A DNA stretch of 64,000 nucleotides from Spirochaetia bacterium (GTDB lineage: Bacteria > Spirochaetota > Spirochaetia > UBA9216): positions 1,984,001 to 2,048,000 of the forward strand of contig OY776510.1 in the NCBI GenBank assembly GCA_963675665.1, written 5' to 3'. Under the pieces are notes generated by a model that had not been told where the DNA came from, searched no databases, and saw only the letters and a program-made list of their open reading frames with translations. A program made the position numbers and the translations under genes. The stretch's first letter is position 1. The number at the start of each line of letters is the position of its first letter. Below, piece after piece: positions 1 to 64,000 of the stretch.

Positions 1-405
1 ATACGATTTTTCAGACAGTTTTATTTTATCGGCGGAAATGCGCTTTCAGCAGAACTGACCGGAATCAATGTAGACCGGGTAAGAATTTTCGGGTTTGTTC
101 TGACGGGTTTTCTGGCTTCTGTAAGCGGAATATTTGCCACGGCCCGTTTTCAGGGCGCAATCCCGACCGCATTTAACGGCATTGAACTGAAGCTGATAGT
201 TGCGGCAGTTGTCGGCGGCTGCACCCTGGACGGCGGTGAAGGTTCGGTCCTCGGAGCAGTTCTCGGGATCATTTTTCTTTTTCTGCTGTCCAACGGTATG
301 ACACTTCTCGGGGTTTCAATGTATTGGGAAAACTTTGTACTCGGAGCATTTCTTGTTGTTGTGGTGTTCTTTAATTCTTCAATCGGAAGACATCTTACGA
401 AATAA
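1..405 (+). CDS. Sugar ABC transporter permease (RbsC/CUT2 family), 5'-truncated by window edge
   Basis: Frame 1 reads IRFFRQFYFIGGNALSAELTGINVDRVR...ELKLIVAAVVGGCTLDGGEGSVLG..., the RbsC signature, and stops at TAA 403-405. Confidence 0.9.
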   Translation: MRFFRQFYFIGGNALSAELTGINVDRVRIFGFVLTGFLASVSGIFATARFQGAIPTAFNGIELKLIVAAVVGGCTLDGGEGSVLGAVLGIIFLFLLSNGMTLLGVSMYWENFVLGAFLVVVVFFNSSIGRHLTK

Positions 406-443
406 TAACCTTCAGTATGAGGGAAAAAAGATAGGGGGTGTTT

Positions 444-1490
444 ATGAAAAGCATAAACAGAAGACTTTTATTGGCGGCAGCAGTGCTCTTTGTATTTGCG
501 GCAATCCTTTACGGTTGCGGTAACGGCAAAGACGCAGTTGCAGCAGAGAGCGGAGCCGTAGAAGCGGCCACGGGTTATGAAGTGACAACCGGAGAATCCG
601 AAAACTATGAATACATTGCGTACTGCACCAGTGTACCGTACTGGCTGGACGGCCGCCGGGGTCTTGATAAGGCTTGCGAACTTTTAGGCGTGTCCTATAA
701 TTTCTCAGGCCCGGTAGAATTTGATGCCCAGGCCCAGGCTAGAGCAATGGAAGAAGCAATAGCCAAGGGTGTAGACGGTATTATATTAAGCCCTGCTGAT
801 CCGGATGTCCTGGCCGGTCCTTCGGAGAAAGCTATAGCGGCAGGTATTCCCGTTGTTATGGTCATCTCTGATGTTAACAGCAAGCTCGGCGAAGGCAGTT
901 ACGGCTGGCTTGGCGGCCTTAACTATAACGTAGGTGTGTCCGGCGGAACATTTGCAGCGGAAGAGCTTCTAAATAAAAAGGGGAAGGTCGGAATCCTTAC
1001 AATGCCCGGAGTAACAGTTCACGAAGAGCGTAAAGCAGGTTATGTTGATACCTTTGCAAAATATCCCGATATTGAAGTTGTTGAAATTGTCGACACGAGG
1101 GCTGATCCCGCAATCGGCCTTGACAAAGCTGCCGCGATAATACAGAAACATCCTGATCTCAAGCTTCTGATCGGTACCGATTCTGTCGGCGGGGCGGCGG
1201 CTGCCCGTGCTGTGCAGGAAGCCGGCAAGGTTGGCGAGATTTTTATCATCGGTATGGATCGTGACCAGGACCTGCTGAATTATATCAAGGACGGTGTTGT
1301 TACGGCAACAATTGCCTCCAAGTCCTTTACCACCAAGTTTATGGCTTTACATTACCTGTACTGGATAAATCACGACATTATGCAGGATGCTCCCGACTGG
1401 AGAAAAGCAGGGATTAATCCTGTTCCTACCATTACCGACACAGGCAACATGGTAATCAACCAGGATAACGTTGATTTATTTCTTAAGTAA
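444..1490 (+). CDS. Sugar ABC substrate-binding lipoprotein (RbsB/Peripla_BP type)
   Basis: Lipobox ILYGC; AKGVDGIILSPAD and IIGMD motifs; lies between permease and ATPase. Confidence 0.9.
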   Translation: MKSINRRLLLAAAVLFVFAAILYGCGNGKDAVAAESGAVEAATGYEVTTGESENYEYIAYCTSVPYWLDGRRGLDKACELLGVSYNFSGPVEFDAQAQARAMEEAIAKGVDGIILSPADPDVLAGPSEKAIAAGIPVVMVISDVNSKLGEGSYGWLGGLNYNVGVSGGTFAAEELLNKKGKVGILTMPGVTVHEERKAGYVDTFAKYPDIEVVEIVDTRADPAIGLDKAAAIIQKHPDLKLLIGTDSVGGAAAARAVQEAGKVGEIFIIGMDRDQDLLNYIKDGVVTATIASKSFTTKFMALHYLYWINHDIMQDAPDWRKAGINPVPTITDTGNMVINQDNVDLFLK

Positions 1491-1562
1491 TAATTAACGG
1501 TCACATTAAATTAATTTTAGAGCATCTTCTGTAAGATGCTCTTCATTTTAAAGGTGAAGAAT

Positions 1563-3056
1563 TTGGAACATCAGAATCTGTTATCAATATCCAATGTAAA
1601 AAAAGCGTTTGGAGGAACGGAAGCTCTTAAAGGTGTAAATTTTAATATCAAAAAAGGTGAAATTCATGCGCTGGTAGGAGAAAACGGGGCGGGAAAATCA
1701 ACGCTTGTAAAGATAATATCCGGGGTTATTCCCCTGGATTCCGGTGAAATAAAACTTGAAGGAACCCCGGTTGTTTTCAGAAGCGTTCAGGAAGCCAGGA
1801 GGCGGGGCGTTAATGTTGTTTACCAGGAACTGTCGCTGGCAATGAACCTGACTGTTGCTGAAAATATCAGCGCCTCAAGCGCCGAGATGAATTCATTCTC
1901 GATAATGCAGCTGGATGATATTGATGCGGAAGCAAAATCGCTGCTTGAGGGGTCCGGAATAAAGATCGACACACGGGTAAGCGAGCTCGGTATAGCCGCC
2001 CAGCAGATGGTTGAGATTGCCGGGGCTATTTCCAGGAAATGCAGGATCCTTATTCTGGATGAGCCTACGGCTTCATTAACGGACGATGAAACCTCAAACC
2101 TTTTCAGGATTATAGATCATCTGAAAACCCGGGGTGTTACAATCATCTATATAAGCCACAGGCTTGAAGAAATTTTCAGGATCTGCGACACGGTAACGGT
2201 TTTCAAGGACGGTGCCTATGTCGGGACCCGGCCCGTGGCAGGAATGACCCAACATGACCTGGTCTGCCTGATGATCGGTCGGGAAATGAGGGACATGTTT
2301 CCGGTAAAAAAGAATACGGCAAAAGAAACAGTGCTTGAACTGAAGAATTTCTCGGGAAAGGGTTTCAGAAATGTATCGATAAATATCCGGGCAGGCGAGA
2401 TTATCGGTTTCGCCGGGCTGACCGGGGCGGGCCGCACCGAACTGTTTACGGCTGTTTTCGGTTTGAATACAGTCTATTCCGGGAAAATGCTTTTTAAAGG
2501 GGAAGAAGTTTCAATTCATTCCGCGAAAGACGCCCTTAAGCTGGGTATCGGGTATCTTCCCGAAGATCGCAAACAGATTGGTATTTTCAGTACCCTGTCG
2601 GTAAGGGAGAATATTATTGCGGCCAGTCTCGGAGCACACAGCAAAGGGGCGCTGCTCGACAAGGATAAAATCATTGAAAGTTCAAAAAATATAATCGAAA
2701 GCCTGGGAATAAAAGCGCTTTCCGGAAACTCGAAAATACACTCTCTGAGCGGGGGAAACCAGCAGAAAGTTCTGCTTGGACGGTGGATGTTGAGCAAGCC
2801 CAGAGTCTTTATTGCAGACGAGCCCACCCGGGGTATTGATGTCGGAGCCAAGCAGGAGGTGTTTCAGCTTCTGAGGGAGATGGCCGACTCGGGCGTGGCC
2901 GTAATTATGATTTCGTCTGAACTTGAAGAGGTCCTGGGAATGAGCAACCGGATCTTTTCGATGTACAGGGGCGAGGTGAACGGAATCCTTGAAGGCGATA
3001 TGTGCACCGAAGCCAGGCTTGGGCCGATGATTGTCGGAGTTGGAGGAAACAGATAA
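1563..3056 (+). CDS. Sugar ABC ATP-binding protein (RbsA/MglA, two NBDs)
   Basis: GENGAGKST, LDEPT, LSGGNQQK, DEPTRGIDVGAK; TTG start after AAGGTG (alternative ATG at 1536). Confidence 0.93.
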   Translation: MEHQNLLSISNVKKAFGGTEALKGVNFNIKKGEIHALVGENGAGKSTLVKIISGVIPLDSGEIKLEGTPVVFRSVQEARRRGVNVVYQELSLAMNLTVAENISASSAEMNSFSIMQLDDIDAEAKSLLEGSGIKIDTRVSELGIAAQQMVEIAGAISRKCRILILDEPTASLTDDETSNLFRIIDHLKTRGVTIIYISHRLEEIFRICDTVTVFKDGAYVGTRPVAGMTQHDLVCLMIGREMRDMFPVKKNTAKETVLELKNFSGKGFRNVSINIRAGEIIGFAGLTGAGRTELFTAVFGLNTVYSGKMLFKGEEVSIHSAKDALKLGIGYLPEDRKQIGIFSTLSVRENIIAASLGAHSKGALLDKDKIIESSKNIIESLGIKALSGNSKIHSLSGGNQQKVLLGRWMLSKPRVFIADEPTRGIDVGAKQEVFQLLREMADSGVAVIMISSELEEVLGMSNRIFSMYRGEVNGILEGDMCTEARLGPMIVGVGGNR

Positions 3057-4066
3057 TGAAGTCTAATCTTTCCGGGATATTTAACCGGGCCAGAAAAAGT
3101 GAAATCCTGAATAACAGGTTTGTTCCCGGACTGAAGGCGTATAGCCAGTCAAGGATACTGATCCTGCTGACAATAATTGCGGCGATGGTTGTATGTCTTT
3201 CAATAATAAATCCCCGGTTTCTGTCGTATTATAATTTCAGCGCGATTACCGGCAATGATTCCATGAAGGGGCTTGTTCTTATAGGTATGACCCTGATCCT
3301 GATAACCGGAAACTTCGACGTCTCCGTCGGTTCCAATATCGCGCTGGTCGGAATTGTCACGGCATGGATGATGCAGGCCGGTTTGTCTCCATTGGCCGCG
3401 TCGATGCTGGGTATTGCATCCGGTATGCTTATAGGCCTGTTCAACGGGCTGATGGTAACCAGGCTGAAGATCCATTCCTTTATTGCGACCCTCGGCTCGC
3501 TGTATATGGCCAGGAGCCTTGCGCAGGTTATCACCCAGGGGACTCCCATCGGGAAATTTCCGCAGTCGTTTATCGAATTCGGAGATCTGTATATTTTCAA
3601 AATACCCTTTGTGCTGATTATTCTTGTTGTTTCGGTAATAGCGGCAAACTATCTTCTTCAGCACAGCCGGCTTCTCAGATCGGCGGTTTATATCGGCACC
3701 AACAAAAGAGGGGCTGATTATATCGGCCTGAGGACAGACGCCATCCAGCTTGCAATATTTGTTCTGGTCGGTTTGCTTGTCGGTATCGCCGGTGTTTTCC
3801 TTACTGCAAAGATGCGTTCCGGCCTTCCGACAGCCTTTACCGGGCTTGAGTTTAAAATGATAGCTGCAGCGGTGCTGGGGGGCGCCTCGCTTAACGGCGG
3901 GCAGGGGAATATGCTGGGTTCGATAATGGGACTGATTGTGCTGATTCTTATCAGTAACGCAATGACTATTCTGGGCATTTCGGTGTATATGGACGGGGTA
4001 ATAATGGGAATTGTCCTGATCGGGGCGTCTGTTCTCGACAGCGTTTCGCAGAAAAACGTAATATAA
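3056..4066 (+). CDS. Sugar ABC permease (RbsC family)
   Basis: Hydrophobic; GNFDVSVGS and IAAAVLGGASLNGGQG motifs; ATG overlaps the ATPase stop. Confidence 0.92.
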   Translation: MKSNLSGIFNRARKSEILNNRFVPGLKAYSQSRILILLTIIAAMVVCLSIINPRFLSYYNFSAITGNDSMKGLVLIGMTLILITGNFDVSVGSNIALVGIVTAWMMQAGLSPLAASMLGIASGMLIGLFNGLMVTRLKIHSFIATLGSLYMARSLAQVITQGTPIGKFPQSFIEFGDLYIFKIPFVLIILVVSVIAANYLLQHSRLLRSAVYIGTNKRGADYIGLRTDAIQLAIFVLVGLLVGIAGVFLTAKMRSGLPTAFTGLEFKMIAAAVLGGASLNGGQGNMLGSIMGLIVLILISNAMTILGISVYMDGVIMGIVLIGASVLDSVSQKNVI

Positions 4067-4165
4067 AAATACTTCCATGTATTTTTATATTTTGAAGTTT
4101 GTAAAGGAATCAGCAAAGCGGATTTTTTACAAACTTCATCTCACAAGCCTGCCGTCCATGGCAGG
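4060..4165. repeat. Composite REP-like element of three hairpins
   Basis: AATATAAAAATAC-TTCCAT-GTATTTTTATATT; TGAAGTTTGTAAAGGAATC..GATTTTTTACAAACTTCA; CCTGCC-GTCCAT-GGCAGG. The outer hairpins share an NTCCAT loop. Confidence 0.65.
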
Positions 4166-4185
4166 AATTTTTTACAGGGGATAGT

Positions 4186-5268
4186 ATGGCAATATTATTT
4201 GGAAAAGAATACTCGAGGATGCAGCTGCTGGAAAGAGTGGGCGACATAACACAGCTGTGTCATGCAAACCGGTGCCGGCTTGCCGGCGGCAAACGCGAAG
4301 GCGTGGAGTCTGTTTTTTTCAATAATTCATCGGGTTTGAATTTCTCGGTAATTCCCGGCAGGGGCATGGATTTCGGGCCCTTTATCTATAAGGGTATGTC
4401 TCTGTCATGGCGGTCTGCTGCAGGCGAGGCCGCCCCGGCTTTTTTCGAACCGCAGGGGGCCGGTATGGACCGGAATTACCACGGCGGGCTGATGCATATA
4501 AGCGGGATAAGCTATGCGGGCCTTCCGTGCGAGGATGAAGGAGAATCACTCGGCCTGCACGGCAGAATATCTAACACCCCTGCCGACGAGGTTTACACCG
4601 AAGGATGCTGGATTGGAGACGATTATGAGCTCAGACTTAAAGGCAGGGTCCGCGAGGCGACGGCCACCGGGAAACGGCTGGAGCTGACGCGTACCGTAAG
4701 CGTCCGCCTTGGAGAACCCGCTGTTTATCTGGATGATGTTGTTGAAAATATCGGAATGGAACCGGCGGAACACATGCTGCTTTACCATACTAATTTCGGC
4801 TTCCCGCTGCTGGATGATGGAACGGAGTTTATTATCCCGTCGACCCGGGTTGTTCCTTTTAATGATTTTTCCGCAGCCAAAACCGGAGACTGTTTTACTT
4901 TCCCCGGCCCGGATTCTGAAACGCCCGGAGAATTGTTTTATCATGAACTGTCCGGTGACAACGATGGTAATACCGGCTACGCAGTAATAAACAGGGATAT
5001 TAATAACGGTAAAGGCCTCTGCTTTTCGATTGAGTTCAACCGAAACGTTCTGAACAGGTTTGTCGAATGGAAATACAGCCGCAGGGGATATTACGCGGCC
5101 GAACTCGGACCGTCAAACTGTCACGTGGCGGGAAGGGCAAAAGAGCGGGCCGACGGCACGCTGAAATTCCTTGGCCCCGGAGAAAAAGTAAACTACAGGC
5201 TTAAAATCAGGGTATCAGAAGGAACCGGTATTGCGGCAGTTGAAGATAAAATCCGTAGGTTAACTTAA
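4186..5268 (+). CDS. DUF4432 / aldose 1-epimerase-like (galactose mutarotase fold) protein
   Basis: RGMD, LHGRISNTPA, HMLLYHTNFGFPLLD and ELGPSN motifs. Confidence 0.8.
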   Translation: MAILFGKEYSRMQLLERVGDITQLCHANRCRLAGGKREGVESVFFNNSSGLNFSVIPGRGMDFGPFIYKGMSLSWRSAAGEAAPAFFEPQGAGMDRNYHGGLMHISGISYAGLPCEDEGESLGLHGRISNTPADEVYTEGCWIGDDYELRLKGRVREATATGKRLELTRTVSVRLGEPAVYLDDVVENIGMEPAEHMLLYHTNFGFPLLDDGTEFIIPSTRVVPFNDFSAAKTGDCFTFPGPDSETPGELFYHELSGDNDGNTGYAVINRDINNGKGLCFSIEFNRNVLNRFVEWKYSRRGYYAAELGPSNCHVAGRAKERADGTLKFLGPGEKVNYRLKIRVSEGTGIAAVEDKIRRLT

Positions 5269-5428
5269 AATATTTAGTTGTATGCTGAGTTATTCATAAA
5301 CCAGGCATTATAAGTTTTTAGCGAGTGCTTCTGTAAAAGCTGCTTTTAAGAATAGTTAAATTCAGATGATAATTATTAATTCCTCTGTTCTTTTTGTAGT
5401 AGAATTATTATCGTCACAGAGATTATTT

Positions 5429-6019
5429 TTAATTTGAAATATCATCCAAATAAAGTTGGATAAGATAATTTCCTTTTTCAACAAGATTGAATCTTGTGTC
5501 TTTCAGATACCAGTTAAATAAAACGCCTCTCATTATCATCATAATGTTTTCTACAATTTCATTTGAAGCAAGGACGCTTCTGAAATCATTATTGCTTATT
5601 GCAGCGTCGACCAGTTCATATAGTATCCTGAAGATCCCGCGTTTTTCGTCCAAAATAAATTTCTTATGATAAGGCAGATCCAGCTGGGATTTATAAAGAT
5701 ATTTTGCATTCAGGATTGTTATATCATTGTCCGTACTCCTGTAATATATTTCCAATACGAAATTCAGGAAGTTCTTCAAACGCTGAAGCGGCGGCAGATT
5801 GTCCGGCAGAGACAAGATGAACTCATCAAATTCAATATCATGCTCATCAAGAATATATCCAAGTAATTCCTTCTTTGCTTCAAAATAATGATAGAAGGTT
5901 CCTTTGGATACTCCTGAGTCTTCAATAATCTGATTAACTGTTACGTTTTCATAACCTAGTTTTATAAAAAGCTTGTTTGCAGTAGAAATTATTTTATCTT
6001 TTTTAGTTTTTGTTTTCAT
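5429..6019 (-). CDS. TetR/AcrR family transcriptional regulator
   Basis: LFIKLGYENVTVNQIIEDSGVSKGTFYHYF HTH; divergent from the GntP operon. Confidence 0.93.
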   Translation of the reverse strand: MKTKTKKDKIISTANKLFIKLGYENVTVNQIIEDSGVSKGTFYHYFEAKKELLGYILDEHDIEFDEFILSLPDNLPPLQRLKNFLNFVLEIYYRSTDNDITILNAKYLYKSQLDLPYHKKFILDEKRGIFRILYELVDAAISNNDFRSVLASNEIVENIMMIMRGVLFNWYLKDTRFNLVEKGNYLIQLYLDDISN

Positions 6020-6158
6020 AGTAATAAAACCTCATTAAAGCAGTTTGACCATATTATTAGAAAATACAACTAATCACCGGGGAAAGCAATAATTTATATT
6101 ATTACAATAAATAATAATCAACCCTGAAAACGAACCCTGAAAACAGAAATTTAAAATA

Positions 6159-6200
6159 TTGACAGATGATGAATCTAATGGTAAAGTAGACCACGGTCTA
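6159..6200 (+). promoter_or_regulatory. Sigma70-like promoter with overlapping palindromic operator (probable TetR site)
   Basis: TTGACA(6159)-17 nt-TAAAGT(6182); palindrome TAGACC-AC-GGTCTA at 6187-6200. Confidence 0.6.
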
Positions 6201-6263
6201 GAACGCGTTCTATTTTTTATTAACCGCCTTACATGGCAGGAATTCTTTTATAGGAGAAACAAT

Positions 6264-7544
6264 ATGGGATTTGTGGGAATTTTTATAGGTTTTGGAATTC
6301 TATTACTTGGCGTCTGGAAAAAATATAATCTTATACTCGTTACACTTTTAACAACCTTAGTAATAGGATTGACAAACGGAATGGGTGTAATGGAAGTCTG
6401 GCAGGGTCCGTTCATCCAGGGGTTTACCGGTTTCGCTGCACCTTTTATGCTTCTTTTTTGTTTCGGGGCTTTGTTTGGAAAGCTTATGGAAAAGAGCGGA
6501 GCGACAGAGAAGATTGGACTAAGCATGCTGGGGATTTTCGGTGAAAAATTTACAATCTTTGCTTATATGCTGGCAACTGCCTTATTGACATACGGCGGAG
6601 TGAGCGGTTTTGTTATTGTTTTTGTTATGCTTCCTCTGGCGAAAGTCCTGTTTAATAAGGGAAAAATACCCTGGTACCTTTTTCCTGCAGTTACCTATGC
6701 GGCAATGCTGCCGGCAATTGGTATAATGCCCGGGAGCCTTCAGATTCAGAATATGATACCTACGAAATATTTGGGAACAACATTAACATCCGCCCCTGTG
6801 CTGGGAATAATATTATCTTTGATTTATCTTGCAATGATCTTGCCTTATCTGTGGTGGAGAGTTAAGAAAGGCAGAAAAGATCAGTCTTCGATGGATTATG
6901 CTGTTACTGCAAACGGCAAGGCTTTAGAGCTGACTGATGATAAGAATCTGCCGGGATTTATTATTTCGATAATACCGATTGTCATTGCTCTGGTTTCTAT
7001 AAATATAATAAAAATTAATATTGTATATGGTTTAATCCTTGCCTGTATATCCTGTATTGTTTTATTTTGGAAGAGGTATGAAAATCTTCTGGATGCTCTT
7101 AATTCAGGAATCAGCAATGGAATAATGCCTACTGTATTAGTTGGTGTTGTTGTTGGTGTAGCGAAGGTTGTTGCTTCAACATCTGCCTTTTCACTTTTTA
7201 AAACCTGGCTGCTTGAGATTCCAGTCAGCGGTTTTATGAAGTTATTTGTAGTGACTAATTCTGTAGCATTCATTACTGGTTCAGGAACAGGGGCAATATC
7301 TACAACACTTGAGATCTTTGCAAAGCATTTTATTGATTTAGGTTTAAATCCGGGTATTATCCATAAGATTGTTATAATGTCCGCCTGCGGTTTTGATTCA
7401 ATGCCGTGGAACAGCTTTATAGTATTATTAATTGCCATGTCGGGTGTCAGTTACAAAACAAGTTATAAATATATCTTTATGACAACCGTTGTTTTTACAC
7501 TTGTTACCGGTTTAATCGGTGTACTGATGGCAAGTCTGATCTAA
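6264..7544 (+). CDS. GntP-family organic acid permease
   Basis: Polytopic; GALFGKLMEKSGA, LLTYGGVSGFV, PGSLQIQNMIP, FDSMPWNS; RBS AGGAG before ATG 6264. Confidence 0.85.
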   Translation: MGFVGIFIGFGILLLGVWKKYNLILVTLLTTLVIGLTNGMGVMEVWQGPFIQGFTGFAAPFMLLFCFGALFGKLMEKSGATEKIGLSMLGIFGEKFTIFAYMLATALLTYGGVSGFVIVFVMLPLAKVLFNKGKIPWYLFPAVTYAAMLPAIGIMPGSLQIQNMIPTKYLGTTLTSAPVLGIILSLIYLAMILPYLWWRVKKGRKDQSSMDYAVTANGKALELTDDKNLPGFIISIIPIVIALVSINIIKINIVYGLILACISCIVLFWKRYENLLDALNSGISNGIMPTVLVGVVVGVAKVVASTSAFSLFKTWLLEIPVSGFMKLFVVTNSVAFITGSGTGAISTTLEIFAKHFIDLGLNPGIIHKIVIMSACGFDSMPWNSFIVLLIAMSGVSYKTSYKYIFMTTVVFTLVTGLIGVLMASLI

Positions 7545-7557
7545 AAGGAGTTATCGA

Positions 7558-8169
7558 ATGAGTCAATTTATAATAGACAAGATAAAGAGATGCAAAGGTT
7601 TCTTCGAGGTTGATTATGGAACAGATAAAGCTGAAGAGATTGTAAACAGGGCCCTGGAGATATTTGAAATTGAAAAAGTGAAGATGCCTTTGCTTAAGAG
7701 CAAAAGTAATCAGGGTTTTATGGCATTCATGGATTTCATGGTTTTCATTTATAAAGCTTTACTGGAAAAAGAAGAAAAAGAAAAAGCCCTGGAACTTTGT
7801 AAGGATTGTATTAATTATTCAATCGATATTGATTTTCTGGATGAAAACATGAAAAAGGCATGGAAGGATCATGATTTAATTCGTGCTAAACGAAAGCAGA
7901 TAATAGATGATGTAAATCAGGCAGATGAAAAATTCGGCTGGATTTATAAAAACGCAAAGTATGATGAAGGCATACTGTATAGTTTCGATATCACCCGCTG
8001 CGGAATGTATGACTTATGTCGATTGTTTGAAGTTGAAGAATTAATGCCGTCAATTTGTCAGGCTGATTTCTATATGGTGAAATTTCTTCCTGACGGATGT
8101 GTCTTTCACAGAAATGCCACTCTTGCTGATGGCGCTGACTGCTGTGATTTTCTTTATACCTATGAATAA
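7558..8169 (+). CDS. L-2-amino-thiazoline-4-carboxylate (ATC) hydrolase family protein
   Basis: C-terminal FDITRC..YD..C..D...R.ATLADGADCCDF pattern typical of the ATC_hydrolase family. Confidence 0.75.
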   Translation: MSQFIIDKIKRCKGFFEVDYGTDKAEEIVNRALEIFEIEKVKMPLLKSKSNQGFMAFMDFMVFIYKALLEKEEKEKALELCKDCINYSIDIDFLDENMKKAWKDHDLIRAKRKQIIDDVNQADEKFGWIYKNAKYDEGILYSFDITRCGMYDLCRLFEVEELMPSICQADFYMVKFLPDGCVFHRNATLADGADCCDFLYTYE

Positions 8170-8285
8170 AATTTACTGAATATAAAAATAATATACTGAA
8201 AATGCCCGGAGATGCGGGAATACCTCTCCGGGTAAGTTAAGACAAACAAGATAACAACAGCCCAATACGCGAAAAGGAGAATTAG

Positions 8286-9875
8286 ATGTGTGATCTGCTG
8301 CTTAAGAATGCAAAGATTCTCACGGGAAATCTGGAGCCTGTATATTCCGGAGACATAGGAATTAAAAACGGCAATATTGATAAACTGGGAAAAGTAACCC
8401 CCGGTGAGAATACAAGAATTATTAATTGTGAGAACAAATATGTGTCTCCGGGGTTTATAGACAGTCATGCTCATGAGGATCTTGTATACGGTGATAAACT
8501 GCCGGAACTGGGCAAAATATCCCAGGGAATAACAACAGTATTCACAGGAATGTGCGGTTTAAGTTTATACCCGACAAACAAGAAAACGTCACAGGAACTC
8601 CGAAGCAGAATCCTGTCATTCGGCAAGGACGTGCCTATGGAAAATTTAAACCGGAATTATTCTTATAAAAGCTACATAGAGCAGCTTGGAAAAGGAAAAT
8701 CAAGAATTAACTATAAAATGCTTATCGGACATGGGACACTCAGGACTGCTGTAATGGGAGAGAGTAACCGGGCTCCGTCTTCGGTTGAGATGGAGGCTAT
8801 GAAGAAGCTGCTGCGTGAAGCCATGGAAGAAGGGGTTCCGGGGCTGTCAGCCGGTTTGGTTTATCCTCCGGGAAGTTTTTCCACTGAGGCTGAAATAACT
8901 GAATTATTGAAGGTTGTTGCTGAATACAACGGTTTTTATTCTGTTCATTTAAGAAATGAATCGGACGGTGTTGTAGAAGCAGTAGAAGAAGCGATAAGAT
9001 CTGCCGGAAATGCGGAGGTTCCGCTTTGGATATCTCACCATAAGATTGCAGGAATGCAGAATTGGAAAAAATCAGATGAAACCCTTAAGATAATAAAGGA
9101 AAATATTGAGAAGGGGATGAAGATTACTCTAGATATTTATCCGTATGAAGCAGCATCAACACTGCTTACGGTTGTTCTTCCCCCTGAATTTCTGAATGAG
9201 GGGACACCTGCTGCCGTTGCAAAACTGAAAGATAAAAATCAAAGGGCAATTGTAAAAGAGGAAATTATTAACCCCTCATATGTCTGGGATAATTTTTATA
9301 AAAATTGCGGGGGCTTTTCCGGGATATTTATAATTGATTCTCCTTATAACGAGGAGGCGAAGAATATGACAATAGCTGATTATGCTGAAAAGACAGGAAA
9401 AGATGAATTTGAAACCTTCTTTGATTTATTAGTAGAGAATGAAGGGAATGTAATGGCCGTATATTTTATGATGAATGAATATGATATTAAAAAAGTGCTT
9501 ACTTTTCCCGAGACAGTAATAGGTTCCGACGGGGCAAGTTTTAATCCTGCTTCATCAGCGCATCCGAGAGGATATGGTACCTTCCCTAAAGTGATAAGAA
9601 AGTATGTATTGGATGAGCAATTATTTTCCTTAAATGAAGCAGTTTATAAAATGACAGGATTACCTGCAAAAAAATTAAACCTTGATAAAAAAGGATTAAT
9701 TAAGACCGGCTGCGATGCTGATCTGGTTGTTTTTGATTTAGCCGAATTGAAAGATAATGCAACGTATGAGAATCCGTATGAGTTAAGCGACGGTATCGAG
9801 TACGTTATAGTTGACGGAAAAATTGCATACAGGAACAAAGAGCTTACGGATGTTTTTGCAGGAAAACTTATCTGA
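8286..9875 (+). CDS. N-acyl-D-amino-acid deacylase (D-aminoacylase)
   Basis: PGFIDSHAH, GMCGLS, HLRNE, ISHHK, IGSDG, HPRGYGTFP, KMTGLPA. Confidence 0.9.
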   Translation: MCDLLLKNAKILTGNLEPVYSGDIGIKNGNIDKLGKVTPGENTRIINCENKYVSPGFIDSHAHEDLVYGDKLPELGKISQGITTVFTGMCGLSLYPTNKKTSQELRSRILSFGKDVPMENLNRNYSYKSYIEQLGKGKSRINYKMLIGHGTLRTAVMGESNRAPSSVEMEAMKKLLREAMEEGVPGLSAGLVYPPGSFSTEAEITELLKVVAEYNGFYSVHLRNESDGVVEAVEEAIRSAGNAEVPLWISHHKIAGMQNWKKSDETLKIIKENIEKGMKITLDIYPYEAASTLLTVVLPPEFLNEGTPAAVAKLKDKNQRAIVKEEIINPSYVWDNFYKNCGGFSGIFIIDSPYNEEAKNMTIADYAEKTGKDEFETFFDLLVENEGNVMAVYFMMNEYDIKKVLTFPETVIGSDGASFNPASSAHPRGYGTFPKVIRKYVLDEQLFSLNEAVYKMTGLPAKKLNLDKKGLIKTGCDADLVVFDLAELKDNATYENPYELSDGIEYVIVDGKIAYRNKELTDVFAGKLI

Positions 9876-9907
9876 AGCGGCTGTTATGAAAGGAGATTCT
9901 GATCTTA

Positions 9908-10978
9908 ATGAAGAAAGATGAAGTAAAAAGATTTAATCTGGGATTGGAAAAGACGCCCATCCAGCGGCTTGAAAATGTAAACCGGGATTTAGGCGTAAAC
10001 CTGTACATTAAAAGAGACGATCTGAACGGCCTGGGAGCCGGCGGAAACAAGCTCAGAAAGCTGAATTATCTTGCCAAAGATGCTGTTCAAAGCGGCTGCA
10101 ATGTATTACTGACTTTCGGCGGCGTGCAGACAAACCACGGCAGAATGACGGCTGCGGTTGCTGCCAGGCTGGGTCTTAAAAGCTGTATAATTTTAAACGG
10201 CCCTCCCCCTGAAAAAGCTACCGGCAACCTTATTTTAGACAAAATGTTGAATTCAGAATTGGTATTTATGGATAATTCAGAATTTAAGAATGCTCCGGAT
10301 GCAGAAGAAAAAATGAATGTCCTTCGTGAAAAAACACTGAAGTCAGTAATAAAAAGCTATGAAGAAAATGGCGACAAGGTATATATAATTCCTCTCGGCG
10401 GCAGTAATCCGTTAGGCGCATTAGGTTATGTTGATGCTGTTGATGAAATTGAAACGCAGCTGTCTGAAATGCATTTAGACCTTGATTATATGATAACCGC
10501 TTATGGTTCCATCGGTACATACGCGGGGCTTATTGTCGGAAGCAGGATGAGGAACCATAATTATAAATTGATAGGTATGAATGTGCTGCATGATTTTATC
10601 AGCCATCCGGAACTGCTAAATGAACATCTGGATTATATCAACGATATCAGCCGTATGTATGATTTAGGCGTAACCATAACGTCTGAGGATCTGTGGATAG
10701 AAAAAGAAACAATACGCAGCGGTTATAATATTCCTGATCCGCTAACCCAGGAGAGGGTGATGTATCTTGCAGCCCGGGAAGCAATTTTTCTCGACTACTG
10801 TTACACAGGCAAAGCCTTCAGCGGGCTGGTTGATCTGGTTAATCAGAAAAAAATCCCGCGGGGTTCAAATATTCTGTTCATGCATACCGGGGGGCTTCCG
10901 GGGATATTCTCTGATATTCACGAAGACGCCATGCAGGAAAAACTTTGGTCGGGTAATCAGAAAGTTTTTACGCTATAA
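9908..10978 (+). CDS. D-cysteine desulfhydrase family PLP enzyme
   Basis: KRDDL..GGNKLRKL, QTNHGR, YTGKA and HTGG (D-Cys desulfhydrase type, not the YEGKS/HLGG of ACC deaminase). Confidence 0.85.
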   Translation: MKKDEVKRFNLGLEKTPIQRLENVNRDLGVNLYIKRDDLNGLGAGGNKLRKLNYLAKDAVQSGCNVLLTFGGVQTNHGRMTAAVAARLGLKSCIILNGPPPEKATGNLILDKMLNSELVFMDNSEFKNAPDAEEKMNVLREKTLKSVIKSYEENGDKVYIIPLGGSNPLGALGYVDAVDEIETQLSEMHLDLDYMITAYGSIGTYAGLIVGSRMRNHNYKLIGMNVLHDFISHPELLNEHLDYINDISRMYDLGVTITSEDLWIEKETIRSGYNIPDPLTQERVMYLAAREAIFLDYCYTGKAFSGLVDLVNQKKIPRGSNILFMHTGGLPGIFSDIHEDAMQEKLWSGNQKVFTL

Positions 10979-10995
10979 ACAAAGGAGTCAATATT

Positions 10996-11379
10996 ATGGG
11001 TAAAAAAATTATTAATACAGAAAATGCGCCGAAAGCAATCGGGCCATATTCCCAGGCAGTCATTTCAGGCAATTTAATTTTTATTTCCGGACAACTTCCA
11101 ATAAACCCTGATTCTAATGAAATGGCGGAAGCCGACTACGCAGAACAGACAAAGCAGTGTATGAAAAATATTATCGGGATTCTGAGAGAACAAAAATTGG
11201 GTGTCGGGAATATATTAAAAACTACAATCTTTATGAAAGACTTATCTGCTTTTCAGAAAGTAAACGAAGCATATGCAGGGTTTTTTGATAAAGATTTTCC
11301 AGGACGGGCATGTGTAGAAATCAGCAGACTTCCTAAAGATGCATTGGTTGAAATCGAGGCCGTCGCAGCGATTTTCTAG
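10996..11379 (+). CDS. ridA: RidA reactive enamine/imine deaminase
   Basis: APKAIGPYSQA, SGQLP, FPGRACV, LPKDALVEIEA. Confidence 0.92.
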   Translation: MGKKIINTENAPKAIGPYSQAVISGNLIFISGQLPINPDSNEMAEADYAEQTKQCMKNIIGILREQKLGVGNILKTTIFMKDLSAFQKVNEAYAGFFDKDFPGRACVEISRLPKDALVEIEAVAAIF

Positions 11380-11445
11380 AGTATGAATGTTTTTTATGTT
11401 GCCTGATTTATATAGTTTCAGGCAGCATTATTCGAAATGATAGGC

Positions 11446-12657
11446 TTACAACCGGGTGAAACCGCCGATATACCTCTTTAAAAAAGGCACATCCTTATTT
11501 ATTCCCGGGCCGTAAAGCTTGAAGATTATGAGCTCCTCTTTTCCTTCATTCCTGATGACTAATTCGCTTGCCGCTTTTTCATGCACTACAAGAAGCTCAT
11601 CGTTTCCGACGTCTTTTCCTGTGAATGGAACTCCGTCGATACTGCCGCTTCCTTTCCAGACAAAAAAGGTGTATATGCCTTTGTCCCTTGATTTGTATGT
11701 TTTTCCGGGGTATACGGTCAGTTTTTTTGCGCTGAATTTATGCGTGTTGTAACTAATCCATTCTTCAAAACCGCCGGTTTGGACGCTGCCCTGAATTTTT
11801 ATCGGAGTAAGGTGACGGTTCTCGTAAAAGTAGGGGTCTCCGTTAAGTTCCCAGTCGGCAAGATCAAGCGCCGAGGCTTCATGTTTTGAATTCCAGCGAT
11901 CATCCGGAATGTCTTTATGAAGCAATGATTTATCAATCCTGATATCTCCTATTTTGGCCTGGAGAACCGAAAAAACGTCCGAAGGTTCCTGCAACTCAAG
12001 CGTCAGCGCGGTGCCCGGAGCATGCAGTCCCCCCGCGGGAAGATGAAACCCCTCTCCCGGAACATTCATGTACGCCTTTGAGTGTTTCAGTATTAAATCG
12101 CTGTTCCAGTCCTCGAGATACGGCAGCAGGGTTTCATACTGAATATTCTGCTCTACAAGGCAGGGGTGGACCCCGAAAAAGGTTTCCGGATACGTCCCAG
12201 TCGGAGCGTCCTCCAGAAAATAGTATGTTTCTTCCTTGGGTTTCTTGCCGACGAGGGCGGCGTCCTTCTCCATCAGGTGGATATGGTAGTAAAGCCTGCA
12301 TTTAAAGTCGAAAACCTTCGCAAGAAGCCCTATGCAGTTTGTTTTTTCTGCGCGTTCCTTTCCCAGAAACATTTCTCCGGAGAGGTTAACGGCCTCTTTG
12401 AGGGTTATATTTTCTCCGTCGATGTCCAGATACGACAGCCCCTCGTCGGGAGGGCCAAGCGGCGTGTCGGCTGTTGTTTCCGAAGCAAGACAGCGCGCAA
12501 TAATTTCGCCCCGTTCTCCCTTGTTGTACTCCTCTTCCGGCAGGCCCAGTCTGCGTCCCGACGGAAGCCCTTTTCTGGCTATAAATGCGGGTCTTAACCG
12601 CAGAATTCCGTTCTGATTTTCTATAAACTTTTCAACTGTTTCTCGCCTCTTGATCAT
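11446..12657 (-). CDS. Type I phosphomannose-isomerase-like cupin (sugar isomerase, substrate unknown)
   Basis: HIH..KPKEETYYF and GGLHAPG..LELQEPSDV metal-binding cupin motifs. Confidence 0.6.
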   Translation of the reverse strand: MIKRRETVEKFIENQNGILRLRPAFIARKGLPSGRRLGLPEEEYNKGERGEIIARCLASETTADTPLGPPDEGLSYLDIDGENITLKEAVNLSGEMFLGKERAEKTNCIGLLAKVFDFKCRLYYHIHLMEKDAALVGKKPKEETYYFLEDAPTGTYPETFFGVHPCLVEQNIQYETLLPYLEDWNSDLILKHSKAYMNVPGEGFHLPAGGLHAPGTALTLELQEPSDVFSVLQAKIGDIRIDKSLLHKDIPDDRWNSKHEASALDLADWELNGDPYFYENRHLTPIKIQGSVQTGGFEEWISYNTHKFSAKKLTVYPGKTYKSRDKGIYTFFVWKGSGSIDGVPFTGKDVGNDELLVVHEKAASELVIRNEGKEELIIFKLYGPGINKDVPFLKRYIGGFTRL

Positions 12658-12692
12658 TTGTGCATTGTACACGATGTACAATTAGCTGTCAA
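12658..12692 (-). promoter_or_regulatory. Promoter of cupin gene (probably leaderless) overlapped by TTGT(G/A)CA repeats
   Basis: Minus strand TTGACA(12692-12687)-17 nt-TACAAT(12669-12664)-6 nt-ATG(12657); no SD. Confidence 0.65.
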
Positions 12693-12797
12693 ACGGATGT
12701 TAAAAAAATTGCCGGGTATTCTTTTGCGTGATATAATATGTAAACCTTAAAACATCAGCGGGGGTCACAAATTAAAGCTAATTCGTTTCAGGGCTCA

Positions 12798-14579
12798 TTG
12801 CGTACCAGGCTTCTTGTCACTTTGATTCTCATATCAGTGCTTCCTTCCAGCTTTATTGGGGTAGTGGCGTTCAAGATATCTTCTAAAGTTTTAAATGATA
12901 TGGCTATCGAATCCAGTACTGAATTAATAGACAGGATCGGCGGTGAACTGGACAGCCTTTTTTTTGAAGCCTATAAACTGTCGGTAATTATATCGGACAA
13001 TCTCAAGATTCAGACAGTACTAAGGAAGGACTTTGCCGACAATTCAGAGAAGTATGCAATTGATCTTGAGGCAAGTACCGAGCTTTATTTTATCAAGGAT
13101 TATAAAAAGGAAATCTTTGGTCTTTATGTAATAGGCGAAAACGGAGGACGATACCGTTCAAATTTCTATACTTTCAAGGAAGTTAATTTTCAGACCAAAC
13201 GCTGGTATCAGGATATTATAGAGTCGGATTCCCCGGTCTGGACCGGTCCGAATAAAGGTTCAAAAGTTGTTGTTACAACCGGCGATGAGGTGTTTGAACT
13301 GGGCATTCCGATCATTGACAAGGCTTCAGGCAACAAAATGGGGATTGTTCTGTCTGAAATTACGGAAAAGAAGATTCGGAGTATAATAAATGCCAGGCTC
13401 GGTAAAACCGGTTTTATTGTTGTTCTTAATGAAGACAATGAAATAATATCAGGAAAAGAGAACGCTGAAGACCTGACGGAATTGGAGCTAAGTTCTTTTC
13501 AGAAGATTAAAGCGGCAAGCTATGAGGAGCTTGATACCGTAATAAGGGGTGTCGGCACTTTTTTAAATGATTCGGCTGTCGATGTGATAAGCGATTTGCC
13601 GCTTGTAATTGTAAAATCATTTCCTATCAATGGCTGGAAGGTTGTAGGCTTTATTCCCAGAGAAGAATTAACTAAAAACTCCAAACGAATAGGAATCATA
13701 GTAGCAATACTGATTCTGCTTTTATCAGTACTCTCGGTTCTGCTTTCATGGTATTTTTCGGGGCAGATAGTAAAACCTATCAGATCGCTTATAGGACTCA
13801 TGGGCCGGGTTGAAGACGGAGATCTTGATGTTAATATGAAACTGACCCGCGATGATGAAATAGGCCATCTCGGCAACAGTTTTAACATGATGATAAAAAG
13901 AATAAAAGCGCTGATGCAGCAGATATACGATGAGCATAAAAAGCTTGAAAAGGCCAAGTATAAAACCTTGCAGGCGCAGATAAATCCTCATTTCCTGTAT
14001 AATACTCTTGATTCGGTAATATGGCTGGCAAGGGCCCGGTCATATAACAAGATTGTTACAATGACTACAGCGCTGACTAAGTTTTTCAGAATAGGTTTAA
14101 GCCGGGGAAAGGATCTGATTACAATACAGGAAGAATTTGCCCATGTTGAAAATTACCTGATTATTCAGAGTATCAGGTATGAAGACAAATTTAATTACAG
14201 TATAGATTACGATGAAGATATTGCGCAGCTTAAGATTATCAAGATTGTGCTTCAACCCCTTGTCGAGAACGCAATATATCATGGCGTTAAAATGAAGCGG
14301 GGGGGTGGTGAAATCAGGATCTCCGGAAAAAGAACGGGTGATGACGTCCGAATCGTGATTACCGACACCGGTGCAGGTATGTCGTCTGAACAGTTGAATG
14401 CTCTTAACAACACGCTGAACAGAACAGGCAGTGATAAACTTGACAGTTACGGCGTAATTAATGTAAATGAGCGTATCAGAATCTTTTTCGGTGACAAATA
14501 CGGGTTGACATATAAGAGTATTGCAGGAGAAGGAACGGAAGTTACAATGAACATTCCGGCTGTGACAGATTATGAATGA
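12798..14579 (+). CDS. YesM/LytS-type sensor histidine kinase (Cache, HAMP)
   Basis: Two TM segments; DEIGHL HAMP; QAQINPHFLYNTL; LQPLVENAIYHG; DTGAGM. Confidence 0.93.
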   Translation: MRTRLLVTLILISVLPSSFIGVVAFKISSKVLNDMAIESSTELIDRIGGELDSLFFEAYKLSVIISDNLKIQTVLRKDFADNSEKYAIDLEASTELYFIKDYKKEIFGLYVIGENGGRYRSNFYTFKEVNFQTKRWYQDIIESDSPVWTGPNKGSKVVVTTGDEVFELGIPIIDKASGNKMGIVLSEITEKKIRSIINARLGKTGFIVVLNEDNEIISGKENAEDLTELELSSFQKIKAASYEELDTVIRGVGTFLNDSAVDVISDLPLVIVKSFPINGWKVVGFIPREELTKNSKRIGIIVAILILLLSVLSVLLSWYFSGQIVKPIRSLIGLMGRVEDGDLDVNMKLTRDDEIGHLGNSFNMMIKRIKALMQQIYDEHKKLEKAKYKTLQAQINPHFLYNTLDSVIWLARARSYNKIVTMTTALTKFFRIGLSRGKDLITIQEEFAHVENYLIIQSIRYEDKFNYSIDYDEDIAQLKIIKIVLQPLVENAIYHGVKMKRGGGEIRISGKRTGDDVRIVITDTGAGMSSEQLNALNNTLNRTGSDKLDSYGVINVNERIRIFFGDKYGLTYKSIAGEGTEVTMNIPAVTDYE

Positions 14580-16191
14580 GATGTTGAAGGTCCTTATTGT
14601 TGATGATGAGAAAATCATCCGTGAAGGTATGGTTTCCGGTATAGAATGGGAAAGTCTGGGGTTTAAAGTGTCCGGGCAGGCCGAAGACGGAGAGACAGCA
14701 ATAGAAATAATAGACGCAATAAAACCCGATCTTGTAATCACGGATATCAAGATGCCGTTTATAGACGGATTGCAGCTGGTTGAAATACTTAAAGATAAAC
14801 ACCCGGGTATTCTGACTGTGATAATCAGCGGTCATGACGAATTTGAATATGCCCAGAAAGCAGTCAAACTGGGAGCTTATGACTATCTGCTGAAACCCCT
14901 TGATCTGCAATATCTGTGTCAAATGCTGATCGATATAAAAGAATATATTTTCCAGCACAGGGAAATGAAGAGCGACAGTGAGGAATTACGTCTTTTAAAA
15001 ATATTCAGGAAGATCTGGGGGTCATATCAGATTCCGGAGCAGGACAGTAGCTACCTCGAAAAATTGTGGAACAGCAAATTGCAGGATTTGATCTACTGTG
15101 CTGCCGTACTTTCGGTTGACAAGGTCGGTTGTAACCCTCCCAGTGAAAAAGAAACTGAACATCAGCTGCTCGATTATTTTATCAGGGAGCTGATTCAGAA
15201 TACCGATGTTGATTTTTACATTGAGAAATCGGTCCTGTATCTTGAAGACGGAAAATACGGAATGATCCTGGTAGGCAGGGATTTTGAGAGCATGAAAAAA
15301 GATACGGAGGTTTTTGTCGAAAAGATTGAGGATTCTTTTAAAACCATGCTTGGAGTGCAGACTTTTATATCCGTAAGCGGAATTCACAAAGGTGTTAACG
15401 GTCTTGGTGTAGCAGTTAAGGAAGCCGGAAAAGCTTTTGAGTTTCGGTATATCGCAGGGGCCAAGAAGATTGTTTCATTCAATAACATCAAAAATCAAAG
15501 CGGCCTGGAGAATTCTTATTATGATATTTCGGGAATTCTGACGTCAGTTAAATTCGGAGATAAAATCCTTCTTTCGGAAGAATTGAGAATGGTGCTTAAA
15601 GCAGCGGTAGCCAGAAGAGAGAATGCAAAAGGTTTTATAGATTTTATCTGTGCGGGACTGTTGAGTGTAGCAGTTGATATTATTCAGGAATACGGAGGCA
15701 GTATTGAGGATATCTTTGATGATCCGGTATTTGAATTCAACAGACTGTCGTCCATGACTTCTCTTGATATTGCAATTGAACAGCTTAACCAGCTTCTGAA
15801 CAGAATTATCGATTACCTGGATAAAATAAGAAAAACAGGCATAACAGGAAAGGTTGAAGACGCCAGAAAATATATAGATGCCGAATACGCCAATAAACAG
15901 ATATCATTGCAGTTGGTAGCGGATTATGTTCATATTAATCTTTGTTACCTGAGTGAACTGTTTAAAAAGCAGACGGGACAGTCCTATATTGAATATCTTA
16001 CCGGACGACGGATTGGGAAAGCGGAGGAACTTCTTGCCTGTACAGACTTTAAAAGTTATGAAATTGCCGATATGATCGGATATGAAAATGCAACCTATTT
16101 CAGTACAACATTTAAAAAGATGACCGGCGTATCGCCGATGGATTACAGAAGAAACGCAAAAAGGACTGTTGAAAATGAACTTCAGGATTAA
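14572..16191 (+). CDS. YesN-type response regulator (REC + AraC HTH)
   Basis: VLIVDDE, ITDIKMP, YLLKP; C-terminal YLSELFKKQTG..GYENATYFSTTFKK. Confidence 0.93.
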   Translation: MNEMLKVLIVDDEKIIREGMVSGIEWESLGFKVSGQAEDGETAIEIIDAIKPDLVITDIKMPFIDGLQLVEILKDKHPGILTVIISGHDEFEYAQKAVKLGAYDYLLKPLDLQYLCQMLIDIKEYIFQHREMKSDSEELRLLKIFRKIWGSYQIPEQDSSYLEKLWNSKLQDLIYCAAVLSVDKVGCNPPSEKETEHQLLDYFIRELIQNTDVDFYIEKSVLYLEDGKYGMILVGRDFESMKKDTEVFVEKIEDSFKTMLGVQTFISVSGIHKGVNGLGVAVKEAGKAFEFRYIAGAKKIVSFNNIKNQSGLENSYYDISGILTSVKFGDKILLSEELRMVLKAAVARRENAKGFIDFICAGLLSVAVDIIQEYGGSIEDIFDDPVFEFNRLSSMTSLDIAIEQLNQLLNRIIDYLDKIRKTGITGKVEDARKYIDAEYANKQISLQLVADYVHINLCYLSELFKKQTGQSYIEYLTGRRIGKAEELLACTDFKSYEIADMIGYENATYFSTTFKKMTGVSPMDYRRNAKRTVENELQD

Positions 16192-17185
16192 AAACGCCAT
16201 GTTTTTTTTTATTACACTATCGGTTTTCTTTATCCTGCTTTCAGGATGTTCGAATAAGGAAGATTCTTCGGCGGACGATGTCCAGGCTGATAATAAACAG
16301 TTGAAATATGATAAACAAATTAAGGTCGGCTTCTCCCAGATGGAGAACGATAATCCGTGGAGAATATGCGAAACAAACAGTGTGCTCTCCGAAGCGTCGA
16401 TTCGGGGTTATGAAGTTGTTTACAGAGACGCTGAAAGCCAGGTATTCAGGCAGATTGAGGATGTTGAGTACATGATTTCCCAGGGGGTTGATATTATTCT
16501 TCTTGCGCCCAGGCAGTACGAAGAAGCCCGTCAGGCGCTGGTTCTTGCACGTGAAGCCGGAGTTCCAATAATCCTTCTGGACAGAACGGTAAGAGGCGAA
16601 CCCGGCGTTGATTATGTAACGAATATTATGGGCAATTTCATTGAAGTCGGAAGTCGGGCCTGCAGGATAATAGCAGAAAAATATGAAGGAAAAAGGTGTA
16701 ATGTTGTGGAGCTTAGAGGGACTGAAGGCGCTTCATGTGCGATAGAACTTTCAGAAGGATTCAGGCAGGAAATGGCAAACCATCCCAATATGAAAATAAT
16801 CGCCTCTGAGTCCGGGGATTTCAACCGTTCGGATGCCCAAAAAGTAATAGAGACCATTATCCAGAATTACGGTTCCGAGATAGACGCTGTTTTTGGTCAT
16901 AGCGATGAAGAGGGTATAGCAGCCATCCAGGCTTTCAAGGCTGTGGGGATTAAACCCAACGAAGATGTATTCATCGTAACAATGTGCGGGATGAAAGACG
17001 CGTTAAAGGCAATTGTCGGCGGCGACCTGCTGGCTTCGATAGAATGTTCACCGCGTCTTGGACCGATTGCTTTTGATACGATTGAAGCTTATTTTCGTGG
17101 TGAGGATATTCCCGTTTATATTGAAATGCCCGGGAAAACCTATGATATTACAAATGCCGAGGAATTAATGTCTGAGGGTTATTAA
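16175..17185 (+). CDS. Sugar-binding lipoprotein (YtfQ-like), no cognate permease nearby
   Basis: Lipobox LLSGC; VGFSQMENDNPWR, GVPIILLDR, IECSPRLGP. Confidence 0.85.
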   Translation: MNFRIKNAMFFFITLSVFFILLSGCSNKEDSSADDVQADNKQLKYDKQIKVGFSQMENDNPWRICETNSVLSEASIRGYEVVYRDAESQVFRQIEDVEYMISQGVDIILLAPRQYEEARQALVLAREAGVPIILLDRTVRGEPGVDYVTNIMGNFIEVGSRACRIIAEKYEGKRCNVVELRGTEGASCAIELSEGFRQEMANHPNMKIIASESGDFNRSDAQKVIETIIQNYGSEIDAVFGHSDEEGIAAIQAFKAVGIKPNEDVFIVTMCGMKDALKAIVGGDLLASIECSPRLGPIAFDTIEAYFRGEDIPVYIEMPGKTYDITNAEELMSEGY

Positions 17186-17232
17186 TCATTGAAAGATTTA
17201 AATATCCGATAGATACAAACAGCTTTCAGAGA

Positions 17233-17883
17233 TTAACCGGGATAATAAAAAGCCTCCAGGTGTTCCTTTATCAGAGCTTTCGCTTCGCGTTTTTTCCGCT
17301 TTCGTATGGCTTCCGTCAGCGGAAGGTGATGTGAGGGGCCTTTCTTGATATCTTCTTCAGAAGAGTAGACAGTTGCTCGTAAAAGCTGCACTTTCACGTC
17401 GAGATTCTGCATTATTTCGAACAGGTAAGGGTTTCCGCTGATCCTGGCCAGTTCCATATGGAACTGGCTGTCCTTTTCAAAAAGCTCTGAGTGCATTCCC
17501 CTGGAAGCCAGTGATATACATTCTCTTGCTATTTCCTCAAGGTGATCGCAGTCTTCGTCGGTAGCATTGCCGATGCATTCATCAACGGCAAGCGTATCAA
17601 GCAGTATTCGAATTTTCCCGATATGTTCTTTATCTTCCAGAGACAGCTTAACTACCTCGGCATACTGTCGGGGTTTTATTGTTATAAGGCCGTATCTTTC
17701 AAGACGTCTTAAAGCTTCTCTTATGGGAGTCCTGGAAAGTCCGAAAGATTTGGCAATTTCTTCTTCGGAGATCCTTTCTCCTCCCTTGATTTCGCTGTTA
17801 AGGATCATTCTCTTTATTCTGTCGTATACCTGTTCACTCAGATTCTTTTTGTCGATGGGTTGATTCATAGGTATTTTTGCCAT
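17233..17883 (-). CDS. GntR family regulator (FCD)
   Basis: GERISEEEIAKSFGLSRTPIREALRRL; DSQFH..SGNPYL. Confidence 0.92.
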   Translation of the reverse strand: MAKIPMNQPIDKKNLSEQVYDRIKRMILNSEIKGGERISEEEIAKSFGLSRTPIREALRRLERYGLITIKPRQYAEVVKLSLEDKEHIGKIRILLDTLAVDECIGNATDEDCDHLEEIARECISLASRGMHSELFEKDSQFHMELARISGNPYLFEIMQNLDVKVQLLRATVYSSEEDIKKGPSHHLPLTEAIRKRKKREAKALIKEHLEAFYYPG

Positions 17884-17912
17884 GGGTTCCTTCTCGTTAC
17901 ATCTTTTATTTT

Positions 17913-18028
17913 ATGTATATTGTACACCAAAACCAAAGGATAGTACATATGCATGTTTTCAATAACTTGACAAAAGGCTCTAACAGATCTATATTTTAAG
18001 TGTATTGAGCATTGTGCATTGTGTACAA
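17913..18028. promoter_or_regulatory. Divergent promoter region with heptamer repeats (candidate GntR operators)
   Basis: ATGTATA-TTGTACA (17913); TTGAGCA-TTGTGCA-TTGTGTACAA (18005-18028); TTGACA at 17967; similar repeats at 12658-12681. Confidence 0.55.
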
Positions 18029-18043
18029 TTAGGAGGGATTTTA

Positions 18044-19867
18044 ATGGAAGGATACTACAACAGGCTGATTGAAATAGATTTGTCTTCAGGTTTTAAAAAT
18101 GTAAAAGAGATAGGAAAAGATGTGTTGCAGAAATATATAGGCGGTAGCGGCCTCGGAGCCAGAATTTTATATGATTCAACAGGTCCTCAAACTGATCCGC
18201 TTGGGCCGGAAAATGTAATGATCTGGGCAACGGGACCTGTCTCAGCCACTGCGGGGTTTAATTCGGACCGCTTCGAAGTTGTAAGTAAATCTCCGCAGTC
18301 CGGAATTTACGGCGAGGCTTCGTGCGGTGGTAAGTGGGGCAGCCGTTTTAAAAAGACGGGTTATGATGCGATTGTTGTAAAAGGAAAGGCTGATTTCCCT
18401 GTATATCTGAAAATAAGCGATCAGGAAATAGAGATAAAAAGTGCGGAGAACCTCTGGGGGCTAGATACATTTCAAACACAGAGAATATTAAAAGAACTGG
18501 AAGGGAAATCATGCGAAGTTGCATGCATAGGACCGTCCGGAGAAAAAATGGTCAGAATAGCGGCAATAATAGCCGACGGGGCGCACGGCAGGGCCGCCGG
18601 AAGATGCGGGCTTGGGGCGGTCATGGGTTCAAAAAATCTGAAAGCTGTAGTTGTTGCCGGTTCCAGTTCTCCCGATATACACAACCAGGATCAAATTAAG
18701 GAAATTAATAAGTCCCTGAATAAATCCATGAAAGAGGAAGCTGCAGGCATGCGTGAGGCAGGTACAACCTGCGCACTTGATTTCTTTGAAGAGATTGGCA
18801 ATCTCCCGATAAAAAACTGGTATCAGGGCAACTGGCCCGAGGGCGCGGAGAAGATAAAAGGTTATACGACAGTTAAGACCCACAATTTGAAAAATTACGC
18901 CTGCGGCAAATGTCCGATTGCATGCGGTAAGGTCGGAACAGCGAAGGGCGGGCCTTACGACGGTGAAAAGGTTGCCGCCCCTGAGTATGAGACAGTCGGC
19001 CTGATGGGGGCAAATCTGCTCATCGATGATTATGACGTGATACTTAAGGAAAACGAGATATGCAACCGTTACGGGGTTGATACGATAGCCGCCGGAAACA
19101 CGATTGCAGCCGCCATGGAAGCCTTCGAGAAGGGCATTCTGTCGAAAGAAGATACCGAAGGTATTGACCTGCGGTTCGGAAACGGCGAGGCTGCTCTGGA
19201 AGCCCTTGAAAAACTCTGCAACGCGGAAGGCCGGCTTGGAAAACTGCTTTGCGACGGCGTAAGAAGCTTTGCAGAAAAAACCGGGCCCGGGGTTGCCGAG
19301 TTTGCCCAGCATGTGAAAGGCCTTGAATTTCCGGCCCATGATCCAAGGGCCAATTTTTCGCTGGCCCTTGCATATGCCACCTCAAACAGGGGTGCATGTC
19401 ATTTGTCTTTTACCCAGGATTATGAAGAAGCATTCGTAGAGAACCTTGGTGTTGAAGCTTCTGAGGGGAGGTTCTCACCCAAAAAAGCGGCGATAGTAGC
19501 AAGGATGCAGGACTGGTCATGTCTCTTTGATTCTTTATGCATCTGCAAATTTGCGCGGTACGGAGGCTTAATGGTGCAGCATACGCTCGATTATCTTAAT
19601 GCATCTACCGGCTGGAACATGTCGGTAGAAGATTTTCTTAAAACCGGCGAGCGTATATTCAACCTGAAACGATTATATAATCAGCGGCACGGAATCTCCA
19701 GAAAAGACGATACTCTTCCGCCCCGGATACTTACGCACAGACGGGGAGGCGGGACGAATGAGCTTCCGCCGTTGAATTTAATGTTAAGCGATTATTATGA
19801 ATTCCGCGGATGGGATGAAACCGGCAGGGTTTCAGAACAGAAAAAACAGGAGTTGGAGTTAGTATGA
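18044..19867 (+). CDS. Tungsten-dependent aldehyde:ferredoxin oxidoreductase (AOR family)
   Basis: GGSGLG, GRCGLGAVMGSKNLKA, CxxCxxxC (CGKCPIAC), PEYET, GVDTI, HDPR, RGACH; RBS GGAGG. Confidence 0.92.
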   Translation: MEGYYNRLIEIDLSSGFKNVKEIGKDVLQKYIGGSGLGARILYDSTGPQTDPLGPENVMIWATGPVSATAGFNSDRFEVVSKSPQSGIYGEASCGGKWGSRFKKTGYDAIVVKGKADFPVYLKISDQEIEIKSAENLWGLDTFQTQRILKELEGKSCEVACIGPSGEKMVRIAAIIADGAHGRAAGRCGLGAVMGSKNLKAVVVAGSSSPDIHNQDQIKEINKSLNKSMKEEAAGMREAGTTCALDFFEEIGNLPIKNWYQGNWPEGAEKIKGYTTVKTHNLKNYACGKCPIACGKVGTAKGGPYDGEKVAAPEYETVGLMGANLLIDDYDVILKENEICNRYGVDTIAAGNTIAAAMEAFEKGILSKEDTEGIDLRFGNGEAALEALEKLCNAEGRLGKLLCDGVRSFAEKTGPGVAEFAQHVKGLEFPAHDPRANFSLALAYATSNRGACHLSFTQDYEEAFVENLGVEASEGRFSPKKAAIVARMQDWSCLFDSLCICKFARYGGLMVQHTLDYLNASTGWNMSVEDFLKTGERIFNLKRLYNQRHGISRKDDTLPPRILTHRRGGGTNELPPLNLMLSDYYEFRGWDETGRVSEQKKQELELV

Positions 19868-20715
19868 TGGTAGAAATGGAAGCAGTAGAACTGGAGCAGC
19901 TTCGGGAAAAAGCAAAAAAAATACGATTGCTCACAATCGAAGCTATTGGGAATCTCGGCGTGGGGCATGTCGGCGGTTCCATGTCGATTATTGAAGTGTT
20001 GACCGTACTTTATTACAGTCAGATGAATGTTGATCCGGGTAATCCCGGGATGCCCGGCAGGGATAAACTTGTCCTGTCCAAAGGTCATGCTGGGCCGGCC
20101 CTTTATGCAACCCTTGCAGAAAAAGGTTTTTTCCCTGTTGAATGGCTGGAAACCCTGAATCAGGGCGGAACGAATCTGCCCAGCCATTGCGACAAGAACA
20201 GAACCCCAGGCATTGATATGACAACCGGATCTCTGGGGCAGGGGCTTTCGGCTGCCGTTGGAATTGCTCTGGCGGACAGATTGAAAAAACATGATAATTA
20301 TATCTTTTGCATCGTAGGCGACGGCGAATCGGAAGAAGGTCAGGTGTGGGAAGCTGCAATGGCCGCTGCTCATTATGGTGTCGGTAAGCTGATTGCCTTT
20401 ACCGATTACAACAAAATGAATATTGACGGATATACGAGAGATATCATGAATCTTGATGATCTTGGTGCAAAATGGTCGGCTTTCAACTGGCATGTACAGA
20501 GGGTAAATGGTCACGAAATGGCGGAGATAAATGAGGCTGTAGAAAGGGCAAAGAAAATAACCGAGCGGCCTTCAATGATAATACTCGACACAATTAAAGG
20601 AAAGGGCTGTTCCTTTGCTGAAGGAAAACTCGGAAGTCATAATATGCCGGTCAGTCAGCAGCAAAAAAATGAAGCTATTGCAGCCCTGAATCAGGAGGTC
20701 TCCAGTGGAAGATAA
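19864..20715 (+). CDS. Transketolase, N-terminal (ThDP-binding) subunit
   Basis: GHVGGSMS, LSKGHAGPALY, TGSLGQG, GDGE..EG. Confidence 0.93.
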   Translation: MMVEMEAVELEQLREKAKKIRLLTIEAIGNLGVGHVGGSMSIIEVLTVLYYSQMNVDPGNPGMPGRDKLVLSKGHAGPALYATLAEKGFFPVEWLETLNQGGTNLPSHCDKNRTPGIDMTTGSLGQGLSAAVGIALADRLKKHDNYIFCIVGDGESEEGQVWEAAMAAAHYGVGKLIAFTDYNKMNIDGYTRDIMNLDDLGAKWSAFNWHVQRVNGHEMAEINEAVERAKKITERPSMIILDTIKGKGCSFAEGKLGSHNMPVSQQQKNEAIAALNQEVSSGR

Positions 20716-21652
20716 AGATATGCGGAATATTTACAGCGACACGCTTTGTGAGCTTGCATCGCAGAATGAAGATATTATTGTACTCGATGCCGATTTATCG
20801 GGAGCAAACGGGATTTCAGAATTCGGAAAGAAATTTCCTGAACGGCTGATAAATGTAGGTGTAGCCGAAGCTAATATGGTAGGTATTGCTTCAGGACTTT
20901 CCGCCGGAGGAATGATCCCGTTTGCTTCCAGTTTTGCCTGCTTTGCCGCAAGACGGGCATTTGATCAGTTTTTTATCTCATCAAATTACGCGAAATGTAA
21001 GATCAATCTTGTGGGTACAGACCCCGGAATATCAGCCCTTTATAACGGCGGAACTCATATGGCCTTTGAAGACATAGGTCTTATGAGAAGTGTTCCCGAA
21101 ATGATAGTTTTTGAACCCTCCGACATTGTTTCGTTGAAAGCCCTTGTAAAAGAAGCCGCTGAAGTGCCGGTTTCAACATACATGCGGCTTCACAGGAAGG
21201 GCACTAACAGGTTATATGATGAATCTGAAAAATTTGAATTCGGAAAAGGCAAGGTGCTGGCAGACGGCAGTGATATTGCCATTTTTGCTACCGGTTTTAT
21301 CCTCGTTAAGGAAGCTCTTGAAGCAGCCGCCTATCTGGAAAAGCACGGCATCAGTGCGGCCGTAATAGATATGATGACGGTTAAACCGATTGACGAGGAA
21401 CTGGTTCTAAAATATGCGGAAAAAACAGGAGCTGTTCTGACTTGTGAAAATCATCAGGTTTCCACAGGAATGGGTTCAGCCGTTGCAGCGCTTTTGTCAG
21501 AGAAATTTCCGGTACCGGTTTGTTTGCATGGAGTGAAAGACCAGTTCGGCGAAGTAGGTGATCTTGAATATTTAAAACAGAGATTCGGTTTTAATTCTGT
21601 AAAAATTATTGAATTGGCCCAAAAGCTTCTGTTGCGGAAAAAAACAGCATAA
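20705..21652 (+). CDS. Transketolase, C-terminal subunit
   Basis: NVGVAEANM, RRAFDQ, GGTHM, TVKPID, ENH. Confidence 0.93.
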   Translation: MEDKDMRNIYSDTLCELASQNEDIIVLDADLSGANGISEFGKKFPERLINVGVAEANMVGIASGLSAGGMIPFASSFACFAARRAFDQFFISSNYAKCKINLVGTDPGISALYNGGTHMAFEDIGLMRSVPEMIVFEPSDIVSLKALVKEAAEVPVSTYMRLHRKGTNRLYDESEKFEFGKGKVLADGSDIAIFATGFILVKEALEAAAYLEKHGISAAVIDMMTVKPIDEELVLKYAEKTGAVLTCENHQVSTGMGSAVAALLSEKFPVPVCLHGVKDQFGEVGDLEYLKQRFGFNSVKIIELAQKLLLRKKTA

Positions 21653-21666
21653 TAAGGGGACACTTA

Positions 21667-22422
21667 ATGAATCAGGAAATAAACCGGCTTTTTGATCTTG
21701 CAGGTAAATCGGCAATCGTTGTCGGAGGCGCTTCGGGCCTTGGAAAGGCAATGGCTGAAGCTCTTTCCGGAGCAGGGGCCGAAGTCCTTATCGCAGATTT
21801 AAATATTGAATCGGTTAAGGGATATGAAACTTTCCGGCTTGATATAAGAATACAGTCCGAGGTTGAAGCAATGGTTAAAAAAGCTGTAGAAATATTCGGA
21901 ATGATCGATATCCTTGTGGACAGTGCCGGGCTCTCAATTACCGGGATACCGATGATTGATTTTGATGAAAGCAAATGGAATAAAATAATTGATGTAAATA
22001 TGAAAGGAATGTTCTTTGTTAATCAGGCTGTCGCAAAACAGATGATTAAGCAGCAAAGCGGCAAAATCATCAATATTGCTTCAATGTCTTCAGTGATTAT
22101 TAACCAGAATCCCTATGGATCAAGCGGAGTTTACTGCACCTCCAAGGGGGGGGTGGTAAATCTGACGAAAGCTTTTGCATCGGACCTTGCCCCGTATAAT
22201 ATAACTGTCAATGCCATAAGTCCCGGATACATGCGAACGCCGCTGTCGGCTTCTTTCTGGGAGAACAAGGAAGACAGCGCTGAAAAATGTTCTAAAATAC
22301 CGCTCGGCAGACCCGGCGAGCCCGACGAACTGAAAGGTCTTATTGTTTATATGGCTTCAGATTCATCAAACTATATGACCGGATCGAATGTTATGATTGA
22401 CGGCGGGTATACAATCTGGTAG
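21667..22422 (+). CDS. Short-chain dehydrogenase/reductase (sugar/polyol type)
   Basis: GGASGLG, NIASMS, YCTSK, VNAISPG, DGGYT. Confidence 0.9.
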   Translation: MNQEINRLFDLAGKSAIVVGGASGLGKAMAEALSGAGAEVLIADLNIESVKGYETFRLDIRIQSEVEAMVKKAVEIFGMIDILVDSAGLSITGIPMIDFDESKWNKIIDVNMKGMFFVNQAVAKQMIKQQSGKIINIASMSSVIINQNPYGSSGVYCTSKGGVVNLTKAFASDLAPYNITVNAISPGYMRTPLSASFWENKEDSAEKCSKIPLGRPGEPDELKGLIVYMASDSSNYMTGSNVMIDGGYTIW

Positions 22423-22573
22423 CCGTGTTCCCGCGGCTGCCTTTAAGGGCAGTGAAAAATATAATGTGAAATTCTTCATTTTTATTTCTCCTTAAAAAGG
22501 TTATTATTAGGCTGTAGGAACCAAAAAAATAAGTTATACAGGATATGTTCTTATAAAAGCACTTGTTAAGGAG

Positions 22574-23476
22574 ATGAGTATGGAAAAAACCCTTGTAGTA
22601 ATGGCGGCCGGAATGGGATCCAGGTACGGCGGTTTGAAACAGCTGGATTCCATAGGCCCCTCAGGGGAAACAATAATAGATTATTCAATTTATGATGCCT
22701 GGAAATCAGGATTTACCAAAGTTATATTTATTATAAGAAAAGATATTGAGTCCGACTTCAGGAAAAAAATAGGGGATAAATATGCCGGGAAAATGGATGT
22801 CAGATATGTTTTCCAGGAACTTGATGATCTCCCTGATGGGTTTTTCCCGCCGTCCGGAAGAAGCAAGCCTTGGGGAACCGGTCATGCAATGCTTACTGCG
22901 GGGAAGGAGATAAATGATCCTTTTTTGATAATAAACGCGGATGATCTCTACGGCAGGGAAGGCTTCAGGGCTGCCGGAGAATATCTGGGATCAATGTCGC
23001 CTGAAAAGCCGGGCGCAGCGATGGTCGGATATTATCTTAAAAACACTCTTTCGGGCAACGGGACAGTGGCCCGCGGGGTATGTATGGCCGACGGGAACGA
23101 CTGCCTTACGCATGTTACCGAAGTTCAGGGAATATACCGGGATAAATCGGGGGAGATTCTTTCTGAAGGCGGGAAAAAACTGGATGATGAACGGATAGTG
23201 TCCATGAATATGTGGATGTTTTCTCCGGCCGTTCTGAGTTATGCCGAATCCCTTTTTACAGAATTCCTGAACAGCAATATGGACAATCCAAAATCCGAGT
23301 TTTTTATCCCAACTGTTGTTCAGAGCCTTATAACTGAACGTGATGCCCGTGTTCCTGTGCTGCGTACCGCCGCAAAATGGTATGGGGTAACTTACAGGGA
23401 GGATAAAGCAGAAGTTGTTGAAATGATTAAAAAAGCCGTAGACAACGGTACATATCCGGGCCGATTGTGGGAATGA
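22574..23476 (+). CDS. Sugar-phosphate nucleotidyltransferase
   Basis: MAAGMGSRYGGLKQ, KPWGTGHA, INADD. Confidence 0.88.
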   Translation: MSMEKTLVVMAAGMGSRYGGLKQLDSIGPSGETIIDYSIYDAWKSGFTKVIFIIRKDIESDFRKKIGDKYAGKMDVRYVFQELDDLPDGFFPPSGRSKPWGTGHAMLTAGKEINDPFLIINADDLYGREGFRAAGEYLGSMSPEKPGAAMVGYYLKNTLSGNGTVARGVCMADGNDCLTHVTEVQGIYRDKSGEILSEGGKKLDDERIVSMNMWMFSPAVLSYAESLFTEFLNSNMDNPKSEFFIPTVVQSLITERDARVPVLRTAAKWYGVTYREDKAEVVEMIKKAVDNGTYPGRLWE

Positions 23477-23553
23477 GTTCAGTATTTCCCGGATAAAGAT
23501 TTGATTTTTTTATGTTGACACCGGCAGCCTGTTGTAACACAATTGAAATTATG

Positions 23554-23573
23554 TTAATTATTTAAATATTTCA
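23554..23573. promoter_or_regulatory. Candidate operator upstream of nagB-PIG-L
   Basis: TTAATTATTTAAATATTTCA, a 16/20 match to the palindrome at 26628. Confidence 0.5.
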
Positions 23574-23590
23574 ATTGCCGGAGCATAATA

Positions 23591-25537
23591 ATGACTATTG
23601 GTTTGGTTCATAAAATGAAAGAACCGCTTAAGATATCCGGAACCGGGCCTGAACGTATTAAAACGTCCGTTTATCCCGACTGCGATCAGGCGGCCAGGGA
23701 GCTGGCTTTACTGGTAGTGGAGAAGATTGCAAAGAGGGCGGCAGAAGGAAAAGAACTTGTTCTGTGTCTGCCTACAGGTTTGACGCCCATTCCTTTTTAC
23801 AGGGAAATGATCAGTCTTCACCGTAAAGAGGGGCTTTCATTAAAAAATGTGAAGGTTTTTGTCCTTGATGAATATTATCCTGTGGATCCCGGTTCGCCTC
23901 ATTCCTACAATGCCCTGTTGAGGAGGGAGTTTTTATCCCGGGTTGATATTCCGGAAGAAAATATATACTTCCTTAAAGGAGATATCCCGGAAGAAAGTCT
24001 TTATGATTACTGTGCCGAATATGAAAGGCTCATTGAAAACGCGGGTGGAATTGATATTCAGCTTCTGGGAGTGGGGAAGTCGGGCCATATAGGTTTTAAC
24101 GAACCCGGTTCGCCTACTACTACAAACACAAGGGCAGTAACTCTTGATAAACTGACCAGAATTGATGCTGCGGAAGAATTTCTGGGACTGGAAAATGTGC
24201 CTTCCAAGGCGCTTACGCTTGGAATTGGTACTATCATGAAGGCCCGGAAAGTCTACCTTATGGCCTGGGGCAGCGCCAAATCAGGAATTGTAAAAGAAAG
24301 TCTGGAGGGCGAGGTTTCAACAAAGGTACCGCCTACAGTGCTGCAGCACCACTCCAATGCCGAGTTTTTTCTGGACCAGGAAGCAGCTTCGGAACTTACC
24401 CGTTTTAATACGCCATGGCTTGTAGGTTCCTGTAAGTGGAATGACAGGCTTATAAGAAAAGCGGTTGTCTGGCTGTGTCTCCGTGTCGGGAAACCTGTGC
24501 TGAAACTCACCGACAAACACTATTCGGATAACGGGCTTGGCGAGCTGATCACCAAGCATGGCCCGTCTGGACGGATAAATATCAAGGTTTTTAACGATCT
24601 GCAGCATACTATTTCCGGGTGGCCGGGAGGAAAACCGGAGGTGGATGATACATTCAGGCCCGAAAGAAAAGCACCGTATCCCAAGAGGTGCGTGGTTTTC
24701 AGCCCCCATCCCGACGATGATGTAATTTCCATGGGAGGGACGCTGTCGAGACTGGTAGAACAAAAACATGAAGTGCATGTGGCCTACCAGACTTCAGGAA
24801 GCGTAGCCGTAGCCGATGAGTATATTCTTAAATACTTTCATTTTATGGAAAATTATGAACGTCTTTTCTATCCTTTATCTGAAAAAACCGGTAAAATAAA
24901 CAGGGAAATTGAAGAGTTTTTGCGGAACAGAAAACCGGATGAAATTGAAAGCAGCGAAATCAGAAAGCTGAAAGGTCTTGTCCGAAGGGGAGAAGCCGTG
25001 GCTGCCTGCGGTTATTTCGGAATACCCGAAGAGAGGCTCCATTTTCTGGACCTTCCGTTCTATGAGACCGGTCTGGCGGAAAAACTGCCTGCGGGTAAAG
25101 AAGATGTAGATATAGTCGTTAACATTCTTGAAGAGATAAAACCGCATCAGATTTTTGCCGCAGGCGATTTGGTTGACCCTCACGGGACCCACAAGGTCTG
25201 TATAGGAGTTGTTCTGGAGGCTTTATCGGTTCTCAAAAAAAGGAATACAGCATGGCTTAAAGACTGCTGGGTCTGGCTGTACAGAGGCGCCTGGCAGGAT
25301 TGGGAACTTGACAAGGTTGATATGGCTGTGCCTGTAAGCCCTGATGAATTGTCTGCAAAAACAAGGGCCATACTCAAGCACACCAGCCAGAAAGACGGTG
25401 CTCTTTTTATGGGAGAAGACAGCAGGGAATTCTGGCAGCGCGCAGAAGAAAGAAACCGCGCCACAGCCGGTTTGTACGACAGCCTGGGGATGGCCGAATA
25501 TGAAGCCATGGAATTATTTGTAAGGTATATTTTTTAG
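23591..25537 (+). CDS. nagB: Glucosamine-6-phosphate deaminase fused to PIG-L/LmbE deacetylase (NagB-II type)
   Basis: LPTG.TP, LDEY, GHIGFNEPGS; C-terminal SPHPDDDVI and DPHGTH. Confidence 0.9.
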   Translation: MTIGLVHKMKEPLKISGTGPERIKTSVYPDCDQAARELALLVVEKIAKRAAEGKELVLCLPTGLTPIPFYREMISLHRKEGLSLKNVKVFVLDEYYPVDPGSPHSYNALLRREFLSRVDIPEENIYFLKGDIPEESLYDYCAEYERLIENAGGIDIQLLGVGKSGHIGFNEPGSPTTTNTRAVTLDKLTRIDAAEEFLGLENVPSKALTLGIGTIMKARKVYLMAWGSAKSGIVKESLEGEVSTKVPPTVLQHHSNAEFFLDQEAASELTRFNTPWLVGSCKWNDRLIRKAVVWLCLRVGKPVLKLTDKHYSDNGLGELITKHGPSGRINIKVFNDLQHTISGWPGGKPEVDDTFRPERKAPYPKRCVVFSPHPDDDVISMGGTLSRLVEQKHEVHVAYQTSGSVAVADEYILKYFHFMENYERLFYPLSEKTGKINREIEEFLRNRKPDEIESSEIRKLKGLVRRGEAVAACGYFGIPEERLHFLDLPFYETGLAEKLPAGKEDVDIVVNILEEIKPHQIFAAGDLVDPHGTHKVCIGVVLEALSVLKKRNTAWLKDCWVWLYRGAWQDWELDKVDMAVPVSPDELSAKTRAILKHTSQKDGALFMGEDSREFWQRAEERNRATAGLYDSLGMAEYEAMELFVRYIF

Positions 25538-25552
25538 AACAAGGAAGCAACA

Positions 25553-26575
25553 ATGGGAATGAAAATTGACCGGGAAAATCCTCTGCCACTTCAAAGGCAG
25601 CTGTACCTTGCATTGAAGGACTGGTTTATTTCGGATTTTTCTTCAGATGATATTCTTCCTTCCGAAATGGCCATATCCAAACAATTCGAAATATCTCAGG
25701 GTACCGTGAGAATAGCTCTCGATCTGCTGGTAAAAGAGGGTCTTATTGTCCGGACCCCGGGGAAGGGAACATTTTTAAACCCGGACTATAAGATTAAACT
25801 TACCAAATATAATCTGGGGGTAATTCTATCCGACGCTGATTTCTTCAGCAACTCCATCTGGGAACATGATGCCATGCACTATCTGGAAGTGATTAACGGC
25901 ATAGTAGGCTCCAATCTTTCTTATAATGTAACAACAGAATTTATTTCCGAAGATTTTTATACGGAAGAACTTGATAAAACCTATGACGGGTATATTCTGT
26001 GGCCTTTTATCCAGGATTCCGTAAGAAGATCACTGAAGCAGCCTTTTGTTGAACTGAAGAACAGCATTGATATTGAGGACGGTTTCAGAAAAATTGCAAA
26101 ACACATTGTTTCAAAAAAATATAAAAAAGCTGGATATATAGGATTTACATCTCTCGATCGTCTGAAAACCGTAAACAGTATTCTTAAAGATTCCATAATC
26201 GGTCCGATTTCGGACAGCCAGTATGTGGAATGCGGAGGAAGTTCCGATGAAGCGTACAGGTCCTGTATAAAACTCCTCCAGATAAATCCCGACACAGACT
26301 GTATAATCTGCTCAACCGACATGCGGGCACATGGTGTTTTAAAATACCTGGAAAGTATTGGAAAGCAGGTCCCTGAGGATATAGCAGTGTACGGTTTTGA
26401 CGGCACAAGGAATAACCGCAGGATCACCCCCTCTATTACTACCGTAATTTTTGAATGGAAAAGCCTCGGGGCTTTTGCCGTGAAACAGCTTCGAAATATT
26501 CTTGACGGTGTAGAAACAGAGGAATTCAAACCTGCCAGGGGAACTCTCGTACTCCAGGACAGCACTTTCCGCTAG
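25553..26575 (+). CDS. GntR-HTH / LacI-type effector domain regulator
   Basis: LPSEMAISKQFEISQGTVRIAL..PGKGTF; C-terminal VPEDIAVYGFDG..PSITT. Confidence 0.88.
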   Translation: MGMKIDRENPLPLQRQLYLALKDWFISDFSSDDILPSEMAISKQFEISQGTVRIALDLLVKEGLIVRTPGKGTFLNPDYKIKLTKYNLGVILSDADFFSNSIWEHDAMHYLEVINGIVGSNLSYNVTTEFISEDFYTEELDKTYDGYILWPFIQDSVRRSLKQPFVELKNSIDIEDGFRKIAKHIVSKKYKKAGYIGFTSLDRLKTVNSILKDSIIGPISDSQYVECGGSSDEAYRSCIKLLQINPDTDCIICSTDMRAHGVLKYLESIGKQVPEDIAVYGFDGTRNNRRITPSITTVIFEWKSLGAFAVKQLRNILDGVETEEFKPARGTLVLQDSTFR

Positions 26576-26627
26576 GACTGCAATTTTTGTCGGGAATAAA
26601 ATTCTGTTTTTTTTTGCATTAAAATAT

Positions 26628-26647
26628 GTAAATATTTAAATATTTAC
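26628..26647. promoter_or_regulatory. Perfect 20-bp palindromic operator
   Basis: GTAAATATTTAAATATTTAC upstream of the ABC binding-protein gene. Confidence 0.6.
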
Positions 26648-26707
26648 TTGACTTATTGACCGATCAAGACAAATAATAAAACAATCAATCTGAAAGGAGT
26701 TGTATTA

Positions 26708-28042
26708 ATGAAGAGATTAATTTTCGTTAGAGCCATTGTCGCTCTGTGTCTCCTGGCAGCTGTGGTTCTTCCTCTTTCGGCCTCCGGTGCCCAGGAAGAA
26801 GCCTCCACCGCCGGTGAAGAAGTTACAATCCAGTACTGGTCATGGGACCCCGAGTCCAAGGACAAAAATGAAGCCCTTATTGCCGATTTCGAGGCGGCTA
26901 ATCCGGGCATTAAGGTTGAATTGACTACCCTGGAACCCAGTGAGTACTGGACAAAAATCCGGATAATGGCAAATCAGAAAAAGCTTCCGGATGTTTTCAA
27001 CCTTAGTTCCGGTTATGTGGAAGAGTGGGCCAAGAACGATCTTCTTTACAATCTTGATGATCTTGTAAAGACAGAGCTGGATCACAATGCTTATTATATG
27101 AGTCTTTTTGACGCCGGCAGAGATGTAGCCGGAAGGGGAAGCTATTACGCTGTTCCCTATGCCCTTGTTACAACAAACCTGTTTTATAATATGGACATGT
27201 TTGATGAAGCGGGAATTGCTTATCCGGATGAAAACTGGACATGGGCGGATTTCCGGGCCGCGGCTAAAAAACTGACAAAAGACAAAAACGGCGACGGAAT
27301 TACCGATCAGTGGGGTTACTGGTTCTACGGACGCTATGCCCATGTTGAGTCCTGGGTTTATTCCAACAACGGTCGTCTTATTGACAGATCAAACAATACC
27401 TATGCGCCGGATGCAGCCGCCATGGAAGCACTGAAATTCCTTACAGATCTGGTTCTTGTAGACAAGGTTGCTCCGCCCAAAAAGGAAATGAGCGCATTCC
27501 GCCAGCAGGATGTTTTTCCACAGGAAGCAGCCGCCATGTTTGTTGACGGATCATGGAACATAGATAACAACAGAATAGTTGCTGATCCCGGTATGCGTTG
27601 GGGTATCGCTGAAATCCCCGTCGGACCCAAAGGCGACGGAACCATTACCTACGGATGGCCTGATTATCTGGCAATGTCTCCTACAACCAGGAATGCCGAT
27701 GCAGCATGGAAATTCACAAAATACCTTTCAGGTGAAGGTTTGACTATTGATATGTATATGCCGGGCAAGATACCCTCCTATAAAGCCCTTACCGAAAGCG
27801 AAGCATTTCTTGACAAGGGCATGATGCCTCCGAATAAGGATATTCTTATTAAACAGGCCGGCGAGACAATGCGGACTTCATTTACCCTCGGATGGGGTGA
27901 ATGGCGCGGTTACGGTGCCTCTGAAACCCTCGGTTTTAACGGAATAGTAGACGGAATTATCGACGGGGAATTTTCCTTTGAAAAAGGAATGGAAACAGCC
28001 CTGAAGAATGTAAACACAGTATTGGATCGGTATTACCGATAA
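26708..28042 (+). CDS. CUT1 carbohydrate ABC substrate-binding protein
   Basis: Leader LSASGAQEE; FEAANPGIKV, LFYNMDMFDEAGI, WTWADF; DxNGDG loop. Confidence 0.9.
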   Translation: MKRLIFVRAIVALCLLAAVVLPLSASGAQEEASTAGEEVTIQYWSWDPESKDKNEALIADFEAANPGIKVELTTLEPSEYWTKIRIMANQKKLPDVFNLSSGYVEEWAKNDLLYNLDDLVKTELDHNAYYMSLFDAGRDVAGRGSYYAVPYALVTTNLFYNMDMFDEAGIAYPDENWTWADFRAAAKKLTKDKNGDGITDQWGYWFYGRYAHVESWVYSNNGRLIDRSNNTYAPDAAAMEALKFLTDLVLVDKVAPPKKEMSAFRQQDVFPQEAAAMFVDGSWNIDNNRIVADPGMRWGIAEIPVGPKGDGTITYGWPDYLAMSPTTRNADAAWKFTKYLSGEGLTIDMYMPGKIPSYKALTESEAFLDKGMMPPNKDILIKQAGETMRTSFTLGWGEWRGYGASETLGFNGIVDGIIDGEFSFEKGMETALKNVNTVLDRYYR

Positions 28043-28051
28043 ACCATTTTT

Positions 28052-28081
28052 CCGGCGGGAAGCGGTTCCCGCCGGTTTTTT
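28052..28081 (+). terminator. Intercistronic hairpin/terminator after SBP
   Basis: CCGGCGGGAA-GCGG-TTCCCGCCGG followed by a T-run. Confidence 0.7.
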
Positions 28082-28091
28082 GAGGAATGTT

Positions 28092-28976
28092 ATGGGAAAA
28101 AAGCTTAGCTGGTACCGCAGAATAGACCCCTGGATATTATTGGTACCCACAGTGTTGGGGCTGTTTATCTTCCGGCTCGGACCTATTCTGGCTTCTCTTG
28201 GTTTAAGTTTCACCGACTGGGATATAATAAAAGCTCCAAAGTTTATTTTTCTTGATAATTACAGGGAACTTTTTACGAACCCGGCTTTTGTGAAAGTTTT
28301 GATGAATACCCTTCTTTTCGCTCTTATCTATGTAGTCGGGGTTACCGTGATCGGTCTGTTTCTTGCTGCCCTGTTGAATCGCAAGATCGGCGGGATCGGG
28401 TTTTTCCGTTCGGCATTTTACACGCCTGTAGTTACATCCGCGGTGGCAGTGGGTATCGTCTGGTCATGGATATTAAGTCCCAATTATGGAATTCTCAACA
28501 TTCTGCTTTTAAAATTAGGCATAACACCTCCCTACTGGGTGGGAGATAAAGCCTGGGCCCTTCCAACTGTTGCCTTTGTTCAGGTATGGAAGATGGCCGG
28601 ATATTATATGATTATTTTTCTTTCAGGACTTCAGAATATACCCAAATCCCTGAAAGAAGCGGCATATATAGACGGAGCGAGACCTCTGCAGTCGTTTTTC
28701 AGGATTACTCTTCCGTTGCTGTCGCCGACTACTTTTTTTGTTGTCAGTATTGCTATTATCGATTCTTTCAAGAACTTCGAGCTGATTTACGCCATGACCC
28801 AGGGAGGGCCCCAGAACGCCACCAATACCCTGGTTTATGACGTATATCTGAATGCTTTTGTTTACTACAGAATGGGTTACGCTTCAACCGTTGCCTGGGT
28901 GCTGATGCTCCTGGTTGCCGGGTTTACCGCTCTGAATTTCGCCCTCAAGAAACGTTGGGTTAATTATCAGTATTAA
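28092..28976 (+). CDS. CUT1 ABC permease
   Basis: EAA motif LKEAAYIDGA; TQGGP. Confidence 0.92.
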   Translation: MGKKLSWYRRIDPWILLVPTVLGLFIFRLGPILASLGLSFTDWDIIKAPKFIFLDNYRELFTNPAFVKVLMNTLLFALIYVVGVTVIGLFLAALLNRKIGGIGFFRSAFYTPVVTSAVAVGIVWSWILSPNYGILNILLLKLGITPPYWVGDKAWALPTVAFVQVWKMAGYYMIIFLSGLQNIPKSLKEAAYIDGARPLQSFFRITLPLLSPTTFFVVSIAIIDSFKNFELIYAMTQGGPQNATNTLVYDVYLNAFVYYRMGYASTVAWVLMLLVAGFTALNFALKKRWVNYQY

Positions 28977-28985
28977 GGGGAAGGC

Positions 28986-29819
28986 ATGAGAAAAGTAGGT
29001 GTTGCAATTATTTATATATTTCTTGGACTGTCCGCTGTTTTTACGCTTTTTCCTTTTCTCTGGATGGTTGGAAACTCTTTCAACACAGAAGGAAATATTT
29101 TCAAGATACCGCCGGATCTGATTCCGGACCTTCTTTTTACCGGCAGGATGTTTGAGAATTACACCAGGGTAATCGGGGAATTCAATTTCGGACGGTATAC
29201 AATTAACTCGTTTATTGTTGCCGGAGCATCTGCCCTCGGGCAGCTGGCAACATGCTCCATGGCGGGATTTACCATTGCATTGATGCGCTTCAGGGGAAGG
29301 AACCTGATCTTTATCCTGCTTCTGGCGTCCATGATGGTCCCTATTCAGGTTACGATCATACCGGAGTTTTTTTTGATGATGAAACTTGACTGGCTTGATT
29401 CATTTTTACCGCTTATAGTTCCCTCCCTGCTTGTGGGTACGTTCGGTACATTCATGTTCAAGGAGCATTACGAGAACATCCCCCGTTCCCTTCTGGAGGC
29501 CAGTGCGATTGACGGCGCCGGTGCCTTTACGATTTTTTTAAGGATTTATCTTCCCCAGAGCCAGAGTCAGGCTGCCACTCTGCTGATCATTGCTTTTATG
29601 AACAACTGGAACGATCTGCTGCGGCCGATTCTTTATATTTCCAACGAGAACCTGCAGACGGTAACCATGGCCCTTACCCAGTTTCAGTCCCAGTATACGG
29701 CGAAGTGGAACTTGCTGCTGACCGGCGGTGTCCTGTCGATCATACCTCTTCTGGCGCTTTATATATTCCTTCAGAGGTATATTATCGAGGGGGTTGCCGG
29801 AACAGGAACCAAGGGATAA
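28986..29819 (+). CDS. CUT1 ABC permease
   Basis: LLEASAIDGA; NNWNDLLRP. Confidence 0.92.
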   Translation: MRKVGVAIIYIFLGLSAVFTLFPFLWMVGNSFNTEGNIFKIPPDLIPDLLFTGRMFENYTRVIGEFNFGRYTINSFIVAGASALGQLATCSMAGFTIALMRFRGRNLIFILLLASMMVPIQVTIIPEFFLMMKLDWLDSFLPLIVPSLLVGTFGTFMFKEHYENIPRSLLEASAIDGAGAFTIFLRIYLPQSQSQAATLLIIAFMNNWNDLLRPILYISNENLQTVTMALTQFQSQYTAKWNLLLTGGVLSIIPLLALYIFLQRYIIEGVAGTGTKG

Positions 29820-29837
29820 CTCCAAACAGGGAAAATT

Positions 29838-31172
29838 ATGTCGGACCAGAAAATTAATATACAGCTTTGTCAGACTATTACAGCTTCCGGTGAGACAGTA
29901 AGATACCAGACAATTAAACTTCCGGTATCAGCCAGAAAGATTCATCTTGAGGGTTGTACGGATGCGGCAGTTCTGCAGCAGCTTAAAAGGCTGACGGAAA
30001 AACACCTTTTACCCAATAACAAAAACTGGAAATCGGTTTTTCTGTTTAATGCGGCAGCCTCCCGTAATCCTCCGTTTCCGGACCGCGACGGAAATCTTGT
30101 TATCATCGATTCTGTCGCCCGTACACGGTACTGGCTGGAAAAACTCAGAGACAATAACTCCCGATGGCTTGAGCGGTCCTCCGCTTCTTTATTTGTAAAT
30201 GAATTGCTTGATACCGGACAGGGGCTGATGGGCGGGGCTTCGGATGAAAAAATCTTTATAGTTCCCGTATATCCCGGAATGACCAGGTTGAGTGAGCATT
30301 ACGATCCCGGCAGGATTACGATTAATACACATTTCTTCCTTATGGAGCTTACCGATCTGCTTACGCCGTGGGATGTTATGGGCGAACCCTTCGGGTTGAG
30401 AATCCTGAACGGCAAAGTGGAGCTTCCTCCCCTTTACGGCAGAGATGTCCTTCTGTGGTCCCGGGAAAAGGGATGCGTAATAGATTCCATGGATGTCCGG
30501 GATAATATTGTTCTGCTTAACCATGTGAAAATGGAACATGGGGGAAACGCCTTCTTTTTTACCAGACCGGATTATGAAGTTACTCCGGTACAGCCGGGGA
30601 CCGACTGGGTAATCGTCGGAAGAAGGGTCCTTGCCCGGAAATACGGCGGCGGTACACCTGTTCCCGAAGCGGGATTTGTCTGTCATGTGAACGGCAAGTC
30701 TGACGATCTTCCGGTTTCCGCGGAATTCCTGACTGATGCAGAATGGGATTTTGGAATTCAGGGGGGGACCGCCATGGTGAAAAACGGTGAAAAATGCAGT
30801 GAAGTTCCTTTTCCGTTTTATAACGGAAAGGGAATACACTATCCTCCGACTGTATATCCCCAGGACTGGTCTAATGACAGGGCGGCAAGGACCGGTCTGG
30901 GAATTAACGGAGACAGAATGGTGCTCATATGTGTAGAAGGCAGCAAGGAACATTTATACCGTCACGGTGAGGACAGCACCGGGGTGTCTCTCAAGGAATT
31001 TGCCGATCTGGTTATGGAAACGGGAACACCGGATTTTATAAACCTTGACGGGGGCGGTTCCGCGCAGTTAAGCGTTTACGGCAAAAGATCACTCAAGTTA
31101 AGCGACCGGCATTCTACCGGTATGGATTTTGAACGTCCCGTACCTGCGGGAATGGGATTTGAAACCCTCTGA
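29838..31172 (+). CDS. Phosphodiester glycosidase (NAGPA/DUF2233) family protein, no signal peptide
   Basis: AARTGLG, VEG, GVSLKEFA, INLDGGGS and ERPVP motifs. Confidence 0.8.
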   Translation: MSDQKINIQLCQTITASGETVRYQTIKLPVSARKIHLEGCTDAAVLQQLKRLTEKHLLPNNKNWKSVFLFNAAASRNPPFPDRDGNLVIIDSVARTRYWLEKLRDNNSRWLERSSASLFVNELLDTGQGLMGGASDEKIFIVPVYPGMTRLSEHYDPGRITINTHFFLMELTDLLTPWDVMGEPFGLRILNGKVELPPLYGRDVLLWSREKGCVIDSMDVRDNIVLLNHVKMEHGGNAFFFTRPDYEVTPVQPGTDWVIVGRRVLARKYGGGTPVPEAGFVCHVNGKSDDLPVSAEFLTDAEWDFGIQGGTAMVKNGEKCSEVPFPFYNGKGIHYPPTVYPQDWSNDRAARTGLGINGDRMVLICVEGSKEHLYRHGEDSTGVSLKEFADLVMETGTPDFINLDGGGSAQLSVYGKRSLKLSDRHSTGMDFERPVPAGMGFETL

Positions 31173-31184
31173 CTGTAAAGCGAA

Positions 31185-31976
31185 TTAAATCAGCTGGGCT
31201 TCGATCGACTTGAAGTAATTTACTGTTCCAACTTTCAGCTCAACAGTAGCATCTTCATCACACACAATAATTGCTTTGGGATGAAGCTGCATGCAGCTTA
31301 CCGTCCACATATGATTTACTCCCTGCTGAACAGCCTTTTCCAGGGCCCTTGCCTTGTTCAAACCGCTTGCGGCAAGCAGAACCTCTTCGGAATCCATAAT
31401 CGTTCCCACGCCTACCGTTAAAGCCATGCCGGGAACAGCGTTCACATCATTATTAAAAAATCTTGAATTATTTGCCTTTGTATCATGGGTGAGAGATTTG
31501 ATCCGGGTTCTGGATTTCAGACTGCTGCCGGGTTCATTAAAAGCAATGTGGCCATCTGCACCGACGCCTCCCAGAAAAAGGTTTATCCCACCGCATTCAT
31601 TTATCTTTTCTTCATATCTTCTGCACTCGGCTTCAAGATCGGAAGCCAGACCATTCGGGATGTTTATATTTTCTTCAGGAATATCAACATGCGAGAATAA
31701 TGATTTCTTCATGAAATAATAATAACTTTGTTCGTGTTCAGGCCCAAGCCCAACATATTCATCCATATTAAAGGTTATTACGTGTTTGAAGCTGATTTGT
31801 CTCTCATTATACAGTTTTATGAGTTCTTTATAGATTCCCAGCGGAGTTGACCCGGTCGGAAGTCCCAGTACGAACGGTTTATTTTTTGCAGGTTCAAATT
31901 CCCTGATGCGTCCGGCAATGTATTCAGCTGACCATCTGCTGAGACTGTCGTAATCTTTGTGTATAACTAACCTCAA
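31185..31976 (-). CDS. nagB: Glucosamine-6-phosphate deaminase
   Basis: TTG start after GAGGAG gives MRLVI; [31 protein letters not shown]; the ORF-track extension runs into the tRNA. Confidence 0.95.
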
Positions 31977-32054
31977 TCCATTCTCCTCGTCCGTACATTT
32001 TGTTCCTGTAAAGTAAAACGTATCCTGTAGCGGCCATACAATTAAATTCAAATT

Positions 32055-32142
32055 CGGAAGAGGCAGGAATCGAACCTGCCTCTGCTCAATTGCAGACAAC
32101 GGTTTTGAAGACCGCGGAGACCACCAGATCCCATCTGCTTCC
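32055..32142 (-). tRNA. selC: tRNA-Sec (anticodon UCA), CCA not encoded
   Basis: GGAAGCAG-AT-GGGATC TGGT GGTCTC-C-GCGGT CTTCAAA ACCGT-TG-TCTGC AATTGA GCAGA-G-GCAGG TTCGATT CCTGC-CTCTTCC-G: 6-bp D-stem with 4-nt loop, long variable arm, G73. Confidence 0.95.
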
Positions 32143-32148
32143 GGTATA

Positions 32149-32176
32149 ATTATACCATAAAACAGATCCGATTCAA
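32149..32176 (-). promoter_or_regulatory. selC promoter
   Basis: TTGAAT-16 nt-TATAAT with extended -10 TG, 6 nt upstream of the tRNA. Confidence 0.65.
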
Positions 32177-32216
32177 TCCGGTTTTTTCAGGATGGTTAAC
32201 GGAACGAGGGCAGCAA

Positions 32217-33404
32217 TCATTTTACGGATACATTTATTATATCTTCGACCGAGGCGATTTTTTTGAGCAGTTTCTCATCCGGGGTATCATCAAGTTTAAT
32301 TGTACAGACGGCAGCCTTGTCTCCCTCAAATATGCTGTTCTGCATCTCTTCAATATTGATTCCTGCACTGCGGATTTCATCGAGAACCCCCGCCAGTATT
32401 CCGACGCGGTTGAAATGCCTGACGACAAGATTAACATCAGTTTCCGGTTTTGCACGCAAATTCACCACGTTGGGCGGAGTGCCGGTCTTCCGGTATTCCC
32501 GAATCACCCTGACTGTTTCAGTCGCTATGGCCTCAGCTGCCTGTTCGGTTGAGGCCCCTATGTGATGGGTTCCGGTTATTATTGAGGCAAGCCCTGTGTC
32601 GGTAAATTCATTTGATGTTGCCGCAGGTTCATTTTCATAGACATCAAGAGCTGCTTTAATGCCCTTGCTGTTTACAGCCGCACGAAGGGCCTCCGTATCT
32701 ACAATTTCGCCCCGGGATGTATTTATAAAAATGGCACTGTTTTTCATTTCATTGAAAAAATCAGCGTTGATAAAATGCCTGGTGCCGCTGCCTGCCGCAA
32801 GGTGGACAGTTACTACATCCGCAGATCCGGCCGCCTCCAGCGGAGTTGAACAGAATTCGATTCCCAGTTCTTCAGCGTATTCCGGAGTCAGACTGCGGGA
32901 CCATCCGCAGACTTTCATTTCGAAACCTTTTGCTCTTGCAGCAACAGCACGGCCGATTGCACCTAAACCTATAATGCCGAGGGTCCTGCCTTTTATGCCG
33001 TTTGCCTTGCTGTACAGTTTCTTGTTCCATATGCCTGCCCTGAGATCGGCAGTACATTCAGGAATTTTACGATCAGCAGCAATCATGAGTCCCATGACCA
33101 GTTCTGCTACTGCAGCAGTGTTTTTGCCGGGACAGTTCGCAACATGAATGCCCAGCATTGAAGCTGAGTCAAGATCAATCGTATTTACACCGGCGCCCGC
33201 CCTGACGATGAGCGAAAGTTTTTGCCCGTTCTCGATGGTTTCTTTGGTTACTTTTGTTGATCTGACTACCAGGATATCGTAGGGAGAAATAGCCTCGGGG
33301 AGTGTTTCGGCGGTTAGTTCAGGATCCATTAAAACTTCAAATCCGGATGCTTTCAGTTCGGTTACGGCAGTAACTGAAAGCTTGTCCGCTATCAGAATTT
33401 TCAT
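32217..33404 (-). CDS. D-3-phosphoglycerate dehydrogenase-like 2-hydroxyacid dehydrogenase with ACT domain
   Basis: RAGAGVNTID, GLGAIG, INTSRG, DVYENEP, HIGAST; C-terminal HFNRVGILA ACT. Confidence 0.85.
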   Translation of the reverse strand: MKILIADKLSVTAVTELKASGFEVLMDPELTAETLPEAISPYDILVVRSTKVTKETIENGQKLSLIVRAGAGVNTIDLDSASMLGIHVANCPGKNTAAVAELVMGLMIAADRKIPECTADLRAGIWNKKLYSKANGIKGRTLGIIGLGAIGRAVAARAKGFEMKVCGWSRSLTPEYAEELGIEFCSTPLEAAGSADVVTVHLAAGSGTRHFINADFFNEMKNSAIFINTSRGEIVDTEALRAAVNSKGIKAALDVYENEPAATSNEFTDTGLASIITGTHHIGASTEQAAEAIATETVRVIREYRKTGTPPNVVNLRAKPETDVNLVVRHFNRVGILAGVLDEIRSAGINIEEMQNSIFEGDKAAVCTIKLDDTPDEKLLKKIASVEDIINVSVK

Positions 33405-33597
33405 ATTTCCATCTCCTTCAGACAAGTATAGGACAGTTTTATCTATTTCGCAAATAAATTAAGTATCAAGTATTTTGGGGAATTATAAATGATGTAATAC
33501 GCAAAAAAAAGAACTGTAATTGAGGTAAAATGAGCGTTGCCGTATAGAATAAGCCGTGTTAAACTGGATCAACATACAATGGAGGTGAGGGTGCCAG

Positions 33598-35064
33598 ATG
33601 AAGACAAAAGAGCAGGTTTTGCAGAATACCGTTGAAAGGTGCAGGGAGCGAAACATAATAATCCCTACGTATGCGCAGATGCGTAATCCGGAATTGATTC
33701 CCGACGGAATCAGGAATGCGCTTAAGGAAATTGCAATGCAGGAATTGAACTCTCTTAACCTGTTCAGAATTACCTGGAAAAACGAACCGGTAGAAAGCGG
33801 GGGCGGCTTCGGTGATGTGAACTACATAGAACTGCCGCAGGCGATAACTGGCGTATCGGCCAGGGTATTTATGCTGATTGGAAAGTTTTTTCCAACCGGC
33901 GCCCACAAGGTAGGCGCAACCTTCGGTCCGCTTGTTGAAAAGCTGGTTACCGGCCGTTTTGATCCGACAACCCAGAAGGCGCTATGGCCTTCTACGGGAA
34001 ATTACTGCCGCGGCGGCGTATACGACTCCTGTCTGCTCGGCTGCGATTCAATTGCCATATTGCCGGAAGAAATGTCCGAAGAACGTTTTAACTGGCTGCA
34101 CAAACTGGGCGCGGAGGTATTTGCCACTCCCGGCTGCGAAAGCAACGTAAAAGAGATTTATGATAAATGCAAGGAACTCGATGCCGAGCGGGGCGATAAA
34201 ATTGTCAACCTGAACCAGTTTTCAGAAATCGGCAACCCTATGTGGCATTATGCTGTTACCGGCCCTGCAATGGAAGAGGTATACAACGCCAATAAAAAGG
34301 ACGGCCAGCGTTTCAGCGCCCTGTTTTTAACCCAGGGGTCCGCCGGTACCCTCGGGTCGGGAGAATATCTGAAAACCGTATATCCCAACATGAAGCTTTG
34401 TGCCGGAGAAGCCCTGCAGTGCCCGACTCTTTTGTATAACGGTTACGGCGGGCACAGGATTGAAGGTATAGGCGACAAGCATGTACCGTGGGTCCATAAC
34501 CTGAAAAATATGGATATGGCCGCAGCTATTGATGATGAAGCGGTAATGAGAATAATGAGGCTTTTTAATGAGCCTTCCGGCCAGGATTACCTCAGGGAAC
34601 AGGGAGTTTCTGACGCCCTGATTGCAAAACTTCCGTATCTCGGAATAAGCTCAATAGCGAATATGCTGGGCGCCGTCAAGATGGCGAAATACTATGAAAT
34701 GAATGGAAACGATATTGTTTTTACACTGGCAACTGACTCCATGGAGATGTACGGATCAAGAGTTATTGAGTATCGTCAGAAGCATGGTGAGTACAACCAT
34801 GAAAAAGCTGCGGTTTGTTACGAACGGTACCTGATGGGGACCGGCATCGACGGCATGATCGAGACAACTTATTACGATAAACGCCGGATGCACAACCTGA
34901 AGTACTTTACCTGGGTTGAGCAGCAGGGTAAGACCGTCGAAGAACTTAACGCCCAGTGGTATGATGATAACTACTGGACGGATCAATTCTCAAAAGCCGA
35001 TGAATGGGACCGTGAAATTGACGAGTTCAACGCCAAGACAGGGCTGCTTGAGAAGTACCTGTAG
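33598..35064 (+). CDS. Fold-type II PLP-dependent enzyme (cysteine synthase/beta-subunit family), function unknown
   Basis: PTGAHKVG (PLP Lys), PSTGNYCRGG, GSAGT, HRIEGIGDKH. Confidence 0.8.
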   Translation: MKTKEQVLQNTVERCRERNIIIPTYAQMRNPELIPDGIRNALKEIAMQELNSLNLFRITWKNEPVESGGGFGDVNYIELPQAITGVSARVFMLIGKFFPTGAHKVGATFGPLVEKLVTGRFDPTTQKALWPSTGNYCRGGVYDSCLLGCDSIAILPEEMSEERFNWLHKLGAEVFATPGCESNVKEIYDKCKELDAERGDKIVNLNQFSEIGNPMWHYAVTGPAMEEVYNANKKDGQRFSALFLTQGSAGTLGSGEYLKTVYPNMKLCAGEALQCPTLLYNGYGGHRIEGIGDKHVPWVHNLKNMDMAAAIDDEAVMRIMRLFNEPSGQDYLREQGVSDALIAKLPYLGISSIANMLGAVKMAKYYEMNGNDIVFTLATDSMEMYGSRVIEYRQKHGEYNHEKAAVCYERYLMGTGIDGMIETTYYDKRRMHNLKYFTWVEQQGKTVEELNAQWYDDNYWTDQFSKADEWDREIDEFNAKTGLLEKYL

Positions 35065-35085
35065 AAAGATATTATTTCGTTATAC

Positions 35086-35117
35086 AGGAGGCATTCCGTA
35101 CGGGATGCCTCTTTTTT
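35086..35117 (+). terminator. Rho-independent terminator
   Basis: GAGGCATTCC-GTAC-GGGATGCCTC followed by a T-run. Confidence 0.75.
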
Positions 35118-35246
35118 ATAGTCTGTCGTAAAGATTGATCTCTCCTTGGAATATCAGACCGTTTTAATTTCCTGTAGGAAGAAATGAAAGTCATGTAATC
35201 CGGTGATACATTATGTTTTAAACAGGAGATTACCGGGAGGAACGGC

Positions 35247-37310
35247 ATGAAAACAAAAAAGCAGCTTTTTTGGGTTTTTGTGATTTTGATACTGGCCGGT
35301 GTGACAAGCTGCAAAAACGTGGAAAGGTTGAATCAGCCGAAAGCTGTAAAAGGAATTCTGGACCTTTCTTCCTGGAATTTCACTGATAACGGATCGATCC
35401 CGCTTTCCGGGGAATGGTCTTTCAACTGGCATGAGTTTATTATCCCCGGAGCAGGTGACTTGCCCTCAACTGAGTTTATTGATGTACCGGGAATATGGAA
35501 CGGATTTGAATATGAGGACATTATCCTGGACAATAACGGATGGGCCACTTATGTTCTGAAAGTAATTCTTCCCGATGAGGCAGTCGGAAAGCAGCTGGGC
35601 TTTTTTATTGATTACATGTATACGGCCTATTCAATATGGATCAACGGAGACAATCTTGTGGGAAACGGGATTGTCGGCACAAGCAGGGATACAATGACCC
35701 CTCAGTACCTTCCCGAAAGGGTTTCTTTTGTCTCGGATCAAAAGGAGATAATACTTACTGTTCATGTTTCAAACTTTTATCACCGCAAGGGAGGGATGCC
35801 TGAACCGATAATTTTAGGGTTTTATGAAACTGTTCAGAAATCATGGGAAAAGAAGATTCTCTACGATACCGTGCTTATTTCAGCGCTTCTGATAATGGGC
35901 ATCTATCATACTTTTTTATACGCTTACCGAAAAAGTGACAGGGCGCCTATGTTTTTTGCCCTTTATTGTTTTTCAATAGCCTTTCGAACCTTGTTTATCG
36001 GTTCAAGGCTAATCTATTTTTTCTTTCCAGGTTTCCCGTGGCAAGTGGGAATACGTCTTGATTATCTGTCTATTTTTCTTACCTTTCCGCTGTTTATCTT
36101 TTTTGTTAAAACGGTTTTTACAAAAGAAATGCTCCCCTGGGTTACAGGAATTGTGGGAATCATAAGTCTTGTTTTCGGAGCCCTGGTAATTGTATTGCCT
36201 TCCCATATATTTACTCATCTTTTAAAGTACTATGAAATTATTATCCTACTGGCCGGACTTGCTGTTTTTACAATTGTACTGAAAGCGGTGAGAAACCGGA
36301 GAGAGGGGGCGGCTGTTCTTCTGGTAGGTGTGATACTGTTTTTTCTTACGGCTGTAAATGATGTACTTCACAATAATGAGATAATTCAGACTGTCTATCT
36401 TTCAAACCTTGGGCTTTTACTTTTTACTTTCTCTCAGATAATCCTTCTTGCTTTCAGATATGATAAGGCTTTTGAAACCATAGAGAATATAAACCGGTCT
36501 TTATGGCGTTTTGTACCAAAGGAGTTTCTTGATTCTTTGGGAAGAGAGGACATTATAACGGTGGAACTGGGAGATCAGGTATCAAGAAAGATTACAGTAC
36601 TTTTTTCCGATATCAGGAATTTTACTACTATTTCGGAGCAGATGACTCCTGTGGAGAACTTTACATTTATCAATACTATTCTTGAGAGGATCGGGCCGAT
36701 AATCAGGAAAAATAATGGTTTTATAGATAAATATATTGGCGATGCTGTGATGGCTCTTTTTCTTGGAGAGCCTGATAACGCTGTAAATGCGGCTGTAGAG
36801 ATGCAGAAAGCTCTGCAGGAATTGAATGAGGATTTCGGACGAAAAGGATTTCCGGAAGTTCGTATAGGTATCGGTATTAACTCAGGCAATTCAATGCTGG
36901 GAATCGTAGGCGAGCAGAAACGTCTGGAAAGCACGGTAATATCTGATGCAGTTAACGTTGCGTCCCGTCTTGAGGGTCTGACAAAAATTTATGGTTCGAC
37001 AATTATTATCTCCGGGGATGTTGCGGACAGTCTCTCTGACGGTAAGTTTCTTATGCGATCTCTCGGGACTTCCCGTGTCAAGGGAAGAGGTGAATCGGTC
37101 AGGATTTTTGAAGTTTTTAACACTGATGACGAGGTCCTCAAAACATTAAAAATAAGCACACAGGGAAAACTTCAGGAGGCTGTGGAAATTCTGGAGTCGG
37201 GAGAGCCTGAAAAAGCAGAGGCTATTCTACGCGGTATTGACAACCGAAATCATCCGGATGCTGCGGTTGAATATTTTCTTAAAGTATGTCGGGAAGATAA
37301 ACAGATTTAA
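35247..37310 (+). CDS. 7TM-DISM membrane adenylate/guanylate cyclase with extracellular carbohydrate-binding-like domain
   Basis: AVKGILDLS..LSGEWSF..VPGIW; seven TM segments; LFSDIRNFT, DKYIGDA, DAVNVASRLE. Confidence 0.87.
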   Translation: MKTKKQLFWVFVILILAGVTSCKNVERLNQPKAVKGILDLSSWNFTDNGSIPLSGEWSFNWHEFIIPGAGDLPSTEFIDVPGIWNGFEYEDIILDNNGWATYVLKVILPDEAVGKQLGFFIDYMYTAYSIWINGDNLVGNGIVGTSRDTMTPQYLPERVSFVSDQKEIILTVHVSNFYHRKGGMPEPIILGFYETVQKSWEKKILYDTVLISALLIMGIYHTFLYAYRKSDRAPMFFALYCFSIAFRTLFIGSRLIYFFFPGFPWQVGIRLDYLSIFLTFPLFIFFVKTVFTKEMLPWVTGIVGIISLVFGALVIVLPSHIFTHLLKYYEIIILLAGLAVFTIVLKAVRNRREGAAVLLVGVILFFLTAVNDVLHNNEIIQTVYLSNLGLLLFTFSQIILLAFRYDKAFETIENINRSLWRFVPKEFLDSLGREDIITVELGDQVSRKITVLFSDIRNFTTISEQMTPVENFTFINTILERIGPIIRKNNGFIDKYIGDAVMALFLGEPDNAVNAAVEMQKALQELNEDFGRKGFPEVRIGIGINSGNSMLGIVGEQKRLESTVISDAVNVASRLEGLTKIYGSTIIISGDVADSLSDGKFLMRSLGTSRVKGRGESVRIFEVFNTDDEVLKTLKISTQGKLQEAVEILESGEPEKAEAILRGIDNRNHPDAAVEYFLKVCREDKQI

Positions 37311-37318
37311 GGAATTTC

Positions 37319-38014
37319 CTATTCCAACTCCAACAAGTAATCTAACGTGGAGAAAGTCCCGCTGCCCGACAATACTTCAATACCGGATTGAATTCCTGTC
37401 AGGTAAGCAAAGCTATCTTTACTATTGTTTTGTATTTCCTTTATAAACTGATGTATATCCATTTTTACTTCAGTAGTATTTTCTTTTCTTATAAAAGAGA
37501 ATACAGGCCATTTAAATTCAGGGTGCAAACCAACCCATAATTCCCATATGGAACCCTGTATTATTAATTTTTTTTGTCTTTTCCCGATCGGCGGTACTTT
37601 TCCTTTTTTATATAACCATATCATTATTTCGCCGTCCGGGTTTTCGTTTTCGATTATTCTGTTTGAAAGCCATATATCATAAGTTATATTTAAATTCCCT
37701 TCAGCAATTTGAAATAATTCAAATTTCCATGAAGTTTCTATTTTCTTGATATCCTTAATTTCAATTGGTAATTTATTATCCCTGATTTTCCAGCCCCAGT
37801 GCCAACCGTATACAATTGATGCAAATGATTTTATGGAGGTCTTTGAGCCTTTCCAGTTCCAGCTTGTTTTCCATTTTAGACTTTCGGTATTGTCCGTATT
37901 CGGTCCTATCCAGCTGCACTGGGTTCCGGAGCCGGTGCTTTCTCCCCATAAATTATTATGGAGATATAATTTATCTATTACTATGGTGTCCCCGTTCCTG
38001 CATATTTTTTTCAT
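37319..38014 (-). CDS. Glycoside hydrolase family 12 endo-beta-glucanase, no signal peptide
   Basis: NNLWG, IKSF, NITYDIW, GEIMIWL (nucleophile), QSGIEV (acid/base). Confidence 0.82.
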   Translation of the reverse strand: MKKICRNGDTIVIDKLYLHNNLWGESTGSGTQCSWIGPNTDNTESLKWKTSWNWKGSKTSIKSFASIVYGWHWGWKIRDNKLPIEIKDIKKIETSWKFELFQIAEGNLNITYDIWLSNRIIENENPDGEIMIWLYKKGKVPPIGKRQKKLIIQGSIWELWVGLHPEFKWPVFSFIRKENTTEVKMDIHQFIKEIQNNSKDSFAYLTGIQSGIEVLSGSGTFSTLDYLLELE

Positions 38015-38055
38015 AGTAGTTTCCTGCCTGCATGTTTAATGTGCTCTAATATTTC

Positions 38056-38110
38056 TTGACAACTGCTAACATGTATTATATATTATTAAAACGTTTTACG
38101 TCAATCGATT
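38056..38110 (+). promoter_or_regulatory. Promoter with LacI-type operator
   Basis: TTGACA(38056)-17 nt-TATATT; TAAAACGTTTTAC at 38087-38099; AATCGATT at 38103-38110. Confidence 0.7.
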
Positions 38111-38123
38111 AAATAGGTTAGTT

Positions 38124-39614
38124 ATGGAAGAATCAATATTAAAGTTAACGGGAATTGAAAAACAATTTCCCGGAGTAAAAGCACTTAACGGAGTAAGTCT
38201 GGAAGTTGAGCGTGGTTGTGTTCATGCATTAATGGGAGAAAATGGTGCCGGAAAGTCAACATTAATGAAGATTTTAACCGGTATTTATACTGCGGATAAG
38301 GGAAATATATTTTTTAAAGGGGAGCTGGTTCATGTGAATAATCCTCATCACGCTATGAGTCTCGGCATCTCTATGATACATCAGGAGCTGAATCCGGTAA
38401 CGGAGATGACAGTGGGTGACAATCTTTTTCTTGGCAGGGAACCTATAAACAAAATCACACGACTTGTTGATTCAAAACAGATATTTCAAAGTACAAAGAA
38501 TCTTTTGGCCAAACTGGGTGTTACAGGGATTGCTCCGGGCATGCGGATGAAGGATTTAAGTGTAGCCCAGATGCAGATGGTTGAGATTGTTAAAGCTGTT
38601 TCATTCAACGCGGAATTAATCATTATGGATGAGCCGACTTCAGCTATATCTGTCGCCGAAGTTGAAACATTGTTCAGGATTATAAGATCACTGAAAGAAA
38701 AAGAAATATCCATTATTTATATCTCCCATAAACTGGATGAGGTTTTTTCCATTTCGGATAAAGTGACTGTTTTAAGGGATGGGGCGTATATCGGAACCGA
38801 GGATACGGAGAAATTGAATAAGGACAAATTAATAAGGATGATGGTTGGAAGAGATCTTAGTGATTTATTTCATAAAGAAAAGATTATTACGAAAGAGGTT
38901 TTTTTTGAGCTTAAAGATTTCACCAACGAAAAATATTTCAAAAATATTAATCTGAAAGTTCATAGAGGAGAAATATTGGGTCTTGCCGGTCTTATGGGAG
39001 CAGGAAGAACTGAAATTGTAGAGACAATATTCGGAATGCGCGGACAATACCAGGGAGAGATTTATAAAAACGGTAAACAAATAAACATCTCTTCTCCCGG
39101 GGATGCAATCAGAAACAAGATTGCCCTTGTTCCTGAAGACAGAAAAACACTTGGACTGTTTTTAGGTTTGTCTATCAAAGAGAATATATCAATTGCGTGG
39201 TTAAAGAAATTTTCAAAATTGCTTTGGATAATAACTCGTCGGGAAAATGTGCAATGCAGGGAATTAGCCGGAAAGCTAAAGTTAAAAGTAACGGATTTGA
39301 ACAGAATAACAAATACCCTCAGCGGAGGGAATCAACAGAAAGTAGTATTGGCGAAATGGCTTATGACTGTTCCCGATGTCCTTATCTTTGATGAACCTAC
39401 CCGGGGTATCGATGTCGGTGCTAAAGCGGAATTTTACAATATCATGGTCGGCCTTGCCAGGGAGGGGAAAGCCATCATTATGATTTCCTCGGAAATGCGG
39501 GAACTGTTAGGGATGAGTGATCGAATTCTTGTTGTTCATGACGGAAGAATTACGGGTGAGCTGGCGAGCTGTGAGGCAACGCAAGAGAAAGTACTTGAAT
39601 TAGCATGTCAATAA
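38124..39614 (+). CDS. Sugar ABC ATP-binding protein (RbsA/MglA)
   Basis: GENGAGKST, MDEPT, LSGGNQQK, DEPTRGIDVGAK. Confidence 0.94.
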   Translation: MEESILKLTGIEKQFPGVKALNGVSLEVERGCVHALMGENGAGKSTLMKILTGIYTADKGNIFFKGELVHVNNPHHAMSLGISMIHQELNPVTEMTVGDNLFLGREPINKITRLVDSKQIFQSTKNLLAKLGVTGIAPGMRMKDLSVAQMQMVEIVKAVSFNAELIIMDEPTSAISVAEVETLFRIIRSLKEKEISIIYISHKLDEVFSISDKVTVLRDGAYIGTEDTEKLNKDKLIRMMVGRDLSDLFHKEKIITKEVFFELKDFTNEKYFKNINLKVHRGEILGLAGLMGAGRTEIVETIFGMRGQYQGEIYKNGKQINISSPGDAIRNKIALVPEDRKTLGLFLGLSIKENISIAWLKKFSKLLWIITRRENVQCRELAGKLKLKVTDLNRITNTLSGGNQQKVVLAKWLMTVPDVLIFDEPTRGIDVGAKAEFYNIMVGLAREGKAIIMISSEMRELLGMSDRILVVHDGRITGELASCEATQEKVLELACQ

Positions 39615-39627
39615 AGGAGAAATCAAT

Positions 39628-40602
39628 ATGATTAAAAAATCTGATATCGGAGAATCAAAATCGCCCGGTGTAATTATTAAGGAGTTTACGAGCATATACG
39701 GAATTTATCTGGTATTTCTGTTTATGATTATCATATTGGCCGGGCTCACAGAATCCTTCTTTACCATGAAGAATGCACTCAATGTACTGAGGCAGGCTTC
39801 GATTTTCGGGATCCTCTCTGTAGGTATGACTTTGGTTATAATCACCGGCGGGATTGATTTGTCAATAGGTTCCATTCTGGCAGTGTCGGGAGTAGTGGCG
39901 ACAATGCTGGCGCATCCGGATCCAAAATATCCGACAATCCTGATAGTTATAGTCGGTATTTCTGTAGGAGGAGCTGCCGGGCTGATAAACGGTTTTCTGG
40001 CAGGATATTCAAAAGTTACTCCCTTTATAGTGACTTTGGGAATGATGACTGCAGCACGAGGATTTGCGCTGATTGTTTCAAAGGGAAGAGGAATAATTAA
40101 TCTGTCGAAAGATTTTCAAACCCTTGGGCAGGGGGTGTTTATGGGAATACCGATCCCTATTTTCTTTTTCGCCGGAATTGTCTTAATCGGCTATCTGATT
40201 CTGCATAAAACAAGAATAGGCAGATACATCTTTGCAGTAGGAGGAAATGAGGTAGCCGCAACAGTCTCAGGGATTAATGTGGCAAGGATTAAACTTTTTG
40301 TCTATTTATTCATGGGAATGCTCTGCGGTTTTTCCGGGGTCCTTCTCGCTTCCAGAACAAATGCCGGCGTCCCGAATGCAGGAGGCGGTTATGAATTAAA
40401 TGCGATTGCTGCTGTGGTTATCGGCGGCACAGGGCTGTCCGGCGGCAAGGGGACCATACTGGGAAGCGTTGCGGGAACTTTAATTCTATGCGTACTAACC
40501 AATGGTTTGGATATTCTTAATGTGTCTTCTTACATACAGCAGATATTGATTGGAGTTATTATTATCGGTTCTGTCTGGCTTGATCAAATCAATTCAAAAT
40601 AA
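39628..40602 (+). CDS. Sugar ABC permease (RbsC)
   Basis: GGIDLSIGS, VGGNEVAA..SGI, YELNAIAAVVIGG. Confidence 0.93.
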   Translation: MIKKSDIGESKSPGVIIKEFTSIYGIYLVFLFMIIILAGLTESFFTMKNALNVLRQASIFGILSVGMTLVIITGGIDLSIGSILAVSGVVATMLAHPDPKYPTILIVIVGISVGGAAGLINGFLAGYSKVTPFIVTLGMMTAARGFALIVSKGRGIINLSKDFQTLGQGVFMGIPIPIFFFAGIVLIGYLILHKTRIGRYIFAVGGNEVAATVSGINVARIKLFVYLFMGMLCGFSGVLLASRTNAGVPNAGGGYELNAIAAVVIGGTGLSGGKGTILGSVAGTLILCVLTNGLDILNVSSYIQQILIGVIIIGSVWLDQINSK

Positions 40603-40761
40603 AAGATGATGCGGTATGGGTATAAAAGGCAATAAGGAGGTCTTGTTATGATTTAGGAATAGTTACAATCTGTATTATATATCACTTATGCCAATGATTT
40701 AACCGCCATAAACCGCGTCTTTAAAAATTAACAAGAATTAAAACTATCAGGAGGACTTTTT

Positions 40762-41712
40762 ATGAAAAAAATTATTATGTTTTTATTAGTGTTAGCAATA
40801 ATGATTCCTGGGCTCTGGGCAAGCGGAGACCAGGAATCTGGCTCTGAGCATAAAATGAAGATTGGATTGTCTCTGTTCAGTCTGACTGCAGAATATCTGG
40901 CTACATTAAAGGATAATATGCTCAATTATTGGGAGGAACAGGGACTGGAAGATAAAGTTGAGATTATTATTCTTGATGCAGGCAGCGATTCCGCCAAGCA
41001 GATTAGTCAGATTGATAACCTGATAACACAGCAGGTTGATGCGATTATTATGGTCCCGTTTGACAGAGAACAACTTGCACCATCTGTAGTCAATACTGAA
41101 AATGCTGGAATTCCCATGGTTTTGCTGGCCGCAAAAACAGTAAATCTTGATAAAGCAACTTCCTATGTCGGGTCTGATGACATTGTTTCGGGAAGACTTC
41201 AAATGGAGGATTTGGCCCAGAGAATGGGAGGAAAGGGCAATCTTGTAATTCTTCATGGGCATCCAGGTACGAATGCCGAAGTTCTGCGCCATACAGGTGC
41301 TCATGAAATATTGGAAAAGTATCCGGATATCAAGATTGTCGCCGAGAAAATTTGCGAATGGGACCGTGCGCTGGCGCTTCAAGCTGTGGAGAATCTTCTT
41401 CAGTCGGACATGAAGATTGATGCAATCTTTGCCGAGAATGATGAAATGTCAATGGGAGCGGCAAAAGCGATCGAAGGTTCCGGAATAGACAGGGAAATTT
41501 TTATCGGGGGAGTTGATGCTATTCCTGATGCGCTGCAAGCTGTTAATGAAGGCATTTTGGTGAATACAGTTTTTCAGAACAACAGGGCTCAGGCGGAGAA
41601 AGCTTTACAGGTTGCAATCGATGCTGCAAAAGGAAAGTCTGTAGAGAAATTGTATGATATCCCTTATGAATTGGTCACATTGGAGAACGTTGATCTATAT
41701 CTTGATAAATAG
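40762..41712 (+). CDS. Sugar ABC substrate-binding protein (RbsB/inositol-binding type)
   Basis: Leader LWASGDQE; QIDNLITQQVDAII, YVGSDD, FAENDEM, GVDA. Confidence 0.9.
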   Translation: MKKIIMFLLVLAIMIPGLWASGDQESGSEHKMKIGLSLFSLTAEYLATLKDNMLNYWEEQGLEDKVEIIILDAGSDSAKQISQIDNLITQQVDAIIMVPFDREQLAPSVVNTENAGIPMVLLAAKTVNLDKATSYVGSDDIVSGRLQMEDLAQRMGGKGNLVILHGHPGTNAEVLRHTGAHEILEKYPDIKIVAEKICEWDRALALQAVENLLQSDMKIDAIFAENDEMSMGAAKAIEGSGIDREIFIGGVDAIPDALQAVNEGILVNTVFQNNRAQAEKALQVAIDAAKGKSVEKLYDIPYELVTLENVDLYLDK

Positions 41713-41736
41713 AATCTTCTTTTACCGAGTTTGTAA

Positions 41737-41765
41737 AATCAGGGCTGCCTTTCACAGCCCTGATT
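41737..41765. terminator. Hairpin between convergent genes
   Basis: AATCAGGGCTG-CCTTTCA-CAGCCCTGATT. Confidence 0.65.
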
Positions 41766-41768
41766 CCG

Positions 41769-43124
41769 TCATTGTTTAATTCCGTTATTGGCGATTAAAT
41801 CTCTGTACCAGTACCCGCTGTCTTTTATTTGGCGTCTGAGTGTTTTGTAATCTATATAAACAAGACCGAATCTCTGAGAATATCCATATGTCCATTCAAA
41901 ATTGTCCATAAGTGACCAAATATAATATCCCTTAATGTTAATTCCTTCCTGAATACTTTTGTGTACCTGGCTGATATGACGATGCAGGAAATCAATCCTT
42001 CGGTTGTCTTCGATCGAACCGTACCTGTTAATCAGATCGTTGAATGCTGCTCCGTTTTCAGTAATTATTATCTTTATATCGCCGTATTCCTTTACTAATT
42101 TTTTCAGTGATATGTATAGTCCTTCGGGAAATATTTCCCATCCGGTATCTGTATTCTGGTTATAAGGTCTCGATGTTGAAATCTCCGCTTCAAATGGCCA
42201 GGCATCGGAATTATAGGATACAAAATGAGGATAATAATAATTCACGCCTAGAAAATCGACAGGTTGCTGAATAAGATTGAGATCATCTGAATTCAGTTCA
42301 GGTATCATTGCTCCTTTGCTTCTGAAGAAATCCTCTAATCCAGCTGGAAATGAACCTTTAAAGATTGCATCCTGAAACCAGTTATTGAAGTATTTATCCA
42401 TCCTGTCCGATGCAATTATATCTTTTTGATTGTCGGATGCCGGAAATGTGGGATGCACATTCAGGGTTATTCCAATTTCACCTTTCAGGCCTGTCTGGCG
42501 AAATGTATTTACCGCCAGTCCGTGAGATAAAAGGATATTGTGGGTTGCAAGTATTGAGGCTGAAAAATCTCTGACCCCGGGGGCATGTATTCCCTTATAA
42601 TAGCCGAAATAACTTGTTCCTATGGGTTCATTATGGGTTATCCAGGTATGAACACGATCGCCAAGCTGTTTGAATATATATTCAACATATTCCCTGTAAT
42701 ATTCAGCTGTCTCCCTGTTTGTCCAGCCTCCAATATCCTGAAGTTTCTGCGGGAATCCCCAGTGGTGAAGAGTGATAATCGGAATAATATTGTTTTTTAA
42801 CAGTTCATCAATTACTTTATTATAAAAATCCATACCTGCATTGTTGGGGACTCCTTTCCCTTCAGGAAAAACTCTCGCCCACGAAATTGACATTCTGTAT
42901 GATTTTATTCCAAGCTCTTTCATAATCTGTATGTCTTCGACATATTTGTGATAATGGTCGCATGCTATTTCAGCGGAATCATTATTATTGATCCTTCCCG
43001 GTGTTCTTGAGAAACGATCCCAATATGTCTCGCCTTTTCCGTATTTACTGGCAGCTCCTTCGATTTGATAGTCGGAAGTTGATACTCCCCAAAGAAAATC
43101 TTTCGGAAATTGAAATAACGGCAT
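41769..43124 (-). CDS. GH1 beta-glucosidase
   Basis: FPKDFLWG..YQIEGA, THNEP, ITENG, WSLMDNFEW; RBS GGAGG. Confidence 0.95.
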   Translation of the reverse strand: MPLFQFPKDFLWGVSTSDYQIEGAASKYGKGETYWDRFSRTPGRINNNDSAEIACDHYHKYVEDIQIMKELGIKSYRMSISWARVFPEGKGVPNNAGMDFYNKVIDELLKNNIIPIITLHHWGFPQKLQDIGGWTNRETAEYYREYVEYIFKQLGDRVHTWITHNEPIGTSYFGYYKGIHAPGVRDFSASILATHNILLSHGLAVNTFRQTGLKGEIGITLNVHPTFPASDNQKDIIASDRMDKYFNNWFQDAIFKGSFPAGLEDFFRSKGAMIPELNSDDLNLIQQPVDFLGVNYYYPHFVSYNSDAWPFEAEISTSRPYNQNTDTGWEIFPEGLYISLKKLVKEYGDIKIIITENGAAFNDLINRYGSIEDNRRIDFLHRHISQVHKSIQEGINIKGYYIWSLMDNFEWTYGYSQRFGLVYIDYKTLRRQIKDSGYWYRDLIANNGIKQ

Positions 43125-43135
43125 AGTTTCCTCCA

Positions 43136-43148
43136 GAAAACGTTTTAC
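43136..43148. promoter_or_regulatory. LacI-type operator upstream of GH1
   Basis: GAAAACGTTTTAC adjacent to the RBS. Confidence 0.65.
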
Positions 43149-43302
43149 GTATATCGTATTAATTATCAATTAATAATTACATAAGTCAATATCGTCTTTT
43201 GTTTTTACTGTCTTTTCCTTTAAAATCACTATTATTTTTATTTCAAACTATTTAAAAACGGCAGGAATAATTGGCAGAAGTTTTATCTAAGGCGAAGTGT
43301 TT

Positions 43303-44556
43303 TTATTTCCTCGGCGCAGCGCTGGATGATCTGATAATCAGTTCAGGCTCAATATTAATATTTACCGGTTTATATTCCATACCCTGCAGATTTATTTGTA
43401 TCTGGCGATTAAGTTCTTTTACAGCCTCAACAGCTGCCTGTTCGGACGGTTGACGCACAGTCGTCAGAGGGATATACAGCTCATGCAATTCGTTTGTTCC
43501 GTTATAGCCGGTTATGGTTATGTCTTCAGGTATTTTCCATCCGGCCTGAATTGCAACGTTTGCAGCCAATTGAGCAAAATCATCACTAGTGCATAGAATT
43601 GCTGTAGGTGGTTTTTCCAGGTTAAGGATATTCTTTACACATTGCACTGCTTCTGTGGTGTTTTTTGGAGTAAAAAATAGCGACTTGTCATCAGGTAATC
43701 CGGCTTCTCTCTGCAGATTGATAAATGTATGCATACGGTTTTGTACGCTGGTATGAAGAATGTTTCCTACAAAAGCTATTGAACGATGACCAAGATCATA
43801 CAGGTGGGCAAATAACTGTTTAATGCCAGATTCATCATCAAATGTTACCGTTGATACTTTTTCATGATTTCGACCTGCGAGAGATACTACAGGCAGGGAA
43901 TTATTAATTAATTCATTGTAAATAATGATGTCCTCAACCATATCTCCGACAATAATAAGTCCGTCAAACCAGTAATTAACAATATGTTTTATTTGTTGTA
44001 ACGCCATTCCCGCCTCATGCATTGCATGGCTCATTAGAATAACGCTGTCCTGCTTTTTATATTCAAGCTGAACATCCTGAACAAGTTGTCTTAAAAACGG
44101 ATCCCCAATATCCCTTACAACAGCGCCGATAATTCCTGATTGTCGGCTTCGCAGCGCACTTGCGATCGGGTTGGCTTTATAGCCCAGACGTGTTGCTGTT
44201 TCCTCAATTCGGTTTTTCGTTTCTTCACTGATTTTGATAGAATTATCACGCTTATTCAGAATTCTGGAAACAAGGCCGACAGAAACACCGGCTTCCATCG
44301 CAACATCGGAAATGGTTATATTACCTTTATTCTTGATTATCCTGTTTATTTTCTGTCTGATTTTCTCCTCCGGCAGTTTTTCTGATAAAGCATAAAGGAC
44401 TTTACGGAGAATGATATAGTCGTTTATAGAAATTTCCTGTGTCTCATCTTCAAGAGAAATAGACAGGTTATACTTTATTTTAATTTCCCTAAGTGCTTCT
44501 ACAGGCATCCCGCAGGCATCTACAATTTCATTTAAAAACATTTTTTTGTTCTTCAT
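43303..44556 (-). CDS. LacI family regulator with ~78-aa N-terminal extension
   Basis: ITISDVAMEAGVSVGLVSRILN..LGYKANPIASALR; IPEDITITGY; LTTVRQP. Confidence 0.9.
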   Translation of the reverse strand: MKNKKMFLNEIVDACGMPVEALREIKIKYNLSISLEDETQEISINDYIILRKVLYALSEKLPEEKIRQKINRIIKNKGNITISDVAMEAGVSVGLVSRILNKRDNSIKISEETKNRIEETATRLGYKANPIASALRSRQSGIIGAVVRDIGDPFLRQLVQDVQLEYKKQDSVILMSHAMHEAGMALQQIKHIVNYWFDGLIIVGDMVEDIIIYNELINNSLPVVSLAGRNHEKVSTVTFDDESGIKQLFAHLYDLGHRSIAFVGNILHTSVQNRMHTFINLQREAGLPDDKSLFFTPKNTTEAVQCVKNILNLEKPPTAILCTSDDFAQLAANVAIQAGWKIPEDITITGYNGTNELHELYIPLTTVRQPSEQAAVEAVKELNRQIQINLQGMEYKPVNINIEPELIIRSSSAAPRK

Positions 44557-44648
44557 CCTTAATTATATATCAAGATTTACCATTCTGGTCAATGAATATG
44601 TTTTTTTCGGAAACTAGGTGTTTACCTGATTTTTTTAAACTTTTTTTG

Positions 44649-44708
44649 TTGACAAGTATGGTCTCTGAGTATATTATCATATAAATCGATTGTGGTAAAA
44701 CGTTTTAC
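44649..44708 (+). promoter_or_regulatory. Promoter with LacI-type operator
   Basis: TTGACA(44649)-17 nt-TATTAT; AATCGATT at 44684; perfect GTAAAACGTTTTAC at 44695-44708. Confidence 0.72.
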
Positions 44709-44736
44709 TTACTAAAATTTTTTCAGGAGGAATTCT

Positions 44737-45762
44737 ATGAAACAAATTGCAATGTTTCTATTAGTGTTGGTTCTGGTAATTCCGGGCTTGTTTGCAAACG
44801 GAAACCAGGAATCTGTATCTGATGAAAGCGATGAAATTCTAATAGGAATTTCTATGCCCACCCAACGGGAGGATATTTGGGTAAGACACGAAAAGAACAT
44901 TCGTGAAGCGGCTGAAGCTCTTGGCGCAAAGGTACTGACTCAAATTTCCGATAACGATGCTTCAAAGCAGCAGTCACAGTGTGAAAATCTGCTTGCGCAG
45001 GGTATTGATGTTCTGGTAATTGGCGCTCACGATGCGGTTTCTGCCGGTACTATTGTTGAAATGGCACATCGCGAAGATGTTCCGGTTGTATCTTATGACC
45101 GATTAATTCTTGATTCAGATGTTGATATCTATGTTTCATTTGATAATGTGGCAGTTGGTGAGTGTATGGGTGAATGGTTTGTTGAAAACATTCCTGCAGG
45201 TAATATCGCAGTTCTTGCCGGCGATCCTCTCGATAATAATGCAAAACTTTTCCGCCAAGGTGCTATGAATATTATTCAACCGAAAGTGAATGACGGTACC
45301 TATAAGGTAGTAATGGATCAAAATGTTCTTGACTGGAAAGCAGAAAATGCAATGAGGTTGGCTGAAGACTGTCTTACAGCAAACAGCAATAATATTACAG
45401 GAATTGTAGCACCCAATGATAGTACCGCCGGCGGTATTATTCAGGCCCTTGCAGGTCAGGGACTGGACGGTAAAGTTCTGACTACAGGACAGGATTTTGA
45501 ACTTACAGCGCTGCAGCGCATATACGAAGGCACCCAGGGAATGACGGTATTTAAGGATACGGTTGTAGAAGGAAAGGCTGCAGCAAAAGCGGCTGTTGAA
45601 CTTGCCGGAAAACAGCAGGTTACAGGAATAAATGGTTCAACTGATAATGGTTACAAAGATGTTCCTTCCGTTCTTGCTACTCCGCAGGCAGTTACTAAGA
45701 ATAACCTCAAGCAAATTGTGGAAGTCAGCGGCCTTTATCCATGGACAGAAGTAGCTAAGTGA
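44737..45762 (+). CDS. XylF/ChvE-like sugar-binding protein
   Basis: GISMPT...W, SYDRLI, YVSFDN, GDPLDNNA, APND, TGQD, MTVFKD. Confidence 0.9.
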   Translation: MKQIAMFLLVLVLVIPGLFANGNQESVSDESDEILIGISMPTQREDIWVRHEKNIREAAEALGAKVLTQISDNDASKQQSQCENLLAQGIDVLVIGAHDAVSAGTIVEMAHREDVPVVSYDRLILDSDVDIYVSFDNVAVGECMGEWFVENIPAGNIAVLAGDPLDNNAKLFRQGAMNIIQPKVNDGTYKVVMDQNVLDWKAENAMRLAEDCLTANSNNITGIVAPNDSTAGGIIQALAGQGLDGKVLTTGQDFELTALQRIYEGTQGMTVFKDTVVEGKAAAKAAVELAGKQQVTGINGSTDNGYKDVPSVLATPQAVTKNNLKQIVEVSGLYPWTEVAK

Positions 45763-45822
45763 GTTAATTAAAGCCCGCCTGGGAAAAACGTTCAGGCGGG
45801 AATTTTATCAAAAGGGTATGAC

Positions 45823-47355
45823 ATGAAAGAACAGTTTATTCTGCAAATGCAAAACATTACCAAGACTTTTCCGGGGGTCCAGGCTCTTTCCAATGTCAAT
45901 TTAGAGATAAATCCAGGCGAAATTCATTCGCTGGTTGGCGAGAACGGGGCGGGTAAATCTACGTTGATGAAAATACTTTCTGGTGTTTATCCTTACGGGA
46001 ATTATGAAGGTCAAATAATTATTAAGGGTGAAGAACAGAAATTTAACACAATAAACGACAGTATCAACGCCAAATTGGTAACTATCTATCAGGAACTTGC
46101 GTTGGTAAAATATCTGGACATTGTGGAAAACGTATTCCTGGGGCATGAAATACGTACAAAATCCGGGGGAATAGATTATCAGAAGGAATACTCAATTACA
46201 AAGAAAATACTTGATAAAATCGGCCTGTATGTCAGCCCTTCGGCGAAGATAATGCAGCTTGGCGTTGGTCAACAGCAGCTTGTTGAGATAGCCAAAGCAA
46301 TCGTAAAAAATGCAGAAATAATAATTTTTGATGAGCCCACTTCCGCTCTAACTGAGGAAGAATCCAACAATTTACTGAAACTGATTAAAGAATTCAAAGA
46401 GCAGGGCATTACCTGTATCTATATTTCACATAAGCTTGAAGAAGTATTTAAAATCTCGGATACCGTTTCCGTACTGCGGGACGGCAAGATGATAGGTACG
46501 TATCCTGCAGAGGAATTGAACGAAGGCAAGTTGATTTCACTTATGGTGGGTCGGGATATGTCGCATCGATATCCTGAACGTGATCATAATCCGGGCAGTG
46601 TTTTGTTTGAAGTGCGGGACTGGACTGTCGGAGATCCGGAACATGGCGGCAGGAATAAGCTGAAAAACATCAGTTTTTCTCTTCGTGAAGGAGAAATCCT
46701 GGGGATTGCCGGGCTTATGGGAGCCGGCAGGACTGAACTGGCTATGTCCATAATAGGCAGCTATGGGAACCATGTTGCCGGAGAACTCTATCTGAAAGGC
46801 AAACGTATTTTTAACAGACATCCCAAGGCTGCCATAAGAAACCACATTTGTTATTTAAGCGAGGACAGAAAGGGCAACGGACTTGTGTTGGGTATGAATA
46901 TTAAAGAAAACATTTCTTTACCGAATTTACAAAGTATTACCGAGCTTTTTTCCATAAATGAAAATGAGGAAATACACGCAGCAGAAAAATATGTAAAAGA
47001 ACTGCAGATTAAAACACCTTCCATAGAACAAAAGGTTAAAAACCTTTCAGGTGGAAACCAGCAAAAAGTAGTTGTTGGTAAATGGCTTATGGCCAGTCCG
47101 ACGGTGCTGATTCTTGATGAACCGACCCGTGGTATAGATGTCGGGGCAAAATATGAAATTTATTTGATTATGAAAGAACTGGTTAAATCGGGCATGGCTA
47201 TAATCATGATTTCATCCGAGCTTCCGGAAATCCTGGGTATGAGCGATCGTATCCTGGTTATGAGTGAAGGCGAGATAACCGCCGAATTCAATCACGGTGA
47301 AGCTACTTCGGAAGAAATAATGCATAACGCAATTGGGAGCAGCAGAAATGAATAG
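45823..47355 (+). CDS. XylG/GguA-like ABC ATP-binding protein
   Basis: GENGAGKSTLMKILSGVYP; LSGGNQQK; DEPTRGIDVGAKYEIY. Confidence 0.93.
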   Translation: MKEQFILQMQNITKTFPGVQALSNVNLEINPGEIHSLVGENGAGKSTLMKILSGVYPYGNYEGQIIIKGEEQKFNTINDSINAKLVTIYQELALVKYLDIVENVFLGHEIRTKSGGIDYQKEYSITKKILDKIGLYVSPSAKIMQLGVGQQQLVEIAKAIVKNAEIIIFDEPTSALTEEESNNLLKLIKEFKEQGITCIYISHKLEEVFKISDTVSVLRDGKMIGTYPAEELNEGKLISLMVGRDMSHRYPERDHNPGSVLFEVRDWTVGDPEHGGRNKLKNISFSLREGEILGIAGLMGAGRTELAMSIIGSYGNHVAGELYLKGKRIFNRHPKAAIRNHICYLSEDRKGNGLVLGMNIKENISLPNLQSITELFSINENEEIHAAEKYVKELQIKTPSIEQKVKNLSGGNQQKVVVGKWLMASPTVLILDEPTRGIDVGAKYEIYLIMKELVKSGMAIIMISSELPEILGMSDRILVMSEGEITAEFNHGEATSEEIMHNAIGSSRNE

Positions 47356-48538
47356 ACAGGCTTTATCATCATCATTAAAAAAGAAAGTTTTAAGCAATAT
47401 TACATCATATAAGATAAGACAGTATATGATGGTCGGCGTCTTGCTGGTGATCTGGTTGATTTTTTCGATACTTACCAACTCTCTTTTTACCTCATCAAGA
47501 AATTTATCAAATCTGTTTATGCAGATGTGTACAATAGGAATTTTATCCTGCGGCATGGTTTTTATTATGGTAACCGGTAATATTGATATCTCTGTCGGTT
47601 CGGTATTAGGCACCTTGGGAGCTCTTTTTGCCATTTTGACATTGAAACTTGGCCTGTCGCCCCTGGTTACGATCCCTATAACTCTTTTTGCCGGTATCTG
47701 TGTCGGGCTTTGGCATGGGTACTGGATCGCTTATCGACAGGTTCCCGCCATGATTGCGACCCTGGCAAGTATGACTGCTTTTAAGGGGCTTACACTTGGT
47801 CTGACCGGCGGTGTTACAATCGGCGGATTCAGCGTATTGGTAAAATTGATTGGACAGGGTTATCTTCCTCAGCTTTTTTTCAAGGGAGCTGCATTTAATG
47901 ATTTCAGTATTCTAATCGTATCAGCTTTTATAATAGGCTTTGTTATTCTGGATCAGTATAAACGTGCCACGAGGATAAAATATGGCTTTAAGGTTGCCGG
48001 GATAATGGCGACCGTGGCGAGAGAGGCCATTGTCGCTATCGCTATCGGTTCAGTAGGTTTTATCATGATTAGTTACAGGGGCATACCTTACGCAATTATT
48101 ATTCTGCTTGCTGTTGCTTTCGTCTGGACTTATGTCGGCAATTTTACTCCGTTCGGCCGTTCCATTTATGCAATCGGAGGCAATAAAGAGGCAGCCCGGC
48201 TTTCAGGAATAAATATTAAACAGAATCTTGTTTTTATCTACGGAATGATGGGTTTTCTAAATGCTGTAGCCGCTATAGTTTTTACAACCCGGCTGAACGC
48301 AGCAACTACAAGCGCCGGTACAAGTTTTGAAATGGATGCAATTGCCGCGGCGGTTATAGGAGGGACAAGTCCTGCCGGCGGAGTCGGCACTGTGTTCGGA
48401 GCGATAATAGGTGCGCTTATAATGGCAAGCCTTGATAACGGAATGAGTCTCTTGAATGTCAATATTATGTATCAGTATGTAATTAAAGGTTTGGTGCTGC
48501 TTGTAGCTGTTGCTGTAGATGCGGCTTCCAAGAAATAG
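47348..48538 (+). CDS. XylH/GguB-like ABC permease
   Basis: RNLSNL, IDISVGS, GGNKEAARLSGI, FEMDAIAA. Confidence 0.92.
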   Translation: MNRQALSSSLKKKVLSNITSYKIRQYMMVGVLLVIWLIFSILTNSLFTSSRNLSNLFMQMCTIGILSCGMVFIMVTGNIDISVGSVLGTLGALFAILTLKLGLSPLVTIPITLFAGICVGLWHGYWIAYRQVPAMIATLASMTAFKGLTLGLTGGVTIGGFSVLVKLIGQGYLPQLFFKGAAFNDFSILIVSAFIIGFVILDQYKRATRIKYGFKVAGIMATVAREAIVAIAIGSVGFIMISYRGIPYAIIILLAVAFVWTYVGNFTPFGRSIYAIGGNKEAARLSGINIKQNLVFIYGMMGFLNAVAAIVFTTRLNAATTSAGTSFEMDAIAAAVIGGTSPAGGVGTVFGAIIGALIMASLDNGMSLLNVNIMYQYVIKGLVLLVAVAVDAASKK

Positions 48539-48548
48539 GAGAAGTTCC

Positions 48549-49043
48549 ATGTTTGTCCTCTCACCAAAATCCTTAAGCAGGGAAGCTTTCCGAAAATATG
48601 GAGATTATCAGAATATTGCAGATCCTGAAGAGGGTTTTGACCCTTCTAATCCGGAACAGTTTATTCCTGATTTAATGCCGGTTACTTTAGGGAGTAATTC
48701 ACTGTCGTTTTCAGTATTAAAAATCCGGCGAAGGGATGCTGTTTTAAAAAAGCTTGAATATCATGCTTATTGCGGCGAAGTTATTTTCCCGTTTGACGGT
48801 GATATAATTGGTATTTTTCTCCCGCCGACAAAGCCTGGGGAAAAAATTAATTTTAAATCAGCTGAAGCTTTTATTATTCCCCAGGCTACACTCGTATATT
48901 TACGTCCGGGGACCTGGCATCTTTCACCTTTTGTTCACAATACTGATGAGTGCACATTACTTTGCATGCTTCCGGAGCGTACCTACGCCAACGATGCTGT
49001 AATGATCGATATTCCAGAGATGAACTGGTTAAAACTCAAATAA
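48549..49043 (+). CDS. Ureidoglycolate-lyase-like cupin
   Basis: LSREAFRKYG, LEYH..CGE, RPGTWH..PF, LPERTYAND. Confidence 0.7.
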   Translation: MFVLSPKSLSREAFRKYGDYQNIADPEEGFDPSNPEQFIPDLMPVTLGSNSLSFSVLKIRRRDAVLKKLEYHAYCGEVIFPFDGDIIGIFLPPTKPGEKINFKSAEAFIIPQATLVYLRPGTWHLSPFVHNTDECTLLCMLPERTYANDAVMIDIPEMNWLKLK

Positions 49044-49096
49044 AGCTCTGGTCCTCTGAGACATTATGCTTTTAATAAAACTAGGAGGTACTGTAT

Positions 49097-49579
49097 ATGG
49101 CAGTATTGGCTGATTACTTTAACAAATGGCCATGTCCACCGGACAAAAAAAGACCCTTTCATGTAACAAAAGACAAAATGGTGCATTACATTTATGTTCC
49201 CGAAGATCCGCATCATGCCGACTTGAACTGGATGTTCGTTTCTACAGAGAGTATGTTCAGCGGAAGATATCATCTTTCTCCGGGAGCAATGTTTACTCCC
49301 CCGGATGTTCACAACGGGGATGAATATTATTATATGCTTCATGGAACATTAACAATCATGAATCCTGTAACCGGTCAGGTTGTCGAACTGCAAAAAGGTG
49401 AATGTATCAACCTTCCAAAGGGTGCTCCTCATAAGGGCTATAACTTCACCAATGATACAGCAAAGATGTTATACCTTATAGTGCCGACTGTCTGGGCTGA
49501 AGGCGAAGCCGGCCCGCCTCCTTATCCGGAAAATGAAGATACGATGGCATTGTTGCGCACAAAAACGGAGGTTAAATAA
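49097..49579 (+). CDS. Cupin-domain protein (metal motif intact)
   Basis: DVHNGDEYYYMLHG..LPKGAPH. Confidence 0.75.
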   Translation: MAVLADYFNKWPCPPDKKRPFHVTKDKMVHYIYVPEDPHHADLNWMFVSTESMFSGRYHLSPGAMFTPPDVHNGDEYYYMLHGTLTIMNPVTGQVVELQKGECINLPKGAPHKGYNFTNDTAKMLYLIVPTVWAEGEAGPPPYPENEDTMALLRTKTEVK

Positions 49580-49581
49580 TT

Positions 49582-49986
49582 ATGATTAAACAGATAGGAC
49601 AATGGCCGTGTGATCCCGTGGTAGTTCGTGATACCGGCGAATTTGTAAAAGTGACAAATGATAATAAGCTCAGGACTATTCACGGATTGGAATACCCGGT
49701 GCCTGTAAATTTCTTCTTTAGTACGGATCTGGGGCACATGGGAGAAATAACATTGCCAGCCGGCGGAACAGGGCCGCGTGCGATGGAAAAACTCACCCTT
49801 AAAGGAGATGCTTCAGTTTATGTAGAAGATGGCCCAATCACTTTTTTCTTCCCTGACAACGAGGATACTTTCACAGTTGCCGAGGAAGAGGTTGTATTTA
49901 TTCCGGCAAATACACCTTTTATGCTCATTAACTATGAGGCAAAAATTGTACACGCTATTTTTTCGGTAGGAGGCCCGGATTTTTAA
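49582..49986 (+). CDS. Cupin-like protein, paralog of the upstream gene lacking His ligands
   Basis: Shared WPC.P, F.ST, L..G and GD...Y features; VFIPANTPF in place of the His motif. Confidence 0.6.
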   Translation: MIKQIGQWPCDPVVVRDTGEFVKVTNDNKLRTIHGLEYPVPVNFFFSTDLGHMGEITLPAGGTGPRAMEKLTLKGDASVYVEDGPITFFFPDNEDTFTVAEEEVVFIPANTPFMLINYEAKIVHAIFSVGGPDF

Positions 49987-50937
49987 ATGAACGGCGGAAC
50001 TGATATTTTAAGCATCGGTGAAATAGTTATAGATTTTACGCCGGGTAGGGAGGATTCTTCTTATATACGCCATCCCGGAGGAGCGCCGGCAAATGTTGCT
50101 GTTTGTTTTGCCCGAATGGGAGGCTGTTCCGCTTTTTGCGGGAAAGTCGGTAACGACCTTTTCGGTGAATACTTAATGAATGTTCTGAGAGACAATGGAG
50201 TCCAGCTTAAATGCGGAGCGCCGACAAATGATGCAGTAACAACAATGACATTTGTTACCCTTGCTGATGACGGTAACCGTTCATTTACTTTTGCCCAGAA
50301 AACCGGTGCGCATTTGTTCTTAAAGGATTCAGATATAACTCCGGAAATAATTATTAATTCAAAACTTGTGCATACAGGTTCTTCAATGCTCGCCGGCGGG
50401 AGTTCCCCCGGCGCAGTATTGCGAGCGATGAAACTGGCTAAAAAGAACCGTATTCCCGTTAGTTTTGATCTTAATTTTCGTGCATTACAGTGGACGAAAC
50501 CTGAGCGCTGCCGTGAAGCTGTTTATAAAATTCTTCCGTATGTTGATTTATTAAAGGTTTCAGATGAAGAAGTTTTTTTATTGGGCGGTGAAGAAATGAT
50601 ATTTAAAGTTATGGAAAAGTATGATGTTTCTTTGACCGCGCTTACAAAGGGAGAAAAAGAAAATATAGTCTTTTGGAATGAGCAGGAAATACGAAGGCAT
50701 CCTGTTCCTCAGAAAGCAGTGGATTCAACCGGGGCCGGGGACGCATTCTGGGGTGTTTTTCTTTATTCTTTGCTTTCTCAAGGGTTTCGAACGCGGCGTG
50801 ATTTATCTGTAGTTATGCTGGAAAAGGCCTTAAAGTATGGCGTAGCGGCAGGTGGGCTTGCCGTCCAAAAACAGGGAGCGGTTAATTCAATGCCGTTAAA
50901 ATCCGAAATAGAGGAGGTCCTGCCGCTATATGGATAG
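49987..50937 (+). CDS. PfkB family carbohydrate kinase (fructokinase-like)
   Basis: PGGAPANVA, GKVGND.FG, FDLNFR, DSTGAGDAF. Confidence 0.92.
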   Translation: MNGGTDILSIGEIVIDFTPGREDSSYIRHPGGAPANVAVCFARMGGCSAFCGKVGNDLFGEYLMNVLRDNGVQLKCGAPTNDAVTTMTFVTLADDGNRSFTFAQKTGAHLFLKDSDITPEIIINSKLVHTGSSMLAGGSSPGAVLRAMKLAKKNRIPVSFDLNFRALQWTKPERCREAVYKILPYVDLLKVSDEEVFLLGGEEMIFKVMEKYDVSLTALTKGEKENIVFWNEQEIRRHPVPQKAVDSTGAGDAFWGVFLYSLLSQGFRTRRDLSVVMLEKALKYGVAAGGLAVQKQGAVNSMPLKSEIEEVLPLYG

Positions 50938-51643
50938 GTCTGATAATTTCTGGGATAATAAGCTGATTTATTCACCTTCGCTAATTTGCCTTGATCCCTG
51001 TAACCTTGAATCGCAGGTTAGAGTGCTGGAAAGCTCCGGTGTTGAAGTCCTGCATATAGATATTATTGACGGGCATTTTAGTCCAAGTCTTCCATTGGGG
51101 CTGGATACTGTAAAAGCATTACGGAAGATAACAAATCTGAGTTTTGATGCTCATTTGATGACTGAACCTAACGGATATTTTATAGATGAATTGCTTGATA
51201 TAGGTGTTGATCAGCTTATTTTTCATTTCGAAACGGAAAAACATCCCAACGCACTGCTTTCCATGTTAAAGAACCGTGGTGTTCGGGCAGGAATAGCACT
51301 GAAACCTTCAACTCCGGTTTCGGCAATTGATTGTATTCTCGAATGTTGTGATACGGTGCTGCTTATGCTTATTAACCCGGGTTACGCAGGTTATTCCTGG
51401 GAGAAACAAATTCCATTTGCACAGCGTAAGATTGATGAATTGCATCGTATAATTTCAGAGCGTAAACTTCCGGTTAAGATGGAACTCGACGGAAGAATTT
51501 CAAAAGAAAGTATTAACACATTTGGTAAAGATGCTGCGGATATTTTTGTTATCGGAAGTACCTGCCTTTCTAAAAATAATCTTAAATCCGATATCGATGA
51601 ACTATATTCGTTAAGAGAAAAACTGATAGGAGAAACAGTCTGA
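50930..51643 (+). CDS. Ribulose-phosphate 3-epimerase family (Rpe/AlsE-like)
   Basis: SPSL, HIDIIDGHF, DAHLM, MLINPGY, ELDG. Confidence 0.88.
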   Translation: MDRSDNFWDNKLIYSPSLICLDPCNLESQVRVLESSGVEVLHIDIIDGHFSPSLPLGLDTVKALRKITNLSFDAHLMTEPNGYFIDELLDIGVDQLIFHFETEKHPNALLSMLKNRGVRAGIALKPSTPVSAIDCILECCDTVLLMLINPGYAGYSWEKQIPFAQRKIDELHRIISERKLPVKMELDGRISKESINTFGKDAADIFVIGSTCLSKNNLKSDIDELYSLREKLIGETV

Positions 51644-52212
51644 TGAACAGTAAGGACTTGTTTATAACTGCCAGGAATACGGCACTTTTGGAAATTGATT
51701 TGGCCTTAAACAGTATAGATATAAATTCCGCAGAAAAATTTTGTACGGAAATATTGAATGCCCGGAAAGTCTTCTGTGTCGGTGTAGGCCGGGTTCTTCT
51801 TTCTCTGGAGGCTTTTACCAAAAGGTTGGCTCACCTTGGTGTTGACGCCCATTTTGTCGGGGAAATTACAGAGCCGGCCATCTCGCCGGGAGATCTTCTA
51901 ATTGTGGGATCCGGCAGCGGAGAAAGTTTGTTCCCTCTGGCAATTGCGGAGAAAGCAAAGACTTTGGGTGTACGAGTGGTTCATATCGGTTCGAATCCTG
52001 AAAGCAGTATGGCAAAATATGCTGATTATATGGTGCGCATACCTGTAAGGACCAGGCTTGCCCTGAAAGATGAAATAGATTCACAGCAGCCTATGACTTC
52101 TTTATTTGAACAATCCCTGCTTGTATTTGGAGATATTATTGCAAGTATGATTGTCGAAGAAAAAGCCCTGGATTTACATAAACTTTGGCAATATCACGCA
52201 AACCTGGAGTAG
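51643..52212 (+). CDS. SIS-domain 6-phospho-3-hexuloisomerase-like protein (HxlB-like)
   Basis: GVGR, GSGSGES, QPMTSLFEQ, C-terminal HANLE. Confidence 0.85.
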   Translation: MNSKDLFITARNTALLEIDLALNSIDINSAEKFCTEILNARKVFCVGVGRVLLSLEAFTKRLAHLGVDAHFVGEITEPAISPGDLLIVGSGSGESLFPLAIAEKAKTLGVRVVHIGSNPESSMAKYADYMVRIPVRTRLALKDEIDSQQPMTSLFEQSLLVFGDIIASMIVEEKALDLHKLWQYHANLE

Positions 52213-52219
52213 ATGCATA

Positions 52220-53254
52220 ATGACAGATGAGGAAAATATTGCAGCTTATACCGGTAGTATTCAGCAAATTGCGAGCATCCGCCCGCTGGTTTATAGCGAG
52301 GGACGTTCTTCAGGAATGAAAGCCTATGAAATAAAATGCGGATTTTTACATTTCAATGTTATGGCTGATAAATGTCTTGATATAGCCGATTGCAGCTATA
52401 AAGGAATTAATTTGAATTTTCTTGCTAAACCGGGACTTATGGGGCGGAATCATTTTGATACGAATGGGCAAGAAGCCGGACGAAGTATTATGGGTGGGCT
52501 TTTTTTTACAAGCGGACTTGAAAACATCTGTCCGCCTTGTATTGACGATGGCATTGCTTATCCTATGCACGGGCGTCTGAGAACCACACCCGCCGAGCAT
52601 CTTGGTGCTGATGCTGAATGGGTTAACGGGAAATACTGCATTAGATTGTCCGGGGAAATGCGTGAGGCTGAGTTATACGGAGAAAATGTAATTCTGAGGC
52701 GGAGTATAACCACGGTACTTGGTGAAAACTCGATAATCTTGCACGATGAATTTAAAAACTACGGTTTTGAGGCTCAGCCTTTCATGCTGCTCTATCATTT
52801 CAATTTTGGTTATCCGTTTCTGCAGGAAGGGGTTCGTTTAGTTGTCCCGGCAGTTAAAACAGAAGCAAGAGATTCTGCAGGAGATCTTTCCAGGTGGCAA
52901 GTCATGGATCCTCCTGTGCCCGGAGCTCCGGAACAGGTCTTTATACATAAACTGCAGGCGGATTCTGATGAAAATACTTTTGCTGCAATTATTAACGAGA
53001 ATATTAATCTTGGAATAAAATTAAACTTTAATAAAAGTGTTCTGCCTCGTTTTATGGAGTGGAAGTCTATTGCTTCCGGAGATTACGTTATGGGTCTTGA
53101 ACCGGCCAACAGCAACGTTCTGGGGCGTCTCAAGCAAAAAGAAGAAGGCTTGCCGATGCTTCAGCCCCATGAATCAAAAACAGTTGAAATCAGAATAGAA
53201 ATATTGGATGGATCCGATGCAATAGTGGCTCTGAAAAAAGGAGATTTTAAATGA
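52220..53254 (+). CDS. DUF4432 / aldose 1-epimerase-like protein
   Basis: KCLDI, MHGR, LYHFNFGYP, GDYVMGLEP; paralog of 4186..5268. Confidence 0.8.
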   Translation: MTDEENIAAYTGSIQQIASIRPLVYSEGRSSGMKAYEIKCGFLHFNVMADKCLDIADCSYKGINLNFLAKPGLMGRNHFDTNGQEAGRSIMGGLFFTSGLENICPPCIDDGIAYPMHGRLRTTPAEHLGADAEWVNGKYCIRLSGEMREAELYGENVILRRSITTVLGENSIILHDEFKNYGFEAQPFMLLYHFNFGYPFLQEGVRLVVPAVKTEARDSAGDLSRWQVMDPPVPGAPEQVFIHKLQADSDENTFAAIINENINLGIKLNFNKSVLPRFMEWKSIASGDYVMGLEPANSNVLGRLKQKEEGLPMLQPHESKTVEIRIEILDGSDAIVALKKGDFK

Positions 53255-53937
53255 AACGGTCAGAAATTAATGCACAGATTAAAATGGCGATAGCTTTTAC
53301 AGATAAATTAGGATTCAAACTCCCTCCCTTTACAGGCTGGACGCCTGATGAATGGGAAACGAAGGGTGTTGAATATGATGAAATCCGGGAGAATATGCTG
53401 GGATGGGATGTGACTGACTATGGTGAAGGTAAATTTGATGAGCTTGGTCTGGTTCTGGTAACTATTCGTAACGGCAATCAGAAAATGCCTGAAAAATATC
53501 CGAAGCCTTATGCGGAGAAAATATTCATACTCGGTCAGAACCAGGTATCGCCGATGCATTTTCACTGGGTTAAAATGGAAGATATTATCAACCGGGGCGG
53601 CGGTAATTTACTGGTTCAGTTGTACAATAAAACTGATGATAATAAACTGGACTCAACAGATGTAATGATCAAACAGGATGGAAGATGTTATTTTGTAGAA
53701 GCAGGTGTAAAAATTAAATTGACGCCTGGTGAAAGTATCTCCTTCGAAAAAGAAGTATATCATGAAATGACTGTAGAAGCCGGGACAGGAGCTGTTCTTG
53801 CCGGTGAGGTGAGTCAATGTAATGATGATACAACAGATAATTATTTTCTTAATCCTTTGGGGCGGTTCCCGGAAATTGATGAGGATGAACCGGCTTTCAG
53901 ATTACTTTGTAATGAATATCCGAGGGCGAAAGAATAG
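53251..53937 (+). CDS. D-lyxose/D-mannose family sugar isomerase
   Basis: MKRSEIN, LGWDVTD, KPYAEK, PMHFH..KMEDIINRGGG, GEVS..NDD..DN. Confidence 0.88.
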   Translation: MKRSEINAQIKMAIAFTDKLGFKLPPFTGWTPDEWETKGVEYDEIRENMLGWDVTDYGEGKFDELGLVLVTIRNGNQKMPEKYPKPYAEKIFILGQNQVSPMHFHWVKMEDIINRGGGNLLVQLYNKTDDNKLDSTDVMIKQDGRCYFVEAGVKIKLTPGESISFEKEVYHEMTVEAGTGAVLAGEVSQCNDDTTDNYFLNPLGRFPEIDEDEPAFRLLCNEYPRAKE

Positions 53938-53995
53938 AAGAATGTCATTGAATTTTATTCTGAAAGACTGTTAAAATATTTATGAGTTTTTAATT

Positions 53996-54613
53996 ATGAA
54001 AAGAATAAAATGTGTAATTTTTGATTTTTGCGGTGTTATCAGCCTTCTTCAATCCATTAACGATTATGAAGAGACCAGAAAGTTGGCAGATTTGGACTCT
54101 TCCGTATTTAAGGAGCTTTATTTTCGTTATCGACCGGAATACGATTCCGGTCTGATAGATGGTCTGGAATATTGGGGAAAAGTTTTATCAAACAGGGATA
54201 TTCCCAATAAAAATATTTTAATAAAACAAATAATAAAACTGGACGTCGAGAGTTGGACAAGGATTAATAATTCCGTTATTCAATTAGTTTTCAGGTTCCA
54301 AGAAGTATCGGTTAAAATTGCGATTTTATCGAATATTCATTTTGACGCTCTCAAATATATTGAAGAAAAATACTTATGGTTAGAAAACATTGATTATAAA
54401 ATATATTCATGCAGAGAAAAATGTATAAAGCCTGATAAAAAAATATTTCTTAATTGTCTGTCAAAAATATCATATTTACCGGAGGAATGTCTTTTTATTG
54501 ACGATACAAACGAAAATATAATAACAGCTGAAAACCTTGGATTTAATACGATTCATTATACCGGATATGATGAGCTGATAAATGAAATAGAGTCAAGATA
54601 TACTTTTGATTAA
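53996..54613 (+). CDS. HAD family phosphatase (YihX-like)
   Basis: IFDFCGV, LSN, KPD, FIDD. Confidence 0.85.
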   Translation: MKRIKCVIFDFCGVISLLQSINDYEETRKLADLDSSVFKELYFRYRPEYDSGLIDGLEYWGKVLSNRDIPNKNILIKQIIKLDVESWTRINNSVIQLVFRFQEVSVKIAILSNIHFDALKYIEEKYLWLENIDYKIYSCREKCIKPDKKIFLNCLSKISYLPEECLFIDDTNENIITAENLGFNTIHYTGYDELINEIESRYTFD

Positions 54614-54630
54614 AGAACCGATTTTATAAA

Positions 54631-55899
54631 TTAAAAATCAGAGTGGGTGTGCTGGCGGTCGTCAAATTTGAAATTTGTTAACGGAATAAAAATTTCAACT
54701 GAAAAACAATTATTTTCCATATCATATATAACAGTGCTTTTAAGCTGATCTGCGGCTAACAGTTTAACCAGTTTCAGCCCCGTGTTTTGCAGTTCATCTA
54801 TATCAGCACGCGGATTTACGGAAGAGTTTGTGTTACGGATTTTAAGATATAAATTAAGATCATCCTGAAGTTTTGTTGTCAGGATCAATTCTGCAGCATG
54901 CCGACCGGTATCCGCATGAATAAAAACGTTTATCAGCAGTTCATTAATTATCAGACCAAGCGGTATTGAGAGTTCCAATGGTATTCTGTGATCTTCTATA
55001 TCTATATCAAAAATAAAATTATGTTTATCTACTTTTAAAAAGGTTACCAGATGTTCAAGAATATCTTCAATGAAGCTTTTCAATGAAATGAACCGGAGAT
55101 CTCCGGAAGAGTACAGCTTGTTATGGACAAGCGCCATTGAATCAAGCCTTGAGTAGGTTTTGAGTAATGAATTTTCTATTTCCGGAGTGAGAATTGAATC
55201 AAACTGAATATAAAGAAGGGAATTGATAAGCTGCATATTATTATTCGAGCGGTGATAAAGCTCTCTGATAAGAACATTCTTTTCTTCAAGACTCTGTTCC
55301 AGCTGCCGGGTTCTGTTGGCGACTTCCTTCTCAAGATTATCTTTCTGAAATATAAGCTGTTTTCTGTTATCGTCTATCACAATTCTAATTGATATATTGA
55401 CAAGGCAGAAGAATACATTGAAGAAACTCCATGAAATATACATGACAAGATTAATATTGGGGCTGATCCAGGCTATTGCCGCAATAAACAGATTCTCAAA
55501 TACGGTTAAAACAATTAATTGCTTTGTGTTGAGAAAAAGAGTTCCAATAAAAACAGTGACCAGAATCCATGTAAATGAAAGATAATTAAAACTGTTGTCT
55601 CTGTCAAAAATGAAAATAATCAATACTGCTATCAAATAGAGGATACCAATAATTATCAAACCGCCAATTCTATAATTGATATTTCTAGTTATCAAATATC
55701 CTGACAGAAGAACAGGAAGGCCGATTTCAAGAGGGAGCTGGACCTGTACCGGCGCATGGAAAATGCCTGTGTTAAAGGTGAGGATAAGTATAAGGTATAC
55801 TATCAACAGGCCCTTGATATTCTGGACGTCAATTTTTGTATCGTACTTTCGCTTCGATTTTAACAAAATTTCAAGCAAGTACGTAACGGCTTTTCTCAT
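54631..55899 (-). CDS. Membrane sensor histidine kinase (HisKA_2 type)
   Basis: Several TM segments; ELYHRSNNNMQLINSLL, MALVH..LY, LIINELL.N; degenerate G-boxes. Confidence 0.8.
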   Translation of the reverse strand: MRKAVTYLLEILLKSKRKYDTKIDVQNIKGLLIVYLILILTFNTGIFHAPVQVQLPLEIGLPVLLSGYLITRNINYRIGGLIIIGILYLIAVLIIFIFDRDNSFNYLSFTWILVTVFIGTLFLNTKQLIVLTVFENLFIAAIAWISPNINLVMYISWSFFNVFFCLVNISIRIVIDDNRKQLIFQKDNLEKEVANRTRQLEQSLEEKNVLIRELYHRSNNNMQLINSLLYIQFDSILTPEIENSLLKTYSRLDSMALVHNKLYSSGDLRFISLKSFIEDILEHLVTFLKVDKHNFIFDIDIEDHRIPLELSIPLGLIINELLINVFIHADTGRHAAELILTTKLQDDLNLYLKIRNTNSSVNPRADIDELQNTGLKLVKLLAADQLKSTVIYDMENNCFSVEIFIPLTNFKFDDRQHTHSDF

Positions 55900-56071
55900 A
55901 ACGTAAAAATATCATATGCCCTAAGTTGCCGCAGATCAATATAAATAAAGATGCTTAAATCGTGATACATATAAATCATACAATCATGTAATTTGCGGTT
56001 TCTGAATGGAGAACTGTTTCAGTTTTTGCTGCTGCAGCCATAGTTCTTGAATTTAAAAGAAGAATCTTTAA

Positions 56072-56481
56072 TATCAAGTCTCTGATTATTCTTTCGGTAA
56101 TTTACCGGGTCTATCATGGACCGGCAGCCGCAAAGAAGGCAAAAGTATATCGGACATACAGGAGAGCTTTATCATCTTCCCGGTCTCTGCGCTATTCTGC
56201 CTGTTAAGAGCAATTTTAACGGCTACAGGTACAGGTTCGGTTATATTAATTCTTGATGATAATCTAATAATCTCAATTACCTTTACGTATCTGATTGTAT
56301 ATAACCTGGTTTACCTTATAGGAAATGCGAATGTACCGGTCAGCTTGCCACTACGTTGGGTATAGGTATTGCAGAATTTTCAGAAAACCTCACCAGGGAT
56401 GAGGTAATAGTAAGGGCGGACAATGCACTTTATGCAGCAAAACGCAATGGTAATAACAGGGTTGAAGGTTTCAGCAATTAA
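56072..56481 (+). pseudogene. Remnant of a membrane diguanylate cyclase (GGDEF C-terminus only)
   Basis: 56305-56481 reads ..TTLGIGIAEF..RADNALYAAKRNGNNRV..; in-frame TAA at 56302; no GGDEF motif; hydrophobic fragments in other frames upstream. Confidence 0.7.
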
Positions 56482-56525
56482 TAAACGGTGATATGCAGTG
56501 TTTAGAAGTTGACTGCAAATGTAAG

Positions 56526-57392
56526 CTATACCGACAGATGGTTGTTCTTGATATAGCTGCTGAGAGCTTCAGGCGTTTCTGAAAAGCTGATCCCGGATGA
56601 TTTAAGCCGGCCGGTATCCAGTCTGGCGTCTCTCGGGTTTTGTCGGTAAGTTTCTTCATCTTTTATAACAAGTTCCCCGGTCCTGTCCTGAAGTCCCAGC
56701 TCTTTAAAGATATGACAGACTGTTTCGTATCTGCTCATCGGGTTCTCCGAGCCTGTATGGTAAATCCCTGGCGCAAGGTTGAACAATGACGGAAACCTCG
56801 CAAGAAGTTCATCGATGCTGGTCATCCCTCTGTATTCATTCGCAGGAACATTGAACGGCTTTCCTGTCATGATCTTCCTGATGCTGTCCCACAGAATGTT
56901 TCCTGATACAGGTTTTGATTTCCCGGGGATACCGAAAAGCCACGTCAATCTTATGATAACGTAGTCGTTACAAATCTCTGTTATAAGCTTCTCGGCCTCA
57001 AGCTTGTTTTTGCCGTATTCGGTATCGGGGAGCGGCGTATCCGTTTCTTTATACGGCCCGCTTTCCTTATTGCCGTTGAATACCTGTTCAGTGCTGAGGA
57101 AAATCAGTTTGCTTCCGGTAATACGGCAGGCTGACGCAATATTCCCGGATCCGCTTATGTTTGTTAAACGGCATATTTCCGGGTTGCTGTTACAGTAGTC
57201 TGTAACAGCTATTGCCGCCGCATGAATGACATAATCAGGCCTGAATGATTCAATCGTTTCAACAACTCTTTCTCTGTCGGTTATGTCGAGCGTGTCCGAG
57301 TTGGTAGCAAGTATGTCAAACTGCCGCTTGTAGTCTTCAATAAATCGGCTTCCGAAGAATCCGCGGCTTCCGGTAAAAAGGATTTTTTCCAA
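56526..57392 (-). CDS. RmlD-like extended SDR (sugar-nucleotide reductase family)
   Basis: TGSRGFFG, HAAA, STEQVF, YGKNK. Confidence 0.85.
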   Translation of the reverse strand: MEKILFTGSRGFFGSRFIEDYKRQFDILATNSDTLDITDRERVVETIESFRPDYVIHAAAIAVTDYCNSNPEICRLTNISGSGNIASACRITGSKLIFLSTEQVFNGNKESGPYKETDTPLPDTEYGKNKLEAEKLITEICNDYVIIRLTWLFGIPGKSKPVSGNILWDSIRKIMTGKPFNVPANEYRGMTSIDELLARFPSLFNLAPGIYHTGSENPMSRYETVCHIFKELGLQDRTGELVIKDEETYRQNPRDARLDTGRLKSSGISFSETPEALSSYIKNNHLSV

Positions 57393-57399
57393 AATAAAA

Positions 57400-58263
57400 C
57401 TACCCGATCACTTCCTGGTATGCTTTGGTCATTACTTCCTTGTCGGGATCTTTTCCGGTCCACATTTTTATATTGATTGCCGCCTGGTTTATCAGCATTC
57501 CCATGCCTGTATTCCATTTTGCCCCTCTTTTTTTGGCTTCATCCAGAAAAGGTGTGAATGCGGGATTGGGAATTACATCCTGGACAAATAAATCAGGGCG
57601 CAGTGTGTCGTAATCTATATTCGGTTTGTTGTCCACGTCCGGGTAAAGCCCTATAGGTGTGGCGTTTATCAGAATATTGCAGTTTTCGGGCACTTTATAA
57701 CTTTCGTTCCATGGAACGTATTCTGCTTCTGCCTTAGTTTCGGCTTTCAGTAGTTCTATCAGCGATAATGCCATTTTTTCATCCTGCGGTATATTTACAA
57801 TTGTAATATGTTCAGCTCCGGCCAGGGCCATTTCAATTGAAACCGCGCGGCCTGCTCCGCCTGCGCCCAAAATGACGATTCTTTTTCCTTTGGGATCTAT
57901 TCCGACAGTTTTTAACGATTCCATAAACCCCTTGCCGTCGGTGTTGTCTCCGTAAAGTCTGCCTTCATTGTTTACAATCATATTGACTGCGCCAATCAGT
58001 TTGGCGCTGGGAGATATTTCATCAAGATATTCAAGTACATCAATTTTATGCGGAAGCGTGCAGTTTATTCCCTTCATTTTCATCGCCTTAAGGCCGGCTA
58101 TTGCATCACCCAGTTTTCCGGGATCAACATCTATTGTAAGAAATCTCCATCTTTCAAGCCTAAGCGCTTTAAATGCTGCTTCCTGTATAATTACCCCCGG
58201 GTTCTCGGCTGCCGGATGACCAAATACGCCTACAAGATTATCCAGGAAATTCTGCTCTTTCAT
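57400..58263 (-). CDS. Shikimate/quinate dehydrogenase family protein with atypical substrate loop
   Basis: NCTLPHK, GAVN, NTDG, GAGGAGR, NATPIG; N-terminal GHPAAENPG instead of HSxSP. Confidence 0.8.
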   Translation of the reverse strand: MKEQNFLDNLVGVFGHPAAENPGVIIQEAAFKALRLERWRFLTIDVDPGKLGDAIAGLKAMKMKGINCTLPHKIDVLEYLDEISPSAKLIGAVNMIVNNEGRLYGDNTDGKGFMESLKTVGIDPKGKRIVILGAGGAGRAVSIEMALAGAEHITIVNIPQDEKMALSLIELLKAETKAEAEYVPWNESYKVPENCNILINATPIGLYPDVDNKPNIDYDTLRPDLFVQDVIPNPAFTPFLDEAKKRGAKWNTGMGMLINQAAINIKMWTGKDPDKEVMTKAYQEVIG

Positions 58264-58452
58264 AATAATTCTCCATTTATACCAATTTTATATTCGACTT
58301 CCAATTGTTCTTATATGAAACTGAAGATGTTGTGTAATGATAAACCACAAGATAAAACCTGTCAATCGAATATAAAAATAATTTCATATGAAAGTAAATA
58401 GGTGCTGTATGAGGATTTTATTTTGTTTTAAATCTTGAAGAGTATTACCCTG

Positions 58453-59196
58453 TCAGGCTGTAATGAGCTCAATTTCACTTAGGTTAAAATACTCCCGGTA
58501 TTCTTCATCAATATCTTCATCGGTTATCATGCAATTGATTTCATCCGGGCGGCAGATTGTACGAACGGCTGATATTCCCATTTTACCGGAATCCGACAGA
58601 AAATAAACCTGTCTGCCGCGATGTACAAATTCCGCCATGACTTCAGCCCTGTCGAGATCACGACACATTGCGCCCTGCTCCCGGGTAAACCCGTCCATTC
58701 CGAGAAAAACTTTGCTGAAATTATAATAAGACAGATATTCCTTGACCATTGAACCCACAAGGGTTTCACTTTCTTTCTGGTATATGCCGCCAATCAGAAT
58801 TACATTAATACCGTCAGAGTCTTTCATCTGCCTGGCAACAAAAGCATTATTGGTAATTATATTAATATTTTTTCTGGATGCCAAAATCTGTGCCAGAATG
58901 GCAACACAGGAGCCGGCTTCAAGAAGAACCGTTTCGCCTTCTTCAATCTGTTCTGCAGCTTTAACGGCAATTCTCTGTTTTGCCGAGTGGTTAATGCTCA
59001 GCCTGTGCGAGATGTCGTCTGTTGACGGCAGGCTTGCCCCTCCGTGATTACGGCAGATCAGCTTTTTATCTTCCAGAATTCTCAGGTCGCTTCGAATCGT
59101 TACAAGGGAAACATTCAGCAAATCAGAAAGCCGGTTTACTGTCACTTCATTTTCCCTGTTTATTATATTAAGGATTTGTTCATGCCTTTTGTTCAT
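58453..59196 (-). CDS. DeoR family regulator
   Basis: VSLVTIRSDLRILE..RNHGGA, IITNN, FLGMDG, DSGK, ITD. Confidence 0.92.
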   Translation of the reverse strand: MNKRHEQILNIINRENEVTVNRLSDLLNVSLVTIRSDLRILEDKKLICRNHGGASLPSTDDISHRLSINHSAKQRIAVKAAEQIEEGETVLLEAGSCVAILAQILASRKNINIITNNAFVARQMKDSDGINVILIGGIYQKESETLVGSMVKEYLSYYNFSKVFLGMDGFTREQGAMCRDLDRAEVMAEFVHRGRQVYFLSDSGKMGISAVRTICRPDEINCMITDEDIDEEYREYFNLSEIELITA

Positions 59197-59347
59197 AGAA
59201 ACATTATAGTTTAAAAGATATTGAATGTACACATACGAAAGAAAAAATTTACGAAAAAAAGAATAAAATATTATAACACTTTCGTATTTACGTTATTGAT
59301 TTACGTAAGAAAATAAGTTAATATTTAATAGTACAACGGAGGAACGA

Positions 59348-61735
59348 ATGACCAAAAGGATACAGAAAGAGCGCGACAGGATTCTCAAGACAAAACCGGG
59401 AATCTGTACCGAAAGAGCGTTTTTTTATACTGAAGCATATAAAAAGTATGAAAGCAGCCCGGTAATCATCAGGAGAGCGTATGCTTTGAAAGATACTCTT
59501 GAAAGGATGAGCATCAGAATAGATCATGATGAACTGATAGTCGGAAACCATTCTTCAGCTGTATATTCAGCCCCGATCTTTCCGGAGTATGCTGTTGAAT
59601 GGATAAAAAACGAAATCGATGATTTTGAAAATCGTACTGGTGATGCATTTTATCCTGATGAAAAAACAAAAAAGGATTTACTGGAAATCTGCGAATACTG
59701 GACGAATAAAACCACCCTTGATAAGGGACATGCCCTAATGACTGAAGATTTGCAGGCAATCCATGAGTCGGGAATAATCCGGGCGGAGGGTAATCTGACT
59801 TCCGGTGATGCACATATTGCTGCAAATTTCAGAAAGATCCTGGACAAGGGGCTTGGCTGGTTTATTGAGCTCACCGGTAAAAAGCTGGAGCAGACAGGAT
59901 TTGTTACTGAAGAAGAAATAAAGAAACGGCAGTTCTACAGTTCTGTTCTGATAAGTCTGAAAGCTTTCAGTACCTTTATTACCAGGTTTGCCGTTTTGGC
60001 TGCCGAATTGAAAGAATCCGAGGCTGATTCAGCCAGAAAAGCCGAGCTGGAGCAGATTGAAAATATATGTGGACAGATTGCATGGGAAAAACCCCGGACC
60101 TTCTACCAGGCATTACAACTCAGCTACTTTGTCCAGCTTGTGCTTCAGATTGAAAGCAACGGGCATTCCCTGTCGCTTGGCAGGCTTGATCAGTATCTTT
60201 ATCCTTTTTACAGGGCGGACAGGGATAGCGGTCTGATAACCGATGAGTTCGTGATGGAGCTGCTGGAAAGTACCTGGCTGAAGCTTGTAAGTATGAAGAA
60301 AATCAGGTCATGGTCGCATACCAGGTTTTCAGCAGGCGGTCCGCTTTATCAGAATGTGACAATCGGGGGCCAGTTGAGAGACGGCAGCGATGCCGTAAAT
60401 GAATTGTCTTATCTCATCCTCCGCTCCGTAGGCGAAACAAAACTGACCCAGCCTAATCTTACAGTAAGATTTCATCCGGGAATCAGCAATGACTTTTTAA
60501 TGGAATGTGTAAAGGTTATCCAGCTTGGTTTCGGAATGCCGGCATTCAACAATGATTCTATTGTTATTCCGGCCTTTCATAACCTTGGGGTTGAAGAGGA
60601 AGATGCCTGGGACTATTCGGCAATCGGCTGTATCGAGGTTGCGGTCCCCGGAAAATGGGGATACCGCTGTACAGGAAAGCATTTCTTGAATTTCATGAGG
60701 GTTTTTCTTGCCGCGCTGAACGACGGAACTGATCCGGTAAGCGGCAGGCAGTTTCATAAAGGAAACGGGAAACTGACTGAATTTACCGATTTTTCACAGG
60801 TGCTTGAAGCCTGGGACCGGCAGGTGAGGTTTTATGCGAAAGCCGGTATTGCCATTGATACCGCTATAGATATTGTTCTGCGTGATGAAGCGCCTGATCT
60901 TCTCTGTTCCGCATTTACCGACGACTGTATTGAACGCGGGCTTACCGTTCACGAGGGCGGATGCAAGTACGATTTCGTTTCGGGGTTGCAGGTGGGTATT
61001 GCAAACCTGGCTAACTCTCTTGCAGCGGTAAAAAAGCTTGTTTTTGATGAAAAACGGATTACGGCCGACGAACTGCTTGGCGCCATGAATAATGATTTTT
61101 CAGGAACTGAGGGTGAAAAACTGCGGCAGGTTCTGCTGAATTTTGCTCCGAAATACGGAAATGATGATGATTATGTAGACAAACTGCTTGTGCAGGCGTA
61201 TGCATCGTATCTTGACGAGATAGAAAAATACCCCACCATTCGGGAAGGAAGCGGCGCTATCGGCTGCCGCTATTACGGCGGCACCTCAAGCATTTCGGGT
61301 AATGTCCCCGCCGGGGCGGTTGTTCCGGCAACGCCGGACGGCAGAAAAGCCTGGAAACCCCTTGCAGAAGGCGCATCCCCGTCGGCCGGATCGGATTTAA
61401 ACGGCCCGACTGCTGTTATGCGGAGTATCAGCAAGCTTCCTACCGAGAAAATTCTAGGCGGGGTTCTGCTGAATCAAAAACTGATTCCTTCTGTGCTTGA
61501 AACGGAAAGCAACAAGGAAAAACTTGCCTCAATGCTTCACGCATTTTTCGATAATATGAATGGCTGGCATATTCAGTACAATATTGTTGACCGGGAAACT
61601 CTGCTTGAAGCACAGGAAAAGCCTGAAGAATATCACGATCTGGTAGTCAGGGTAGCCGGGTACTCGGCATTTTATACCAACCTGTCGACTGAAACACAGA
61701 ATGATATTATTGCAAGGACTGAACAGACGATATAA
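59348..61735 (+). CDS. Glycyl radical enzyme, YbiW/PflF-like
   Basis: APIFPEY, EGNLTSGDAH, ESNGHS, SAIGCIE (Cys loop), TSSISGN, RVAGYS (Gly loop). Confidence 0.9.
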   Translation: MTKRIQKERDRILKTKPGICTERAFFYTEAYKKYESSPVIIRRAYALKDTLERMSIRIDHDELIVGNHSSAVYSAPIFPEYAVEWIKNEIDDFENRTGDAFYPDEKTKKDLLEICEYWTNKTTLDKGHALMTEDLQAIHESGIIRAEGNLTSGDAHIAANFRKILDKGLGWFIELTGKKLEQTGFVTEEEIKKRQFYSSVLISLKAFSTFITRFAVLAAELKESEADSARKAELEQIENICGQIAWEKPRTFYQALQLSYFVQLVLQIESNGHSLSLGRLDQYLYPFYRADRDSGLITDEFVMELLESTWLKLVSMKKIRSWSHTRFSAGGPLYQNVTIGGQLRDGSDAVNELSYLILRSVGETKLTQPNLTVRFHPGISNDFLMECVKVIQLGFGMPAFNNDSIVIPAFHNLGVEEEDAWDYSAIGCIEVAVPGKWGYRCTGKHFLNFMRVFLAALNDGTDPVSGRQFHKGNGKLTEFTDFSQVLEAWDRQVRFYAKAGIAIDTAIDIVLRDEAPDLLCSAFTDDCIERGLTVHEGGCKYDFVSGLQVGIANLANSLAAVKKLVFDEKRITADELLGAMNNDFSGTEGEKLRQVLLNFAPKYGNDDDYVDKLLVQAYASYLDEIEKYPTIREGSGAIGCRYYGGTSSISGNVPAGAVVPATPDGRKAWKPLAEGASPSAGSDLNGPTAVMRSISKLPTEKILGGVLLNQKLIPSVLETESNKEKLASMLHAFFDNMNGWHIQYNIVDRETLLEAQEKPEEYHDLVVRVAGYSAFYTNLSTETQNDIIARTEQTI

Positions 61736-61761
61736 AAAGAGGCTGGTTTTCAGCCTCTTTT
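61735..61761. terminator. Bidirectional terminator
   Basis: AAAAGAGGCTG-GTTTT-CAGCCTCTTTT. Confidence 0.75.
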
Positions 61762-61771
61762 ACATTGCCGG

Positions 61772-62218
61772 TCAATATCGGGCTTTTTCCGCCTGTATAT
61801 CATAAAAAGCCTCCGCACCCTTTTCTTTTATGATTCCCCCGTTTTCAAGCCATCGTTGATAGAGGTTTTCTTTAAGGCCGGATTTGTCACAGGGGAATTG
61901 CCGGCATTCACCGCAAAAATCCGCATCCTGTTTCACGAAACAGCTCTTTATTCCGCATCCAGGCAGGCAGTTTTTACCGCCGGCACGGCAGCCGTCGCAA
62001 CCGGCATTTGCAAAAAATGAGAGGATTTTCTCAAACGCTTCATACTGGGAAAAAGGTTCAAAAAAAGATGACATTTTTTCCGCCATCCTTTTATAGTTGC
62101 CGAGAGAAGATAACAGGGCCCGGCTCTGTTCCGATATTTCTCCATTGTTAAATGATGCGCACCTTGAACAGTCAAGTCCGCAGGGAGCAAGTTTTTCCAG
62201 AAGTTCATCTCTTGTCAT
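61772..62218 (-). CDS. Cys-rich DUF3795-like protein
   Basis: CGLDCSRC, CDGCR, C..GCGIKSC, FCGECRQFPC; RBS AGGAG. Confidence 0.75.
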   Translation of the reverse strand: MTRDELLEKLAPCGLDCSRCASFNNGEISEQSRALLSSLGNYKRMAEKMSSFFEPFSQYEAFEKILSFFANAGCDGCRAGGKNCLPGCGIKSCFVKQDADFCGECRQFPCDKSGLKENLYQRWLENGGIIKEKGAEAFYDIQAEKARY

Positions 62219-62307
62219 GTTTGTTCTCCTTATAGGGCACCTCTGATATGATGTGACCCATGTCAAGTTAAAATATCCAGGTTTTATCTATAAGATCCCC
62301 CCCCTGT

Positions 62308-62506
62308 CCAGGACAGGAAGAAAGATAGAACAACGTTTATGCGGCGATAGACCACTCTGATATTCGCGGATTGGTTACCGCAGGTCAATGGGATCGTCGG
62401 GAGCTGCCTCTGTCTAAAACCGAGGATCAATATTATTATTGCCTCATAGAGGTGCCGAGGGTTCTCCTTTATCACTGTTGTTGTTCTATCCATCCTTCTG
62501 TCCTGG
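62308..62506 (-). ncRNA. Predicted bridge RNA / seekRNA of the IS1111 element
   Basis: Long imperfect closing stem (62480-62506 with 62308-62334) enclosing guides GGCACCTCTA, GTTTTAGA, CATTGACCT and ATATCAGA that match target and donor. Confidence 0.8.
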
Positions 62507-62530
62507 TAGCTTATTAACCAACTATCGAAG

Positions 62531-63634
62531 TCATGCGACTTCTGTTCTACCTACCATCATTCCCCAAATAAATCCTGATAATTCTCTGGCAACTGCCGTA
62601 ACAGTTTTCTGAGGGCATACCCCTCTACGAATCATCCTGAAATATTTCTTACTCAACCTTCTGCCGGCTTTATCAGCATAAGCTATTGTTTCAGCAGATT
62701 GTCCTTTCCTTCTCGCTGTCAGTCGTTTCGATGGCGAATACCTTTGGTAATGCCAGCTTGATTCCACTAACAGCCGTCGTAGCCTGGAGTTGCCGGCCTT
62801 CGTAATCCCGCCAAGCTTCCGGCCCTCTCCGCTTGAGTATTCTGACGGCACAAGTCCAAGATACGCCATGAAGGATTCCGCTTTTTTAAATCTTCTGAAA
62901 TCTCCTATCTCGCATACAAATGTTAATGCTGTTAATGTCTCTATACCTTTGAAACATCGAAGCCGGGATACCCTTTCTTTATATCTGTCTTCAGCAGCAA
63001 TCTCTTCTATTTTTTCCTGCAACCGTTCAATCTTTTCCTCTAATTCCACAATCGCAAGATAATATTCTTTTAAAACTTCTTTATGCATTACCTGTTCAAA
63101 CTGCAAGTTTTTCAACCAGGTTCGATGCGCCCCTGTCCAGTACTTTTTCCCAATATCATATTTCTTCCCGTTCCTTAGCAGAAACTGTAAGAGCCTCTGT
63201 TTCTGTTTCCTCAAATCAATTTTCATATCGTTACACATCCTCATGTAATCACGAACTGATTCATCTGTGCGTGTCGGTATATTCACCGGTGTTATTTCCT
63301 GATTCCTTAATGCTCTGGCTAATTTGACTGCATCCCTCTTGTCTGTCTTTATTCGGTCTCCGGGTTTCCTCGGCAATAATGATGGTGCTGCTACGTAACA
63401 GATAATTCCCATATCTTCAAGTAATCTATAAAGTGTAAATCCTGTAGGGCCTGCTTCGTAACAACACAGAATATTTTCTCCATTCTCTTTAAGTCGCTTG
63501 AAGAATCTTTTAATATTTCCGGGTTCGTTCCTGAGCTCTCTTTCAAACTCAGGATTCTGATAATTATCTCTGAATACCGCTACTGCGATTGATTCCTTGT
63601 GGACATCCATCCCTACATAAATTACACTATTCAT
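62531..63634 (-). CDS. IS110 family recombinase/transposase (DEDD RuvC + Tnp domain)
   Basis: GMDVHK, CYEAG, KTDKRDA, GLVPSEYSSG, ITKAGN, AVAREL. Confidence 0.95.
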   Translation of the reverse strand: MNSVIYVGMDVHKESIAVAVFRDNYQNPEFERELRNEPGNIKRFFKRLKENGENILCCYEAGPTGFTLYRLLEDMGIICYVAAPSLLPRKPGDRIKTDKRDAVKLARALRNQEITPVNIPTRTDESVRDYMRMCNDMKIDLRKQKQRLLQFLLRNGKKYDIGKKYWTGAHRTWLKNLQFEQVMHKEVLKEYYLAIVELEEKIERLQEKIEEIAAEDRYKERVSRLRCFKGIETLTALTFVCEIGDFRRFKKAESFMAYLGLVPSEYSSGEGRKLGGITKAGNSRLRRLLVESSWHYQRYSPSKRLTARRKGQSAETIAYADKAGRRLSKKYFRMIRRGVCPQKTVTAVARELSGFIWGMMVGRTEVA

Positions 63635-63830
63635 AGTGGCCTCCGTTCCTTTGTATGTGGCGTGTCTGCGCTTTGCCATTAGCCATTGTGTAGGCTAATC
63701 CACGATTTTGCAAACACGGCGGTCACTTCATATTGTCTAATAACCCTAAATTGGGCTTATCAGAGGTGCCTTGGAGTTTACTTATTTCCTTATCAGTTAA
63801 TAAGTAAACATCCACAGTACGTCTAAGGAA

Positions 63831-63860
63831 GACTTCTAAAAACTGCAGTTTTTAGAAGTC
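63831..63860. repeat. Perfect 30-bp palindrome, related REP-like repeat
   Basis: GACTTCTAAAAACTGCAGTTTTTAGAAGTC. Confidence 0.8.
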
Positions 63861-64000
63861 CCCTATAATAAGGATGCATTAAAGAAGTTAAAGGTGCGCA
63901 AAAAATTGGTTTATTCGGATTTTTTTAGCATGGAGCCTATGGCAAGAGCTGTCTTTTCATACCAGGAGATGTCGGGTTTTCTTTCCGGAAGATTTCTGAA

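Follow-up and report, generated by a model that had tools for sequence, protein, structure and literature searches.

A low-GC operon under a divergent TetR gene in a Spirochaetia genome, probably for the uptake and breakdown of a masked D-amino acid

What would a spirochaete degrade with a TetR-family regulator, a GntP-like permease, an ATC_hydrolase-family (PF14196) protein, a D-aminoacylase-type amidohydrolase, a PLP-dependent lyase and RidA, all encoded side by side? The sequences suggest that this TetR-repressed island probably imports a masked (ring-closed or N-acylated) D-amino acid with a beta-leaving group, likeliest a derivative of D-cysteine, and degrades it as far as pyruvate. The window, the whole 64,000-nucleotide stretch of contig OY776510.1 that was analysed, contains all six ORFs at the coordinates below. 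The initial annotation described six genes, a low-GC block and a palindromic operator-like site; all are present, and all of its family assignments hold in profile and PDB sequence matches.

5429..6019, minus strand: TetR-family regulator, divergent from the operon (PF00440 TetR_N, 52.4 bits)
6120..6145, no strand: tandem 13-nt direct repeat, AACCCTGAAAAC G/A, twice (read from the sequence)
6159..6187, plus strand: sigma-70-like promoter TTGACA-17-(TG)TAAAGT (consensus match)
6187..6212, no strand: two abutting 14-nt palindromes, candidate TetR operator (TAGA-N6-TCTA sites)
6265..7544, plus strand: ion-transporter-superfamily permease, distant GntP/CitMHS relative (PF02447, PF03600)
7558..8169, plus strand: PF14196 (ATC_hydrolase) protein, long form, 203 aa, proposed ring opener (PF14196, 57.2 bits)
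8203..8234, plus strand: GC-rich hairpin without a U-tract (folding energy)
8286..9875, plus strand: amidohydrolase of the N-acyl-D-amino-acid deacylase (D-aminoacylase) family (PDB 1m7j, E 3.2e-82)
9908..10978, plus strand: fold-type II PLP beta-eliminating lyase of the D-Cys desulfhydrase / CuyA / ACC-deaminase family (TIGR01275, PDB 7ysk)
10996..11379, plus strand: RidA enamine/imine deaminase (TIGR00004, 161.6 bits; PF01042, 135.9 bits)
11400..11424, no strand: inverted repeat TGCCTGA ... TCAGGCA, possible terminator (read from the sequence)

The five operon genes lie on the plus strand, spaced 13, 116, 32 and 17 nt apart in order; the TetR gene is divergent from them. The block from 5269 to 11445 is the lowest-GC 6.2-kb stretch of the window, with a GC content of 0.377 against 0.432 in the remainder. 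This AT-richness is genuine yet modest. The GC3 of the block genes is 0.34 to 0.44, compared with 0.53 to 0.58 for the directly flanking genes, and the TetR gene has a GC content of 0.325. The tight co-strand spacing, the common low GC and the single promoter/operator region argue against the genes being chance neighbours or a recent assembly rather than one pathway, as does the recurrence of sub-modules elsewhere. The occurrence of the six-gene set in one genome only would fit such an accident, which is nevertheless very improbable.

The TetR protein matches PF00440 above the cut-off of 24 bits, and no equivalog model is matched at or above its cut-off. The palindrome TAGACCACGGTCTA at 6187-6200 is followed immediately by a second, perfect palindrome, TAGAACGCGTTCTA, at 6199-6212, and TAGA-N6-TCTA has no further match in the 64 kb. 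Since 21 of 100 shuffles also yielded at least two, the palindrome count alone is not significant; it is the adjacency of the two, not their number, that is striking. They begin at the last base of the promoter-like site at 6159-6187 and overlap the -10/+1 region. This site has 10 of 12 consensus matches and an extended -10 TG, and is to be read as a consensus match only, since scanning the region for promoters found 24 sites where 22.2 were expected. The ligand or an intermediate would free TetR from the twin palindromes, which overlap the promoter. The 13-nt direct repeat stands upstream of the promoter-like site.

The ORF list has the permease begin at TTG 6159, which falls within the promoter; the likely start is instead ATG 6265, which is preceded by AGGAG. 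The permease scores 59.2 bits for PF02447 GntP_permease (cut-off 22.5) and 44.4 bits for PF03600. For TIGR00791, the GntP gluconate:H+ symporter model, it scores 39.7, far under the cut-off of 292.75, and only the broad Pfam model passes. Its proposed role is carboxylate uptake.

The order of the operon, with permease, PF14196 protein, deacylase, beta-eliminating lyase and RidA, is chemically sensible. The likeliest substrate would be a derivative of D-cysteine, for example a 2-substituted thiazoline-4-carboxylate or the N-acyl-D-cysteine that its ring opening gives. After uptake of the carboxylate by the GntP-like permease, the PF14196 protein would open the heterocycle to give an N-acyl or N-carbamoyl D-amino acid, from which the D-aminoacylase-type metallohydrolase would strip the acyl group. 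The DcyD-family PLP lyase would eliminate the beta-substituent, as H2S in the case of cysteine, and the resulting 2-aminoacrylate would be hydrolysed by RidA to pyruvate and ammonia. Both the deacylase family (D-aminoacylase) and the lyase family (DcyD/CuyA) imply D-handedness. The generic scheme, from N-acyl-D-amino acid to D-amino acid to 2-oxo acid and ammonia, is likely. The full chain, in which a horizontally acquired TetR-repressed operon carries out thiazoline-type ring opening and acts on D-cysteine, has slightly less than an even chance of being correct. The pathway put forward in the initial annotation is partly supported: the families hold, D-handedness is implied, the gene order is sensible and a counterpart exists in the same genome (L092), while the six-gene set was not found elsewhere and the lyase falls under its cut-offs.

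The amidohydrolase matches D-aminoacylase (1m7j), a subtype V amidohydrolase, best, followed by N-acyl-D-Glu deacylase (3gip, E 5.3e-72) and OngB (9kb1, E 4.8e-69). Its HxH, Cys, His, His, Asp and HPR align with those of the A. faecalis D-aminoacylase, AfDam. The motifs SHAHED, GMCG, VHLRNE, SHHK and GSDG align with the AfDam metal ligands (Cys/His/His, HxH) and catalytic Asp, the carboxylate-anchoring Lys/Tyr/Arg positions also match, and YPP, SHHK, YPY and HPR are aligned and conserved; residue roles in D-aminoacylase and OngB are those given in PMC12017989. The HMMER alignment stops at residue 295, ahead of an insertion of about 45 residues, and gives no counterpart for the side-chain pocket position of AfDam Leu298, BbDam Arg295 and OngB Gln298.

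The match to OngB raises the prospect that the substrate is instead an N-acetylated amino-sugar acid, for instance GlcNAc1A, which would enter through a permease of gluconate type and be processed as in the ong pathway by a deacetylase like OngB, a PLP deaminase and RidA. The ong cluster, for oxidised chitin, encodes OngB, with the D-aminoacylase fold, the PLP deaminase OngC, of fold-type III, and the RidA protein OngD (PMC9537276, PMC12017989). In common with the window it has a deacetylase of D-aminoacylase fold, a deaminating PLP lyase, RidA, a transporter, GntP-like in the window, and a repressor, and this succession of enzymes is also a published precedent for the D-amino acid pathway proposed above. 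The Ala at the position of AfDam Met254 and OngB Ala256, and the Val at that of Phe191 and Ala193, also lean this way. However, such a pathway is improbable. Of the four OngB cavity positions that align, only Ala256 agrees, Ser292, Gly348 and Ala193 being replaced by Thr, Met and Val, so that the residue set of the GlcNAc1A deacetylase is not matched; D-aminoacylases moreover outscore OngB. The window lyase belongs to the DcyD/ACC-deaminase family, not to the fold type of OngC, and neither a KDG kinase nor an aldolase is present in the operon in the ORF list and family matches. The ong cluster has no PF14196 gene, and such a protein would have no part in its pathway.

The lyase scores 268.7 bits for TIGR01275, the D-Cys desulfhydrase family, under the cut-off of 289.4. 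It scores 192 to 203.5 for the DcyD equivalogs, whose cut-offs are 429 to 610, and 266.7 for NF052482, the model of the D-cysteate sulfo-lyase CuyA, with a cut-off of 450, level with its score for the general family. As it falls under every curated cut-off, the amino acid is not fixed, and D-Cys, D-Ser and D-cysteate are all possible substrates. Membership of the same family as DcyD and CuyA is seen in the PDB matches to D-Cys desulfhydrase 7ysk (E 5.4e-54) and to 4d8t, which together span E 1e-52 to 5e-54, and in the PLP-lysine motif GGNK48 and Y299-T300-G-K, aligned to 7ysk and 1j0a. The Tyr-Thr pair of D-Cys desulfhydrase replaces the Tyr-Glu of ACC-deaminase. The lyase differs from DcyD and CuyA in its clade, an uncharacterised one at about 50% identity; its members are common in metagenomes, and the few with names come from Bacillota. 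GGNK, QTNH and YTGK are invariant in 14 members of this clade, whereas DcyD has QSNH in place of QTNH. The RidA protein exceeds the TIGR00004 cut-off of 106.25.

The ring-opening step depends upon the PF14196 protein, for which a profile search confirms the ATC_hydrolase family (cut-off 28.1 bits), with residues 59-200 spanning model positions 7-145. PF14196 is a large, widespread and almost unstudied family, carried by 35 of 201 genomes of the class, and the source genome has seven matches, six of them over the family cut-off. In the literature searched, a single paper treats it as a family. No PDB relative was found by sequence search. The AF2 model of the protein (pLDDT 97.1) is H-NOX-like (Foldseek E 1.9e-4, TM 0.46-0.49; VIA Z 6.6), and is consistent with an H-NOX/V4R-like ligand-binding fold. 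C148, C167, D170 and C196 are invariant across a 64-sequence alignment of relatives. A structural metal site at these Cys3-Asp residues is plausible from the fold match and the comparison with MopR. In a passage of Galperin et al. (2018; PMC5847659), PF14196 is given the three-conserved-cysteine cluster common to V4R domains, which the window protein has as C148, C167 and C196, and the one activity attributed to the family is cleavage of the thiazoline ring. The genomic contexts of the family are very mixed, and fusions to methyltransferase, transglutaminase-like and membrane domains occur. In view of these contexts and of the fold, thiazoline hydrolysis by the window protein is a reading of the family name; the ligand-binding fold and the fusions make a non-hydrolase role possible.

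A PF14196-family protein and a cysteine-freeing amidohydrolase also act in succession in Pseudomonas, where L-2-aminothiazoline-4-carboxylate (L-ATC) is converted, by way of N-carbamoyl-L-cysteine, to L-cysteine by the ATC hydrolase AtcB and the N-carbamoyl-L-cysteine amidohydrolase AtcC, an M20 enzyme. The window deacylase, by contrast, is no M20 carbamoylase; it belongs with the D-aminoacylases in the amidohydrolase superfamily, and its product would be degraded onward by a D-type lyase and RidA. The PF14196 protein of the window is of a divergent long form, reaches no more than 33% identity with any sequence beyond its three-member clade, and is likened to AtcB by family only.

An L-handed counterpart lies elsewhere in the same genome. 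At L092, genes for a PF14196 protein, an M20D amidohydrolase, an L-cysteine-desulfidase-like protein and the transporter BenE follow one another on the same strand, closely spaced or overlapping. The PF14196 protein, a short form, scores 109 bits, the M20D amidohydrolase 238.3 for TIGR01891 (cut-off 153.75), and the desulfidase-like protein matches PDB 9he0 with E 7.1e-29 (atlas score 0.99). Both loci have PF14196, then a deacylase, then a cysteine-type lyase, plus a carboxylate transporter. They differ in that each step at L092 would be carried out by an unrelated, L-type enzyme family, that RidA is absent there, and that the adjacent genes are regulator-like but not TetR. The two PF14196 copies did not arise by recent duplication, as their likeness is confined to a 57-residue core (33% identity). 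L092 supports the pathway logic of the window independently.

A tentative and rather doubtful extension is that this anaerobe-type genome has two stereo-complementary routes for 2-substituted thiazoline-4-carboxylates, with PF14196 proteins as metal-dependent heterocycle hydrolases on an H-NOX/V4R fold. The D route would run from PF14196 through the D-aminoacylase and DcyD-type lyase to RidA, and the L route from PF14196 through the M20D aminoacylase to an Fe-S L-cysteine desulfidase. Substrates might come from thiazoline siderophores or peptides, or from the cyanide-cystine adduct. If true, this would be the first D-specific thiazoline catabolic pathway and would give PF14196 a general function. 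The D- and L-handed operons, each with PF14196, a deacylase and a cysteine-type lyase, offer a concrete and cheap biochemical test of that function. Confirmation would also give anaerobes a route to carbon, nitrogen and sulfide from D-cysteine-containing heterocycles, and the uncharacterised DcyD-like lyase clade a substrate class.

The conservation of the neighbourhood, on which the initial annotation had placed weight, is found for sub-modules and not for the six-gene set, which is absent from all 40 relatives and from every one of the 80 metagenome loci that surround lyase relatives. Of 41 genomes, the window's own alone gave an orthologue of its PF14196 gene. Three distant PF14196 loci (30-34% identity) came out of a pattern scan covering 185,579 species, and two of them (L010 and L011) have unrelated contexts. 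The third, L009, in an unrelated genome, has a TetR gene divergent from a PF14196 gene, whose product is 31% identical to the window protein, followed by AlaE and by an amidohydrolase that scores 253.9 bits for NF051886, under the cut-off of 500. A metagenome scan gave no close PF14196 relatives, and an HMM of 64 sequences found no PF14196 gene at the 80 metagenome loci, many of which span just a few kb. D-aminoacylase-, DcyD- and M20D-like genes are missing from all 37 class loci that surround PF14196 genes. At five of these 37, in other genomes of the class (L139, L148, L149, L152 and L156), PF14196 adjoins L-Cys-desulfidase-like genes, and at L125 it adjoins MetY/MetA homologues. The desulfidase-linked copies are short forms of 160-170 aa; that of the window is a long form.

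The lyase and D-aminoacylase are paired at three of the 80 metagenome loci (L019, L021 and L022), accompanied by a sigma-54 activator and an NhaC-like transporter. Homologues of the amidohydrolase (55%) and of the lyase (64%) each lie on a single contig of equal size, 9136 nt, and are probably adjacent on one contig. The three pairs are without PF14196, and at L021 the lyase has its highest score with CuyA (251.6, the general family giving 215.8). It is conceivable, if somewhat unlikely, that a plain N-acyl-D-amino acid (N-acetyl-D-serine, N-acetyl-D-cysteine, N-acyl-D-cysteate or a beta-halo-D-alanine) is degraded in the window, PF14196 being a small-molecule-binding accessory or another enzyme. 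The likeness of its fold to H-NOX and V4R sensor domains and the mixed contexts and fusions of the family would agree with this, and the GntP family includes a D-serine transporter. Against it, the PF14196 gene is inside the operon, 13 nt past the permease gene, and PF14196 is paired with three different amidohydrolase types, in the window, L092 and L009. Thiazoline ring cleavage is also the only activity that the passage in PMC5847659 gives for the family.

The best-scoring class relatives of the window PF14196 protein adjoin TetR/MarR regulators, exporters or unrelated genes, and are mostly standalone or regulator-linked. Long-form relatives lie next to TetR/MarR regulators and MatE, ABC or MFS transporters, and one relative is on a Clostridium plasmid beside a Tn3 transposase. 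Together with the TetR control and the low-GC island, these associations could point to detoxification of, or resistance to, a thiazoline- or D-amino-acid-containing antibiotic or xenobiotic, not nutrition. This is quite improbable, as the permease is of importer type, the route to pyruvate is complete including RidA, which is typical of catabolism, and the six-gene block contains no efflux pump.

Two further elements lie within and beyond the proposed catabolic operon. The hairpin at 8203..8234, in the 116-nt gap between the PF14196 and amidohydrolase genes, folds with -19.4 kcal/mol (z -1.8; 10 of 200 shuffles fold equally well) and has no Rfam match. The inverted repeat at 11400..11424, at which the terminator scan made no call, stands between the convergent RidA gene and a 411-aa gene.

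All six open reading frames of the initial annotation were found where it had placed them, and family searches bore out each of its assignments, including, by profile search, membership of the ATC_hydrolase family for the product of 7558 to 8169. The genes of the operon (5429 to 11379) are:

5429-6019, (-) strand: TetR regulator (PF00440, 52.4 bits)
6265-7544: distant GntP/CitMHS permease (PF02447, 59.2 bits; TIGR00791 only 39.7 against a cut-off of 292.75)
7558-8169: PF14196 ATC_hydrolase member (57.2 bits against a cut-off of 28.1)
8286-9875: D-aminoacylase-type amidohydrolase (PDB 1m7j, E 3.2e-82)
9908-10978: D-Cys desulfhydrase family PLP enzyme, hereafter the lyase (TIGR01275, 268.7 against a cut-off of 289.4; PDB 7ysk, E 5.4e-54)
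10996-11379: RidA (TIGR00004, 161.6 against a cut-off of 106.25)

The permease probably starts at ATG 6265, which has AGGAG in front of it. The listed reading frame begins at TTG 6159, but this TTG belongs to a promoter-like site, as its -35 hexamer. Gaps of 13, 116, 32 and 17 nt separate the genes of the operon, sizes that would fit a single transcript. The sole long gap, of 116 nt, holds a GC-rich hairpin of 10 bp that lacks a U-tract (8203-8234) and possibly serves in processing, in stability or in partial attenuation; an Rfam search of window positions 5000-13000, hairpin included, gave no match at E <= 0.1. Convergent on the operon is a 411-aa reading frame (11446-12681, (-) strand) without a Pfam family, its best match being a sub-threshold one to mannose-6-phosphate isomerase (TIGR00218, 16.1 bits).

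The operon lies in a visibly AT-richer block, as had been claimed. GC content is 0.377 in 5269-11445 against 0.432 in the remaining window, no other stretch of equal size is lower, and GC3 is 0.34-0.44 in the island genes against 0.53-0.58 in the genes flanking them. DNA comparison with five same-genus genomes gave only short matches (up to 667 nt, 65-66% identity), confined to the flanking 411-aa gene, so the borders of the island are not mappable by synteny. The palindrome proposed as an operator is present at 6187-6200 and is abutted by a second, perfect one at 6199-6212. These two are the only TAGA-N6-TCTA sites in the 64-kb window, and the pair begins at the final base of the -10 element. 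Between the divergent genes, at 6120-6145, stands a tandem 13-nt direct repeat, perfect but for one position. It precedes the -35 hexamer by 14 nt and is possibly a second regulator site.

Judged from family membership and from analogy with the published ong genes for oxidised chitin, the operon is likely to encode a scheme in which an N-acyl-D-amino acid type substrate would be taken up and deacylated, the amino acid would undergo PLP-dependent beta-elimination by the lyase, and RidA would act last. In the amidohydrolase, the HxH pair, the metal-binding Cys/His/His residues and the catalytic Asp line up with those of the solved D-aminoacylase from A. faecalis. The enzyme also aligns with it at the Tyr/Lys/Tyr/Arg residues, which hold the acetamido and carboxylate groups (residue roles from PMC12017989). 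Two residues speak against an OngB-type sugar-acid deacetylase: Thr replaces OngB Ser292 and Met replaces Gly348. The enzyme has the same Ala at the 256 position, and the alignment has a break at the key Leu298/Arg295/Gln298 position.

In the lyase, the motifs GGNK, QTNH and YTGK are all invariant across a 14-member clade alignment; clade members are about 50% identical to it and the few named ones are Bacillota. It falls under every curated equivalog cut-off, and D-Cys, D-Ser and D-cysteate are therefore all possible substrates. Membership of CuyA, the D-cysteate sulfo-lyase, was rejected by score (266.7 against a cut-off of 450). A Tyr-Glu signature marks ACC deaminases; by this signature and by the scores, that identity was rejected as well. 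A 43% homologue in a same-genus genome (G004) sits in a different operon (contig C43:1-13500, 3825-11143), which runs from a YheO-like regulator through the lyase, an aminotransferase fused to an AhpC/TSA redoxin domain, a flavodoxin/ferredoxin-like protein, an amino-acid permease and RidA to a redoxin-GNAT fusion.

The full chain, in which the PF14196 protein would open a thiazoline-type ring to feed the deacylase and the amino acid released to the lyase would be D-cysteine, is held more tentatively, at slightly under an even chance. It is supported by the one cited activity of the family, catalysis having reportedly been described in work on the Pseudomonas ATC hydrolase. Against it stands the divergence of the window's own copy. 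Only two relatives (65% and 60%) came out of a word-indexed search covering 5.8 billion clusters. With HMMER run in full on 1.84 billion representatives there were 116 matches at E <= 0.001, and the best after those two had 33% identity. C148, C167, D170 and C196 are invariant in 64 relatives.

The fold of the protein also weakens the case for ring opening. Sequence search of the PDB gave no credible match (best E 0.0036, a cytochrome), but the AlphaFold model is very confident (pLDDT 97.1) and resembles H-NOX domains with middling scores (Foldseek E 1.9e-4, TM 0.46-0.49; VIA Z 6.6, rmsd 4.7 across 158 residues), with Bet3 and the PoxR/MopR phenol sensors ranked below. The match agrees with a sequence-based link of PF14196, HNOB and V4R, with a common three-cysteine cluster, that is included in PMC5847659. 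Together, the H-NOX-like model, the published link and the cysteine cluster point to a ligand-binding fold, with a pocket for small molecules and probably a metal site.

In favour of ring opening and D-cysteine is the repeated pairing of PF14196 with cysteine-type lyases, above all at a second locus of the same genome. This genome has seven PF14196 matches, six over the cut-off, and the best-scoring (109 bits, 163 aa) lies in the cluster L092 (G000:C1:2215000-2231500, locus coordinates 6626-12402). Its genes follow on one strand: a regulator-like 434-aa gene, PF14196, an M20D amidohydrolase (TIGR01891, 238.3 against a cut-off of 153.75), an SDH_alpha-family protein and a BenE transporter; a SorC-type regulator gene is found just upstream. 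The SDH_alpha protein matches the solved L-cysteine desulfidase 9he0 over its full length (E 7.1e-29) and also 'putative L-cysteine desulfidase' clusters (0.99). L092 appears to be an L-handed counterpart of the window operon, with an unrelated enzyme family at each step. The two PF14196 copies have a 57-residue core alone in common, at 33% identity.

A third locus (L094, G000:C1:3795000-3814900, about 6665-12873) has the order URO-D-like, FGGY kinase, two PF14196, shikimate-kinase-like, RidA, L-Cys-desulfidase-like, PF14196 and IspH-like, and adjoins a branched-chain-type ABC transporter. Clusters of this type were found again in at least three further genomes of the class (L148, L149, L152).

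In the literature searched, no paper joins either ATC hydrolase or D-aminoacylase with D-cysteine desulfhydrase; PF14196 is named in one paper, and the enzyme by its full name in four. Each step on its own has a precedent, in the L-ATC pathway or in DcyD/RidA chemistry, and the operon is therefore a variation on known chemistry rather than something new in kind. What makes it valuable is that, with L092, it provides a ready D/L pair of test cases for the almost unstudied PF14196 family.

Conservation of the gene association, which the initial annotation had named as a test, holds in part: sub-modules recur elsewhere, but an orthologue of the window PF14196 gene was found in just one of 41 genomes, its own. 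A scan of 185,579 species, using a pattern from a PF14196 alignment narrowed from 12 to 6 sequences, gave three loci at 30-34% identity. One (L009) has TetR divergent from PF14196, followed by AlaE and then by a third type of amidohydrolase (NF051886, 253.9 bits, under its cut-off); the neighbours at the other two (L010, L011) are unrelated. PF14196 is thus paired with three different deacylase types, which supports the full chain.

A metagenome scan for close relatives of the window PF14196 protein found none. For the lyase, 576 metagenome stretches encode relatives, and the best 80 of these, many just a few kb long, were kept. A D-aminoacylase-like gene adjoins the lyase in three of these 80 (L019, L021, L022), within a module in which an NhaC-like transporter gene diverges from that of a CuyA/DcyD-like lyase, which is followed by a D-aminoacylase-like amidohydrolase and a PAS/sigma-54 activator. 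By gene content this would be a PF14196-free relative of the window operon; one of the three contigs is from a gut metagenome. RidA is present, non-adjacent, somewhere in 11 of the best 80, and phmmer and a 64-sequence HMM found no TetR, GntP-like or PF14196 gene in these often short loci. Homologues of the amidohydrolase (55%) and of the lyase (64%) are each on a single 9136-nt contig, and the common size suggests that the two are linked in a closer relative.

Within the class, PF14196 is carried by 35 of 201 genomes. Among 37 loci in other genomes (two same-genus duplicates of G043 left out), the neighbours include an L-Cys-desulfidase-like gene in five (L139, L148, L149, L152, L156), a shikimate-kinase-like gene in eight, and MetY and MetA homologues in one; D-aminoacylase-, DcyD- and M20D-like genes are absent from all 37. 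The remainder are lone or next to TetR/MarR regulators, exporters or unrelated genes. The locus with MetY and MetA (L125, G086:C6:94400-108800, 4585-7431) has the best PF14196 match of the class (134 bits), directly behind the O-acetylhomoserine sulfhydrylase and homoserine O-acyltransferase homologues, apparently tying the family once more to the metabolism of sulfur amino acids. The main caveat is that copies linked to desulfidases have the short form, that the window copy has the long form, and that the relatives closest to it in the class lack metabolic neighbours.

These heterogeneous contexts, and the fusions in the family, also weigh against ring opening and D-cysteine. A 378-aa fusion of PF14196 and a transglutaminase-like core (L093:7547-8683, (+) strand) lies directly behind a TetR gene (6810-7451), and others join PF14196 to a methyltransferase (P0081), to DUF6064 (L134) or to a second PF14196 (P0060, L155). 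A 30% relative adjoins a Tn3 transposase on two Clostridium plasmids, a context uninformative on the pathway; on C. estertheticum plasmid pCF005-B (75499-76137) it is a lone long form next to the transposase and a recombinase. In a proteomics table of PMC13435710, the C. difficile PF14196 protein CD02900 is up 11-fold in a MATE-pump mutant, and a bacitracin/multidrug-type ABC permease rose together with it. Going by the plasmid context and this rise, some members of the family may act in detoxification.

Follow-up and report, generated by a model that had tools for sequence, protein, structure and literature searches.

How does an insertion sequence that stands at seven different places in one genome come to choose its sites? 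This question is raised by a locus near the right-hand end of a 64-kb window (the whole stretch of DNA that was analysed, 64,000 nucleotides from a Spirochaetia bacterium), where a sequence-only reading had pointed to a complete RNA-guided IS1111 recombinase system. The bridge RNA mechanism of IS110/IS1111 elements was described in 2024, and the RNA-guided recombinases of these elements are under development as programmable DNA-insertion tools. Our analysis indicates that the element is, with high probability, a complete and recently active insertion sequence of the IS110 family, with an IS1111-type organisation and a place in the IS1533/ISEc45-like clade, whose site would be chosen via its own bridge (seek) RNA. 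It is a clean new example of a described class, neither a new system nor a new principle.

Results

Ends, core and recombinase

The insertion sequence occupies positions 62243–63736 on the minus strand of the window, which is its sense strand, and measures 1494 bp between its left-end and right-end motifs, with the core AG counted once at the right end. The same end bases are found in all seven 100%-identical genomic copies. Read on the plus strand, the left junction is GGCACC (62236–62241), TCT (62242–62244), GATATG (62245–62250) and the right junction is CATATTG (63729–63735), TCT (63736–63738), AATAAC (63739–63744); below, left and right refer to the element's own sense. The coordinates and sequence words of the sequence-only reading are all present as it gave them, but the core that it took to be TCT is instead the dinucleotide CT/AG, because the junctions of a diverged sister element in the same genome (ISrel) have only AG/CT in common; AG is the sole sequence shared by both junctions in ISrel and in other relatives. 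We take it that the third base of TCT is there by coincidence, the target happening to agree with the left end's opening base. The core AG (CT on the plus strand) of the right junction is at 62243–62244 (minus strand, from the comparison of copies and relatives), and its target copy at the left junction is at 63737–63738 (minus strand, from the comparison with ISrel and other relatives). Inside these lie sub-terminal inverted repeats of 13 bp, complementary at 12 of 13 positions: the left one (63721–63733, minus strand; sense ATATGAAGTGACC) is preceded by the 3-nt extension ACA and is kept in relatives down to 51% protein identity, and the right one (62246–62258, minus strand; sense GGTCACATCATAT) is followed by C and then by the core AG. 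The terminal extensions are thus 3+3, or 5+1 if the core is assigned to the left.

The recombinase gene (62531–63634, minus strand) encodes 367 aa, with the start MNSVIYVGMDVHK and a GGAGG ribosome-binding site upstream; an alternative, longer frame of 382 aa starting at 63679 is probably not used, and the recombinases of relatives are mostly of 365–368 aa. The protein carries the N-terminal DEDD/RuvC-like domain PF01548 (E 2.7e-13) and the C-terminal Transposase_20 domain PF02371 (E 3.5e-22), and scores 240.2 bits, against a cut-off of 140, with the NCBIfam model NF033542 "IS110 family RNA-guided transposase". In an alignment of 28 relatives, D10, E60 and D101 are invariant and D98 is nearly so; S268-G269 is also invariant and falls inside GLVPSEYSSG, an instance of the GL-P----S(T)G motif of the C-terminal domain, whose motif positions are invariant among the relatives aligned. 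D98 and D101 align with both D residues of the KTDTVDA stretch of IS621, which we take to be catalytic residues of that enzyme. The closest protein is 77% identical. Judged by these domains, residues and kinships, the recombinase is assigned to the IS110-family DEDD enzymes, as a member of the IS1533/ISEc45-like clade.

Copies, target sites and mobility

The seven genomic copies are identical over 1497 bp, and the element accounts for these seven repeats in the genome and for their place in one palindromic repeat family. The proposal of a REP target holds for six of them, which are inside one family of REP-like palindromic repeats of ~41 bp, and not for the seventh, which is in an unrelated site sharing only AACC-TCT-AAA. 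Unrelated targets at the other copies, an outcome that had been named as damaging to the guide interpretation, were not what we found, as all seven copies are at ACC-TCT-AA(A/T). At the present locus, the left arm of the interrupted palindrome is at 62231–62244 and its rest at 63739–63775 (plus strand), as placed by the reconstructed empty sites and an nhmmer census. This census, which used a profile of the reconstructed empty sites, found 11 further unoccupied loci of the palindrome family at E<0.01. The profile was preferred to an "ideal" 14-nt target derived from the two guides, which gave 25 sites at two or fewer mismatches against 30 expected and was uninformative because such counts are at chance level. 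We propose that the preferred target is one arm of this small palindrome family and that it is recognised by guide pairing, not as a palindrome.

Could the element be a fossil, intact in appearance and no longer mobile? The contigs of four DNA runs contain no circle junction and no empty site (their sole joint, 62266 to 62337, stems from the diverged sister element), at least three good targets in the genome are still unoccupied, and ISrel is decayed, with a recombinase cut to 330 aa and a mismatch in its donor guide. We nevertheless consider this very unlikely, as against it stand seven perfectly identical copies at seven sites, a reading frame that is intact with all conserved catalytic positions, and near-identical copies with other flanks in marine metagenome contigs. 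Recent activity is the reading that we retain. The contig depth of the element in the DNA runs is ~6x that of its flank. The 8 copies all share one strand yet are spread over both replichores, and for this reason a replication-linked orientation was rejected.

The predicted bridge RNA

A region of ~200 nt 3' of the recombinase gene is predicted to form the bridge (seek) RNA, whose body (62308–62506, minus strand) folds into a closing stem of ~25 bp around a target-binding and a donor-binding loop, both of them internal loops split by a hairpin. The long closing stem and the two hairpin-split loops had been proposed from the letters alone, and the fold of 62506–62308 bears this out, with a minimum free energy of -72.8 kcal/mol (z = -4.37) that was equalled by none of 200 shuffles. 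The covariance analysis that the same reading had suggested points in the same direction: the scaffold is kept with compensatory changes, 11 pairs having changed on both sides, and the covariation score was reached by 0 of 500 shuffles. The closing stem is retained in 33 of 34 sequences despite sequence change, and in the inner helices (28 pairs) 98.1% of cells are paired, as compared to 34.5–43.7% when the partners are slid. No family of Rfam 15 matches the element at E≤1 (two weak matches fall outside it), and the genome contains no solo copy of the RNA beyond the 8 elements. Among 16 sequencing runs considered, no RNA run contained the sequence. With a target and a donor internal loop, each holding two guides around the core dinucleotide, the RNA has the composition of a bridge RNA, and we assign it as such from sequence and predicted fold.

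Guides of the target loop

The 5' guide of the target loop, GGCACCTCTA (62447–62456, minus strand), pairs with the sense strand of the downstream flank and the core, and the 3' guide, GTTTTAGA (62413–62420, minus strand), runs in the sense of the upstream flank, the core and one further base, the first of the left end. The proposal that these two words of loop 1 match both strands of the insertion site is upheld, the 5' guide being by its letters complementary to the sense strand of the downstream flank and the 3' guide to the opposite strand of the flank upstream. The contiguous match of GGCACCTCTA is 9/9 with the flank of this copy and 6 with those of the other six, which mismatch at the seventh guide position, where a target A faces a guide C. 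For GTTTTAGA, the run is 4 with this copy, core included (TTAGA when the first base of the left end is counted), and 4–6 elsewhere, except for the copy at genome position 553743, where it is 8. Both guides span the core, and the target footprint is ~13 bp, made of 6 variable nucleotides, CT and A for the 5' guide and 5 variable nucleotides, AG and A for the 3' guide.

Nearly every relative has different guides, and these fit its own flanks, as we quantified in 29 relatives with distinct guide pairs. A contiguous match of at least 5 for the 5' guide was found in 24 of 29 cognate pairs as compared to 35 of 812 non-cognate pairs (mean match 5.59 vs 2.40), and the observed mean was reached in none of 20,000 permutations. 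For the 3' guide, the corresponding figures were 11 of 19 cognate and 23 of 342 non-cognate pairs (means 4.89 vs 3.18; again 0/20,000). The five relatives that failed the 5'-guide test comprise two with short runs (L029, L034) and three without the CT core in the guide (L096, L104, L105), which look decayed. A single-base bulge on the target side, suspected in the 5'-guide pairings of L008, L009, L040, L043 and L088, was dropped because only 2 of 25 cognate pairs extend by at least 3 after one skipped target base and the guide is too short for such a test. This natural covariation of guide and flank, together with the conservation of the fold, supports a guide function for these words.

A more modest role for the 3' region would be that of a structured untranslated region, a terminator or stabiliser of the mRNA, in which the matches are due to chance or are captured remnants of targets. 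One of the words is indeed common, ATATCAGA of the second loop having 6 matches in the 64-kb window against 2.5 expected. Nonetheless, GGCACCTCTA occurs once in the window where 0.05 occurrences are expected, the guides vary among relatives and still fit their own flanks to an extent that permutation does not reproduce, their positions are fixed within a scaffold that is conserved in several phyla, and a search of the minus strand found no intrinsic terminator. On balance, we give an untranslated region of this kind hardly any credence, and the 3' region is discussed below as a bridge RNA.

The sister element provides a natural instance of retargeting. ISrel is 68% identical to the element and sits at GTCCCGT-AG-CTTTTTT; its loop-1 guides, TAAAAAGCT and TCCGTAGA, are altered to fit this site, and its loop 2 and its ends are unchanged. 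Read in this way, the pair represents a case of reprogramming in nature.

Predicted guides of the donor loop

Loop 2 had been proposed to match the joined ends of the element, exactly on one side and imperfectly on the other, and we find both matches as described. The 3' guide of the donor loop, ATATCAGA (62356–62363, minus strand), reads across the circle junction (8/8), being identical to the final 7 bases of the right end, core included, followed by the first left-end base. The 5' guide, CATTGACCT (62382–62390, minus strand), agrees at 5 of 6 positions with the left end, reverse-complemented and extended by the first base of the core (ATTGaC vs ATTGTC); relatives L010, L093 and L096 have ATTGTC (6/6).

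It is conceivable that only the guides of loop 1 act, in the form of a seekRNA of ~80–100 nt, and that the ends are recognised by the recombinase on the sub-terminal repeats, loop 2 being a protein-binding scaffold. In the experiments of Siddiquee et al. (PMC11187229), the predominant RNA bound to IS1111-family transposases was of 82–96 nt and carried the target matches. The imperfect donor 5' guide would fit with this, and the covariation evidence is thin, given how strongly both loop 2 and the ends are conserved. It is also partly circular, because the right ends of most relatives were located with the donor guide as search key, which limits any tally of guides that equal right ends; L010 and the close relatives of the present element are the ones located independently. 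For an Actinomycetota group (guide ATGTCAG), the search for a left-end inverted repeat resolved none, and we have therefore left its donor covariation out as independent evidence. On the other side, the 8/8 match of ATATCAGA to the joined ends is joined by L010, in which guide and independently located right end have changed together (ATATAAG in both), and by the 5' guide, which tracks positions 3–4 of the left end through three states (ATTGTC/ACAAT and, in other clades, ATGGTC/ACCAT and ACTGTC/ACAGT). Both loop-2 words are in an internal loop with the geometry of loop 1, and donor-binding nucleotides are described for IS1111 bridge RNAs (Durrant et al., PMC11208160). We hence regard a restriction of the guides to loop 1 as improbable, and favour an RNA that reads both target and donor.

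Candidate junction promoter and proposed mechanism

Joining the ends in silico reveals a candidate promoter. Its -35 half, TTGACA (62261–62266, minus strand), is completed only on the joined ends, by a 17-nt spacer and a -10 element GACAAT that runs across the junction, and TTGAC is kept at the same place in most relatives. A promoter scan of the minus strand of the linear copy found none, including for the RNA. By analogy with IS621, ISEc11 and ISPpu9, the element would excise as a circle through recombination at AG, and the joined ends would form the TTGACA-17-GACAAT promoter, which would drive both recombinase and RNA. Dimers of the recombinase on both loops may then bring donor and target into synapsis, and strand exchange at the core would fall to the conserved serine and the DEDD residues.

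Discussion

The name IS1111, under which the system had been proposed, fits the organisation of the element and its kinship to IS1533, which Siddiquee et al. (PMC11187229) count within the IS1111 family, and not a closeness to classical IS1111 members. What stands is the layout. The 13-bp sub-terminal repeats are within the 11–13 bp usual for IS1111 elements (Siddiquee et al., PMC11187229), the non-coding part is longer 3' of the transposase gene (62530 to 62243, 288 nt) than 5' of it (63736 to 63635, 102 nt), and the two short overlapping target matches come with the top-strand complement 5', the order that the same authors describe for the 3' RNA of IS1111 elements. Bridge RNAs were predicted for 93.0% of the IS1111 elements of ISfinder, with right-end bridge RNAs in IS1111 (Durrant et al., PMC11208160). 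Closeness to the classical members is not seen, the recombinase being only 25% identical to the transposase of IS4321 (over 302 aa) and 27% to that of ISKpn4 (over 344 aa). It is longer than the 330–350 aa of the IS1111 group, and the asymmetric extensions of that group, 7 (or 6) bp on the left and 3 bp on the right, are absent here.

Kinship over the full length is instead found with an IS1533-like element of Leptospira interrogans (L126), whose transposase is 47% identical over 362 aligned residues and, by eye, closely resembles that of IS1533 as given in the PMC11187229 source data. L126 shares with our element the 3' RNA scaffold (our covariance model R1, 83.6 bits, E 1e-18), the AG of both junctions, the presence of sub-terminal repeats and a right end that finishes in CATATCAG; it differs in its guides and target, and of the core its 5' target guide spans just the first base. 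ISEc45 (ISfinder name), from Escherichia plasmids, is 43.7% identical over 98% of the query and has a homologous 3' RNA whose scaffold is much more diverged (R1, 36.6 bits, E 4e-7). Its 3' target guide matches its own upstream flank (CACGTAG), and the copy examined is closely followed by an IS1414 gene, which obscures its right end.

Among the IS1111-family elements, ISEc11, ISKpn4, ISPa11 and ISPst6 have a seekRNA that was shown experimentally (Siddiquee et al. 2024, PMC11187229). Like our element, they carry their RNA on the 3' side of the gene and have sub-terminal repeats, a pair of overlapping guides of which the one matching the top strand leads, a circle-junction promoter (predicted here) and the GL-P----SG motif; they differ in extensions of 7+3, as compared to 3+3 (or 5+1), and in proteins of 330–350 aa as compared to 367 aa. 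Searching the ISKpn4 and IS4321 loci with R1 gave no match at E≤0.01. IS621 (Durrant et al. 2024; Hiraizumi et al. 2024; PDB 8wt6) shares the two-loop RNA, with left and right guides around a CT core, and a recombinase with DEDD plus serine; in IS621, however, the left end harbours the RNA, the guides come in the opposite order and the sub-terminal repeats are of only 2–3 bp, and its protein aligns significantly with ours in the C-terminal domain only (E 2.2e-10, residues 195–290). ISPpu9/ISPpu10 of Pseudomonas putida (PMC12288879) recall our element in that seven copies occupy REP palindromes, the AG at which they recombine is invariant and circular intermediates are formed (proposed for ours); they differ in belonging to the IS110 group and, in the sections of that paper drawn on here, are described as having no inverted repeats, an upstream RNA and no junction promoter found.

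We advance only tentatively, as a possibility that we hold to be rather less than even, that the IS1533/ISEc45-like elements stand as a third lineage among the bridge recombinases, distinct and with features of its own. These features may be a compact right-end RNA, two loops that are both simple internal loops, extensions of 3+3 bp and a footprint of ~13 bp. If such a lineage is real, and if no member of it has been taken to the bench, the seven-copy element would be an obvious place to start in the search for a new programmable recombinase. As a natural case, it is intact and multi-copy, with guides that are legible from the sequence and with a genomic sister copy that appears retargeted. 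From its relatives come a list of guides paired with their targets and a covariance model; the RNA scaffold so modelled is widespread, has no entry in Rfam 15 and is conserved in Spirochaetota, Acidobacteriota, Actinomycetota and Chloroflexota and on plasmids of Enterobacterales.

Results

The element spans 1494 bp between its two junctions, its sense strand is the minus strand of the window, and all coordinates of the sequence-only reading were borne out when we read the window sequence. On the plus strand, GGCACC (62236-62241), TCT (62242-62244) and GATATG follow one another at the left junction, and CATATTG, TCT (63736-63738) and AATAAC at the right; sub-terminal inverted repeats of 13 bp, complementary at 12 of 13 positions, lie at 62246-62258 and 63721-63733. 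Inside is a single long reading frame, whose start we place at 63634 (MNSVIYVGMDVHK, with GGAGG upstream) because the relatives are mostly 365-368 amino acids long, which gives a predicted product of 367 amino acids. This recombinase carries PF01548 and PF02371, both domains of IS110-family transposases, and scores 240 bits against NCBIfam NF033542 ("IS110 family RNA-guided transposase", cut-off 140); across 28 aligned relatives, the positions corresponding to DEDD are conserved, as is the SG of the GL-P----SG motif. A DUF3795 gene (PF12675; 61772-62219, minus strand) runs in the same direction as the element and has its start codon 23 nt beyond the right end (62243), so that the insertion parts this gene from its former upstream sequence; transcription from the element may now continue into it. 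Further along, a 795-aa frame (59348-61735, plus strand) has at its end an RVAGYSAF stretch, which may resemble the glycine-radical motif known from enzymes of the pyruvate formate-lyase kind.

The non-coding part 3' of the gene (62530 to 62243, minus strand) contains a 199-nt stretch (62506-62308) with a predicted fold in which a closing stem of about 25 bp encloses two internal loops, with a hairpin dividing each of them (MFE -72.8 kcal/mol, z = -4.37; none of 200 shuffles folded as well). This is the architecture that the earlier reading had drawn, and its four guide words were located on both sides of loop 1, the target loop, and loop 2, the donor loop. The word GGCACCTCTA has a single match in the 64-kb window, where 0.05 would be expected; ATATCAGA alone is no rarity, with 6 matches where 2.5 would be expected. 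A search of Rfam 15 returned no family matching the element. On 34 sequences, RNAalifold recovers the helices framing both loops: 98.1% of cells are paired on this structure against 34.5-43.7% when the partners are slid by 1-3 columns, both sides have changed in 11 of 28 pairs (80 cells), and the covariation score was reached by none of 500 shuffles. As no alignment of the closing stem could be made, it was tested per sequence as a 5'/3' duplex against shuffles, and z was below -3 in 33 of the 34, the sole exception being L097, an interrupted sequence. R1, a covariance model built on the two loops and a check that had been proposed together with the fold, was run on 76 further loci that a rigid pattern had missed or that were added later, and detected the RNA in 53 of them; among the 79 loci from genomes, the pattern found it in 25, and pattern and model combined in 59. 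R1 scores 83.6 bits on an IS1533-like Leptospira locus and 36.6 bits on ISEc45, and gave no match on the IS4321 and ISKpn4 loci.

On the single 5.15-Mb contig of the genome there are seven copies that are 100% identical, together with one relative that is 68% identical. All seven have ACC-TCT on one flank and AA(A/T) on the other, and six lie inside one arm of a palindromic repeat of about 41 bp, in keeping with the REP target named earlier; the seventh departs from it, occupying an unrelated site with only AACC-TCT-AAA in common, and this argues that the guides are recognised rather than the palindrome itself. The sequence-only reading had held that copies at unrelated targets would count against guided insertion: the seventh copy is outside the palindrome, and ACC-TCT is common to all seven. 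A perfect match of the 5' guide to the flank (9 contiguous bases) is found only in the window's copy, the other six having 6 contiguous bases and then an A facing the guide's C; for the 3' guide, the longest run (8 contiguous) is at genome position 553743 and the shortest (4) at the window's copy. With a profile built from the insertion sites as restored without the element, 11 further unoccupied loci were found (E<0.01), at least three of them good targets (near genome 386483, 2935124 and 4993752). As a separate observation, the copies and the sister (0.55, 2.05, 2.62, 2.82, 3.73, 4.46, 4.98 and 5.03 Mb) all lie on one absolute strand, and they occupy both replichores, since GC skew locates the origin at about 0.8 Mb and the terminus at about 3.5 Mb; unoccupied targets are present on both strands, and the chance of seven in seven on the same strand is about 0.016. 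A second palindromic family of 34 bp (GGAATCTCTAAAAACTGCAGTTTTTAGAGATTCC type; window 63822-63870) adjoins the 41-bp family, recurs at no fewer than 10 other genomic positions (241323, 1885874 and 4557417 among them) and is often paired with the 41-bp family within larger composite repeats; it also produced a weak, spurious Rfam miRNA match.

The 68%-identical sister (ISrel, genome 4456572-4458050, single copy) offers a natural case of retargeting: its ends and loop 2 are the same as the element's and its insertion site is different. In sense orientation the site reads GTCCCGT-AG-CTTTTTT, and of the loop-1 words, TAAAAAGCT corresponds to the downstream flank plus core in reverse complement, and TCCGTAGA to the upstream flank plus core as it stands. 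Only AG is common to the two junctions of ISrel, and the crossover core is therefore a dinucleotide (CT on the window's plus strand), as in IS621 and ISPpu9. Of the TCT core first proposed, CT thus stands and the third base falls, being a coincidence between the target and the first base of the left end. The sister looks decayed, with a recombinase frame that ends at 330 amino acids and a donor guide that is mismatched to its right end at one position.

Protein relatives were plentiful (7981 of 8000 scored candidates at E<=0.001), the closest among the candidates scored being 77% identical and mostly on short metagenome contigs. Loci were taken from species-representative genomes (79, 37-54% identity), from metagenomes (13, 51-74% identity) and from 401 genomes of the window's phylum (24 loci; 17 genomes matched, including the window's own). 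Across them the ends and the RNA scaffold are kept, and the loop-1 words differ in almost each. We then took 29 elements that each have a different guide pair and whose downstream flank was resolved (one site per guide pair, all with a resolvable right end) and measured the longest match from the core into the flank, comparing each guide with its own flank and with those of all others. Runs of at least 5 were found for the 5' guide in 24/29 cognate and 35/812 non-cognate comparisons (means 5.59 and 2.40), and for the 3' guide in 11/19 and 23/342 (means 4.89 and 3.18), with 0 of 20,000 permutations reaching the observed mean in either case. Five relatives were missed by the 5' guide: L029 and L034 have short runs, and L096, L104 and L105 have flanks unlike their own loop-1 guides, from which the CT/AG core is lost; these three are probably dead copies or were rearranged after insertion.

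On the donor side, ATATCAGA equals the last seven right-end bases, including AG, plus the first left-end base, which is the circle junction and the 8/8 match claimed for it, and ATTGAC, noted earlier as imperfect, agrees at 5 of 6 positions with the left end and first core base, taken together in reverse complement. The perfect ATTGTC is present in relatives L010, L093 and L096, and in other clades the word tracks the left end (ATGGTC with ACCAT, ACTGTC with ACAGT); in L010, whose right end was located independently of the guide, ATATAAG stands both in the guide and at that end. Donor pairing is well supported, less firmly than target pairing, because the guide itself served as the key for finding the right end in most other relatives, making the guide/right-end tally partly circular, and because no left-end inverted repeat was found in the Actinomycetota group. 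That loop 1 alone acts as a guide would sit with this circularity, and is improbable beside a donor word that changes with the left end and the independently located end of L010.

When the ends were joined by script, TTGACA and GACAAT were brought together across a 17-nt spacer, with the -10 across the junction; no promoter of this kind is present on the same strand of the linear copy, and TTGAC stands at the same place in most relatives. This junction promoter is a prediction from the joined ends; passages of two reports describe junction promoters for this transposon family (PMC11187229; PMC12288879). In contigs of four DNA runs, the depth of the element is about 6x that of its flank, near-identical copies occur in marine metagenomes, and neither a circle junction nor an empty site was found. 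None of the 16 sequencing runs listed with this sequence is of RNA. By analogy with the published systems, we infer that the RNA would be transcribed, processed and bound by protein, and that the element would recombine.

Discussion

We file this element as a fresh example of a class described in 2024, with nothing to surprise a specialist; as a natural case it is of textbook quality, and the comparative data are useful. Published work reports bridge RNAs of IS110 elements and predicts right-end ones in 93.0% of ISfinder IS1111 elements (PMC11208160), describes seekRNAs of IS1111 and IS110 elements with reversed guide order, and places IS1533 in the IS1111 family (Siddiquee et al., PMC11187229). 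Judged by sequence, the organisation of the element is IS1111-type, and its protein groups with IS1533 (an IS1533-like protein is 47% identical) and ISEc45 (43.7%), whereas the recombinases of IS4321 and ISKpn4 are merely 25-27% identical and IS621 aligns significantly in the C-terminal domain only. Classical IS1111 members also differ in terminal extensions and length from the 3+3 bp and 367 amino acids seen here. We would tentatively entertain, as the less likely case, that the IS1533/ISEc45-like lineage stands apart among bridge recombinases as a group with a compact RNA particular to it and with no member tried at the bench.

One relative, L016, has two tandem bridge-RNA modules (2405-2557 and 2786-2938) after one transposase gene, a layout also found in L018, L019 and L020; all four are from Dehalococcoidia genomes. 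The loop-1 words of the two modules are unlike, and the 3' target guide of the second resembles the element's own right end (AUAUCAGA); the arrangement may stem from nested or tandem insertion, or the element may have two guide RNAs.
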